In this document: in pieces, positions 1 to 64,000 of the stretch | How the letters are laid out: each line of letters opens with the position of its first letter | Position numbering within the stretch: the stretch's first letter is position 1 | Origin: Pelomyxa schiedti | Taxonomy: Eukaryota; Protista; Evosea | Reading direction: 5' to 3' | Length of the DNA: 64,000 bases | NCBI GenBank assembly: GCA_020536535.1 | Contig: JAHLWZ010000793.1 | Coordinates: 1-64,000 of the forward strand | Translations under genes and position numbers: made by a program | The notes under the pieces: generated by a model | What the model was told of the DNA's origin: nothing | Databases searched by the model: none | What the model saw: the letters and a program-made list of their open reading frames with translations, nothing else

Positions 1-16
1 CCGTACCACCGGTGGG

Positions 17-3000
17 TCACCAAACTGCACCACTCGGGGGGCTGGACGCGGGGCGGCTGGGCGGCGCCGGGCGAGCCGGCGGGTGCGAAGGCGTCGGGGA
101 AGGCGGCGGCGACGCCACGTGCGGTGGGTTCGTGGCGGATGGCGGGGGGAGAGTGTGTAGCGGCGGAAGCTGTGCTGTCCGCGGCGGCGGGATGCGCTGG
201 ACGGGGGGCAGCGCCTGCCCTGGCTGCAGGACCCGGCTGGGTGGCGGGGCCCTGACAATGGGGGACGGCGACGGCGGCCGGGCCGTGGGGCCCGGGATGG
301 CCGCGGGCGGGGCTGATGGAGGGGGAGGAGTCAGCTCGGGTGGGGGGATAGCGTAAGGATCGTCGTAGTAGCTGTCCACGGGAGGCGGCGGGGCCGGGGG
401 TGGCGGGGCATGAGGCAGCCCAATGGATGGCGCGGAAATGGGAGGAGGTATGGATGGTTCTGGGGGTGGTATTTCACTTGCCGGGGATGGTATTGGGGTT
501 TGTGGCTCGGGGGGCGGTATTGGTGCTTCGGGTGTTGGGATTGGTGATGTGGATGGAGGGCTAGGCTCGGGAGCTGGAATTGGAATCTCTGAGACAGATT
601 CTGAAAGTTTGGATGAACTAGGGGCTTGTGTTCCAGGTGGATTTTGTGAAATAACCAGTGATACAACCGGAGAAGCGTGATGCTTAACGACGACCTGATT
701 GGTAAGCCCAGGCACAACAGTTTTTACTGTGGGAGGTGGTGTACCCAGTCCAGCATCCTGAAGAATTTCATCAAACTACCCAAAGGAAAGTTATCTACAT
801 ACAAAAAATAGAGAGGAAAAGAAGGTATTTCTGTGCATATCAGCCTTCTTATACCGCCTTGTTATATCGGACAGAAGGCGCTGCCGAAGGACAAACCTAA
901 ACAGAGTTACCAGAGAGTATTAACTAGGTTTCCATACGGTTTGCAGAAACCCTCATAAAGGACCTGGGCTGCATGATGCCCATTCAGTGCCGTCATCCGG
1001 ACTAGTGCGCCGAGGCACCATTCACTCACGGTGGTTTGGTCAACAAGAGGCCCCACATTGCCAAGCTGTTGTGAAGTTAGACTTAGGTTAGAAGGAAAAA
1101 GGAAACCTTTGGATTGGTAAGGGTTGTGCAGTGGTACAGACCATTTTCAAGAGGGGTAATAATAATCTATGTTGGGATAAGGGATACCAGAATATTTACT
1201 TTAAAATATACTTTTACGTCATGGTACTGAGATTCCAATGTTTTTGGATCGTAATTCCCATCTTCTGTCCATACAACTAACACAAAGTCTTTGCCGATCA
1301 ACCTCTGCAAAATGTTAAACTCCAACTAAAAAGATTGATTTCAGACCTTTTTTGCGCTTATGTTATTCATCCTTGTAGAAACGTGAAATATAATCTCTGA
1401 GTTGAAGGTGGCAAAATATGGCGCTGTAGTGCCTGCCATAGGTAAGTAAATTTGATACCATTTGTTATGGACTACCAGTGGAAAGCTTCCTATCTAACCC
1501 CCCCAAGAACCCAGTATGAGTTGCTACAGATATCTCCCATCCAAGAGACGAAACAAAACGTTGGTAACGCTCAACACTTTTCATTCGCACAGCAGGACTG
1601 GAAGGAGGAGCACTTGAGAGATTCTCTGTACTGTTGGAATATATTTCCTCTTCCATGGATTGACCAGTTTTAGCATAAATGACACCAACTTTAGCGCATT
1701 CTCTCCTGCACTGAAGGTGAGGTCGATTGTGTTAAGAAAAACAAACTCAGGTTGCTGATCCAGTTGCTTTAATGCACTCAGGAATTGAGGTGTATGATCA
1801 AGAGGGATGACCACTTGGGGCACTTGAGAAAACCCCATCTATATACATTAAAGAGTGCCGAAAGCATTTTGATTTACATGTGTTGAGAAAACCCTTCCAG
1901 ATCGGTACTGGGGGTACAAGTACTCACAAGGAGGCGGCATCTCAGGAGGTACGACAATAGAAAGCCTTAGGTTGAATAAACAAAGAAATTTCGGAGACAG
2001 AGTCATGCCCATAGGACCGCCGCTCTAAGGCCGTGGTTTCTTCGGCAATGAAATCACTAAGCGGTAGAGGCTCATCCCTGGAGTTAATCTGTTCCAAGAA
2101 AGTATTCACCTGCTGTGTCACTGTGGCACCAACAACATCAGCCCTAGCACAATATCACAAAATCCCTATTCTAAGTGTTCATACGATTGAATCTTCCAGG
2201 ATGATATTAAGGGTCGGAATCCTTCTACACCAACCACAGGCTCTATGGGAGCACCTACACAAAGTTGGATATTTTTTCTTTACCAGGAAAAAGCTACATG
2301 GAGTGTTCGCTTGTGTAACATATCGAAGGTGGCCCTTCCACACATATTTGCCTGTGCGATCACGCACAATAACGATAGAAACGAGTTCTTTTGTATCTAG
2401 TGAGCACTGCTTATTGATGGAGTGGCGTACCTCCTTTTGATGGCGTAGAAGGTAAGTCTATTACTGACAGAATTATATTGTCATCCATCATATAGTACCG
2501 AATAAGTTGCGGAGCCTCCTATTTAGAAATGCATCTCACAAAACAACATTCTCAATAAGCGAACCTTGGCTGAAACAAGGGTAGGCATTGTTTCACAAAT
2601 TCGTGTCAATAGGAGTTCTTCATTTACTAAGGCGGATATCCTCTCGGCACCAGCAACTATTGAATATAAACGTGCAGGAAGGGTAAGGTTTCATAGACAA
2701 GTACTTGAAGGGAATGCAGCCAACTGGTTACTACACAATAAAAGGGTGGCAATGGCAGCTTCCTGTGAGTAATAAGCACAGTTTAATTCTAGGGACACTC
2801 ACCAAGATAGCAGGAGTTTCCTTCCTCCTGTTAGTCTCTTTACTCTAAATGGAGTAAATTTGGCAAAGGTGTGGAATAGTATATTTTGTACCAATGCAGG
2901 TATGCCGGAAATGGCTATTTTCACAACAGAGGATAGTGATGCAAGGTTCTGAAATACCCACTTCGCATCATCTGCCATCAGCCAATGACAAATTGTGCGA

Positions 3001-5591
3001 TAACAATCAACAACTAGCTGCTCTGGACAATCTTCCTTCTCAAAGCAATTCCGAACAAATACACACAATTGTGATACTACAGTATGGGCGAACTAAAAGA
3101 TCAGGGGAGAATTTTTGAAGATTTCATATACTTGATCATTCTTCTCCAGAAATCGGTACTTGGAAATAAGTTCTGAAACCATATTCAAGGCAAAGCAGCA
3201 TACATCTGGTACCCATTTACTTGTAGTAATCTTTTACACCTTAAGATTGAATGTATTCTTATCTGAGAAAATACCGAGCAAAGAACAAGCTGCATGAATG
3301 ACCAAACGAATAAAGGCGCAGTCTGTGGCCCAGAAAATTGTGTATTATGTGTAACAGAAGGAAGGAACTCGTTGAGGAAAATGATGGAAGAGCTAGGGTG
3401 AATGAGAAAAGATTGATTTCCAAGGGACCTTCACCTCAGTAAAGAAATCAAATTTTGCATATTAACTTCATTGTCCAAAGCAGTGATGAGAATATCGCCA
3501 ATGATCGGCTCAATATCATAGTATGTATTGATATCCAAACCTCCAGACTGCACAATAAGGAAAATGGATAGAAGAAAACAACCACACAGTTGGTTTAGCG
3601 GCGTACTCCGGGAAGGTGGTGGACTGGTATCTACATGGAAGGCATATGATATGGTTGAGAATTGTGATGCACGCTTTGCGCACAGTTTCGACAGGTACTG
3701 AAGTTGCACTCGTAAAGCAATGTGGCGGCTGAATGGATAAGTAATGCTAGAGGAAAAATCTTGTACTTGTTTGAGTATTCTGGAAATGGCTATAAGATAA
3801 TAAGGAACAAGCATTCTGTATCCATTGAATTGATATGTCAGTAACGCCTTTCACCAAGGTGATTCAAGTGGAAATGGGAGAGAAGTTACTTGAGAGTCAA
3901 TCAACGTGGAAACTAGCGCCATGTTCTTGTCATCGATAGTTGTCAATGCCTACCGTGTGTTAAAAATGGTTTACTAAATGCCCTGTTACCAATTTAAGAA
4001 CACATATAAATGCCGCCATATACTTTGGCGAAAACAAGCAGTTTCGACATTGTGTGAAAATTTTGCATAGACCAGAAATTGCAATGGCAACACCTTCTTC
4101 GAACCTTGGAAAAGATGAAACTGGGATATTATTTACATCAAAACTTACGCGACTTTGTTGGTAATCATAGATTCAAATAAAGGACCACCAAATAAATTAA
4201 GTATCGTATTTCCATCAGGGGCTCCATGTTCTTGATTTCTAGTGTGCTCAAGGAAGCTCTGGCGGGGGTCAGAGTTAAAGCTTATGGTGATAATGAAACC
4301 TCAATGCAGTCGCATATTCCACTAATTGCCATTTTATAGTTGCCAGGAGAAGGAATGTTTCCAACATTTCCGAGGGAGTCTATAAACTGTTAAATAAATA
4401 GATCAGTGAAAAATATACATACTCAAAACTCTTTGCCAAGCATAATACACGTAGTCATCACTCATTTCGATTACAGAAGAAGTTGAGGCACTGTAAATGT
4501 GAGCTCAGTTATTGGTTCCAGTTTTTTACTTGGTAGATATTAAGACGGATTTGTTAGTGGAAGATGTATAGAGGCGCTCCAATACACTCACAGTAAGGGC
4601 AACAGAAGTTGCTGTCCACTGGGACACAACCGGAACAAGGTTTGTCCTAAAAGGTAATGAGAAGAAAACAAGACCAAACATATAGTATACCATGTTTTCT
4701 GAAGTTTAAGGAAGTTCCCCCAAAGGTGAATATTTGTTGTACATGAAAGCAGGTAGGCCTCATATAATATTTGCATGAGGCGCTCTGCCAATAGGGGGCT
4801 GCAACTGGCCTCATCATAATTACTTGGACAAAGGAAAGAATCAGTTACACCAAGTATCAGTTTGAGTATGACCTAGGATTGGTGAAGATTCAGCAATGTT
4901 AGACTCACCAAACCTCCCAAGTCTCTGGCTTCAATTGTTGCTTGCATACAATACTAAAAACTTGAAGAACTCTCATACACAAGTTTTTGTGAATCTGAAC
5001 ATCTTCTTTGACTTTAGTCCGGTTATTGAAAAGGAGAGTCATGTGCTTCAAACAAAGCTGCATGAAAGTGAGAGGTGCCAATAGAGAGTGTATTCAGGTA
5101 CAAGGTAAAATGTCTCGAGGTTACTCCGAACCCAGACAGGTAATTTGTCCGGGTTCCCTTGAATCCATCTGGAATACAAGTCAACGCACTGGTTGATAAG
5201 CGGGTGATCAGATAATGGCAAGCGAAATCCTTGACCAAGGCACTCCATAACCCTTTGTTGGCCGTTGATGGAATGGTATATCACAAAAAAAAAAAAAAAA
5301 ACAAATACCAGAAAACGTGTGCCTGAGTAGGCATTAGCATTCCAACCGCTATGCCCTGTTGTTCGATGCCCAAGAAATGCTGAACCACATTTTGGACGAT
5401 GGTTCGTTGAACATTAACAGGCAGTGCCGTGTTCAATATATTTGTGTCTTGGGCATGGGTTTGTTCCAGTTATATTAAATTGGGTTTATTTTGACCAGAA
5501 AAAGGATGGAGGTGTCAAAATGAGCAGGGAAGCAGAGCAGACCTGGGTTGTGCGGCAGCCCGGTGACTTGGGCGATCCAGTCGAGAAACAT
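17..5591 (-). CDS. RALGAPB: Ral GTPase-activating protein beta-subunit-like (N-terminal RalGAPB region, C-terminal Rap/Ran-GAP-like domain, Pro-rich tail); multi-exon
   Basis: The spliced N-terminus MFLDWIAQ...AHVFWVMECLGQGFRLPLSDHPLINQCVDLYSRWI resembles the RalGAPB N-terminal motif (WTMEVICYGLTLP...CVDVYTDW). The C-terminal exons give ECAKVGVIYAKTGQ...YQRFVSSLGWEISVATHTGFLGGLDRK...TTAPYFATFNSEIIFHVSTRM...KRLIGKDFVLVVW, a RapGAP-family pattern. The last exon 17-715 is Pro-rich and ends in TGA at 17-19. Internal exons were not all resolved. Confidence 0.8.
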
Positions 5592-5837
5592 CGGTGTGAT
5601 GTTTGCTGTTCGTTTCTGTCAGATGTTTGTTGTTCTTTTCGACGGCGAAATCGAATTTCACAGAGCTTGAAGAATCCAACGTCGTTGACCCACCGGCAAT
5701 AAAAGGCAACAGGGACCACTGAAGCCAGCAGTCGTCCAATCCCGCACCTCACTTATCGACCGAACACCTCATTGTTTGCTCAGTGGCTTAAGTGGCCCCT
5801 GGGGGCGAAATTTTCTCTGGTTTCTTTTCAAGAAAAC
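5592..5837. promoter_or_regulatory. Putative bidirectional promoter between RalGAPB-like and CWC24
   Basis: Only 246 bp separate the divergent ATGs; inferred from layout, no motif identified. Confidence 0.45.
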
Positions 5838-7397
<1,560 letters not shown>

Positions 7398-7648
7398 TAA
7401 ACTGTGTTACAGTTCCGTTTCGCCACCCAAACGCACAAAGCGAACACATCACGTTAGCTTAAACAGATGCAATCTGCTAATTTTACCGGTGCACTTGCAC
7501 CTGAAGGGGTTATTAATAGGTCCAACTCCAAACCGCAACGCCAGAAAAACCTCTCAAAGAACAACGTTCGAACAACGAAAACAAATAAAAAAAAAAAACC
7601 AAAAACCTACATCATCACCTTTGACACCGGATCTGCGACATAAGTACG

Positions 7649-10272
7649 ATGGCACACCACGCAATGTCGTCAGCAGCCATGCCTACCACCACACCAATAG
7701 TGTTGCCGCCTGGCACGCCCAGTGCGTACAACATCTCGTGCAGGGCGGAGAAAGTGGACGCGAAGGACGGAGCTACGTTGATTGGTGGTTCTTCTGACCC
7801 GTGTGTCGCTTTTACTTATCCGCATCCTCAATGTTGGAAATCGCTTAATGGTGCGCACATAAACAAAGATACGTTAAGATTGTAGACCTGACGGGAAAGC
7901 TGTGTGGAAAGTCAACAGTGGTGATGAAGAACTTGTCTCCAACATTCCCTCCTTTCGAGGTTGATGTTCTTGCTTGTGGCGGGTTGGATGGCAGAATCAA
8001 GGTTGAGGTTTGGGACTGGGACAGGTGGTCTCTTTCTTTTCACTTCGTTTCCTCACTTAACGCAGGGACGGCGGTGACGATTTCATTGGTTCTTTTGCCT
8101 GCACTCTGAGGGAGTTCACAACACAGCTTAATCACCCCCGCCCCCTTATTAACGATGCAAAGAGAGGAAGGTTCTTTATCCCGTATCTACTTGCATTCGT
8201 CTAATGCCGCCTTCCAGATTCCGTTACAATAACAGCGGCATGTTTGTGGTCACAGGAGCGGAGCCAATCATGCAGTCATCTACCAATGCCAAAATTTATT
8301 CTCTCTCACTCAAGGCAACTGGCCTGGCCAAGAAGGATATTGGCTCCTCAGGTGGGTGTTCCTGTTTCCTGTCATTAATTGCTGAGTCTTTTGGCAGATC
8401 CTTACTTCATTATCATGGGTACTCCAAAGATCCCTGCTGCGTTTGCCACTGGGCCTCACGTTGCGGTATTATTCATCCTAAAAGACCTAACCTTAACTGA
8501 ACCCTACAAAGGCACCAATCCCCAAGAAAGTGAAAAAAGATAAAGGAGCTAAAAAGCACGGTGGTGCCAAGAAGTATGGCGGTGTAACAGCAAAGCCTGT
8601 CTTGGTTTACAAAAGCAAGTACATCGAGAGAAACCTGAAGTAAGATATCTTTATCCGAATTTGTAACGTAGATGACCGTTGTGCAGTCCCGTTTTCCCAG
8701 AATTTACTCTTGAGACACGGCTTGCTGGTGGTGTTGATGGCAAGCTCGATATTCACAGTATGCTTGTTTCCTTCTTTTCTAGGATTTACCTGATTAGTGT
8801 ACGACTACGACAATGATGGTACACATGATCTTATTGGATCCACGTCTTGCACCTTGCGGGAGCTGCTTGTGAAGGGAGCTCAGTTCCCCCTCATCGACCC
8901 TGACAGAAAGGGAGGGTGGGTTTTTTGTCCTATTTCTTCTTTATCCGTAACATTGCTCAGAATGGCATACTACAACTCTGGCATTCTTCATGTTGTTGAT
9001 GCCAAGCCATCAACTGCCACACCTGTTGATGACACCACCTATGTGGAGTTCATTCTTGCCATTGAAGGGCAGAAGGTTTCAAAAAGAAATTTTTTTTTAA
9101 ATCTAATTTACTTAGTTGTCCAGTAAAGATACTTTCAGTAAGTCAGATCCCTTCGTCGCCGTGAAAAAACCTGGCGTTGCACAAGCTGTATCTTTCAATT
9201 TCAATGTGTTTTTTTCTCATGGTTTTAGTTGTATACATCAGAGGAGTACATGAACAATCCCAATCCCGTCTTCAAAGAATTCCGGTTTTGTCACCTTTGT
9301 CTTTTAATTTAGCTCATTTTCAAAGGCTTAACACAGCGGCCGTTGGTGGTCTTGATGCTACTTTCAACATTGAGGTTTCAAGAGATGTCCTTATTTTCGT
9401 TACTTAATTTCTATCAGTTCTTTGACTGGGACAGCAACAAGCGACATGACCTCATTGGGAAGGTTGCGGTTACCCTTCGCGAGCTGATGTTCTTCCCAGC
9501 CAATCCACGTTGGCGTGTGGTCAACCCAGAGAAAGAGCATAACATGGGCTATCACAATAGTGGCTTCATGGTTGTCAAAAAAGTTGAGCCAGTAATCGGC
9601 CGGCCCGCCACAACACCGACAATGCCGGGAATGACCCCAGGATACCCAGGAATGCCCGGTTACCCCCCACAGCCTGGGATGCCTGGATATCCTCCGCAAC
9701 CTGGTATGCCTGGTTACCCAGGGTACCCTCCTCAACCCGGAATGCCCATGACCGGTTACCCACCACAACCCGGAATGCCAGGCTACCCACCACAACCTGG
9801 GTACCCACCCCAACCCACCCCAGGCCCAACAACAGTAGCCACAACGCCAGGACAACCTACTCCCGGTCACCCGGCAACACCAGCTCAACCTGGGCAGCCA
9901 GGAACACCGGCAACACCAGGTCAACCCCAAGCATACCCACAAGGCTATCAGCCCTATCCTGGCTATCAAGCCTATCCCGGCTACCAACCATACCCAGGCT
10001 ACCCACCCCAGCAACCCGGCATGCAACCCGGCATGCAACCAGGGCAGCCAGGAGGAGTCACAGCCTCAACTACCACCCCCGGAGCCACGCCAACAGCAAC
10101 CCCCGGTGCCCAGCCCACTGGCTACCCACCCGGATATGGGTATGGCTATGGTTATGGCTACCCACCCCAGCCAGGCTATCCCGGGTACCAACCACAGCCC
10201 GGTTACCCTGGGTACCCACCCCAGCAGCCAGGTCAGCCAGCCCAGCAACCGGGTCAGCCAGGACACCATTAG
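7649..10272 (+). CDS. Protein with three copine-type C2 domains and a Gly/Tyr/Pro/Gln-rich C-terminal tail; no vWA domain
   Basis: Three units each carry SDP(Y/F), (W/Y)D(W/Y)D..D.IG....TLRE and a terminal Y.NSG motif ([13 protein letters not shown]; [13 protein letters not shown]; [13 protein letters not shown]). They are followed by PGYPPQPG repeats up to TAG at 10270-10272. Confidence 0.85.
9630..10268 (+). repeat. Coding low-complexity repeats (PGYPPQPG / PGQP / GYGY)
   Basis: Imperfect tandem peptide repeats visible in ORF 9343..10272. Confidence 0.9.
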
Positions 10273-10351
10273 ACTCCCTTTGTTGTTAATCCAGAAGTAT
10301 TTTTCAAACAATCGAACTCTGTCTTTTTCTGGCCACTGAGTTCTTTGACAC

Positions 10352-11972
10352 TCAGTCTATCTCGATTGGTGCCTGTGCAGTGTTCCCCTTTGAAGGAGAG
10401 GAGAGTGGTGCCTGGGCACGTGTTGTTGGGGCTGTTGAGGTGGATGCGGGAGGGTGATTTTGTGGCTGTGGTGCCCGTGCCTTTCGCTTCTTGCGGCGGT
10501 TTGGGTGGGTCTGGGGCTGTGCAGGGCCAGGGCGTTGCTGAGTGAAGGGGCCAGGACCTGTGCCGAGGGCCAGGAGTGCCGGTGGCGCGGGCAGAAGGGC
10601 CTGGGGGTGGTGCGGTATCAGTGGCTGTGAGGGTGGGTGCTGCGGAGGCGGGTGTATCTGTGCGGGTGGTTGTGTATGTGGCTGCGCATGCTGCTGCGGT
10701 TGCGGTTGTGGTTGTGGTTGTGGTTGCTGTGTATGAGGCTGCGGGTGTTGGTGTTGGGCCGTGGCGGAGGTGCTTGTTGTGCTTGTAGTTGTGGAGGTGC
10801 TGGCGGTGGTTAGTTGTTTTTGTTGCTCCTTTTTGGTGAGTTCTTCTAGTTTGCGGTAGATCGGCAGGTCTTCTTCGGAGTCGTCATAGTTCTCTGGGTG
10901 CTCCGGCTCTTTTACACCTTTGTGGTGAATGGGAAAAGTGCTAACCGTCAATGCGGGGAAAATACTTGTGGTGGTAGAGTAGTCAACGTCGCCATTAGGT
11001 AACAGTTGCACAGTTTCTTCGCTTACACGAGAGAGAATCTCTTGGAACCATGTGTCAATAAAAAGCGTCTACAAGGGAAGATTAATATTTGTGAGACTCT
11101 AGGTAAATGTGCATTACTGAGCATAAGGTGAGGTTGCCACACACTGGACACAACCAGGTCCTTTGTTGGTTACAGAACAACAAAAAAGACGATGCATCCA
11201 TGCACTGCTGATGTTTACAATTTGTCCCTCTCACAGGTACTTTGATGCGGCCGAGACTTAGAGGGCAAGTCAGCCTGAGTTGTGACGAAACTAGTTGAAT
11301 ATCCCCATCCCCGCTGCTGTTGGGTGTAGTGCTGGTTCTATGTGTTTGGCTAATAGGGATATCTTCAATTATCTTTTGATGTTTGTCAGTTAAGAGAAAG
11401 AGCGGACAAATGACATGACTTACCTGGGCCAGCTCGTTCTTTTTTACTAATTGAAATACTATCATAACAGAGTTTGGAACAGTTGGCTCAAAAGAAGGAA
11501 GAGGTGTGCACTTGATGTAGTTGGTCATGTAGAGAACAGAAGAAGTTATATCAGTTGGTGTGAATAGTATTGTGGGTGAAGGGCGATCTTTTTCAGGGGT
11601 TTTCTTTTTCTTGGCTGGGGGGGCTCCCTGTTTAAAATAGGAAATATGTGACAGTACCACAGAAGTAATGAAGCAAGCGCACCCTCTTCAGAATGATATT
11701 TGAAGAATTTATGGTAAGGCTTTGGAGAAACGATGTGGGATCAAGGTCCCGGCCAGGTTGTCTGTTAAATAGTCTCACGTGAACAAAACGCTTCTGTTCA
11801 GATATTTTTTGCCAGTCAGGAAGTTCAATAGTAAATCTCTTTTTTACTTCTCAGTAACAGGCATGGGTGAGTTCTCATTACCTGATTAAGGGCAGCACCT
11901 TTAGTGCATTGAAAAGCGCCTAATTGTTTCACTTCCTTCCAAAAAGGATCTTGCCTGCAAATTTCTTAATAC

Positions 11973-12003
<31 letters not shown>

Positions 12004-14397
12004 TAAGCGTACAGGGATTTGAACTGTGGATTTTGGAATGGAGGAGACTGAAGAAGTGGTTTTGTCTCTATTTTTGACGGAGTTGGCGGCAGAAGAAGTT
12101 GGCTTTCTGTTATACCTGAGGAAGGTGGCAAAGTGTTCGGCATATTTGGATGTGGAGTGTGCACCCCAAGAGTTGGTGTGGGGCTTATTGATATTGGGTG
12201 AATAGGTGGCAAATCTGGGAATACACAATTATGCACAAGTGTTGTTGAGTGAGTGAGGGAGTTGGAGGGGGGCCTGATCTCTGGTGTTGGCGGAAAAACA
12301 GGCGCGACTTGTTGTGAAAAAAATGGAGGAACATGGGCCATTGTATGACTAATAGGAAGTGCAGGAACACCTTGCTGGTTTAAGGGAGTAAGAAATGAAG
12401 GGGGTAATGTTGAGCACATCTGGGGGTATGCAATTGGGAAATGTGGTGCAGTGAATACATAATCTGGAGTTTGCAGCTGTGGTTGTAACCGAGATTGTAC
12501 TTGTTGTAGGGGAAGCGATGACTCTAGAGGGGGTGAAGGGATCTGTGTTTGTGGGTGCTGTTGTCGTTGTGGAAATAGGACAAGTGGGACAGGTTGTGAT
12601 GGTGGAGGCGAGGCAGGCTGTGGAGACTGGAAGGCCGGAAGTGGAAGCGGTTGTGGCGGTTGTAGTGGCGGAGATCCCGATCTTCGGACTAAAATGGGCT
12701 TTTTTGGAGGAGGTGTGGAAACTCGCAGTTGTTGTATTTGAATCTCTTGTAGCTTCTGATGGGGTTGCTGGTAAAAAGAAGTTGCCATGGAGTTTGTGGT
12801 GTTTGGTAGAAGTGAATGATTAGTACACATAGGGAACTGCGATGATGCAGTTGTTATGGGTGGGTGGTCGACTCCTTTTTCAAAAATAACTCGAGAAATC
12901 TGACTAATTAAATCTGTTCTGGCTTTTGGTGATGATAAAGAAACGTCAGCAGTGGAACAGATGTTTGTAAGGCAATTTACATGATGGAACACTACAGGGT
13001 AACACCCCAGATTGTTTTTTAGATATATAGCGAAACAAAATCTCCAGCTCTGGTGTAGTGTAAGAGTGTAGAAAACTTCGGAGCTGTGCACCTGATTGTG
13101 ACAACCCAAATAACTGATTTTTTGTTATATGTCCCCCCTAAACAATTGTGAGAGAGGACAAGCATGAGGAGTAGTACCTTTTTAAAAGCTGGTAGATGAA
13201 AATGTAAAGAAAGATGGGCCCAGTCATCAGAATCTAGAATATGATTCACCTGCTTTTAGTTGTGGGTTCTCAAGTTGAGAGCCAAGAAATTTTTAGTACC
13301 TTCTTATCTTTTTTTTTGGCTCTTCTGTTTAAGGGTCTTGTGGCAGCTTGGTGAGTAATGGAACCACTTGGAGACAAAGATTGGGTGATAGTTTGGGCAG
13401 GAGCACCTCGGCTTGTTTCGTCAATACGGAAATGTGGCTGAGCATTGTGGCACTGGGTACAGAAAACTTTTTGTGAGGGAAAAAAGTTGAACATGCTTAG
13501 AGTTGCAAAAGAGCCGCGTTTATTGGGAAAAGTGATTCAGTTTTATGTAAGCACCTCTTGAGTACCGTGGGCAATCGTGGCGACTTGTGCCTTTGGGAGC
13601 TCCTGGAGACTCAACTGTACAGAAGGGCCATTCACATTACCGTTGACCGAGGGAATTGAAGTGTCAGTGATGTGCGTTGCCAGCACAGACTGTTGCAACG
13701 ACGGCGGAGTGCGCGACTCTTGTTCTATAGGGAGAGGTGGGGTAACACTTGGTTCCCGCACATCGCCATTATGGGTTGCACCATTGCACAGAGCGCACGA
13801 GGCAGCAGTGGCGGAATCCCCGTGCACGTGGTCCGGCAAAGGCGGGGTGGGTATGAATGTCTGGGTGCTGGGGAGCGTGGGCGGCACCAAATGCAGCACG
13901 CTCTCCACCGAGTCGGACAAGTCCGGGGTCAGCGACGCCGGCGGCGGGGTCACGGGCCTGCTGCACGGCGGGGACCTCGACGGCGACGTGGCAGTGCCGA
14001 TCCGCCTGCGCCTGGACGGCGGCGGCGACGCGTCCCCCGGCTCCGCCGCCATCGCGTCCCCGCCCTCCTCCGTGCCCCCCACCTCTGCCTCCTTCATTGT
14101 CCCCTTCTGCGTCTCATTGTCCTTCTCCTTCTCCTTCTCCTTCTCATTCTCCTTGCACTTGTCCTTGTCCTTTTCCTGTCCGTTGTTACTCGGCTGCCCA
14201 GTCACTACTTCCATCTCGCCCTCTTTCTTCTTGGACCCCTGCGAGTCTCCGTTGTCCCCCTGCCCGTCCACGGCCCCTGCTGCGCTGGACGACGCGGGCG
14301 CCGCGCTCCCTGTTGCGTTGTCCGTTCTCGCCACTGCACCTTCCAATGTAGTTTCGCCACCCCCCGCCGACGGCGGCTCCGCCGCGGCCGACGACAT
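10352..14397 (-). CDS. SP-RING (MIZ) zinc-finger protein, SIZ/PIAS-type SUMO E3 ligase-like, with long low-complexity regions
   Basis: SP-RING consensus LTCPLSLGRIKVPVRGTNCKHQQCMDASSFLLFCNQQRTWLCPVC at about 11.1-11.3 kb. An upstream DPFWKEV motif resembles the region preceding PINIT in plant SIZ1. The 5' exon 13543-14397 can be joined in frame by a phase-1 GT-AG intron; the start is uncertain. Confidence 0.75.
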
Positions 14398-14512
14398 CAC
14401 CGGTGAGGCAAACGACAAGTAATTCCCCACTTTCTTTTTTTGATGGATTGATTATTTTAATCTGATAGCAACTGCAGTATTGGAGATACAACTCACTCAA
14501 GCTGGTGAGAAT

Positions 14513-17500
14513 TTAGGGTACGTGGTACTGGCCTGGGGTGTCGAATATGAGCTCCTTGGTCTCGTGCGGCACAATGGCGAACCCGCGGAGCCATATGTCT
14601 TCGTGTGGAATGCGGCGGCGGAAGCGCGATTCCGATTCGGGTGATGCGGACAATTCTCGGGCCTGGTCCTCACTGTTTGTGAGTACTAGCTCCCAGCCTT
14701 GGTTTCTGACTTCCAGCCCATCAATAACCACGGTGGCACCCTCGCAAGCGTAGATAGCTAGGGCTCCGTCGAGGATGAGAGACTTGAGCTGTATGCCTTC
14801 GCCTTCAATAATGAGGGATGACCGGTCTGTGATACTAACTGTGGTTACCTGAGTGCAATTGTTAGCTAAGGGTATGCTGTGAGCTATTTAACCTTCTCTT
14901 TCATTTTAGTGAACGTCGGTGCCCAGTTGGTACTCAAAACGATGTTCGGCCATACATCTAGCTCCAAACCCCTGAACGGCAATTTTCTCAGCCCTGTAAT
15001 TTGTGCAGGGGGCGATGACACTAGAGTCCTCCCATCGGCTCCAATGAACTTGGCACCAACGTTCACAAGCGACAGGCAAGTAGCCTGGTATTGTGCCATT
15101 TCGCCGGATGCTGCCGAGGCAGGGGGAACACCTCGGGCAACGAGCTTGACTGCCTCCTCAGGAGAATTCTTTACGGGTGAGAATGCAAGCCACTGTTCCA
15201 TCACAGTGAAGCCAACCGGAGCGCCGTGAGGGAATGCCCGCGCAAAATCTTGCATTATACACTCCAACCTAACAGAGGAAATGAAGTCCGTGCGAGAAGA
15301 GCCCCGGTACTTCGGATTCACGAATTCTACAGTGTGTTGGCGGAAGAAGAATTAATTAGGGGCTACCTGGAACTTCACCCTTTGTGCTTTCCAGAACTTT
15401 GAGATATGGATCAAGTGCGTACACTAGCTGGTTGATGTTTCCAGGATACCAGGAATATCCCGTTGTTGGGTCAGCAAAATCGCCGTAACTGTTTCCTGCT
15501 GCCCGAAGGAGAGGCTCAAGTTGATTATACTCGACACATGCTGTCATACACGCGCCAGTAGCTTTGCACTCAAGTTCACAAATTGCCCCTATTGCCTCCT
15601 TTGCTTTGCGAGGGACACATACTGAGTTGCAATGGAAGTTGTGTACAGAAGATACTCCCAGTGCAGAGGGTACTGCATGGAAAAACAATCCATTTGTGTC
15701 CTGGTGAGATTCATGAGATGTGTATTAGAGAAGAGAAAGGGCTATAGACCTGGAAAAAAAATAGATACTGGAATCCTTGTTGAACAAACTTTTGTAACAA
15801 GCCAGATTGGTACAAGAGGGAGTGAACGTCTCCGTGACCATGTGGTTTAGTCTCGATCATGTATTGTCCATGCTCTGTATTATGGGGTTGTGCCAGGTGT
15901 GCAAAATTGTCAATTACACAGGCTACTCGCTCTTGCTTGAGGAGGAAAATCTTGTCCTGTCTCATGCCAAAGTAATTGTTTTGTTGAAGTAGCTGCACTG
16001 TTCGCGCATGAGTATCATCACTGGTCATGATTACAAGCGGTACATCACTTCCTTCAAACTCGGTACTGGGGAGAAGAGCGCGTGCTGCAGCATTGCTCGC
16101 TCTCTGCAGATGGAGAATTGATGTGATAAACTGTTTCAAGAAGCACGCGCCAGTTGTTGATTCACTTGTTAAAGCAAGTTTTATCCCAGCATATCCGAGC
16201 CTCTCTCCTAGTCCTCCTGCTACTAAAACAAATACACATTTCCTCACAACGGGGATGCCAGCTTCTTCATATCTAATGAACTCAGGATCGCCGTATTTGA
16301 GATTTTTCCCATTTGGTGGCACGTTAGCACTGTAGCCTTCCAATCTGTACAATGTCAGAAACAAGGTAAACGATATTTCCATACGGGTTTGCGCCAATTC
16401 GTGACTGTTCCAATAGTTTCTTTGCATTTGCAATATATTGCTTGAGGCCTTGGGGGTATCCAGTGTCCAAAAGTTTAATTTGCTCAAAGAATTTGTGCTT
16501 TTTATCGTCATTTGTGCCGGGAGGTTCCCAATTGGCAAATAGCTGTGCTTGATCTTCCTTAACGAGCCATTCACATCGGGCTATCTAATCACATTCTCAT
16601 CAAGGATCAAATCTTCTCAAACAAACCTCCTCTGGAGTAAGAATAGACCGGTTAACTTCAAGTGCTGCAGGCCAAGCAATCTCTGTTTTGTACTCAGTGC
16701 AAGTTGTAAATCACAGATGGCATACCATCTTTCCTTTTGAACATGCCCGAAAATGCGTGGCGCTTATCCTGATCCCTCATTTTCTTTGCTATCTCGGTAA
16801 ATTCAGTGTGTATAGCCTTGTCATTTGGGGCAAGCTCTTTAGCTTTGCTGAGAGCTTCATATGCTGCTGAAACCTCGCCAAGGGCAGATTTGGCCTGAGA
16901 GAGACGGAAATACGCCTTGAAAGAAATAAGAAGAGGGCATAGAAGGGCATAGGAAGATGTACTTTAGCATTGTTTGGATCTATAGCAAGAGCTGCCTTAC
17001 ACGATTCGACGACTTTCGGGTAGTGCTTGGATTTGAGTTGACAAGCAGCACAATTGAGTAATAAGGGAAGTTTGCACTCATTCATGTGTGACAGCTCATC
17101 TTCAGAGTAGTCACTCTCGTGAAGACCAGCGAAATATGAAAGGCCTTCAATGTTTTAGTAAAAGGATTGTAGATAGAAAAGTTGAGGTACCGATATTGTA
17201 TGCAGCTAGTGCCTTACGGAAAGCATTTTTGCGGAAATGTTCATTTCCCTGAGTGCGTGCTATGTTGGCTTGTGCAATCCGCTCCTCCAAAGTCTTTTTG
17301 CCTGTGATAATCGGAGCAATGTGTTTTTCCACACTGAGTACTTCAACCTCCCTGTCCTTGGCGTTACACGAGTTATAATAGGCACCACTCATACCAAATT
17401 AGGGAAGACTTGGGCGGAATTCGAGGTGGAGAACCGAGAGCCCCGAAGGCATACTCGTCAGTGCTCCACAACAGAAATTGCTCTCCACTGCGGACCCCAA

Positions 17501-18500
17501 TCATTCCTCCATCCCATGCCGCTATGAAATGTCACGAGGAAAAAAATCACAGGGAGACACGAACCTAAAACATCCCCGTTGCCAATACAGAAGGACAATT
17601 TAGGAGATCGATCTAGAACTCTGCCAGATTGTCCTATACGAGCTTCATAACGTACACATAGTCTGTCATTTGCAGCTACCTCAGTGCCACTAGGGTTTGC
17701 TGTTTTTAGAGTTAAGTAATCAATTTGGTAGGTTTTCCTAGATACCTTTTAGTATGTAACGCGAAACAGCCCCATCTTTGGTCATCGGGGTTCGCACAGA
17801 TATAGGGAACAAGGTAAGAAGGGCAGCATCATTCCTGAAAGAGCAAAATTTATTTTCACCCAAGACAGCTGTCGCGGAGAGATGTTGCATAGGTGTAGGC
17901 CTTGAAGGAGCCATCTCATTTATGTTGACCAACTTTTCTTCGCCATCATTGGTTTGAGAGTCCTGTGGGGGTTGTTCCTGGGCTACAGGTTCAGGCTCCG
18001 GCTCAGGGTGTGTAGCCGCAGTAGTGTTTGTAACTCTGGCATCCTTGTAAAGTAGTTAGCAAGTACAGCAATCACGCAACTTCAATCTCGCACCACGCGT
18101 CCAAAAGAAAGAGAGGAGAAAAATGCAAAAAAAAAAAAACCGGTCACACCTCAGGCAGTAAAGGGGTCACCAAACTCCAGGCTGCCCAAGTACAGTCCGC
18201 CGCCTGCATCTTCCTCGTGATTCTCTCGGGCAGGAAAAGTTCCTCCTCGTTCTCGCCGTTCGCCCCGCCGCCGCTGGCGTCCCCCCCGCCGCTCGCCGCG
18301 CCGCCGCACAACTCCCCCGTGTTGAGATCGTACCACGTCGGATCTGGGCCCTCCCATGCGCTGCCCTCGTTACATTCGGCAGTAGTTGTTGTTACGGCGG
18401 CGGTGGCAGTAGTGGTTGTCGGCGTTGTCGCAGTTGGAGCGGTGGCCGGCAGAGCCTTCGTGTTGTCGTCGGGTCCTTGTGCGCCGATCTCGCTCGTCAT
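14513..18500 (-). CDS. Fusion: FKBP-type PPIase + TPR repeats + UDP-sugar pyrophosphorylase (USP)
   Basis: FKBP motifs (MTKDGAVSRYILK...VLAAWDGGM...EYAFGALGSPPRIPPKSSLIWEVEVL) and TPRs (GNEHFRKNAFRKAL; LLLNCAACQLK...ALAIDPNNAKAYFR). A 43-nt intron at 16683-16725 then leads in frame into a full USP (VLVAGGLGERLGYAGIK, IMTSDDTH, KPHGHGDVH, VEYNQL, YPGNINQL, EFVNPKY, RLECIMQD, FSPVKN). Stop at 14513. Confidence 0.8.
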
Positions 18501-19007
18501 CGTTTATTACAATTTTGTGTGTTCCCACAGAGAGTTTCTTTAAACGTTGCCCATCATTGGTTTTATTTCAAGTTTGTTCAAGTTTTCTTGAGTCTACTCA
18601 ACAGTCTGGGTGTCGCACTTTCCAGCTGCCAATACTGTGCTCTCCGTTCCTCTGGGAGCTGGGTGCAGTTTATGGGATTCTCTCATGGACTTGGGTGGAC
18701 TTGGGGGGAACGGACATCACTGAAATCCTCATTACGAGTTTCGTCTGTAACAATCTTCTTCGCGCTCGCAGGCACTAAAAAGTACTCGGGTGTATCTAAA
18801 AACAGGCTTCTGGTCGGGTTCGCGAAATCCTCTTAGCGTGACTCCCGACAGCCTCCCTCTTCGGGGTAGTCCAGATGGAAGGCTGCCATAAAAGGGTACT
18901 AGATGCGAAATCATTCGCAACCAGTGTACAAAGGCAAGATTAGGCACAACAAATAAAGCCACTGCAACAAACCATAGAACAAACAAACTTAACAAAGTAA
19001 AGCTAAA

Positions 19008-20323
19008 ATGACCGAAACAGAGTCACCGCCAATCAACCAACCGTCGTCCAGCCACGTACGTGTGTACATGAGCAAGGCACTGCTGTGGCCCAGAGAAATA
19101 GCCGAGGTAAGGAATGCGGCCGCAAAATCGTCCGGCAGTTTACACCGGTGCACAGATAACTGTAATGGTTGACCGTGAGTGGAGAATAAGTCGCGGCATT
19201 TCGACGCAGAGCATTTTCTCGTCCATGAAGAGCTCAAAGTGTTGTGAGTTTGACACTCCGCATGGTATTTTTACCCTCACGCGGCATAACACTTCTGACA
19301 TTTACACTAACAGAGGTGTTATGCAAAAAGTGCAGTGGCCCTGGAGGCAAACTTATTGAGGTTTGCGTTAAGGATAGATTTCCTGAAGTGATAGGGGAGG
19401 GCGAAGCTGTTCTCGAGGCATTCCAATTCGTTGTTAAACAGCACTGCACCTCCTCTAAGTACTTATTCAAATCGTTTTTCTCCCTTTTATTATATTGTTC
19501 ATACGTCCTGTTTTCTTACCAACCAATTAGGTCCCATCTGGGTCTCTCGCGGCTAGTCATCTTGATTGATTTCACTGATGGCACTTCCATCTCCACCACA
19601 CCCTTTCGACTTATTGCAAAACCCTACATTCCGAAAACCCCAGGGTAACATTTCCTTTTCCTATTTTTCTCCTATCTTATTTTCAACAGTAATTCTACAT
19701 GCCGGACGGGGTCCCCATCGCCCTCTCCCGAGCAACTCCCTTCCTCCACACCCTCCAGACCTAACACCATTACAACTCACAGCACGGACACTACCACTTC
19801 ACCACGGAATACCCCGGCAAGCACAACCTCATCAAGTGGGAGGATCAAACAACCCAACCGCAAGTGGTGGGAGTTCAGTGGGCACAAAATTCTTCCCTCT
19901 GGAACCTTCCACATCGGTTTTGACAGGGTTCCACCTTCTCAATGTACGTTATGCCCGCATTTTCCCAATTGAATTTTGACCGAACATCCAGCACCCCCAG
20001 TTGTTGTGCGAATACTTGCCTCATTTATGCCCAGCTTCCTACCAGCAATGCTACAATCTGTAAGAATGGAGAAGCTAAGCCTTCCGGGGCTTGCTGTATG
20101 GAAGATCACACCCCTCACATCTCTGTCATCATCTCCTCCATCAGGGGAGATTCCCCCGTCAAAGGTGGGGGGTGAACCCCCCAAATTCTGCACTTCTACA
20201 ACTGTATGGAGACACCTGGGTGATGCTGTGACCGGCATCAAGTTGTTCCAACAGATGTCCAAGGAGAACACATTCATGACTTCCGGTGTGGTTTCCTGTC
20301 TTGCGGTTTTCACAAGTTGGTGA
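19008..20323 (+). CDS. Hypothetical protein with Cys/His-rich N-terminal domain (CC..H, CxxC, CTSSRSHL), S/T/P linker and small C-terminal domain
   Basis: Five consecutive GT-AG introns on the + strand (e.g. gtaagg..cacag, gtaaca..caacag, gtacgt..ccag) keep one frame open from ATG 19008 to TGA 20323. Confidence 0.6.
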
Positions 20324-20381
20324 CTTGTGATGTTGGTTGTGTACAACATGTACTAAAAAGAGAATTTTTGCAACGGTTATG

Positions 20382-21754
20382 TTAGAATCCATCCGCACTT
20401 TCTTCCTCTTCCCCAATTTCCTCCTCGTCATCTTCATCTTCATCTTCATCCTCCTCATCCTCATTTATTAGCTCCCCTGTAAACCATTGCACAGCATGCG
20501 GGCATAGTTGCTCATATATCTCCATACCAATAGCGAAATCGTCTGTCAGAAGGGTGTCGGGTACCTCCTAAAAAATAAGATCAAATAGAATAATTGTGGA
20601 GTGCTCACTTGGTCATCAATAGGAGTAAAGAAATTGAAAAAGGAGTCACAGGGCTTCCATTTATCCTTCCCTCGCCTTCACTCAATAAGTTTAAGTTTGT
20701 TGGGACTTAGGAGGGAGGATCGTTACACTTTCATTTCTGTTACAGCTTTTCCGGCTCTCCAATTTGGCGGGTTGCTGAAAGGGACTTAATTTACAAAAAA
20801 AAGCCGGCAGTAACCAACCATTCAGAGAAGTCAAGTACTTGCTGTCCGTTTTCATCCTCAAACACATAATAATTCTTTGTAAGAGTATCATCAGTGAAGT
20901 ATTCGTTTGGTGAAAACTTGAAAGAAAGGCAGAATCCGGTCTGTAGTGTAGTGAGGGACCGTTGGTGAATGTCCACAGGACGGTACCTTGACAATTTGCT
21001 CCCCATCGATCTCTGTGGTGCTTCGGGGGAGATTTGTGGTTCTCACGTCAACCAAGTGCTCAAGAACAGGTACATCTCTTTCTGTTATTGGCGAGAGTGA
21101 CGCGATAGTTTTGTTGTTGAGCATAGCGGTTAGCCAGAAATTAGGTATGCCTTTCTCAAGGGGGTTGGATGGGGTAAGGAGGCCTGGATCCTCAACAATG
21201 GGACTCCTGAATAATGGGTTTTTTGTAGTCAGTTAACATAAGTTAATAGAGGCCATGTACCTGCCATCAGCGGGATTTAATTCCATTGGACTGGGTTCAT
21301 CCTCTCCTTTTACAATGTCCGCCCTCTAAAAAAGAAGTGAATCAGCAACTGGTCGCGCTTGTGTGTTCAGGGTCACTTGGTCGTACAGAGCCCGGAATCG
21401 ATCCGCGTAGCTGTCCCAGATAGCAGCACATTCATTCCTGAACGCTCTATCCAACTCATGGTGCCGCTTCTAAACAAAGGGAAAAAATAGGTAGGGCAGG
21501 CTTAGGGTCCGTATGCGACACGCATGAGTCATTAATTATATACCAGCATGTTCTTCAGAGCATGAACTCGACGTTGTTGATCGACAGGCATCCGAGAAAT
21601 AAAAGAACTCACCGAGCGGCATTCCTGATCCTCACACTCTTCGGGAGACAATGGTGCACCCACACCTTCGGAAAGAGGTTGAGTTTACGACATCGGAAGG
21701 GCGTTGCGAATTGGTGGGCAATGGTCGATTCATTGGGCTCTACGCACGCTTCAT
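20382..21754 (-). CDS. NAP1: Nucleosome assembly protein (NAP1 family)
   Basis: SFISRMPVDQQRRVHALKN, KGIPNFWLTAM, FKFSPNEYFTDDTLTKNY, DDFAIGMEIYEQLCPHAVQWFTGE, then an acidic tail and TAA at 20382-20384. The start exon is uncertain. Confidence 0.88.
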
Positions 21755-21950
21755 TTTGAGGGTTTCCCGCCAGTGCCAGGCGACCAAAAAAGCCACAACA
21801 CCAAACGACCACTTGCTGAATAAAATAATCAACGGACCGGAACGCTGTCATTTTCGTTATCGTCGCTCAGGATCGGCCTTCTGGTGTATTTTTTATTCCG
21901 CCACTTGGGGAAAAAACGAAACAAACACAAAACAATCCGAAAAAAATCGA

Positions 21951-23736
21951 ATGGACAGCCGAAGTGTTTGTACAGCGGCTAGCAGCGCCGCCACGGGCAC
22001 CACCATCAGCCCCCAAAGCGCCACCGCCACCACCACTACCACACACGCCGCTACTTCGTGGACCCGCGCCCAGCCCACACCAGCCACATCTCCGGACCAA
22101 CAGCAGCCCGCACAGAGGCCCAAGACCCCCGAACAACCCCAGGTAGTTGTGGCGGAAGCCCGCACCCTCAGCGCCACCCACACACCCCCTTCGCCTTCCA
22201 CTCCCACCACTCCCGCAACTGCAACTGCAACCGCAACCGCAACCGCATCCCCCGCCAAAACGGCACCCACGGCGCCCGGAAGCACCAGCACCGCCGCCGC
22301 GGCTACGGGGGAACCTCTGGCGCCGCCGGGGGGTGTTGATTCCAGCGAGGCCGGGGGAGGACCAGCGCGGGGGGTCGTGGCGGCTGTTGGAAGCGCCAGC
22401 GTGAGGGGAATTTGTAACTACCAAGAGGATAGGGTCATCAACACGAAATTGATCCTATCTACTCCTGTAATGGCTCCTTTTTCGTAATAAAGCGATTTAA
22501 ATCCCGGGAAAAAATAATATAAATATCAAAAAATAATATAAATATCTCCATTTATTTACTCTGATGCACACAAAACAAGGGTGGCTCTATTCCAGCCGAC
22601 TTTATTGCAGTGTATGACGGGCACGGCGGCGCGGAAGCGGCCGACTACTGTGTCAAGAGACTACACTTTGTACTAGTACGAAAGCTCACACAGGCTCTCG
22701 GGGGTAAGCCCCCGAGACTTCCAAAGTTCGAAGAAGATGAGGACTGGGAGTACGATGAGGATGAAGATGAGGGAGAGACAGAACCTACAGACCCCGGCAA
22801 GATCACGGAGATGACACATGAGTTGGTCATGAAAGCTTTAACCGACACCTTTGTAGCTGTTGAAATCAAATTCTTGGAGGTAAAGATTCCAAATCAACAC
22901 CGTTTCTCTTATTTCGCTTTCTAATTGCAATTAGAAACTCTATGATTCCGGTTGCACGGCTCTCTGTGTGTTGGTACCTACTAATTACTATGCCACCTAA
23001 GTTTACACTTTTTCCAAGGTTATAAATGGATTTGTATATGTAGCAAATGCAGGAGATTGCAGATGTATTATTGTTTCTCTGAATAGCAGCGGCGCTTCAG
23101 AAGCCTGTGTTGTGAAGCAACTGTCACAGGATCATAAGCCTACTCTACCCGAAGAGAGGAAACGCATTGAGAACGCCGGGAGTTCTATTGAGTATGAAGC
23201 CATCATTGTGGGAGGGAAGAGAGTAAAGCTAGCAAGGATTGATGGCAGGTAAGAAACACACCCAACACAGCAAAAGCTTAACTGCCAATCACAGAATTGC
23301 ATGTTCTCGCAGCATTGGGGATTCAGATTTCAAAGAAACTCCCGGTTCGCCTGATAATACAATGAGCTGCTTTCCCGATATCTCTGTGCACAAGATACAA
23401 TCCAATGTATCCGGAAACATTCCACTCCACTCTCTTACCCATTCCCAGGATAGGTTTCTGTGTTTAGGATGCGATGGGGTATATGACTTTCTTGAAAATG
23501 ATGAGATTGGTGCCTTCATCATGCGTCATCTGCCCCAGTCCCCTCTTTCTGACAAACAGGTTACCAAAAACCAAAAAAAAAAAAAAAAAGCACTACACAG
23601 TAAAACCTCACATCTAATTACCCTAAAACAATACACATCACAGCTGGCAGATGTTGCCCTGCGACTCGTCAACCACATCGTTAATGACCGCGAGGGCACA
23701 GACAACACCTCTGCTGTCATAGTCGCTCTTGAGTGA
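21951..23736 (+). CDS. PP2C/PPM-family Ser/Thr protein phosphatase with low-complexity N-terminus
   Basis: Motifs YQEDR, VYDGHGGAEAADY, SGCTA, VANAGDCR, DHKP...ERKRIE, SRSIGDSDFK, LGCDGVYD, GTDNTSAVIV. Confidence 0.93.
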
Positions 23737-23882
23737 ACATTCAGGTCAATCTCCGCAGATGAAAAAGAAAACAAGGAGGCGTAAATAGTTCGTTCGTTTG
23801 TTTTGATTAACGAAACGAAAGCCAAGCGGTGTGGCTTTCTGTAATCAACCACACAACAACAACAGCAACAGCAACCCACCCA

Positions 23883-26670
23883 ATGCTGCAACAGCCAATT
23901 CCCCAGAGTCCAACACAAAGGAAGCTCTCCCGTGTGCCTGAGGGCTTCCCGCCCGTTCCTGGGCGCAAGGCCCCAGCCATCACACCTGCACCAGCGGCCA
24001 CGTCCTCCTGCACGTGCACGTGCACCGCGTCGTCCTCTACCCCTCCCCCGCCGCCGTCCCCGCTCATGGGCAGCAGCGGGTCGCCGCCCACGCCCCCGCC
24101 GCCCGCGTCGCCCATCTCGCACCCGGTGGTGCTGGCCCGCAACCGCTCCGTGTACGCCCTCGACGGCGCCCTGATCTCGCCTCAGCCCAGGCAGCCGTCC
24201 CCGGTCCCCGCCGCCGCTGTTGCGCCCTCCCCGTCCCCGTCCCCGTCGCCGACTTCGCACCCGTGCAGCCCCCCTCTGCTTCTGTCGCCGCCGCCGACTT
24301 CGGCTGCTCTGCTAGTCCTTGGCTCTTCGCCGTGGTCCCCCTCGTGCTCTTCCTCTTCCTCTTCCTCTTCGTCCTCGTCGGGGGGGAGTTCACCGGTGCA
24401 GGATCCTGTGTTGGTGACCGAGACGGAACCTACTTTGTGTGATGGCTGTGCATCAAGTCGAGATATGAATGGGAGTGGGAATGATAATGGGGGACAGGTG
24501 TTAGTACAGCAGGGGGGAGGTACTGGCTGCGTGAACAATGCCTCTACGAGGCTGGTTTCCTCCAATCCGGAGCCTGGGACTTCTCAATGTGGCGGAGGCA
24601 GTGGTAGAAATGAAGATGAAGAAAAGCAACGCTCATCTTCTGTGTCTGTTCTGGAGATTGGCCACGATACCCTTGATGGAAGCACAACAGAAAGTAGCGC
24701 TGCTACGTCAGTGGTATTATTAGATACAACTGCTGTGGTCGCCTCTAATACTTGTGCTTCCAATTCTTGTTCAATTACACCTACAATACAACAACAACCA
24801 GAGACGCAATCGCAATCGCAACCGCAACCACAACCACAACCACGACTACAACCGCAACCCCAACCTCAACAGCAACTGCCGTCGCAGCAGTACCCAGCAA
24901 GCTTGGATGGAAATGAACAAGGGCTAGATTGTAAATCCAGCAGTGATGATGATGATTCTGCACCGGCAAGTATTGGTGCGATCTCCTTGCCTTATCTCGT
25001 GCTCAACAATTTATTTAGTCGAACCCCCTCCGATAAGGCCGCCAAGCCCCCAGCTGCACCAGTCCAATTTGTTCCTGGATGAGTAGGTACCATTTTTTTT
25101 TGATGAGTTTTGATTCTCCAAATAGTAAAATACGACCCCCGACTGTGAACTTTGGAGGCTCCACTGTTCAATCTCAATTACAGCAAAATTTTGAGATGAT
25201 GAAAACTAAAGGTTTTAGTGTGGAAACTATTATTATCCCCAACTCAGCTTATAGGAACCGGTATGAAGTTTCAACTTGGGTGCTATATTTATCAGGGTCT
25301 TCTTTCAACTTCGACAAGGTATTTATTACAGTAGAAAAATCCACTTATTTGACGGTAAAAGAGCGACCGACTGGGGCGTAAGTCAAGAGTTTTGGTATGG
25401 AAGTTCAAGTCCTATTTGGTAAAAATTAAACTTTTAAGGATTCTGTCTCTTTCAGCTAAGACTGGGAAGATCTTAGTTACCTTCAAAAATCTTCGCGGTA
25501 TCAGACTCCTACTTTTCGTCCAGCTGACTGACTCGCTTAGGGAAAATTATGAACAAGTCTTTCGTCAGTGACGAGGACTTGGTCACTACTGTAGACAGTA
25601 CAAGGTTCTTCTTATTGAAAACTGGTAGTTCCTATGGAATATTGTAACAGTTCGACTTTATTGTGCTCCCAGAACCCATTTTGGGGATTGCTTTCTGCAC
25701 CCGTCAAGAATCCGGCTTATTCTGTATGATCTTCTTTGAGAAAATGCAGAAAGCACTTAACATTAAACGGTTATTAAATTTAAACCGTGTTTCTCCTCCT
25801 GACATTTTCTGCCAGTGTCAAGGACTACATTCCCTTCATAAAGGCATTACATTCTAATTGTAATTCTTCCTGACTAACTTGCATTTGTCCAGAGCCCAAA
25901 ACTCCCAGTCAAACAGAGCCCCCCTGCCGAAAGACCGTCATTGCTTCTACGCGAACAGAGTCAACTTCCACAACACAAAGACCCGCAAACAGGTTCGGTA
26001 AACATTCCCATAAACAATAACCAACACCTACATCAGAAAATTCGGTGCAGCACCCACCCAAAGCTCATCACATAGGCCCACAGGCTACAGTCACCAGGAA
26101 GGAAACCAAAGCACCAACACCAAATAAACTCCATTCATCTGGTGAGGCTGAAATTTCGTTCTCAACAACTAATGCCCTCCTTAGAATCCTGTATTACAAC
26201 TACACCTAGGAACCTCGATTTGTCTCAGTCTCGTACCGCAGGTTTTTTCTTTTACCTGTTACACGTTCTTTGACCCTCACAAAAACTTCTGCAGAGCTGG
26301 ATGCAAAAAAAGCAGCCATTCAAGTGATTCATACAGGTGACCAGTTAAGCTTTACCACCGCAACTAAAGTCCGGTAGCTTTTGAACAAGGAAATGTTGCA
26401 GCAGTTGTAGCTGAAGTTGAAAAAGCTTATGCTGCAGCATCAGTATGGAGAGGAAAGGTAGTTCTCAATTTTAATTTCCTTCCCAACAATACTCACTTCA
26501 CAACTCAGCAACCAACGTGTTTGATTTGCAATATGAGGCCGGTTACAAATGTGGCACTGATTCCATGTGGACATGCAAAATTTTGTGCTCAATGTCTGCA
26601 AACAGGGCAACCGGCTCTTTGCCCTGTTTGTTCCAAGCCGGTACAGAGTTTACTGACCTACTACAGCTGA
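23883..26670 (+). CDS. Large low-complexity protein with a possible PH-fold (WH1/EVH1-like) domain and a C-terminal C3HC4 RING
   Basis: C-terminal CLICNMRPVTNVALIPCGHAKFCAQC...CPVCSKPV (IAP/MDM2-type RING) with TGA at 26668-26670. The middle exons include LGIAFCTRQESGLF, similar to the last strand and helix of WH1/PH folds (weak). The first exon is P/S/Q-rich. Confidence 0.6.
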
Positions 26671-26709
26671 GTTGGGGGAGGAGTTTTGTGTACCACTAGT
26701 ACCTTTTAT

Positions 26710-28339
26710 TCAAGTCTTTGTATTTGTATTCGTATTTGTATTCACATTATTTGTATCACTTGCACACTGGGTTTGTGACATGCTTTGGCTTTGTTTGGTT
26801 TGCATAGGGTTTGTTGTGCTTGGAGTACTGCGAATGCCATTTGTTGTATTGGTTGCCGCCATAAGGGCTCCTACTGTACGAGTAGCATAGGCCCGAAGCC
26901 TGGCTATTTCGCTCATTGTGGTTACCTTGAACTGTTCCAGCTTTTGGACAACTTCATCTCTCTGTTGGGTAATAGCTTCTATCATCTTTATGTAAGGTTA
27001 GATGACAGTCAGAGGGTGAGTTTGAATGGTACGAGTTGCTTCTCTTCAAGTTGCTCAGTGAGGTATTGGACACTCTTCTGAAGTGCGATTTTTTCATCGC
27101 TTTCCGCTTGGAGTGCTTCCCTGCACTGTGTGGGTTAAGTCATGTGCTTTTTGTGGGTTTGGTACCTCATTCAATTGTGCTTGAAGAGTTAACATGTCCG
27201 GTCCTTCTGTCTGTGTGCATTTAGATTTTCTGTTTGCGGCCAAATTTGGCGATATCTCCAAAGCTGTCTTAGGAAAGTCAGACAGTACTCAGTGTCTGTG
27301 TTGGATGACAAACCTTGGGCAAACTTATCCCTCTTTTTCGAAAGTAAACTCTGGGAGGGTGCTGCTTGAGTGTAAGGGGGAAATAAAAATATTCGAGGCA
27401 AAAATACCAGGGGGGGATATTTTATCTACGGCCCCAACATACGTAATGGCAGTAGTCCTGACTAGGGGAATTAAAAAAAAGGTTTACTCCCACACAAATA
27501 CCTTTTGGGGTCCGAGTGGTTGAGGGTCTAAATCCTTGTGGCAGCCAGTCACCTCCAGTGGAATGCTCCCCACGACTAGGAGTTTCATATTCCACATCTT
27601 CATTGCCACTCTCTGATGCATCCTCCCTACAGTTGTGTCCGCAAGAACAACCACTCTCCTCAGTTTCGTTTTCGGAATAAAATTCGTCATCGTAGTATTC
27701 TTCAGGGCCTAGGCCAGTTATAGCCTACAAATAGGTCGGAAAAGCCTACCAGTGGAATCCTAGTAGCATTAACTCAAAAAAAGTAATTTCAACGCCAGAC
27801 CTCTTCACATGCACAGATTGGTTCCTCAACCAGCTTGGGTTTCACTAGGTTTCTAGGTCAGGTTATGTGTATAAGGTGATAAGTAACCACCAGTTTATTT
27901 TGTGGCATGTGAATTGTAATATCTTAGTTGATGTATAATCGGATATATTTACATCCGCTATAACATAAAGTGTTGGAAATTTACATCTCCTGTTCCTTAG
28001 GTCCTCCCTTGCCGCGGCCAAGTTGGCTGAAACCCTCTGCTCCCTCCTCAGTCTCTGTTGTCATAGCTCAAATTACCAAGAGACAAAAGCATGAGGTAGA
28101 AAACCAGTTCCTCCGGGGTTGCCTTGTAAGCCTTGAGGTCGTGCACAGACGTCTGTTCATTGGTTATTGTTTTTTTTGGCAGACACAGATGAACACAGGG
28201 GGTATGAAAAATTGGAACGCACGTCCCAAGCGGGCCTCCTTCTTGGTACTGATCTGTTGGGTTGTTGTGCTGCTTGTGGGCGTCGCTGTTGACGGTTAAT
28301 TCCAGTGGGTACCCTTGTTTGGGGTCTCCCTCGTTGCAT
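26710..28339 (-). CDS. Coiled-coil protein with SPICE1-like N-terminal motif
   Basis: Splicing two GT-AG introns gives RRRPAWDTSVHDLKAYKATPEELRLRREQRVSANL, resembling the recalled SPICE1 N-terminus ([19 protein letters not shown]...). It is followed by an acidic region and heptad-rich helices. Confidence 0.5.
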
Positions 28340-28441
28340 TATATTTTACCCTAAAGAAAAACAAGGGGAAAAAAAAACCACTTTGAACTCTGTGGCCACT
28401 TTTACACTGGAGTAACGTTACCGCGGTGTGTTGTGCAATAT

Positions 28442-29348
28442 TTACAAAAGGGTGCATTTGTGTCCTGGCTTGATGCGACCGTCATCGTGGCTGGGGGTGT
28501 TGACCTTGTTGAACTTGCGGACTTCTCGCACAAGGCCCTCAAAGCTAGCCTCAATGTTTAATCGGGCTTTAGCCGATGTCTGGGTAAATGTTGGAAGAAT
28601 GCCGTGCGTACAGAAATTAATAAAGAAATACCTCAAAGTATGGGCAGTTGATTCCTTTGGCAAAAGATTTGCCCTCGGCTTCAGTGACTATTCTTTCCGC
28701 TGGTGGAATATCCACCTGGTTGATTGTGAGGAATGTTACTTGGAATTATTGTGCTACCTTGTTGCCACAAAAAACCATTGGATAAAATTCTACTTCCTTC
28801 ACTCGCAATATTTTTCTGTGAAATTCCGCTGCCGCTTCAAAGCTTGCCCTGTCAGAAACACTCCATACAATCATAAAGCCTTGTCCTTGCCTAAAGTAGG
28901 CTTCTCTCTAAAAGGAGAGGGAAGGTGATTTCTCAACAAGACGGTCAACAAAGGAAACTCACCATGGCAGAGAACTCTTCCTGCCCGGCAGTATCGAGTA
29001 TATCTAGTTATATTATTATTTGGATAGAGAACAAGATTGCCTACCGAGAACGCAGATTTGGTCATCTACCGACATCGGTTTTCGATATCTGCTGCGGTTA
29101 GAGACATATTATCAAGGGCCAAATCGGGCGTACGCATTTTCGATGGTTGGGTCGTACTCAGTAATGAATATGTGTTGCGTAAGAGATAGTGTAACAGCAC
29201 TCTTTCCAACACCACCCTCCCCTGTGAGTTAGGTAAGACATACTAGAAATAATAAAAAAAGAAAAAGGAAAAAAAAAAGGCAAGAAGGGAAACCGATGAG
29301 AACAAGTTTATAGGTATCAACGTGCGATGGAGTCGCTTCGTTAGTCAT
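28442..29348 (-). CDS. Ras-subfamily small GTPase with CAAX box
   Basis: YKLVLIGEGGVGKSA (G1), YDPTIENAY (G2), DILDTAGQEE (G3), GNKVD (G4), ETSAK (G5) and C-terminal CTLL; six introns. Confidence 0.95.
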
Positions 29349-29625
29349 CTCTGCAATTTACTGTTGGGACTACGCTAAGGACCGCCTCTTGTGTATTGTA
29401 TTGTATGCACACAATGGAGTGTGTTATGGTTTTTCCAAGCGCAGGGAATTAGTGTTGCAACTTAACACACCGACACCTCGTTAATTGTTTTTTTATTTTC
29501 CTTTGTTCCGTATTTTTAGCCCCAGAAGTTAAGATTCACTGAAAGATTAATCGCCCAAAACTTTGTCCAATTCAAGACCTCGGCACCAGAGGCGTTTTCT
29601 TTGTTTTTGCCTTGTTATTGAGTAC

Positions 29626-32600
29626 TTAGCATTCAGAGTAACCACAGTTGTGACACTTCTTGCATCCCTCAGTGTTGAGCAGAGTGCTGTTTCCGCACTC
29701 AGGGCACAAGTCGCCAATAGGCCTGCTGAGGAAGGAGCTCGGGCTAGCCAGGGTGTTGCCAGGGGAGCGCAGGAGGGCGGCAAACGCGGAGGGAGCGGGG
29801 GAGGCGCGCATGGGGGTCAGCGGGGCGCCGGTGGTCGAGCTGGGCAGGCTGGTGGTGCGCATGAGCGGCGTGCTGCTCGCCGGGGGGTGCTCTGGGTCGC
29901 TGGTGTACAGCGAGGAGGGGGCCGCCGATTGCTGTCGAGGTATGTTGGTACAGAGAATTATATTGGTTGGCTTGGTTGGGTGTGGTGGTTGTGGTTGTCG
30001 TGGTGGTGGGGGAGGTTTACCGGTAAAGCTCTTTCTTTCAAGTATTCGTCAAGAGTGTGGGCTAGGGCGTCAGGGAGACTTCTTATACGTTTGGGGCCAA
30101 ATCCGGATTGATGGGCTCCACCGATGCCGCGCAACTGTTCAACAATTTGTGCTAATCTTTCAGTTGGAGTGAGAACCTGCCGATTGTAAGTTGTGAGTAC
30201 AAAATAGGGCGTTTTCTCACAGATGGTATCCGCAGAATAATACTCATTAGCCTGCCCACAGCTTCGCTCACAGCAGAGACATCTGAACCACCTTTTCCCA
30301 CTGTCAAGAAGATTTCAAACGGTTCTTTATCCTAGAGTAAGGTGAATTTGTGTCAGTGTCCTGGGGGGCAACACACCGATGTTGAGTTCACGGTGAGGTA
30401 TGCAGGTCCCATGGGAGTCTGACATCGGACCGTCAATCCTTCCTAATTGTTTCTAAGTAAGTTACATGATCACAGTGGGGTATACCAAGGCCTTGGGACG
30501 TGGTCTTTTGGTCAGGTATCCCTGTGGTTGTGCCTGTTGAACGACAACCTGTGGCTGAGGTGGTACCACTTTTGATGCGGACTGGGATGAAGTAGCGGTA
30601 GAGGTTGTGGCTTCTGAGAGTTTTGGTGCTTCGACTGGCAATGGGGGTGTGGGAGGTTGTGGTGTAGGTTCCTCTTTCGCTGTTTGCTTCTTGCATTCTG
30701 ATGTTGCTTGCGTTTCAAGAACGACAGATTGACGACTACCAGTTACATAAATTGTAAGACCTTTGCAACCTAATTCCCAGGCAAGCATATATGTCTACTC
30801 TGCGGTTAGAAATAAATAGGCTAGAAACGTGAGTGAACCTTCCATATATCATCAGCTGTGGTGTTGGGAGGAAAGTTCACAGTCTTGCTTATACTGTTAT
30901 CAACAAACCGTTGCATTGCCGCTTGTACAAGAACGTGTTCAGTGGCAGATACATCTTGACTTACAACAAATGTGTGCTTGATGACTTCCGGAAGGTCAGA
31001 CAAATCCTACAAAGTTGTTGGGAAAAACGGAGAAGAGATTGTAGACCTGGCATGTCCCGGTTTGGAGTACGTGGTCAACGATCCTGGTCTTCTCTGCTCC
31101 TACAATTCCAGCCTCCTCCAAGGCACTCATAAAGAGAGGACTTACGTACTGTAAAACAACATCACCTGAAGCTTCTTTCACTCGGCGAGTATAAGCCAAA
31201 GCAAACACGGGCTCGCATCCATACCTAATAAGGATTAGGAAATATACAGGAGACGGAGGGTGTACCCTTCACATCCAGTTACGGTCCCTATAGTGCCAGT
31301 TGGGGCAACTGTGGTGTGAGCAGCATTTCGTATCCCGTAGGTCTTGATGTCTTTCATTAATCCCTCCCAGTCAACTCCAGGTCTACCAAAGGACTGTGCA
31401 TAATCAACAGGGGATTCCAGAGAGCTTGGTGGTGACACTAAGGCATGTGACAGAGCCGTTGGGGGCAGCCAAGTGAATTTCTCAGGATTGAATATGCTGG
31501 AAGAAAAGGCGGGAAATGACCCCCTTTCCCGGGCCAAGAGGACACTTTCACACATTGTGTGGTAGCGCACCCATTCCATGACCTGTGAGGCGAAAATAAT
31601 CGAGTCACGTGCTCCATAGCGCACACGAGCTTGATACATTGCATCAGCCAGTCCCATGACACCAACTCCGATTCGACGAATGTTATGAGCTGCTTGCTGC
31701 AACTGTGGTACGGCAGGAACGTATTTGTTTGCATCAATTACGTCATCTTGGGAGAATTAGGATGGAATAAAAAGGAGAGCGGGTTGTACCCAAGAAACGA
31801 GTGACCATTCTTACAGTGTTGGCGAGTTTAATCCAATCGACTCTCCAGGGAGAGAGAGCAGGGTATGCAGGTTCATCATCATTCTTGTTTTCCGGAAGTG
31901 GTTGGAGCATGTGCCGAGCTAGATTCACAGATGCGAGACAACAACTACGCAGTCCGTTAGAAAGACAGAATGGTAGATCACGTAGGTGCTCACTTCTCAA
32001 ATGGGCCCAGCCATTGTTCTCCACATGGATTTGTGGCCTCCAATGTATAGAGATCTGGTACAGGATTGCCTCGGTTGGCTGCATCAATAAACAATACTCC
32101 AGGTTCGCCATTTTTTGCACTACTTGCAACTATGTCCCCTAAAAGTGTTCGTGCCTCCACAATGCCACACTCTTGGCCAGTACGAGGATTGATGAATTTG
32201 TGTTTCTCATTATTCCTTACTGCGCACATAAAAGCATCTGTAAGGGCAACACTAATATTGAAATTTGCTATGCTCCCCTCTACTGCTTTGCAAGATATGA
32301 ACTCCCTGATGTCAGGATGGTCGACCCGGAGTACTGCCATATTGGCACCCCTTCTCGAGCCGCCTTGGGCTATTGCTCCAAAAGCAGCATCATAAACACG
32401 TAGGAAGCTCACAGGACCACTGGCAAAACCGTTGCTTGATGCAACTCTATCTCCTTTTGGGCGAAGGCGGCTTGATGCAAGTGTAAAAAAGGGGATTAAA
32501 GTAGTTGGAATATACCTGAAACTGAAACCCAGTCCACCTCCAGTCTGCTGTATCAGAGCCGCATTACGCAATGTGTTGAAGATGCCCTCTGCAGAATCTT

Positions 32601-33370
32601 TTCCCATATCGTCATCTACACCAAGAACGAAACATGCCGCCAACTGTCCAAGAGGAGTTCCTGCGCCTGAGTTTCAAGTCAGTTGGGGGAAAGTGGGAAA
32701 TGAGCATACCAGTAAATGTGGGGGAGTTCGGGAAGAAAAGGAGTTTTGTCATAGCCTCGTAGTATTCACTAGACCTCTTCAACAGCACCTCGCTGACAGA
32801 ACCCTGAGTACTACTGGTTGCAACCGACGACCCGGCCTGCGAGAAAGCCACGTTGGCAGCCACACGCCAAAACATCTGGGGCACGTCTTCCGCCGGCGTT
32901 TTCCCGTCGGCTTCCTTCCTCAAGTACCTCCTCCTCAGAACCTCCACGCCGTTCTCGGACAGCACGCCGCCGCCGCCCCCGATCCTTGCCACATCTTCCC
33001 CCGCGGTCCCCGGCCCGATCGCGCTCCCAAATCTGACTCCAACTCCTCCTGCGCCAGGCAGCGCGGCCTCGTCGTCGCCGTCGCCGTCGGGCATCGGCGG
33101 CTCCAGCTTGCTCTCGGTGTACCACGCGCTGCGCAGCTCGTGCGGGATCGGGGGCACGGGGACGGCGTCGTGGGGGCGGGGGGATTGTGGGATGAAAGCG
33201 ACGGTGGACGAAGTGTTGTTGTTGCACACGACTACGCGGTTGTTGCTGCTGTTGCTGTTGACGCCGCCGCGCTTTTTCGACGGGGAAGACGACAACATCG
33301 AGGTTGTCGGAGGCGACGAAAAAATCGACGACGGGACGGGCTTGGACGGAGATTGCACCGGTGTTTGCAT
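29626..33370 (-). CDS. nrdJ: Class II adenosylcobalamin-dependent ribonucleotide reductase (NrdJ) with TSCPD-like region and C-terminal Cys cluster; intron-containing
   Basis: [128 protein letters not shown]...[14 protein letters not shown]. No ATP-cone was seen. Confidence 0.95.
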
Positions 33371-33593
33371 CACTGAAGGGCACCTTTTAATTTTGCTCTC
33401 TTCGCAAAAAGGAAGGATCTCCAATGACTAACTACAAGATCTCAGAGCCAACCACCCTGGAAATACTATCGCTCCCATTCCCCTCTGGAAGCACTCCCCT
33501 CTGTCGGCAAGCTTCACCGAGCATTCTTCATCAACCGAATCTCTGGACAGAAAATTTATTAAACAAACAATAGTGGCAGGGCACCAAAGGCAA
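33371..33593. promoter_or_regulatory. Putative bidirectional promoter between nrdJ and MMTAG2-like
   Basis: Only 223 bp separate the divergent ATGs; inferred from layout. Confidence 0.45.
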
Positions 33594-34526
33594 ATGACAC
33601 AGAGTTTGTTTAAAGGCATTGGGACCAGGGGTGGTGTCAGGGGTGGTAAGGATCAATTTCAATGGGATCAGGTCAAGGTCGACAAATACCGTACGCCCTT
33701 TTTTTTTCCCCCTTTTTTTTTGTACGGTACTTTCCCTTGTTGACAACAACGCGGTGCAGGGGAGTATTACCTTGGACAGACCGTCAAAACAAGGCCCAAT
33801 TGGTGGGCAACGAAATTCACACCAGATGCAGTGAAGGCGGAAGCCGGCGGCAAAGGCGGAGCTTCGAAAAAGACGGGGTCTGTTGCTTCTAGTGCAGCGA
33901 GCACGGTAGCGAAGCCTGGGACGAGTACTACAGCTCCGCCGAGAATTGGAGACCCTACGATGAGAGCACTGGAGAAAGAGTTGATGAACGAGGCACTGGG
34001 CATTGTTCCCGCAAAGGACAGGAGAAGGCAGAGGCCCATGGATCAATTTGAGGTGCAGTTACTCTTTTGTTACTTCTGTGTTTACCGACCTTTTGCTATT
34101 AAGGTTCTACAAGCTGTAAGGCGTGGTACCACTGCTGAAATTATTGGTGATCCTCTGATAACCGAGCGCGTGGGAGGGATAGGATTTGGAGTGGCACCCA
34201 AGCACAACATGACAGGCTCAAGCTCAACCACCAAATCATCTACAAAAGGTCTTGAAGGAGGCGGTGGGTTCCTGGAAGGCTTTGAGCATGTTGAGATACG
34301 GAATGATGGTGGAAGTGACAGTGATGATGCCGCTGAGGCAGGCAGGAAAAGGAAAGGGGACGGTACCGAAGCCGCAGAAGTAGCCGTCAAACCCGATGTT
34401 GACGAGAGGAAAACCAAGAAGCACCGCTACGAGAAGAAGCACAAGGACCACAAAGACAAGGACCACAAGAAGGACCACAAGCACAAGCACAAGGAACACA
34501 AACACGGCCACAAGGACAAGTCCTGA
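33594..34526 (+). CDS. MMTAG2 / C1orf35-like protein with Lys/His/Asp-rich tail
   Basis: N-terminal [27 protein letters not shown] matches the family signature RGGVRGGxDQFxWxDVK.D..RE.YLG. EKELMNEALG and a KDH-repeat tail follow. Confidence 0.85.
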
Positions 34527-34937
34527 TCCAACAACAACCCACTCCACTGCGAACCAAGCACAAACAAACAAACAAACAAACAAGCACATTCCACAGCGAA
34601 GCCTCTGACACAAACGCAAGGCCGCCCTTTGATACTACGCTGTATACATACTCCCACTTTGCCTCTGAGGCCACTTGGACCCACTTAATCTTGTGCCCGA
34701 ATGGGAACATCAACACTCCAAGTTTCGCGCAGTTTTCTGCTTTTTTAGATCAACAGGAAAAAAGAAAAGGCCAACGAAAGGGAGAAAAAAATAGAAATAC
34801 AAAACACAGCACCATGGGGACGTCGCGGTAAGTCGACAGTTTCCCCCCGCCTCCCGTTTTCCCATAATTGCACGCCCCTCGTGTTTAAAATAACTGTTCG
34901 AGCAACCACTTACGGCGGCGCTGCCCACAGGGCGATT

Positions 34938-37900
34938 ATGGGGGTTATGTGTTGCCTGTGCACGTGCTTGATTGCTAGCGCGGCACAAACCGGGAGCGCG
35001 TGCAAGTCGGCACTTACGATTGGAACGGTCCCCTACTCGTACAGTGGATCCACAGCGACGCTAAACGTGTCGTCCCATTATTGCAACAGCGACCCGAGCT
35101 TCAATATTTCCAAAAGTGCGTTTCCCGGTTATTGAGCTTGCCGCCTCGCACTTAACATTATCTTCGTTGTTTTAAAACGCACTGACGTGTCTTTTGATAG
35201 CCCAATACTTCAGCTTCGTACTCAGTGGAACAAGTTCTAAGTGGCTAACTGCGTCTCTGTGCGGGAGCACGTCGATGGACACACTTTTGTACATTTATTC
35301 CACGTGCACCGGTGCTGGAGATTCTTCCGTTGCTTCTAGTTGTGTGGCGTGGAGCGATGACAAATGCGGCCTTCAAAGCGAGATTTCGTATCAGTTTTCC
35401 CCTGGAATTACATATTACTTTGGTGTAACTGGCTGGGGTAACAATGCTGGATTTTACACTTTCGATTTGTATGAAAGTATTTCCTCCCGACGTTAGCTTC
35501 TTGTTGTTAATTCCCCTGAAGCCCCCGCGCCAACCAACGATGAATGCGCCTCACCTATTGCAATTACTTTCCTGCCTTATGTTATTTCCGGTGATACATC
35601 AACCTGTGTTTCAGGAAAGTCAATCTGCAGAAACAATACCGCTGCAGGTTCTGCACTCCGCTCTCCGGCACACCTTCTAACCCATATCTTCTTTAGCTGG
35701 ACTGTGGTACTCTTACGTGGGTAATGACACCGAAATACTTGTGCAAACATGTGATGAAACTGAGATGGACACAATCATTGAGGTGTATCGCGGATGCAAT
35801 TTATGCCTTACCTATGTATTACCACATTTATGTGTTCTCGGATAACCTTTTTTTTCCCCCAGAATGATGACAGCTGTTTAACCCAATCACAAGTTGTCTT
35901 TGAAGCATCCAAGGGAGTAACATATTACATTTTTGTTACTGGGTACCAGAATCAGAGGGGAACTTTCTTCTTGACAGTTGCCAATGGTCTAGTCACTTAG
36001 TGTTGTACATCATTAACAGTTTATAGCCCCTTCGGCTGACCACCACACATGCACGGAAGCTGTGGAAATTAAAAGTTTGCCATATGTGGTCACAGATTCT
36101 AATGCTCTTGTTCCTACCTCAACCAGTGAGTGTGCTGGTGGGGATCGACACGGTACAAATTCTTTTTCTTTGTGAAGTTTCTCATTTATATTAAGCGCTT
36201 TTTTATGTTCTCCATGGCACTGGTGCAACAGTGATGGCTGCCACATGCACATCTGAAAATACAGTACTTTCAAAATACCCTGTTTTGAAGACTAGCTAAC
36301 GCACAAAGGCCTTCGATACTATAGTGGAAGTGTATGATTCGTGTCTGCTAGATGAGGGTCATGTCTGCATAGCATGGAACGATGACTACTGTGGAGTCCA
36401 CTCAATGGTAAGAAGATTGTTTGTCTTCCTTAACATGTTAAGGTGAAATGGGAAGCCGAAGATCAATTCGACTATTATATCAGTGTAGCTGGGTACAGAG
36501 CAGATATAAATGGAGGAAATTTCACACTATACGTAGATTATGGTTGTTAACCCCACAATTATGAGTTACTCATTTGTTACAGCTGGAACGCAGTTAAACG
36601 ACGTGTGCTGGCAAGCCACTGTCATTGATTCCCTTCCATGGGATGCATCGGGGAGCACAACTGGGGTGCAACAAAGTGTTTGTGGTGGATGCTCTAATGG
36701 CGTTGGAACTCCGAAATATGGTTTCCTTTTACAATTGGTACCCGTACTTATTTTTGTTACTAGGATTGTGGTATGAAATTTTGCTCAGTGGACCTGCAAG
36801 ACCGATTGAAATTACCGCTTGCAACAATGAAACTTCTGCAGATGTTACAATTGAGGTGTACACAAGCTGTCAATGTGTCGAATGTGTCACTAAAGAGTAC
36901 CGCCTTTTTTTTTTTGTTGGACAATGCGAATTTACTTTTTTGGCAGTACTGGACTCCTGTGTTCTGGAAAAGGCAATGTACAGTTTATGGCAGGTAACAA
37001 TGTGCCATACTTCGTCTATGCCACAACAGGCACTGATGTTGGTTTCTTCCATCTCGATTTCATTGAGGGTGAGTGATTATGATTATTCTTTCCACAAACT
37101 GATTTTTCTAGACGTACCTAATGAGTACAGCCATTGTACTTCTGCGCTTCCAATTACACAACTCCCCTGGTCATACACAGGATCAACAATGACCTCAGAG
37201 TCGTCGTATTCTCCCTGTACTTACAATGTAAAGCAAGGTATTTTATTTTTTGTTTGTTGAAAGCCGTATGAATCTACCACTGTTGTAGGGATGTGGTTCT
37301 CAGTAACCGGCACGGGAAACAAAATGGCAGCGTTTACTTGTTCCCAGTACAGCGATTTTGACACCTTTGTGAGTGTCCATATAAATTGTGGCAACACCAG
37401 TTGTCTTGCTTATAATGATGACTACACTTCCCTCCCTATAACTGGCATAAACTGCGGTGCTGCTCAATCTTATGTAACATGGACAAGTGAAATGGGGCAA
37501 ATATATTACGTGCTAGTGAATGGTTGGGGTGACTCAATTGGCGTGTTCCAATTTTCCGTAATTGAAGGTTGAAACTCCCAGTCTTCAAATGTCTTTCTAA
37601 GAGCAATTCATAGAGACTACCCCAGTAAATGACGACTGTGCGGCAGCCATTGATCTTTCCGCCGTGACACTTCCTTACACTCTCTACGGTTTCACACCGC
37701 TAGCAGTCCCCTCGGGTGGCGACTGCGACACTGCAACAAGACAAGGTTCCTTTTATCCAACTTTTAGAGTGGCGGTTACTCAACGTTTCTAGGAGTCTGG
37801 TACAAGATGCTAGGGGTCAATAACACGTACCAGTTCAGCACGTGCCACTATTCCACCACATTCGATACAAGAATAGAGGTTTACACATCTTGCAGCAGGT

Positions 37901-38389
37901 TACACACCCTCTCGCTCCCGTTTGTCTCTAATTCCCTTCCCGCAGCACATACAAGAACGCATCCGGCTGCAGAACAGACATCATCGACGACGGGACGTGC
38001 CCTCTGTCACTCAGGCAGTCGGTCACGTTTACCATACCGTTTGGGGCCAATAAAGATGGCTCCATGGTGTGGGTGTTTGTCACCGGAGATGACAGCGCAC
38101 AGGGCCTGTTCCAGATGGCCATCACTGACCACACCCCCAGCCCAAAGTCCGAGGTACGCAGCATATACTGCGAATATGCATGCACCCCAACAACCAATCT
38201 CTGACAATCCCGCAGGGTGATAACGGACTCTCGGCAGGAGCCAAGGCCGGAATAGTATTTGCAGTTTTTGGCGGCATTGCGTGCCTCGCAGGGGCCGGCT
38301 TCGCCGGTTGGTGGTACTATACCAAGCACTACAAGCCCCAGTCATATGCCATCATCCCAGACACCACCGCCACGTCCACATCCCACTAA
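34938..38389 (+). CDS. Type I membrane surface protein with six tandem Cys-containing beta-sandwich-like repeats of about 120 aa (PPC-like / NDxCxxA family)
   Basis: A signal-peptide-like start (MGVMCCLCTCLIASAA) is followed by six repeats of pattern C..A..I..LP(Y/W)...W(Y/F)...C....DT...VY..C...NDD.C..S.V......YY..V.G. A TM helix (AGIVFAVFGGIACLAGAGFAGWWYY) and a short tail end the protein. Confidence 0.75.
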
Positions 38390-38506
38390 CCACCGCACCC
38401 ACCTCCCAGTTACAGAACCCCCTATCCGTCAATCATTGATTCAAATGAAACAAAATTCTTTCGCAGAAATCATACCGCAGGTTAGATCGGCTCCCCCTTG
38501 GCGCAC

Positions 38507-39917
38507 ATGGGGAGCAGCATTGGAGGATGGCACGAGGGGGCAGCACCCAACAACGAGGGGGACAACTACAACGCCACGGTGGACGCGGCCCTGCACGGGG
38601 TGGCGCTGGGGATCTACTGCGTGGTGGGGAGCGCCTGCGCGTGGCGGCTGGGGGTGCACGTGAAGTGGGCGCAGGGGAGCGGCGGCGGCGCCGGGGGCAG
38701 GCGGGCCGCCCTGGTGGGGGCGGGAGGCAGGGTCTCGGCGCTGGTTGGTGCGTTCAAGTTCGATAGGAGGGTGCAGTTCCACGCATTCCTGACTGCTTTT
38801 TTCGTTGGTGTGCTGTGGGTGCTGTTGCTGTGTTCTTTTTTTTGGCACCTGGTTGGGGGAGCGTGCGGTCACTCGCAACTGTTTGATGTGTGTGTCTTTT
38901 GCTTACTGGAAATGTGACAGAGGCTGTTTTGCACGATGTGTTGCAGATTGTGGGCGACTCTGTATCTGATGAGGTGACCTACTGGGACATCTTTGCATTT
39001 TGTTTTGGGATGTACTCGCACGTCCTGTTTTTTACTTCTCTGTTCCTTGTTCTGGTTGATATGTACTACTCTTATATTTACTTTTTAATGCATATGCACC
39101 AAAGGTTGGAACTTATGTACATGTACATCATTGAGAGGCAATTCGTCATAAGCAAGTTTTTAGAATGGCTCTTTTGGGTTCTAGTCTGCCTTCCGTATGC
39201 ATTCATCACAGGACTATCGCTGTATTTTATTTTTAACAAGTCTGCTCTCTCTGACGGTTTGTATTCCAATAAGATGTGGAATTAACATTTCCACAGGGGA
39301 TCCTTACTTCGACAGCTCAATAATCCTGGTTTGCTCCTATTTTGCGCTGTGTGGTATTGGCTACTTCGCAACCACAATAATGTTGCTGTGCCGGTTGCAC
39401 TCTTTGGAAAAGAGAGACATGTTCTTTCACAGTACGTATACACAACTGGTTTTCTCTTTTCTGAATTCTACTTAAGTCCCCAGGAAACCACTGTTGCTCT
39501 TGGTACTCTTTCACTTCACATTCCATTAATTAATTGGCTGAAAAGCTCTTAGTCTTGGGAATATGCTTAACTTGCATTGTTTTACAAGTATTTCGTTAAT
39601 GTTATCCATTTCCTGAAAAATGACCTAGACAACAATGTTTTTGTATCGCCCAATCTCTGGGAAGTACATGAATGATTATTTATTTGAGTTCATGGCCTAT
39701 TGGTTCCCCCAGGCCTCTGCTCATTTACCACATCCTCTCCTAATCACAACCTACAGATAACTTCTTCCTGCCTTCTTCTCATTGTTGCCCGTAAACCAAG
39801 GTTTTGCCCTGGCCATACATAAAAAACTAAATATTTGATAGAGGGGGATACCGTAATGAAGAAAGCACCAATCTTCTCAATGGTGCACCAATGCAGCCAC
39901 TGCATACGGCTTTGTAA
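38507..39917 (+). CDS. Multi-pass membrane protein (THH1/TOM1/GPR137-like topology), paralog A
   Basis: About seven hydrophobic segments across short introns; shares AWRLGVHVK, LFFTSL and FEF.AYW.P motifs with the gene at 51801-53383. The family name is tentative. Confidence 0.6.
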
Positions 39918-40801
39918 CAAATAAAACTAAATGAGAAATATCACAGTGGGGGGTTTTTTGATACAAAAAGCCCAAACAGGGAAGGGAAGAACCACACATG
40001 TGGACCCAAGATTTTTTTGGTTGCTCATTGAGGAACTTTTTACATATGAAAAAACAAATCAAATGGTGCCACAGGCACTGGTTTGGCACCTATACACACG
40101 GGGGCTGTGGTTTTGTATTTTTTTGTTTTTTGTGGTTTGTGGTGGTATTATTTGCTATGAGACAGTGTTTGGTACCAAGGTGTTTGTGGTGGAACCTGTA
40201 AGCTGGCTCGAAAAGTGTACTGGCAAAGCTGGTAGTAACCCACTCCAAAACACCAACCTGGCTATAGATCGACTTATAGTTCGAAAGGCAGTAGCTCTAA
40301 TGTACCGAAACATCGCACTCCCTCAATGTTAACCTCCAATACTGTGACATTTTGTGGGCGTACTTGTTGTTCTAATCAATGATCTTATCATCTGTTGGAT
40401 TTCTGGGAAAACTACAGCGAATCTGTTGGGACCCTGGGCACTGTGTGGTGGTAACTATCTAAACCCAATCCACCTCTGAACACCTTTTGTTACTTTCCAC
40501 ACGGGGTGGAGGGTAACGTTTTGCTCCCATGCCAAATAACAATAAGAACACTCCTGTACCGATAAAAACCACAAGCGATGTAGGCTACTTACGACGGACC
40601 AAAAAGATGCCAAATGACGGGCGAAGTGCGAGCAAGAGCGCACATAAGAAACAAAAGGGCAAACAGTGCGAGACACACGCGGCACCAAGCGCAACAGGGA
40701 AAACAATCACGATTGAAACAACGCCAATCAAACCGTCCCTAGAGGGAGCAATACCCAACAAGCTCAACCGCACATGGAAGACACTTTCTCCCATGTACAA
40801 T

Positions 40802-44130
<3,329 letters not shown>

Positions 44131-44340
44131 CTTTGTTTCTGGTGAATCTGATCTTCTTGATGCAGAATGGGTGTCGATGGACTCGCTAGAGTCGGCGATT
44201 AGCTTGCCCACGTAGCGACTGGTCGGTGGTTTGGGTGCCTATCGAAATAGGAGTGGTGTATAAACAGATATTCGACGAAGGAAAGTCTTCTTTAGGCTGA
44301 ACAACACCGACACAGCAACACAGCGGAACAGAAGAGGAGT
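44131..44340. promoter_or_regulatory. Putative bidirectional promoter between RPH-like and TLC genes
   Basis: Only 210 bp separate the divergent ATGs; inferred from layout. Confidence 0.4.
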
Positions 44341-45427
44341 ATGGAGATTGTGGTTACGGGGTGGGAATGGGCCACGAGGGTGTGCGGGGGGAACGTGGTG
44401 CTCGCAACCACCGTCGCGTCGTTCGTTGCGTGGGTGGTGATGTTCGGGGCCCTGTGGGTGTTGCCCATCATCAAATTCTTACTTCCTGAGACAGCCGTGT
44501 CTACACAGTGCACGGCTTGCCACGTGCGTCTTGGTTTTTTTTTTTTTTTGTCATGGACCATTGGGATTGGGATGGTTTTTATTGTTGGTAGTTATTGACG
44601 GGGTGAAGAAAATTATCAGCTTGGTGCATGGTGCTATATCTGCACTGGCCGCTTTCTACGGCATATGGTGGTTTATTAAGGAATATAACGTGACGAACCT
44701 CTCTTCGTTTCTTATGGCTGTGCCGGTAAAACCCAGGGAGGATGTAACTCTGGAAATTGGTGTGCCTTTTCCCGCTGTGAAGTTATCTTATTGTGATTCA
44801 GTCATGGCGATAACTTTGGGGTATTTCTTTGCTGACTGGATAACATGTGCTCTTGATAAATACGGGAAATTCACACTCGTTGATTGGTATTTCAAGCAAC
44901 TATATTATGTCCATGGCTAAAGAACATAGGGTGCACCACACTGTATCAGCTGGACAATATGTTTTAATGCTATATTACCGATGGGGGTTGATCATCCCTG
45001 TGTTGTTGCAGACTGTATGTAAACCTTTTTAACTCCACCGCCCGTTCCTAATACATTTTCCAAACAGAATGAAATGAGCACACCATCTCTCAATGCCCGC
45101 TGGCTCCTTGGCCACTCCAAATCGTGGAATGGCAGCCTTCTCCACACACTTTCTGTTGTCTCCCTTGGAGTTCTGTTCATTCTAGGCCGAGTCATATTCG
45201 CCTCCGCCGTACTAGTTGCTGTCTGGTACCTCCGGCTCAGCAACCTCTGGCCCGAGGGCAAGGACGAACCCACTGTACCCCCACATTGGTATGGTGATGT
45301 GAGTGTTGGCTCAGTATCTCTCTATTGCCTGGTGCAGTACTTCTTCTTCTTCAAGATACTCCAGGTTGTTATATTGGGACCAGCAAAGAAGCCCACCTCT
45401 GGCACCCCACACAACAAATCAGAGTGA
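44341..45427 (+). CDS. TLC (TRAM/LAG1/CLN8) domain membrane protein
   Basis: [44 protein letters not shown] and a hydrophobic multi-pass profile. Confidence 0.8.
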
Positions 45428-45665
45428 GCCAACACACAGGCCCTTAATTAAAACAAAAAATAACAACAGCCTTTCACATCTAAGAAGCACAAACATCAAC
45501 CAAGTCATAGAAAAAAAAAAAATACGCCCAAATCCAGTTCCAGAAAACAATCAGAAAGATCAAACGGTTTTTTGCGGGGCAAACGACAAACAAAAAAAAG
45601 AAATACGAACTCAGCTCACCACAACACCCCAAGATCTCCCGTTACAACCATTATCAGTTTCAGCA

Positions 45666-48600
45666 ATGAGTACTTCACCGTCTTCGACACAACGCAAGCC
45701 GCTAACGACAAGATCTACGTTAGCGACGACGCGCAACACTACCTTGACTGCCAGATCCACGGCATTTGTTCCCAAATCCACCGCCGCAAAAAAAACGGCC
45801 TCGCCCACAAGCTCCCCGCCCATCGCCGAACCACCAACGGCCTCTTGGTCATCGGCCTCATCGGGAGCAGTTACCCCGCCTCTGACTGCTTCCTCTTCGG
45901 TTTCCACGACGCGCCCCACTACGCCACCACCTGGAACAGCAGCTGCTTCGTCTGCGGCCGCCACAGCACCGGTTATGGGTCCTCCTGTGAAGGCAATGTC
46001 GGTGGCTGACAGTATGGCAGCGAAAAGTGGCACGGTGGGCAAGTGGAGAAGCGCCCGTGTGTTCATCTCTTCCACGTTCAGGGACATGCACGGTGAAAGA
46101 GATTATTTGACAAGAACGGTGTTTCCAGAACTGCAAGAAAGGTAGCTTACATGTTCTTTCACCCTTCACCCTTTTATCTTCCATGGGAGTGACAATGGTT
46201 AATCTTCCTTCAGGTGCAACAAGATTAGAGTTAGAGTAACCCCTGTGGATCTCCGGTGGGGTGTAACAGAAGAAGATACCAACGCGGCCCTGGAGCTATG
46301 TCTCACCGAAGTTGATAACTGTCGCCCATTTTTCATTGGCCTTTTGGCGAACAGGTTGTGATTTTATCATTGGTCGACCTCTCTTTATTTATGTCACATA
46401 GGTATGGGTGGGTTCCAAAGAGTTACGATGTACCCGACGCCCCAGAATTTGAGTGGGTGAAGAGTGTACCAGGTTCTTTTATTGTTTTTCTGTTTAAGCT
46501 TTCTCATATTTGAAAAGCTGGGTATTCTATTACCCACCTTGAGGTAATGCATGGATTTCTCAACAATCCTGATAAATCGGCCGCGGCATTTTATTTCCGA
46601 GACCCAACGTTCCAAGCAAACGTCCCCTCTGAGGCACTCAGGTAGGGGACTACCCCTTTTGGACTTTCTCACATTTTCCAGAGATTTTGAATCGGAAAAT
46701 TTCAATGCCAAGGAGCAATTAAAGAATTTGAAGGCATCCATTAAAAGGTGCACCTTTCTTTTCTTTTCTTCTTGCTTTGTAATTGGAAATAGGGCGGGAG
46801 CTACAGTATACGAAGACTACCCATGCCACTGGAAAGGTGTTGTTGACGGGAAGCCAATGGTGGGGGGTCTGGAGGCCTTTGGTCAGCACGTAACAGAGTT
46901 TTTGTGGAATTCTTTCCAGAAACATTTCCCACAAGTTTGTGATTGTGGTTTTTTTCCTTTAAGCTAACCTGTTTGTAGGAATTGGTAGACATGACGCCAA
47001 TAGAGGCTGCGAGAGCGGAGCACGAAAATTTCATAGGCATGACGCCAAAAGTTCCTCCTTTCCCCTAATAAATATAGAAACACATTCCCGTTCCTTCGTG
47101 GGGAGACGCAAACTTCTTGATGACCTCAAGAACTATGCAGATGGGGTATCAACTACTCCCCTCGTCGTTATTGGTGAACCTGGTGGAGGTATTTCTTTCC
47201 TCTTTTTATTATCTTTCCTTAAATTTTCAAGGCAAGACTTCTCTTGTGGCAGCATTCGCACGGGAGTATATGTCCTCAAGGGGTGAAAGGCTTTGTGCTG
47301 TCATACCTCATTTCATTGGGGGTGCTGCTGGGTCCACGGATATAAGAAGGTTGCTTTGTCTTGGTGGGTAAGGTCTAACCTATTCCTGTCTGCAGGACTC
47401 TATCTCGCTTGTGCTCTGAGCTGGCGTCTCCTCTTAAATACAAGGAAGAGATTCCTGAGGACTTCCAAGACCTAAAGGTTTTCCTGTTCTTGACAGAGTA
47501 TTCCCGTTAATGAAAATTAGGCGCTGTTTTCCAAATTGATATGCGATACTGCAAAAGACTACATTGGGCAAATTGTGCTCATTATTGATGCTCTTAATCA
47601 GCTCGATACGTCATACAATGCCCATTCGTTGGATTGGCTCCCTAACACTTTCCCCACAAATGTGAAAATTGTTGTCAGCACCTTGAGGGTATGTGAAGCT
47701 TCTTGTACATGAAAATTGAGTTGTGGCAGGGAAAATGCCTTGAGGTTTTACAAAGGAGAGAGACTACTGAACTTACTGTGGGGCCACTCACTCGTGACGA
47801 GCAGAAAGAAATTGTAAGAAAAACTCTTTGGGAGTATCGGTATATACACATTCTTTTGTTTCCTCTGCTAAGGAAAATAGTAAAAAGCTTGATGAAAGAC
47901 CTGAGAATGACCAAATGGGCCTTCTTTTGAAGAAGAAAGACGCATCAAAGCCGTTGTACCTTATTGTCGCTTGTGGTATGTGTATCTAGGTTTTCAATAC
48001 ACCCTCCAAGCCTTCCTTCAAACTAGAGGAGCTACGTGTTTTTGGTGTATTTGAGCAGTTGAGTAAAAAGATACAATCCTTCTCAGAAACAGTAGCACTT
48101 CTGTTCCAAGATGTACTCGAAAGGTACCGATCGTTCCTCTTCCTTCACTCTAAAGTGATGATAGGCTTGAATCTGATCATGGGCGTGAACTTGTCTCAAA
48201 CGCACTCAGTCTCCTCAAGGCCAGCCGCAGTGGTCTTCTGGAAAAGGAGATGTTAGCAGCACTGGGGTATGCTGGTTCAATGGCCACCCCAATTTTTGGA
48301 CCACTCAAGCAAAACCTATCTCAAAATACTTGGGCAAAACTATACCGCAGTCTTAAGTGCGTTTACAGTTACTTGTATACTCTCATTCTCAACCTGTTAC
48401 AGGTCTTATTTATTACCAGTTGGTGATAGTGGGGAAGGGACTTTGAACTTCTTCCATCAGCAACTAAGTTTTGCTGTTGAGGCACGGTATTTCGACGGTG
48501 CATCAGGTTTCTCAAATTTGTTTCTTGCACTCTCTGTTTATAATGCAACGCAGGCAAACTGATGAAAGAGAAGATCAACCGCCGACTTGCTGACTACTTT

Positions 48601-51600
48601 ATGGACGTGGCTGACCCCCACCACAATATGTCATGGGTTGGAGAGGGACGCGGCATGTCGGAAGTTGTCTATCACATTGTATGCTATACTCAGTAATGTT
48701 ACTTCTGAGTTCTTTCAGTTATTTGGACGCATGTGGGGAGAACTTCACAAGACTTTATGTGATTTGTGCTTCATAGAGAATAAATGCAGAGCTGGGCTAG
48801 CCTATGAGCTTGTAACTGACTATTTAAGATCTTGCACAGATACCGAACCAGAAAACTCAGAAGGTATAACCAAAACTCAAATGAGACCTAATGATATTAG
48901 ATATTATCAGCAAGCAGGCGTGTGACTTGGCCAAAGAATTCAGCGCGAAGTGTACCGAGCTCTCTCGCCAGGTGAAAGAGTTTCTGGGCTTTGTACAGGG
49001 CAGGCACGGCTTCCATTTTTTACTACACCACCTTATCTCCTACAGAGTGCACGTTCTAACCAAAAAGCCACATGAGGCATTTGCACTCGCAGCAAACCTT
49101 CCAAGTAAGTCTGCTCCAGCTCTGACAGCTGCGGAAAGGTACTCTTTCTTCCCCGCCTCGGTATTATTTCCTTACAACCTGCAGGTGGAACAGAAGAGTA
49201 GAAACGTACTTCCAGCACCCTTTTAATGTCTTTTTTTGATGAAATGTTTTAGTCGAGCCTGGTTGGAGTGGACCAATAAACCACAAGAGGCCAATCCTTG
49301 TGTGCTTACCTTTGCTGGACACAATATGGTTGTTAGGGAGGTTCACTTCAATCCAACCAATCCTCTTCGTGCCGTAAGTTGCTCTGATGATACAAACGTA
49401 TTTATCTGGAACACCAAGACTGGTTTGTTCTGCATTCTCCCCCTTTTTTTCTTATCAACCTCTAGGGGAGGAAGAAAAGGCCTTGAAAGGCCATAAAATG
49501 AGTGTTTTATCCTGCTGCTGGAATTTTGATGGATCACTTATAGCCACTGGATCCTGGGATAAAACAGTGAAGGTAGTATGGCTCTCTTTATCGGTTCTCT
49601 GACATCGTCCACAGATTTGGAACGCTACCACTGGTGTGGAAGTAATCACGATAGCTTCTCACAAAGGAGTGATTAACCGTGTGGCTTTTTCATCCAAGAA
49701 CCAATTACTTACAGCTTCTGCCGATAAAACTTGCAAGGTAAGGTTCATATTTTCCTAAATGATAGTGACACCCAAAGGTCTTTGATTCGACTGGCAATGA
49801 ACTTGCCACCCTCAAAGAGCACACAGCATCTTGCACAGGGTGCAGTTGGTCCCCGGACGGTTCCATGATTGCAACGTGCAGCCAAGATCGCGTTGTCAAA
49901 GTGAGCACCCTTAATGTGCTTCCATTGTTTTCATTTTTTCAATAGTTGTGGGACGGCACTACCTACGCGTGTATCCGCACACTCTCTGGGCATGTGAAAT
50001 CCATAAACAACGTCAAGTTCTCTCCTGACGGGAAACAAGTCATATCAGCAGGGGACGACCGAGACGCTATTGTATCTTTCGTTTTACCTTCAATTACTTA
50101 CTTCGACATAGATCTGGAATGTTGCTACTGGAGGTGTTGTGGTTCGCCTCTCTGAGCACAAGGATGGCGTTTGTGATGTAGACTTCCTCCCAAGTGGAGA
50201 TAAAGTTGTCACCACTTCACATGATAATATGGTTAGGGTATGTCACTTGTGGCCGGATTTCTCCCTTTGATACAGTGATAGATTTTCGACTCGAGCAGTG
50301 GAGATTTAATTTATACCCTCCTTGGACACACTGGCAGTGTGTTCTACTGTTGTGCCGGTCCTGACAACGTACATGTCGCCACCTGCTCATTTGATAGGAG
50401 TGCCAAAATTTGGGATTTGTCCCTTGCCAAAGCTGGCATTTGTGGGCATACTGCCCGTATCCTGGCCCTGGCCTACAACAACAACGGGTCGTTACTTGTG
50501 ACGGCATCCAGAGATAAAACCCTCAAGGTATCAAGGAGTGCACTGATTTTTTCTCAACATCACACAGGTGTGGGATGTCGCCAAATGCACGGAACTTCTG
50601 ACTTTAGCGGGACACACAAGGTAATACCATTAAATCGGTGACTCTAATTTTTTGCAGCAACGTTTTCTCTTGTGCCTTTTCTCCAAATGGTGAGACAGTA
50701 CTTTCTGGGTCAAGGGACCACACAATGAAGGTTTATCGACTTTGTTCCTGTGCCCACTTACCGTCATCAGTTGTGGGATACAAAGACAGGAATTTGCACA
50801 CGTACTCTAGATGGTCACACCAATATTGTGTATGGTTGTTGCTTCTCTCCAGACGGGAAAACTATTGTTTCTGCTAGCGCCGATAAGCTCATCAAGGTTT
50901 TTTCACAACCGTATTCTCTGTAAACTCACTGGCTGCAGCTTTGGGATGTTGAAACTGGAGTCCAAAAAGCTACTCTCTATGGTCATCGCTCGGATGTACT
51001 GTGTGTTGCATGGAGTCCAGATGGAAACAAAATAGTAACTGGCTCAGAAGATTTTACCCTTAAGGTATCAAAGTACAATTTGTTTCCGTTTTTTAATTTT
51101 CCAGTAGTTGTGGCATGCACTCTCGCACAGGAAACTAGCAACGTTCTGTGGCCATACGAAGTAACTTCGTCAAAGGTCTAATATTGTCAACTTACAAGTT
51201 CCTTAGGGGTGTTCATTGCTGCACATTCTCCCCTGACAGCACGAAAGTACTCTCCGGTTCTGATGACAATCAGATAAGGGTAAGCACCTTTATTAAGCTC
51301 ATTCCTGCTCATGCTTTGTAGGAATGGGATGCAAGGAATGCGAGGTGCCTCTCAGTCATATCCATCCACACCTCGACAGTTAAGGTATGTACCTCGCTAC
51401 CCTTTTATTCCTAACGGCGGTGCGAAGGGATTGAGGTATTCTCTTGATGGGACCAAGTTTGTCAGTGCCTCCACTGACAGCAGCGTAATCATTTTTGATA
51501 CCCGAACCAAGATTCCGCTTGTAACTTATACATGCCTCAGGTTCTCGCCCGTTCCACACATTTCTCTCACTTACCGTTACACACAGCCGTCTTACGTGCA

Positions 51601-51698
51601 TCTCTGTTCCTGTTGTACCGCTACTCAGGTCCGGTATTGCCACTGGTGATGGGTCTGGTGCCCTCTACTTGCTGACCCCAGTTGGCATAGAATTCTAA
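45666..51698 (+). CDS. TEP1-like STAND protein: DUF4062 + NACHT NTPase + about 14 WD40 repeats
   Basis: [18 protein letters not shown]...[10 protein letters not shown]...[22 protein letters not shown] (DUF4062 as in TEP1); Walker A GEPGGGKTS (spliced); Walker [10 protein letters not shown]; KPLYL motif; repeated GH...S.D.T.K.WD units. TAA at 51696-51698. Confidence 0.88.
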
Positions 51699-51800
51699 GC
51701 AAGTTTTTGTTTTGTTTGACTGACTGTTTTCCTGATTTTGGGAAAGAAAAAAGTACTTGCATTCTTGCAAAACTTATTTATGCTTTGAGCTTGTACTAAT

Positions 51801-53383
51801 TCACAATTTTGTCTTCTTTGATTCTCTATAAGCCCTTTTGAACGCGTCATTATTGTGTGTGGCTGCTGTGTTATTGCTGGTGAAGAGTGAAGATCCCTGA
51901 ACAGACACACCTGTGGGAGCACCGCCTTTGGCGAGGAGGAGATTGTAGGGGACTGAGGATATCGGTTTCCGCACAACAAACAGCAGCAGAACAGTGGCTC
52001 CAAACTGCGTGGTTTTTAGTAAAAAAACAAGAAGGATTTAAGCACAGTCACCTCGGGGAGCCAGTAGGCAAAGAATTCAAAAATGAAGTCGTTTATTAGC
52101 TTCCCGGTTATGGGTCTGTATGAAAACATCACTGCCTGAAGGAATATTAATGGCAGAAAGATTAGCATAACATGGGGGTAGACAAACTTGGAGCAAAAAA
52201 CACACTACACAAGTGGATAAAACCAATATCTGCCAAACGTAAGTGCGGGGGGGGGAGTAGTGGTACCTTCTCATACCAGAAGGAGAAGGGGCCTTCGGGG
52301 CACTGAGTTACATCAATTTTTTTTTTTTTAAAAAAAAAGATACTTCGAAAGTATATATCATTCTTCTCCAAGGTATATGCACGATATAGTACAAGGGCGG
52401 CTACTGTACAATAACATATGCTACAGAGAAAAGCATACACGCAAATGGTAAGCATAGCGGAGTTATAGATTACATTGTCTGCAAGAGTCTGAGCAACTGG
52501 GCTATACTATAGCGGGCAACAAAACCTACTTACCGTTTATTTCTGGTGGAGGATCCACAAGAAAGTAAATGGTTGTTGCAGTACAGTACAGATATGGCAG
52601 AGAGGTAACAACCCAGAACACCACTCGACTCATATTTGAAACCACGAGTTGCCTTTGAAGAACAGACCAGAACATGCGCTCCATCCTGGCATTTAGAGTC
52701 ACAAATAGTTTGTACGGAGTATAAAATGGGGCTTACATGTATACTATTACAACAAGCAGCGAAGTGAAAAAAAGTGCATCTGATGAAACACTGAAGAAGT
52801 ACGTGAGGCAGTAGCAGATGTTGTTCTGGAATGCAGTAACACCGGCATCGATGACAAGCGTTAGCGTGCAGTGGACCAAAGTCACTGCAAAAATAAATAT
52901 GTTAAAGTCTTGGAACTCGTACTCGTATCCCCTTACGAAAAAAGCCAATAGAATAATTATGTAGATATAAGGAGTGCATCAAATATTACTAAATTAAGGG
53001 CACTTCTCTTATCATTACTGTTAGTTATCATAACTAAGAGCCCTTACCATTGCCATTAAAAAAAAAAAGGTAAACATCAAAGTGTCGGGAAGTAGAAAAC
53101 ACACACTAATATAAAACAAGGTCAGCACAGTGTGGAACATGACCAGCCTGTTCCACCGCGTGTCGCAGGCCTTGACGTGCACCCCCAGCCGCCACGCCGT
53201 CACGCACCCCAGGGGCACCGCCCCCGCCACCGTGATCGCGTGCAGCACGAGGTCCATGTTCATCCCGCCCCCTGAGGATGAGACGGAGCTGCTGCTGGCA
53301 CCCGGTGGGGGGGATACCCAGGAGCTGCTGCTGAGCCCGTCCTCCCCGTGTTGGGCTAAGGCGGCAGGTGTTAGGGCCAACAT
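51801..53383 (-). CDS. Multi-pass membrane protein, paralog B of the gene at 38507-39917
   Basis: VLHAITVAGAVPLGCVTAWRLGVHVK...VMFHTVLTLF, LFFTSLLVVIV, FIFEFFAYWLPE-FGATVLLLFVVRKP; TGA at 51801-51803. Confidence 0.65.
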
Positions 53384-53655
53384 GATCGTGTGTGCTTGTA
53401 CAACACAACAACGAAAAAAAAAAGACCGTTCCGTTGTGATGAAGAAAAAAAGAACGGTTGGAATGATGGGGATTCCTTTTTGTGCACTTTTTGTCAATTA
53501 ATGAGTTTGTGGAGCCCACAACGGGGTAGCAGGTAACCCAACTCAGATTTCAAGAGGAGATATTCTCCGATGAGTCGGCACCCGATCCAGCCAGTGTTCT
53601 CAAGATACCCTTCACTTCACCTTCGCAGAAAACAACCTCGTTTAAACGTTCGAAC

Positions 53656-55273
53656 ATGGGGAGAGACGTTGGAGGTTGTGGGGGCGTGTGGTTGGTGGTT
53701 GCGGTTACGGTTGCGGTTGTCGCTATGGGGATCGGCGGGGCGTGGGGCTACAACGTCACGGTGTCAGTGAGGTACCCGGCGGGGCGGCTGGTGCCGCAGG
53801 GGGCGTCGCTGTACGTGAGGGGGGACGGGTGCGGGCTGAGCTGGGACAAGGGGGTGGTTGCTACGGTATACGCGACGGATGAGTGGAGGCTGGTCATCTC
53901 CGCCCCTAACGACTCCCGAAACACGACTCTCCAGCTCAAGGTTTCTTTTTTTTTTTTTTTTTTTTTTTTTTCTTACTTGCCTTGTGTGATGTGTCACCAG
54001 TTTAGTGGGCTTTTGTTAAACTGGTTTTGGTGACAGTGAGGAATTAACTTTCTTTTTTTTCCCCCTGTGTAGGTTCTGGTCAATGATAATACCAATTTGT
54101 GGCAAATCGGCGCCAATTCTGTGTACACAATTACACCTTATACTTATATCATTTATGTTTTCCCTTGGTTTTATACCTCTACCGGAGGTTACGAGTACAT
54201 AAGGTGCGATAGCTACCGTTCCTTGCACTCCCTCAATCCAAACCAGAAATGTTGTGAGTCCACAGTTACAGAATAACCGTGACCTTGTCGTTTACTTGCC
54301 CCCATCCTTTTACGAGAATACATACAAAGTCTACCAAAACATCCTTGTAATGCACGATGGCCAGGTACCACAGCCCGCAGAGCTTTCATTCTAACTCTCA
54401 AATAGAATTTATTCAATGCGTCAACTTCCTATCTCGGAATTGCTTGGCAGTGTCAGGACACCGTCGACCAACAGGTTGTTGCAGGAACCATGGAGGAGAT
54501 TGTTATCATCGGGGTGGACAATACAGATGACAGGAACAATGAACTGACTTTCTGTTACGACCCGTCCGAGTTCATGGGTAGGTACGCACAGATCCATGAG
54601 ATATCTAACAGCTGTCCAGGTGGAAAAAATGACATGTACCTAGATTACATTGAGCAAACTGTAATCCCCACAGTGATGGAATCTTACGCTGGCCGTCTTG
54701 CCCCAACACGCGACCGCCTGGGCATTCTGGGTTCATCTCTTGGTGGCATTACTTCTTGCTTTGCGTGCTGGACTCGCAGTGATGTTTATGGGCTGTAAGT
54801 GCCACAAAAGAATAATTGCACCTTGCACTCATGCACAAACACAGGTGTGGCTGTATGTCGAGTTCTTTCTGGTGGGACTCTGAGGCTTTTCTTAAACACA
54901 TCCTCATGGCCAGTCTACCCATGAACCCTATCACGATATACATGTAACATCAACCCTCAAATCCCACCGGGCTTTAACCTGTGAAAATAGAGATAGTGGA
55001 ACCGACAATGATGACATGCCGCAGACAATCGCCGTACGTGGTAGACTTGAAGAGCTAGGATGGGTTCTGGACACTAATTTGTTCTACTACCTTGACGTTG
55101 GTGGGCAGCACAATGAATACTACTGGGGCAAGAGATTCTGGATACCCATGACTGACTTGTACTTTACATCTCATTATCCCCTTTTCACAAACGCCCCCGT
55201 AACTCCCGGTCTCACACAGGTACCCAGTCCTCCCAGTTTCCTGAGTGTTTTAAAAAAGGAGAATTATGATTAG
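53656..55273 (+). CDS. Secreted alpha/beta-hydrolase (putative esterase, IroE/Fes-like) with N-terminal CBM-like beta domain
   Basis: Signal/TM segment, then LYVRGDGCGLSWDKG...W, VYLPPSFYEN...MHDGQNLF, nucleophile elbow GILGSSLGG, MSSSFWW, IDSG and GGQHNEYYWGKRF (His). The exact 3' end is uncertain. Confidence 0.8.
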
Positions 55274-55647
55274 CCTAAAGAAACGTTAAAAAACCGATAG
55301 ATAGACCTGATCTACAGTGATTTTCTTCTCACTCACTCCGGGTGCAACTCGCAACGAAATCAAATAAATTAAAACCACCATCGGCAACAAGCCCGGTTGG
55401 TGTCTCGCATCCCCAAAGTGTAAAAAACCAACGATCGAACGTAATGTACAGACCACCGGAAGATCGCGTCTGGGAACTGGTGTGTCTGGGTTTTTTGAAA
55501 AAAAAAAAAAGGGGAAAAAAAAGGTGAACCGTTGCGTTGTATTTCTAACAAAAAATGTACATGTGCGCTATTGTGGTGTTTGGTTTTTTTTTTTCCCTTT
55601 GTTGTTTGTTTGTTTGATTGTTGTGAGAGTAGATATGCCCAGTAACG

Positions 55648-58136
55648 TTGAATGACACGGAGTACCCCCGGATTGAGGGAACCACACCACACAGCTGCCA
55701 TGTATATTACACCGAGACATTCCTCAACACACTATACACCAGCGCCTACGCAGCAGTCACACCCGCCACTCCCCCATTGCTTCCACTCTCCATCCCGCCC
55801 TCTCTCCCCAATTCCAATTCATCGACACCTTCTTGCACTTCCTCTTCCTCCTCCTCGTTGCCATCATCATCGTCATCCTCTTCGTTGTCATCGTCGGGGT
55901 GTTCGCCTGCGGGGGGGTGCGATTTGACACAACCTCAGGGGACGCCGTCCCAACCGCAGCCTCCTGCACTGCCGGCTATGAGTAAGTTCTGGAATGACAT
56001 GGAGATGATACTTATAGACCCTGCAATTACGCCTACTGACCATGAGAGACTTTCGAAACTGGATATTTGCTCTCAAGGCACCTCACTGGTGAGTCTGGGG
56101 TCTTTTTATAACAACTGTATTATGCACTCACATTGTGTTTGACTCTCAGGTGCTGATGACCTCCAAGGGGATGGACGAATTCTGTCGGTCGCTTTTACAC
56201 AGCGATTTTACCTCCCCCACTATAATCCGCACTACAATTGAGAACGTCTTGAATACAGTGCAGAATCTTATTAAATTCGATTACTCTGATGAAACATCAC
56301 CAACTGAGCAAAAGCGGTCCCCTTCCAAGGAACTTTCTGAACAAATCCCAACACAAGATAGCCTCCAAGATTGTGCGCATACTGAAACAAATACCTTAAT
56401 GCAACTCGATTCCATTCCGGTTGATGAACTTCACGTTCTTGACCAAAACAGTAACGACATCAAGGATATGACTCTTGAAGAGTTTTCCATACCCTCTGTA
56501 AAAGACACAAGCAGCAAATCGCCTCTTCTTCTAGAAAGTGACCTTTCGGGTCATGCATTTCAGGCGAGCACCGACCCTTTCACTATGGCTAGAGATGAGG
56601 ATCTGTGTAATTCTCTCGGTACTGCTGTCGGTGCTCTGCCTCCTAATGCTCACAATACAAGTGTGGAAACAACCTCTGCTCAGCAAAGCAAACCAGATTC
56701 CCCTCAGACTCAGGAAGTCGAGGCAACATCTAACTTGCTTCCTGCTGAAGATCAAATGGAGGCTTGTCCAAAACCAACAACTTTCGAACAGTTGCAACAA
56801 GTTCAGCCCCCCCTAAAATCCGACCCTTTGCTTCAGCACCTGCAATTACACCAACAACAACTCCTTCAGCAATACAATGACACTTCTAAATTGCAGAATG
56901 CACCCCGGTCATCCCCCGAACCTCAATCACTGAGTAGGCAAACGCAGTTTCCTTTCCAACAACCAATGCACACCGTACAAACAGCCCCCCACAATGCCTC
57001 AAACCCGCCCGACTCGTCACCAGCACCTTTTGTATCAGTGGAACAAAAATCGAATATGAACATGCCTCACTTATCCCAGATAAAGGTTTGGTCAGTCCTT
57101 CAGGACGGAACTCACTTCGTTCACAGCAATTTGTAGATACTGCTTCGCCCAACTTGATGCAAAAAGTCTTGCAAAATGTATCCAATAAATCATTCCCAAG
57201 AGCAGATACACCTTCGCCCCCAAAACAGACTAGTTCAGTTCAACAAATGGCACCTGTTCGGACCCAGCAAGGGCCACAACTCCCACCATACTTGCAAACT
57301 TTACTTCAATTGGCGGTAGCAAAACCAATACAGGTAACTTATGGTTCCCAATACAACCCCTTAACGTTGTCTTTAGAACAGCAACGCACTCTGTGACCCA
57401 CAGTTGGGACAATTACTTCCCCAATATCTGAGAGACAGTCAAAACTCTACATTAGATGAGACCGCCTGCGCACCTGACCAGGTTGTTGATAGCATCACAC
57501 TTTGCTGGTGCTAAATACTATTTCATTATGTACAGGTAGTTGCCGCATTGCTTGCCATGAAATCGGAAGTGGAGCAGATGCGCACAATTCTTAACCTTAT
57601 TGCAAAAGATATCAACAGCTACAAAATCCTGTTGCTAAAGCAGCAACAAACTACATTTCAAAATCCGCAACAAGGTGTGCTGATTCTCTCTCATAGTATT
57701 AAATTTGTCCTGACACCGCAACAAAGGCTTCAATTTCGCCTCCCCTGCTGTACCGGTAAATCCTACCCACTTTTTTTTTTAAATCATGATATTTCCAAAG
57801 CAGCCTCCGACACACAGACACATCGCCACCAGCCAAAACACACACGGGACCACCCAATTGACCAACTTCACCATCCAACAAGCACCATCGTCATCACTGT
57901 GGGGACTCCCCCCTCCCGGCGGCACTGTGCCCCGGCCCTCACAACCACCAAGGTTACCCTTCATAAGTGATAACACCCCAACTACTACAACTCCCTCAGT
58001 TATGCATGCACCACCAAACACAACAACTGGAAGCAGCATCATGGGCAACAACAGCCTCCCAAGCATTCTCACACAGCTGTTGATCCAGTCCTCATCATCC
58101 GCATCATTCACACACCCACCACCCAACCGACACTAA
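55648..58136 (+). CDS. Hypothetical S/T/P/Q-rich protein with short helical/coiled-coil segments
   Basis: Long open frames (55648-56142, 56135-57136, 57088-57396, 57548-57970, 57786-58136) separated by GT-AG introns. The start is uncertain (no in-frame ATG before about 55978) and no family was recognised. Confidence 0.5.
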
Positions 58137-58409
58137 CCAGTTCCACCCACCCAACACTTGTGATTAGTAGCACAACCACATGTTTTTAATAAAATGCAAA
58201 CCCACTAACACAACCCCTGAGGGGGTGTTTCATTGATGGTACTGGGATAGAATCGCAACCGAATTCGTTTGAAACCAAAATAGAATCACTTAAAAACGAA
58301 TTCAACCCCAAGAAAAAAACGGCAAACGAACGCAAACAACAAAAAACAAAAACAAAAAAACAAAGAGGTGCTAGGCCACAGCGACTGTTGGTTGTGACGC
58401 AAACAAATA

Positions 58410-60246
58410 ATGGGTTGTTGTAACTCGACAAGGATCGTTCGCGAGGGCGAGAAGGTTTTCTTTTCTTCTCTTCTCTCTTTTTTTTTTTCCTTCCCGACGT
58501 CGGTTATTAACCGACTTGTGAAGGTGTTCATGTGGGACAAATATGGACGAGGAAGAGTAGTGAGTGGTCCTGGAAGGGTATGGCCATTCTTCTTTTTTTA
58601 TTTGTCGAGGAATTCAAACACCTGATGGGTAACTAGTTGGCCATTGGAAGAGAGGAGAGAGTTCAGGATATGAGGTTGGTCACTTGCTCCGAAAGCCAGT
58701 ACCTCACTATCACACATCCCGTGAGATTCCTTTCTTTTTCGGTACTGTATTTATTATAAAATTAGGATGGGCACAAAGAAAGAGTTAGAGGGTATTTGCT
58801 ATTTTCACTTTACTACTTGTTTTTACCGTCAGTAAAGACCAGCAGCCGTGTGGCAACACCCCCTGGAACACCTTTCCGTCACTGTGGACAATGCTGTACA
58901 GGTCGACGCAAGTGAGCTCATGGTTGTCTTCAGGTAGGAGTGTTATCTTTTGGTCCCATTTTCTTACTCTCTCAAGTCATGTAAATGCCGAGACTGAGAA
59001 CGTAACACCCAAGATCATCAGGGGTCCTGCCCTTCACATGCCCGATCTGGACGAAATTGTCCACAGTAAAAAAAAACCCTCTTCTCTTAATGAATTCCTG
59101 ATTAATTTCCTACAGCCTTCAAGTGGCACGGATCTGATCCTGACCACCCCGAAAAGAAAAGACCAGGGCAACTTACGTTCCAGAAACTCAGGCACATTCC
59201 CGATCAAGTCTACTTCACTATCCCGGAGGTTTCATGCCCACTTTGCCCTTCACCGTTAACCTGTTATAGGTGAGGACTAGCGATGATGCCGTTCTGGAGC
59301 TCAAGTTTATGGTCTTCTTTGAGTTGGTTAGTATTGAAAAGATGATGGACAAGACCCACGACCCAATTGCAGATTTCATGGTCTCTAAATACTAGTTGCT
59401 TTCTTTTTCTCACTTTCTACAGAATACTTTGACTGCTGGTATGCCGCACGCTACCTTATTCTTTGTAACCCCGCATAAGATGTCATTGCCTTTACTGCTA
59501 GTCTTACTTATGAAACTTTCATGGAGAAGACCGATATGCTCAATAACCTTGAGTGTTATCATCAGCTCACGGTTTGCACTTTCCCTTCGCCGCATAACTA
59601 ATTTCCCTTAGAGCCGCGCCAATTTGATTGGTTTCCGTATCACCAAAGTTGCTTACCGGGGATACCACTGTGGGAACCTTCAACAGATGCATGATGATGC
59701 ACTTCAAGCACGCACTCAACTCAGGTTGGAGGCCGAGACCGAGGCTCAATCTCAGCAGCAGGCCGATATGAAGCTGACCAAAGAAAATGAACGCCAGAGG
59801 AAGAGTGGGTTCTAGAAGTTCTCTTAACATTCTAACTGTGGTTTTGTGCAACAGAGCAAGAGATGCAGAAGAGCGACTATGAGCACAATAACTTACTTAG
59901 CCGCATGCAACACGAGGAGAAGTTGGCGCAGCAGAACAGGGTTCACACACATTAGTTTGCCGAATGAATCTCACCAAAACAACAGGAGAAAGAAATGCTC
60001 TTGGCAGGAATTCGAGCCGAGAACCTAGAGAAAGTTGCATTCCTTGAGAAACTGAAAACTCTTGGTGTTGACCTTACAACCTACCTCGTCAATCAGGTTC
60101 CTCACCCACAAACAACATTTCTTTTTACAATCCACCACTTACACGGTAATTTACAGAACCCACTTGCTGGTGCCAACCGCATTCATGTAACATCCGACGG
60201 CACAGGTTCTGCTGTGCACATTCACGCAGACAAGAAGAACCTCTAA
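58410..60246 (+). CDS. MVP/SPFH-like protein: N-terminal MGCC lipidation motif, short MVP-repeat-like units, SPFH/shoulder-like domain, coiled coil
   Basis: Spliced MGCCNSTRIVREGEK-VFMWDKYGRGRVVSGP...RVRGPAAVW...IIRGPALHMPDLDEIV..FKWHG...THDPIADF...IGFRITKVAYRGY..LQQMHDDALQARTQLRLEAETEAQSQQQADMKL. The family call is from recalled similarity. Confidence 0.55.
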
Positions 60247-60529
60247 ACTCCTGTGAACACCTAACGTTTAGTTTGACAGATAAAAATGTGTTTTTCATTC
60301 TATTTCTATTTATTCTGCTTCATCTCTTATTTAATATCACAGTTGGGCGAAGAGCAGGGCAGGGTTTCTGTCAACAAGTTCCCAGCAACAACAGTTGTAC
60401 GGCAGGGAAACGGTGTCAAACAGCCAATCTGGCTTGGCATCTAATCTCCCCCCAAGAAAAAAACAAAAAAACCAGATACAGGGAAGGGATACAGCAGGCG
60501 ACACAGCGTAAAACACACAGCCGGTTTCA

Positions 60530-62624
60530 ATGTCGCGATCGTCGTCGTCGAGGGGGGGAGGTGACGATGGGGGGACAGCCACTTTGTTTGTTGCGAATTT
60601 GCCTACGTCGGCCAGCGAGAGCGGGCTGGCGGACTTGTTCAAGGACCAGGACGGCTACAAGAGTGCAAGGATAAGATGTGATCGCAATGGCTGGTTCGTA
60701 TCTTCTTCCTCCCGTGTTCTTGCTTTTTTTTTTTTTTGGTTGTAATCCCTTTTGTTTAGCCTCGTCGGGTTTGTGGAATTTAGTGAGCCGAGTTTGGCTG
60801 CTCGTGCACGTGAGAATTTACAAGGCACCAAGTTTGGCTCCACTGATATAGGTGTTGGTGTGTTGACAAATCTAGCTGGCACTAATAACGATTCCCTCTT
60901 TTCTACAATGACAGCCATCGAGTTTGCTCACTCCAGTACTATTTTACGCCACAGAAAGAGGGATAGACCAGAATTTGATGAGGGTATGACTCTACTAGGA
61001 TTCTAGTACTCACGCTCCCACAGTAAGAGACTTGGAATCCTCTCGACAAGCAACAATGCCCCGTGTTGGTAGTCTGTCTCCTGGTTCTGGGTTGATGCCT
61101 ACACCCGTTATGCCTCCTCGTTCTTCATCAGGTCTGATGTCTACAGTTACGAGCGCTTCACATCACCATAGTAGCAGCGGGAGCAATCACTCCTCACACA
61201 CTTCTCATAACATGCCTCTCCTCCCTGCACCTCCGCCTGCAGATATGTACAGCAACTCTGTTCATCCCGGAATTATCAACCCTATCATATCTCCTCCTTA
61301 CCTGGCACCCGGTACTCCATCAGGCATTCCCGTGTGTTTCCCATACCTTCCTCACCATACCTTCCATCCAAATTCCCTACAAATCCATAACCCCACATTC
61401 ACCAAAACGAATATATATCCTTTACCACACACATCCCATCCATCGCACCCTGAACTCTGTGCCTGGTATTTCAACTTTATTCCCACACCTTATAATACAA
61501 GCTTAACTTCACGAACTAACCTTGGCACTCTACCCCTCAGGGAATGTTTCCTCCTCTGCCATCTGAAGCCAGTAACACTCTGTTTGTGGAAGGTGTACCA
61601 AGTGATGCCACCGAACGAGAAATGGCTCATATATTCCGCCCATTTCAGGTGTTTTATTTAGTGCTCCCTACCCAAGCTTCCATAAATAACCTTTGTATAT
61701 ACTCAGGGATTCCAGAGTGTAAGACTTGTGCGGAAGGAACCACGTGTAGCTAGTTCAAGATTTTACTTGTGCTTTGTTGAGTATGATAACAAGTATCAAG
61801 CAACAAATGCCATGCACTTTCTTCAGGGTTACAGGTACTCCCGTGCACATCTTGAGTAGCACAACAGCTTATCCCTCCCCAGAATGGAACCAGCAGACAT
61901 GAAGGGTCTTACTCTTGCCTATGCCAAAACTGAAAGGAAAGATTCAAGGGATGTTGGAAGAAGTATTCATGACCGAGATAGAGAGAGGGATTATGAAACT
62001 GAGCCTGATATCCGCGACAGAGATCGAGATCGAGATAGGGAGAGGGATAGAGATAGGGATCGAGAGAGAGATCGAGATAGGGACAGGGACAGAGATAGAG
62101 AGCGCGAACGAGATAGAGAAAGGGAGAGGGAGAGACAGAGGGATCATGACAGAGATAGAGATGGAGACCGAGACAGGGATAGAGATCGGGACAGGGATAG
62201 GGGCAGAGACCGAGACAGGGATAGAGACCGTGATCAAGACAGTAGGGATCACACTGACCATGAATCAGATAGAGAGCACAGCCGTGATAGGGATAGGGAT
62301 AGGAATAGGGAGAGGGAGAGCCCAGAGAGGGACAACAGGGAGCTAAATGACGGGTATGACTCTGGGAGGGCAGAAAGCGATGCCGAGCGGGATAAGGAGA
62401 AGTCAAGAGATGGAGAGAGCGGCAAAGTTCCAGACAAAGGCAGGGATTGGACAAGCCAGTCTGTATCCAAGTCAGCACCAGTTTCCGTAGGTCTGCTGCC
62501 AACGCCGGCGGTCAAAGTTGAGCCCAGAGAGCACACCCTGGTAGAGTATCCAAGTGCCTACGATGAATCAGATTCCCAGAATCACCACAAGGACTCCAAA
62601 ACCCGTGAATCCCCAAAGAGGTAA
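60530..62624 (+). CDS. RNA-binding protein with two RRMs and a long RD/RE dipeptide region
   Basis: RRM1: TLFVANLP...LVGFVEF. RRM2: NTLFVEGVPSDATEREMAHIFRPF...LCFVEYDNKYQATNAMHFLQGY. RDRDRERDRD tract follows. The 3' end may continue after an intron. Confidence 0.85.
62020..62320 (+). repeat. Coding (Arg-Asp/Arg-Glu)n repeat (GAGATA/GAGATC/GGGACA-type hexamers)
   Basis: Visible degenerate hexamer array within ORF 61884..62624. Confidence 0.9.
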
Positions 62625-62721
62625 TTTCCACGTTTCCGCATTTTAGTTTCGCTTATGAAAAACTAGCCAAACCCGATTATGACAATGAAGGATAGTTGAT
62701 TTTTTAAAGTAACAAAACCAT

Positions 62722-63220
62722 TTACAATGAAGTGTGATGAATGCTTAATTCATGGTTTATCTGAGAAAGAACGCAACTTCCGCACATTAGTGAAGACAAG
62801 CAGTCCCAACAACAATAACCCTATTGAATGTGAGTGTTGTGGTGTATGGAATTCCAAAAACTACCTTGATGTGGAATATTTGCCTTACAGCTTCACGTTG
62901 CAACCATATTGGGATAAAGGTAGCAGTCCAACAACACAGAGGCGGAACAGCCATGCCCAAAAAGTAGAGAGCGCTGAATCCACAACAATTCACTGCATAA
63001 CTTAGCCACATGTTAAAAAGGGAAAGTACCAAGGAGGATACCTTGTTGCACTAAACATGCCATCATGAAGAGCTTGGGCGTTCTTTGCATACGCTGCACA
63101 GGGACAGAGACACGTAACCATGGTTTCTACCGGAGAAGATCAGTGAGAATCTAACATAATAGTTCGAAGAGAACTTGGACACCCAAGCACAAGTCTCTGG
63201 TCCCAAGATTCCTTCTGCAT
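62722..63220 (-). CDS. PLAC8 / DUF614 family cysteine-rich protein
   Basis: Spliced MVTCLCPCAAYAKN...NCCGF...LCCW...QREAVRQIFHIK-GYCCWDCLSSLMCGSCVLSQINHEL* fits the PLAC8 pattern (CPC; R..IR...I.G.CC.DC....C..C...Q...E). The 5' exon is uncertain. Confidence 0.75.
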
Positions 63221-63395
63221 GAAGAGATCCAGTCTTTTTTTTTTCCCACTGAAACAAAAGTTGAGGTACCCAAACTAGTCCGTCGGGAGCAGGGAAGTGG
63301 TGCCAGCTGTCACCACACAGTGTCACTCAAAATAATTACAAACTGAGATCCGAAAATAGAACCCTCTTTCTTTACTTTGATTTGTTTCAAAAAAA

Positions 63396-63888
63396 ATGGA
63401 CCAGCAACAGCAGCTTCGGCCTCCGCAGATCGTCAACACCGGTGGTGGGAGGATGATGCCGTCGGGGAGAGGCGGTGGTGGCGGAGTTTCGGCGTCCGAC
63501 GCTATCAACGTGTTGCTGAGCAACGTACTGGCGAAGCAACAACCGGGCGTCGCGGCGCCGTCGGTGATGGGCGGCCTGCCGATGCAAATGCAGATGCAGG
63601 GGATGTATCCGGCGCAGTTCGGCGGGCCGTTCGGGATGCCCATAATGGCGATGCCGCAGCAACAGCCCCCCGCGATGCTACCCCCGCGGCAGCCGGCGTC
63701 TTATCCAAGTTTCACTTCTCCGCAGTCGACCCCGTCCCTGGCGCCCCCAGCGCCGACGCCTTCGCCGCCGCCGACGGGGCCGCCGTCGCGCGCTCACTAC
63801 TCTTCGGCTGCCAAACCACACACCCCGAATCCTCCCCCTGTGCAATACTCACATGTAGCGATGCCCATGCAGTATGTTTTTAGGCTTC

Positions 63889-63929
<41 letters not shown>

Positions 63930-64000
63930 CCTACTCAACACGGCATTAAGGTCTATGTTTCCACCTGGAGGACCGTTGATGAACCCCCCTTTTGAGGTAC
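63396..64000 (+). CDS. Partial gene: P/Q/M/G-rich N-terminus, continues beyond the window
   Basis: ATG at 63396, GC-rich first exon, poly-T-containing GT-AG intron, next exon (SMFPPGGPLMNPP) truncated by the window edge. Confidence 0.6.

Follow-up and report, generated by a model that had tools for sequence, protein, structure and literature searches.

FKBP51/52, FKBP38/FKBP8, plant FKBP42/TWD1 and Plasmodium FKBP35 are built on a common plan, in which an FKBP domain is followed by a three-repeat TPR domain. The two-carboxylate clamp residues of such TPR domains (K, N, N, K, R) hold the EEVD tail of the chaperone. Clamp-type TPR domains also share a chain with a catalytic domain in PP5 (TPR plus phosphatase), CHIP (TPR plus U-box) and Cyp40 (cyclophilin plus TPR). 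In these proteins the enzyme is brought to the chaperone by the TPR clamp, and Hsp90 relieves PP5 of its TPR autoinhibition. Among nucleotide-sugar enzymes, we know of no class of chaperone-docked enzyme.

Here we describe a gene in which the FKBP-then-TPR order of these Hsp90-co-chaperone-type immunophilins runs directly into a UDP-sugar pyrophosphorylase (USP). The window analyzed is a 64,000-nucleotide stretch from the anaerobic amoeba Pelomyxa schiedti, positions 1 to 64,000 of contig JAHLWZ010000793.1 (assembly GCA_020536535.1). Rebuilding the gene from the raw sequence yielded a minus-strand locus (18500..14513) whose 13 exons form a single 1132-aa reading frame with no frameshift or stop. 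Exons 1–7 lie at 18500–18150, 18043–17746, 17699–17565, 17521–17395, 17351–17191, 17144–16963 and 16915–16726, and exons 8–13 at 16682–16627, 16584–16385, 16344–15750, 15700–15367, 15326–14893 and 14848–14513. All 12 introns are of the GT-AG type; 11 measure 40–49 nt and the remaining one 106 nt. The intron that follows the one at the domain junction (16626..16585, 42 nt, phase 0) keeps the frame and restores ILTPEE-IARCEWLV. An alternative acceptor after ILTPEE, giving an intron at 16626–16581, was rejected because it breaks the frame, which only the 16585 acceptor preserves.

The rebuilt model is identical at every residue to GenBank entry KAH3757920.1 (P0266), called at the same coordinates (14513..18500) of the contig by an automated annotation (Augustus predictions that PASA and EVM refined using the authors' transcriptome). 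An in-frame FKBP-TPR-USP fusion had been proposed in an earlier note on this DNA, and it is borne out both by the 13-exon model and by the independently deposited annotation. The fusion is real at the DNA level, and it was already deposited in GenBank, where it passed unremarked. The entry is titled only "UDP-sugar pyrophosphorylase [Pelomyxa schiedti]", so that surveys by name miss the immunophilin half. A literature search found no publication mentioning an FKBP-TPR-USP fusion, and the only paper pairing FKBP with USP concerned an engineered degron in Leishmania. The statement in the earlier note that no such fusion is known has to be qualified, since the protein is public in the sequence databases under the name of USP.

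From N to C terminus, the product comprises a low-complexity region, one FKBP domain, a three-repeat TPR domain and a full-length USP. Pfam assigned FKBP_C to residues 223–309 (E 1.8e-12), TPR families to 386–470 and UDPGP to 594–763 (E 3e-18). The N-terminal region (~190 aa, rich in Thr, Ala, Gly and Pro; 17825..18500, minus strand, with the predicted start) runs from exon 1 across the first intron (106 nt) into exon 2. No domain match was returned by the Pfam scan of exons 1–2, and AlphaFold modeled the region with pLDDT <50. The region contains a 33-nt GC-rich repeat at 18254–18318. Scans of the whole window for tRNAs, Rfam families and tandem repeats gave nothing bearing on the fusion gene.

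The single FKBP-type peptidyl-prolyl isomerase domain (aa 223–309; 17336..17682, minus strand) is split by two introns, and its FKBP_C match lies above the Pfam gathering score. It aligns to the FK1 domains of human FKBP52 (56.6 bits) and FKBP51. Only one FKBP_C stretch was found by Pfam; the FK1 and FK2 tandem of the FKBP51/52 subfamily proper is absent, and the one domain aligns alternately to FK1 and FK2 of FKBP4/5. By alignment, the active site departs from that of FKBP12 at several positions, including F at the equivalent of Y82 and W at that of F99.

The three-repeat TPR domain (aa 326–470; 16760..17287, minus strand; Pfam TPR_1, TPR_2 and TPR_19 at 386–454) gives an unbroken alignment to the TPR domains of FKBP4, FKBP5, FKBP8 and AtFKBP42. 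The best solved-structure match of the FKBP-TPR half is FKBP4 chain 8ffv_D (E 1e-41). The clamp positions are occupied by R336, N340, N388, K418 and R422, of which N388, K418 and R422 align to FKBP4 N324, K354 and R358, while the first shows a conservative K-to-R change. The unit ends in AFSGMF (aa 472–477) followed by KRKD (16726..16756, minus strand). AFSGMFKR aligns to LYANMFER of FKBP4 and TYANMFKK of FKBP51, with the Y of the motif replaced by F, and the HMMER alignments to FKBP4 and FKBP5 extend through ...mfkr. As judged from these residues, docking of the enzyme on Hsp90/Hsp70 by the TPR clamp is plausible. AlphaFold confidence was low for the FKBP-TPR half because the alignment contained no FKBP-TPR homologues, and the model is informative for the USP half and the linker only.

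The USP part (aa 482–1132, 651 aa; 14513..16682, minus strand) is encoded by six exons, including the stop codon. Its solved-structure matches are MbUSP (9uml, E 2e-141) and 3ogz/3oh0 (E 3e-75), covering query positions 35–654 of 657, while UAP and UGP chains reached 4e-10 at best. It is colinear with the solved USPs over their full length, from the helical domain at the N-terminus to the beta-helix domain at the C-terminus. Of the alignment columns that do not vary among 57 USPs, it keeps all 90 (90/90), among them the NB loop GGLGERLG (G610–G617; 16217–16194, minus strand) and the KPHGHGD motif (K733–D739). Identity is ~50% to the USP of Mesostigma and 47–49% to those of land plants, and a tree of 57 sequences places the Pelomyxa enzyme among the green-lineage type on a long branch (1.13 changes per column). 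The USP half is modeled by AlphaFold with pLDDT >90. The enzyme is complete, and probably active. No second P. schiedti USP was seen among the protein-search matches listed, so that USP in this organism appears to depend on this locus.

These features bear on whether the locus could be a decaying, non-functional relic, in which a recent deletion joined the genes and left one half, or each of them, inactive. Occurrence of the fusion in one species, and an FKBP domain that differs from FKBP12 at several active-site positions, would fit such decay. Set against this are the uninterrupted frame of the 13 exons, the 90 of 90 invariant USP columns, the retained TPR clamp positions and C-terminal motif, and the lack of a second P. 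schiedti USP among the matches listed. We give the relic interpretation hardly any credence.

The two halves meet at a 43-nt phase-1 intron (16683..16725, minus strand, GTATGC...CAG), which the earlier note had described with the same position, length and phase and which was recovered on rebuilding the gene. This intron splits the E482 codon after its first base (G, then AG) and joins ...AFSGMFKRKD in frame to EIAWPAALEVNRSILTPEE. It is typical of the gene in length and splice sites, its donor GTATG being common to two other introns. The tryptic junction peptide of the predicted fusion is DEIAWPAALEVNR, preceded by K. When the intron is retained, the frame reads through into KDGMPSVIYNLH and then stops, as had been noted before, which adds the 10 residues GMPSVIYNLH after KRKD. 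The further suggestion of a switch operated by intron retention found no specific support. Premature stops arise on retention of any of the 12 introns (12/12), in 9 of 12 cases inside the intron itself, and the stop at the junction is therefore not special.

The family boundaries coincide with this junction. FKBP-TPR homology ends at M476–F477, and USP homology starts at fusion residues 476–487, opposite residues 1–30 of stand-alone USPs, in agreement with the N-terminal USP alignment reported earlier. The spacing between immunophilin and USP is zero; same-strand neighbor genes in the window lie 25–728 nt apart. No shared poly(A) or promoter motif was evident in the 3' and 5' flanks of neighbor genes. 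The USP part was also correctly said to have no ATG of its own. None occurs in the USP frame between the upstream stop and the first USP exon, and the USP part has its first Met at M673 (16028–16026), beyond the GGLGERLG loop at 610–617. For a product consisting of USP alone, the closest available start is the ATG of M476 (16744–16742), which, like M464, lies in the last TPR exon. Since it has no start of its own, the USP could be made only as the fusion, or from M464 or M476 through the same splice.

The latter route underlies an alternative reading of the locus as two overlapping units, in which the main USP product would be a normal enzyme of 657 aa that starts at M476 (or M464), and the 1132-aa protein would be minor or absent. 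This requires either that transcription begins within the last TPR exon or that scanning is leaky, with use of the same 43-nt intron. The immunophilin would then come from transcripts that retain the junction intron or are cleaved nearby, ending in ...KDGMPSVIYNLH. Several stand-alone USPs that start MFTxxD..WP have their residue 1 opposite M476 (MF..D..WP), and the product from M476 would have a normal USP N-terminus. Production of USP alone by transcription that starts internally is thus feasible. The M476 codon has a purine at -3, as do annotated starts nearby, and the genome is very compact, with spacers between coding sequences down to 25–115 nt, so that promoters may lie inside upstream genes.

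The structure of the junction argues in the other direction. The immunophilin frame lacks its own stop codon, and a normally spliced transcript from the immunophilin promoter therefore encodes the fusion. An immunophilin-only product would require retention of a fully canonical-looking intron, and the stop that this generates is unspecific, being shared by all 12 introns. In addition, the MF at 476–477 doubles as the conserved end of the FKBP51/52 motif, and need not be an ancestral USP start. We consider two overlapping units unlikely, although they are the most serious competitor to a single fused product.

An artefact of assembly or annotation, either an amplification chimera or an over-merged model linking two separate genes, was also considered. 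The draft genome was obtained from single cells by multiple-displacement amplification, with SPAdes run in single-cell mode for assembly and RNA-seq pairs used for scaffolding, and the protein is found on one contig only. Against this, the window contains no N runs, and hence the junction lies in continuously assembled sequence with no N gap or scaffold join. A chance join would need to have created a canonical 43-nt intron, stop-free frames and the exact family boundaries of both proteins. The rebuilt model is independent of the annotation and yet identical to it, and no separate stop or start is present in either half for a merged model to have skipped. An artefact is thus very improbable.

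The earlier note had held that many known proteins with the FKBP-TPR-USP architecture would count against its claim. Four large protein searches, of which the best 120–150 rows each were examined, revealed no other protein combining FKBP or TPR with USP (UDPGP) among the matches listed. When the 198-aa USP exon was searched against representative proteins, the best 150 of 1742 matches included no FKBP-TPR fusion, and KAH3757920.1 was not among them either. The long matches P0001 and P0002 were rejected as immunophilin fusions, both being USP-USP tandems, and a search with region 523–1130 of P0002 gave neither FKBP nor TPR in the best 120 of 551 matches. P0110, with an apparent alignment from aa 449, was rejected because its N-terminus is merely low-complexity sequence. 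In a blastp comparison of the fusion with 437 retrieved proteins, nothing matched aa 1–470. The junction region (aa 330–630) was compared with 5.8 billion proteins (lengths 165–525 aa), giving no junction-spanning or P. schiedti fragment among the matches listed, a blank that does not equate to absence. A metagenome profile scan recovered 80 USP loci (565 kb), none of which (0/80) had FKBP-TPR similarity in its flanks, and scans of metagenomes and of prokaryote (GTDB) genomes with KAH3757920.1 found no close relatives. The protein combines domains of two known families in a fusion not described before, and it has been seen in a single species; for that reason, conservation cannot serve as an argument.

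USP is fusion-prone in protists. The searches contained USP-USP tandems in Cymbomonas (P0001, P0002, P0151 and P0152), zf-CCCH plus USP fusions in diatoms (P0200, P0203, P0221, P0232 and P0255), USP joined to an NAD-dependent epimerase (P0164) or to PPDK_N (P0133), and a fusion of ROK, ribulose-phosphate epimerase and USP (P0119). Their partners are mostly sugar-metabolism or RNA-binding domains, and none carries FKBP or TPR, in contrast to the Pelomyxa protein.

Our preferred reading, to which we assign a probability of roughly 0.7, is that the locus is one real gene whose default spliced mRNA encodes a three-part FKBP-TPR-USP protein. Such a protein would begin with a ~190-aa disordered region, followed by an FKBP51/52-like module (a single FKBP domain, then a TPR clamp domain of three repeats, then a capping helix with an FxxMF motif) and, after a linker of ~13 residues, by the USP. 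Most likely, the fusion originated in a compact genome in which the immunophilin lost its C-terminal tail and stop codon and the USP lost its 5' end, along with the spacer between the genes. The TPR clamp may bind the EEVD tails of Hsp90/Hsp70 and so dock the enzyme there, and docking could localize or regulate UDP-sugar synthesis. The fuller proposal, that the 1132-aa protein is the main product, that its clamp docks on Hsp90/Hsp70 and that chaperone binding controls USP activity or location, is drawn by analogy with PP5, CHIP and Cyp40, and taken as a whole it is doubtful.

If the fused protein is made, it would be the first case found of a nucleotide-sugar enzyme on an Hsp90-co-chaperone module, and would offer a direct way to ask whether sugar activation can be regulated by docking on a chaperone. 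Were docking on Hsp90/Hsp70 to prove true, a metabolic enzyme class would join the TPR-recruited partners of Hsp90. The fusion is also a possible hint that the FKBP-TPR and USP families are functionally linked, and it would illustrate how genes can fuse when the spacer between them is lost exactly, in an amoebozoan genome that is very compact and rich in introns.

Compared with known FKBP-TPR immunophilins, the Pelomyxa protein resembles FKBP51/52 in its clamp positions and in a post-TPR helix with a YxxMF-type motif (here AFSGMF), but has one FKBP domain rather than FK1 plus FK2, an architecture that is that of FKBP8 or FKBP42. It differs from these immunophilins in its added 190-aa low-complexity N-terminus, in R instead of K at the first clamp position, and in the 651-aa enzyme that replaces the usual charged, calmodulin-binding or membrane-anchor tail. 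The invariant residues of USP (EC 2.7.7.64) from plants, green algae and trypanosomatids are all present in its enzyme part, whereas, unlike stand-alone USPs, this part lacks its own start codon, is preceded by 481 immunophilin residues and sits on a long branch. The likeness to PP5, CHIP and Cyp40 is one of shared design logic and possible working resemblance. In the Pelomyxa fusion, the catalytic partner is instead a nucleotide-sugar enzyme, with the TPR domain N-terminal to the enzyme and the FKBP domain ahead of the TPR.

Three-frame translation of positions 14000-19500 revealed a eukaryotic gene on the minus strand, split by many very short introns. Twelve GT-AG introns were placed in the gene (18500..14513), at 18149-18044 (106 nt), 17745-17700 (46 nt), 17564-17522 (43 nt), 17394-17352 (43 nt), 17190-17145 (46 nt), 16962-16916 (47 nt), 16725-16683 (43 nt, the junction intron), 16626-16585 (42 nt), 16384-16345 (40 nt), 15749-15701 (49 nt), 15366-15327 (40 nt) and 14892-14849 (44 nt), all on the minus strand. 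Their removal leaves a single open frame of 1132 codons, from the ATG at 18500 to the TAA ending at 14513. Pfam analysis of the whole protein located FKBP_C at aa 223-309 (E 1.8e-12), TPR families across aa 386-470 and UDPGP at aa 594-763 (E 3e-18), bearing out the in-frame fusion of an FKBP-TPR protein to UDP-sugar pyrophosphorylase (USP) proposed in the earlier note. The first 190 residues (17825-18500) are low-complexity (Thr/Ala/Gly/Pro-rich) and include a GC-rich 33-nt repeat at 18254-18318, while the first intron carries a run of 13 T and has over double the length of every other intron of the gene. Of the whole model, the annotated start and first exon are the least secure.

A profile of a scaffold USP and the window's own USP exons retrieved a deposited P. 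schiedti protein (P0266, KAH3757920.1) of 1132 aa, identical at every residue to our gene model. Its gene lies at 14513-18500 on contig JAHLWZ010000793.1 (181,238 nt; GCA_020536535.1), record and window coordinates being the same, and the protein is the sole member of its cluster. Its precomputed Pfam matches comprise FKBP_C, several TPR families and UDPGP; its GenBank name is "UDP-sugar pyrophosphorylase [Pelomyxa schiedti]". The genome was assembled with SPAdes from single-cell, multiple-displacement-amplified DNA, and genes were predicted by Augustus followed by PASA and EVM refinement on Smart-seq2 transcriptomes; there are 7.43 introns per gene, of which 98.4% are GT-AG (PMC8887013). No mention of USP or FKBP was found in that paper or its supplements.

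The best solved-structure match of residues 185-481 is human FKBP52 (8ffv_D, E 1e-41), followed by FKBP51, FKBP8 and Arabidopsis FKBP42. The FKBP52 alignment continues right up to the segment's end, where AFSGMFKR is aligned with LYANMFER of FKBP52 and TYANMFKK of FKBP51, a conserved motif on the helix after the TPR domain. Counted along the alignment, N388, K418 and R422 lie opposite FKBP52 N324, K354 and R358, and R336 and N340 occupy the TPR1 clamp positions; these five residues we take to be the EEVD-binding clamp. The immunophilin half is closest in sequence to FKBP51/52, but its single FKBP domain gives it a layout closer to that of FKBP8, FKBP42 or PfFKBP35.

Solved USPs align with residues 476-1132 from end to end, the best being "MbUSP" (9uml/9umk, E 2e-141), then 3ogz/3oh0/8tg2 (E about 3e-75), with UAP and UGP enzymes at 4e-10 or weaker. 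If MbUSP came from Mastigamoeba balamuthi, it would be a 600-aa archamoebal USP that stands alone. Across 57 aligned full-length USPs there are 90 invariant columns, all kept by the Pelomyxa protein by construction, since it was included; they take in G610-G617 (GGLGERLG), K733-D739 (KPHGHGD) and F878-Y883 (FVNPKY). AlphaFold, run on this alignment, gave pLDDT >90 for 482-1132. Compared with P0287, P0295 and P0301-P0323, the USP part (14513-16682) is most similar to streptophyte USPs, with 50% identity to Mesostigma, 47-49% to Chlorokybus and land plants and about 40% to stramenopile USPs. A tree of 57 sequences places it within the green-type clade, on a long branch at an unresolved three-way split; lateral transfer could account for this placement, as could simply sparse sampling of Amoebozoa.

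The junction intron is as the earlier note described it, with donor GTATGC, acceptor CAG and phase 1, joining ...AFSGMFKRKD to EIAWPAALEVNRSILTPEE; neither its length nor its splice sites set it apart from the gene's other introns. Homology to stand-alone USPs begins at 476-487, opposite their residues 1-30 (BLAST against 437 USP-family proteins), and a local N-terminus alignment places the start of the conserved D-x3-(W)P-x2-L-x2-N-x3-L(S/T)-x-E at D481, one residue ahead of the intron, consistent with the proposed match to the extreme USP N-terminus. No residues resembling a former UTR or spacer were found there. In the AlphaFold model one helix spans 451-473 and the first helix of USP starts at 487, with a low-confidence coil (about 474-486) between them, predicting a linker of about 13 residues; the FKBP-TPR half of the model is uninformative, its homologues being absent from the alignment. 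Neither an assembly chimera nor a decaying relic is likely: the window has no N gaps, the junction is in frame at the family boundaries of both halves, and conserved residues are intact.

The USP part indeed lacks its own ATG, as its first internal Met, M673, lies beyond the nucleotide-binding loop. The only nearby upstream in-frame Mets, M464 and M476, both lie in the last TPR exon and share its donor; USP can thus be made only within the fusion, or by internal initiation in the TPR exon with the same splice. A small clade of stand-alone metagenomic USPs (P0159, P0173, P0174, P0181 and P0198, from ENA metagenomes) begins MFTxxD-TExWP, aligning residue for residue with MFKRKD-EIAWP at the junction, with its Met opposite M476, so that M476-F477 closes the immunophilin motif and also marks where some USPs start. 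Retention of the junction intron adds GMPSVIYNLH before a stop. In the main rival reading, which seems to us rather improbable, the predominant products would be USP alone, begun at M476, and the immunophilin alone, made from unspliced transcripts. The retention stop behind the suggested switch is real but generic, and lends the switch no specific support: whichever of the 12 introns is retained, a premature stop results, within the intron itself in 9 of them. An upstream AG within the junction intron (...cactgAG), used as acceptor, would shift the frame and end the protein 12 codons after D481 (11 residues, then stop), a second, purely hypothetical route to an immunophilin-only product.

The 198-aa USP exon, searched exhaustively with HMMER against 1.84 billion cluster representatives, gave 1742 relatives, the best 150 of which contained no FKBP-TPR fusion by Pfam and blastp. 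Length-restricted searches for long USPs found FKBP/TPR domains only in P0266 among the matches listed (120 of 551; 120 of 4393). A junction-centred search (aa 330-630) listed only USP N-terminal fragments (<=54% identity), with no P. schiedti fragment and nothing across the junction. Scans of JGI metagenomes and GTDB genomes gave no close relatives; every match at 80 metagenomic USP loci starts at residue 407 or later, and tblastn of the FKBP-TPR half against these loci (565 kb) found nothing. No description of the fusion was found in the literature, the single FKBP+USP paper concerning an engineered degron. Among the matches listed, P. schiedti alone carries the fusion. The earlier note knew of no such fusion; the protein was already public, under the name of USP alone. 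USP is fusion-prone: we found USP-USP tandems (P0001 from Cymbomonas, P0002, P0151, P0152), zf-CCCH + USP in diatoms (P0200, P0203, P0221, P0232, P0255), USP + NAD-epimerase (P0164), ROK + ribulose-phosphate epimerase + USP (P0119) and USP + PPDK_N (P0133), some of which may result from merging of gene models or from read-through of tandem arrays.

A genuine gene fusion is the most economical reading (probability roughly 0.7), because the immunophilin frame lacks its own stop and USP its own start, and the residues that define its family are retained in each half; normal splicing of any transcript from the upstream promoter would yield an mRNA for the 1132-aa protein. Same-strand CDS-to-CDS spacers within the window measure 25, 102, 115, 251 and 728 nt; zf-MIZ follows the fusion gene, beginning 115 nt past its stop. 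The 25-nt spacer separates annotated minus-strand genes 26710-27195 and 27221-28339, either an extremely tight pair or one gene split by annotation. Both families joined here are known ones. A neutral joining of adjacent genes in a compact genome would fit the data as well as a functional one. For the fusion protein, the clamp, being intact, suggests that it may dock on Hsp90/Hsp70 tails, and UDP-sugar synthesis could thereby be localised or gated; we infer a likeness to PP5, CHIP and Cyp40, which dock on the same tails.
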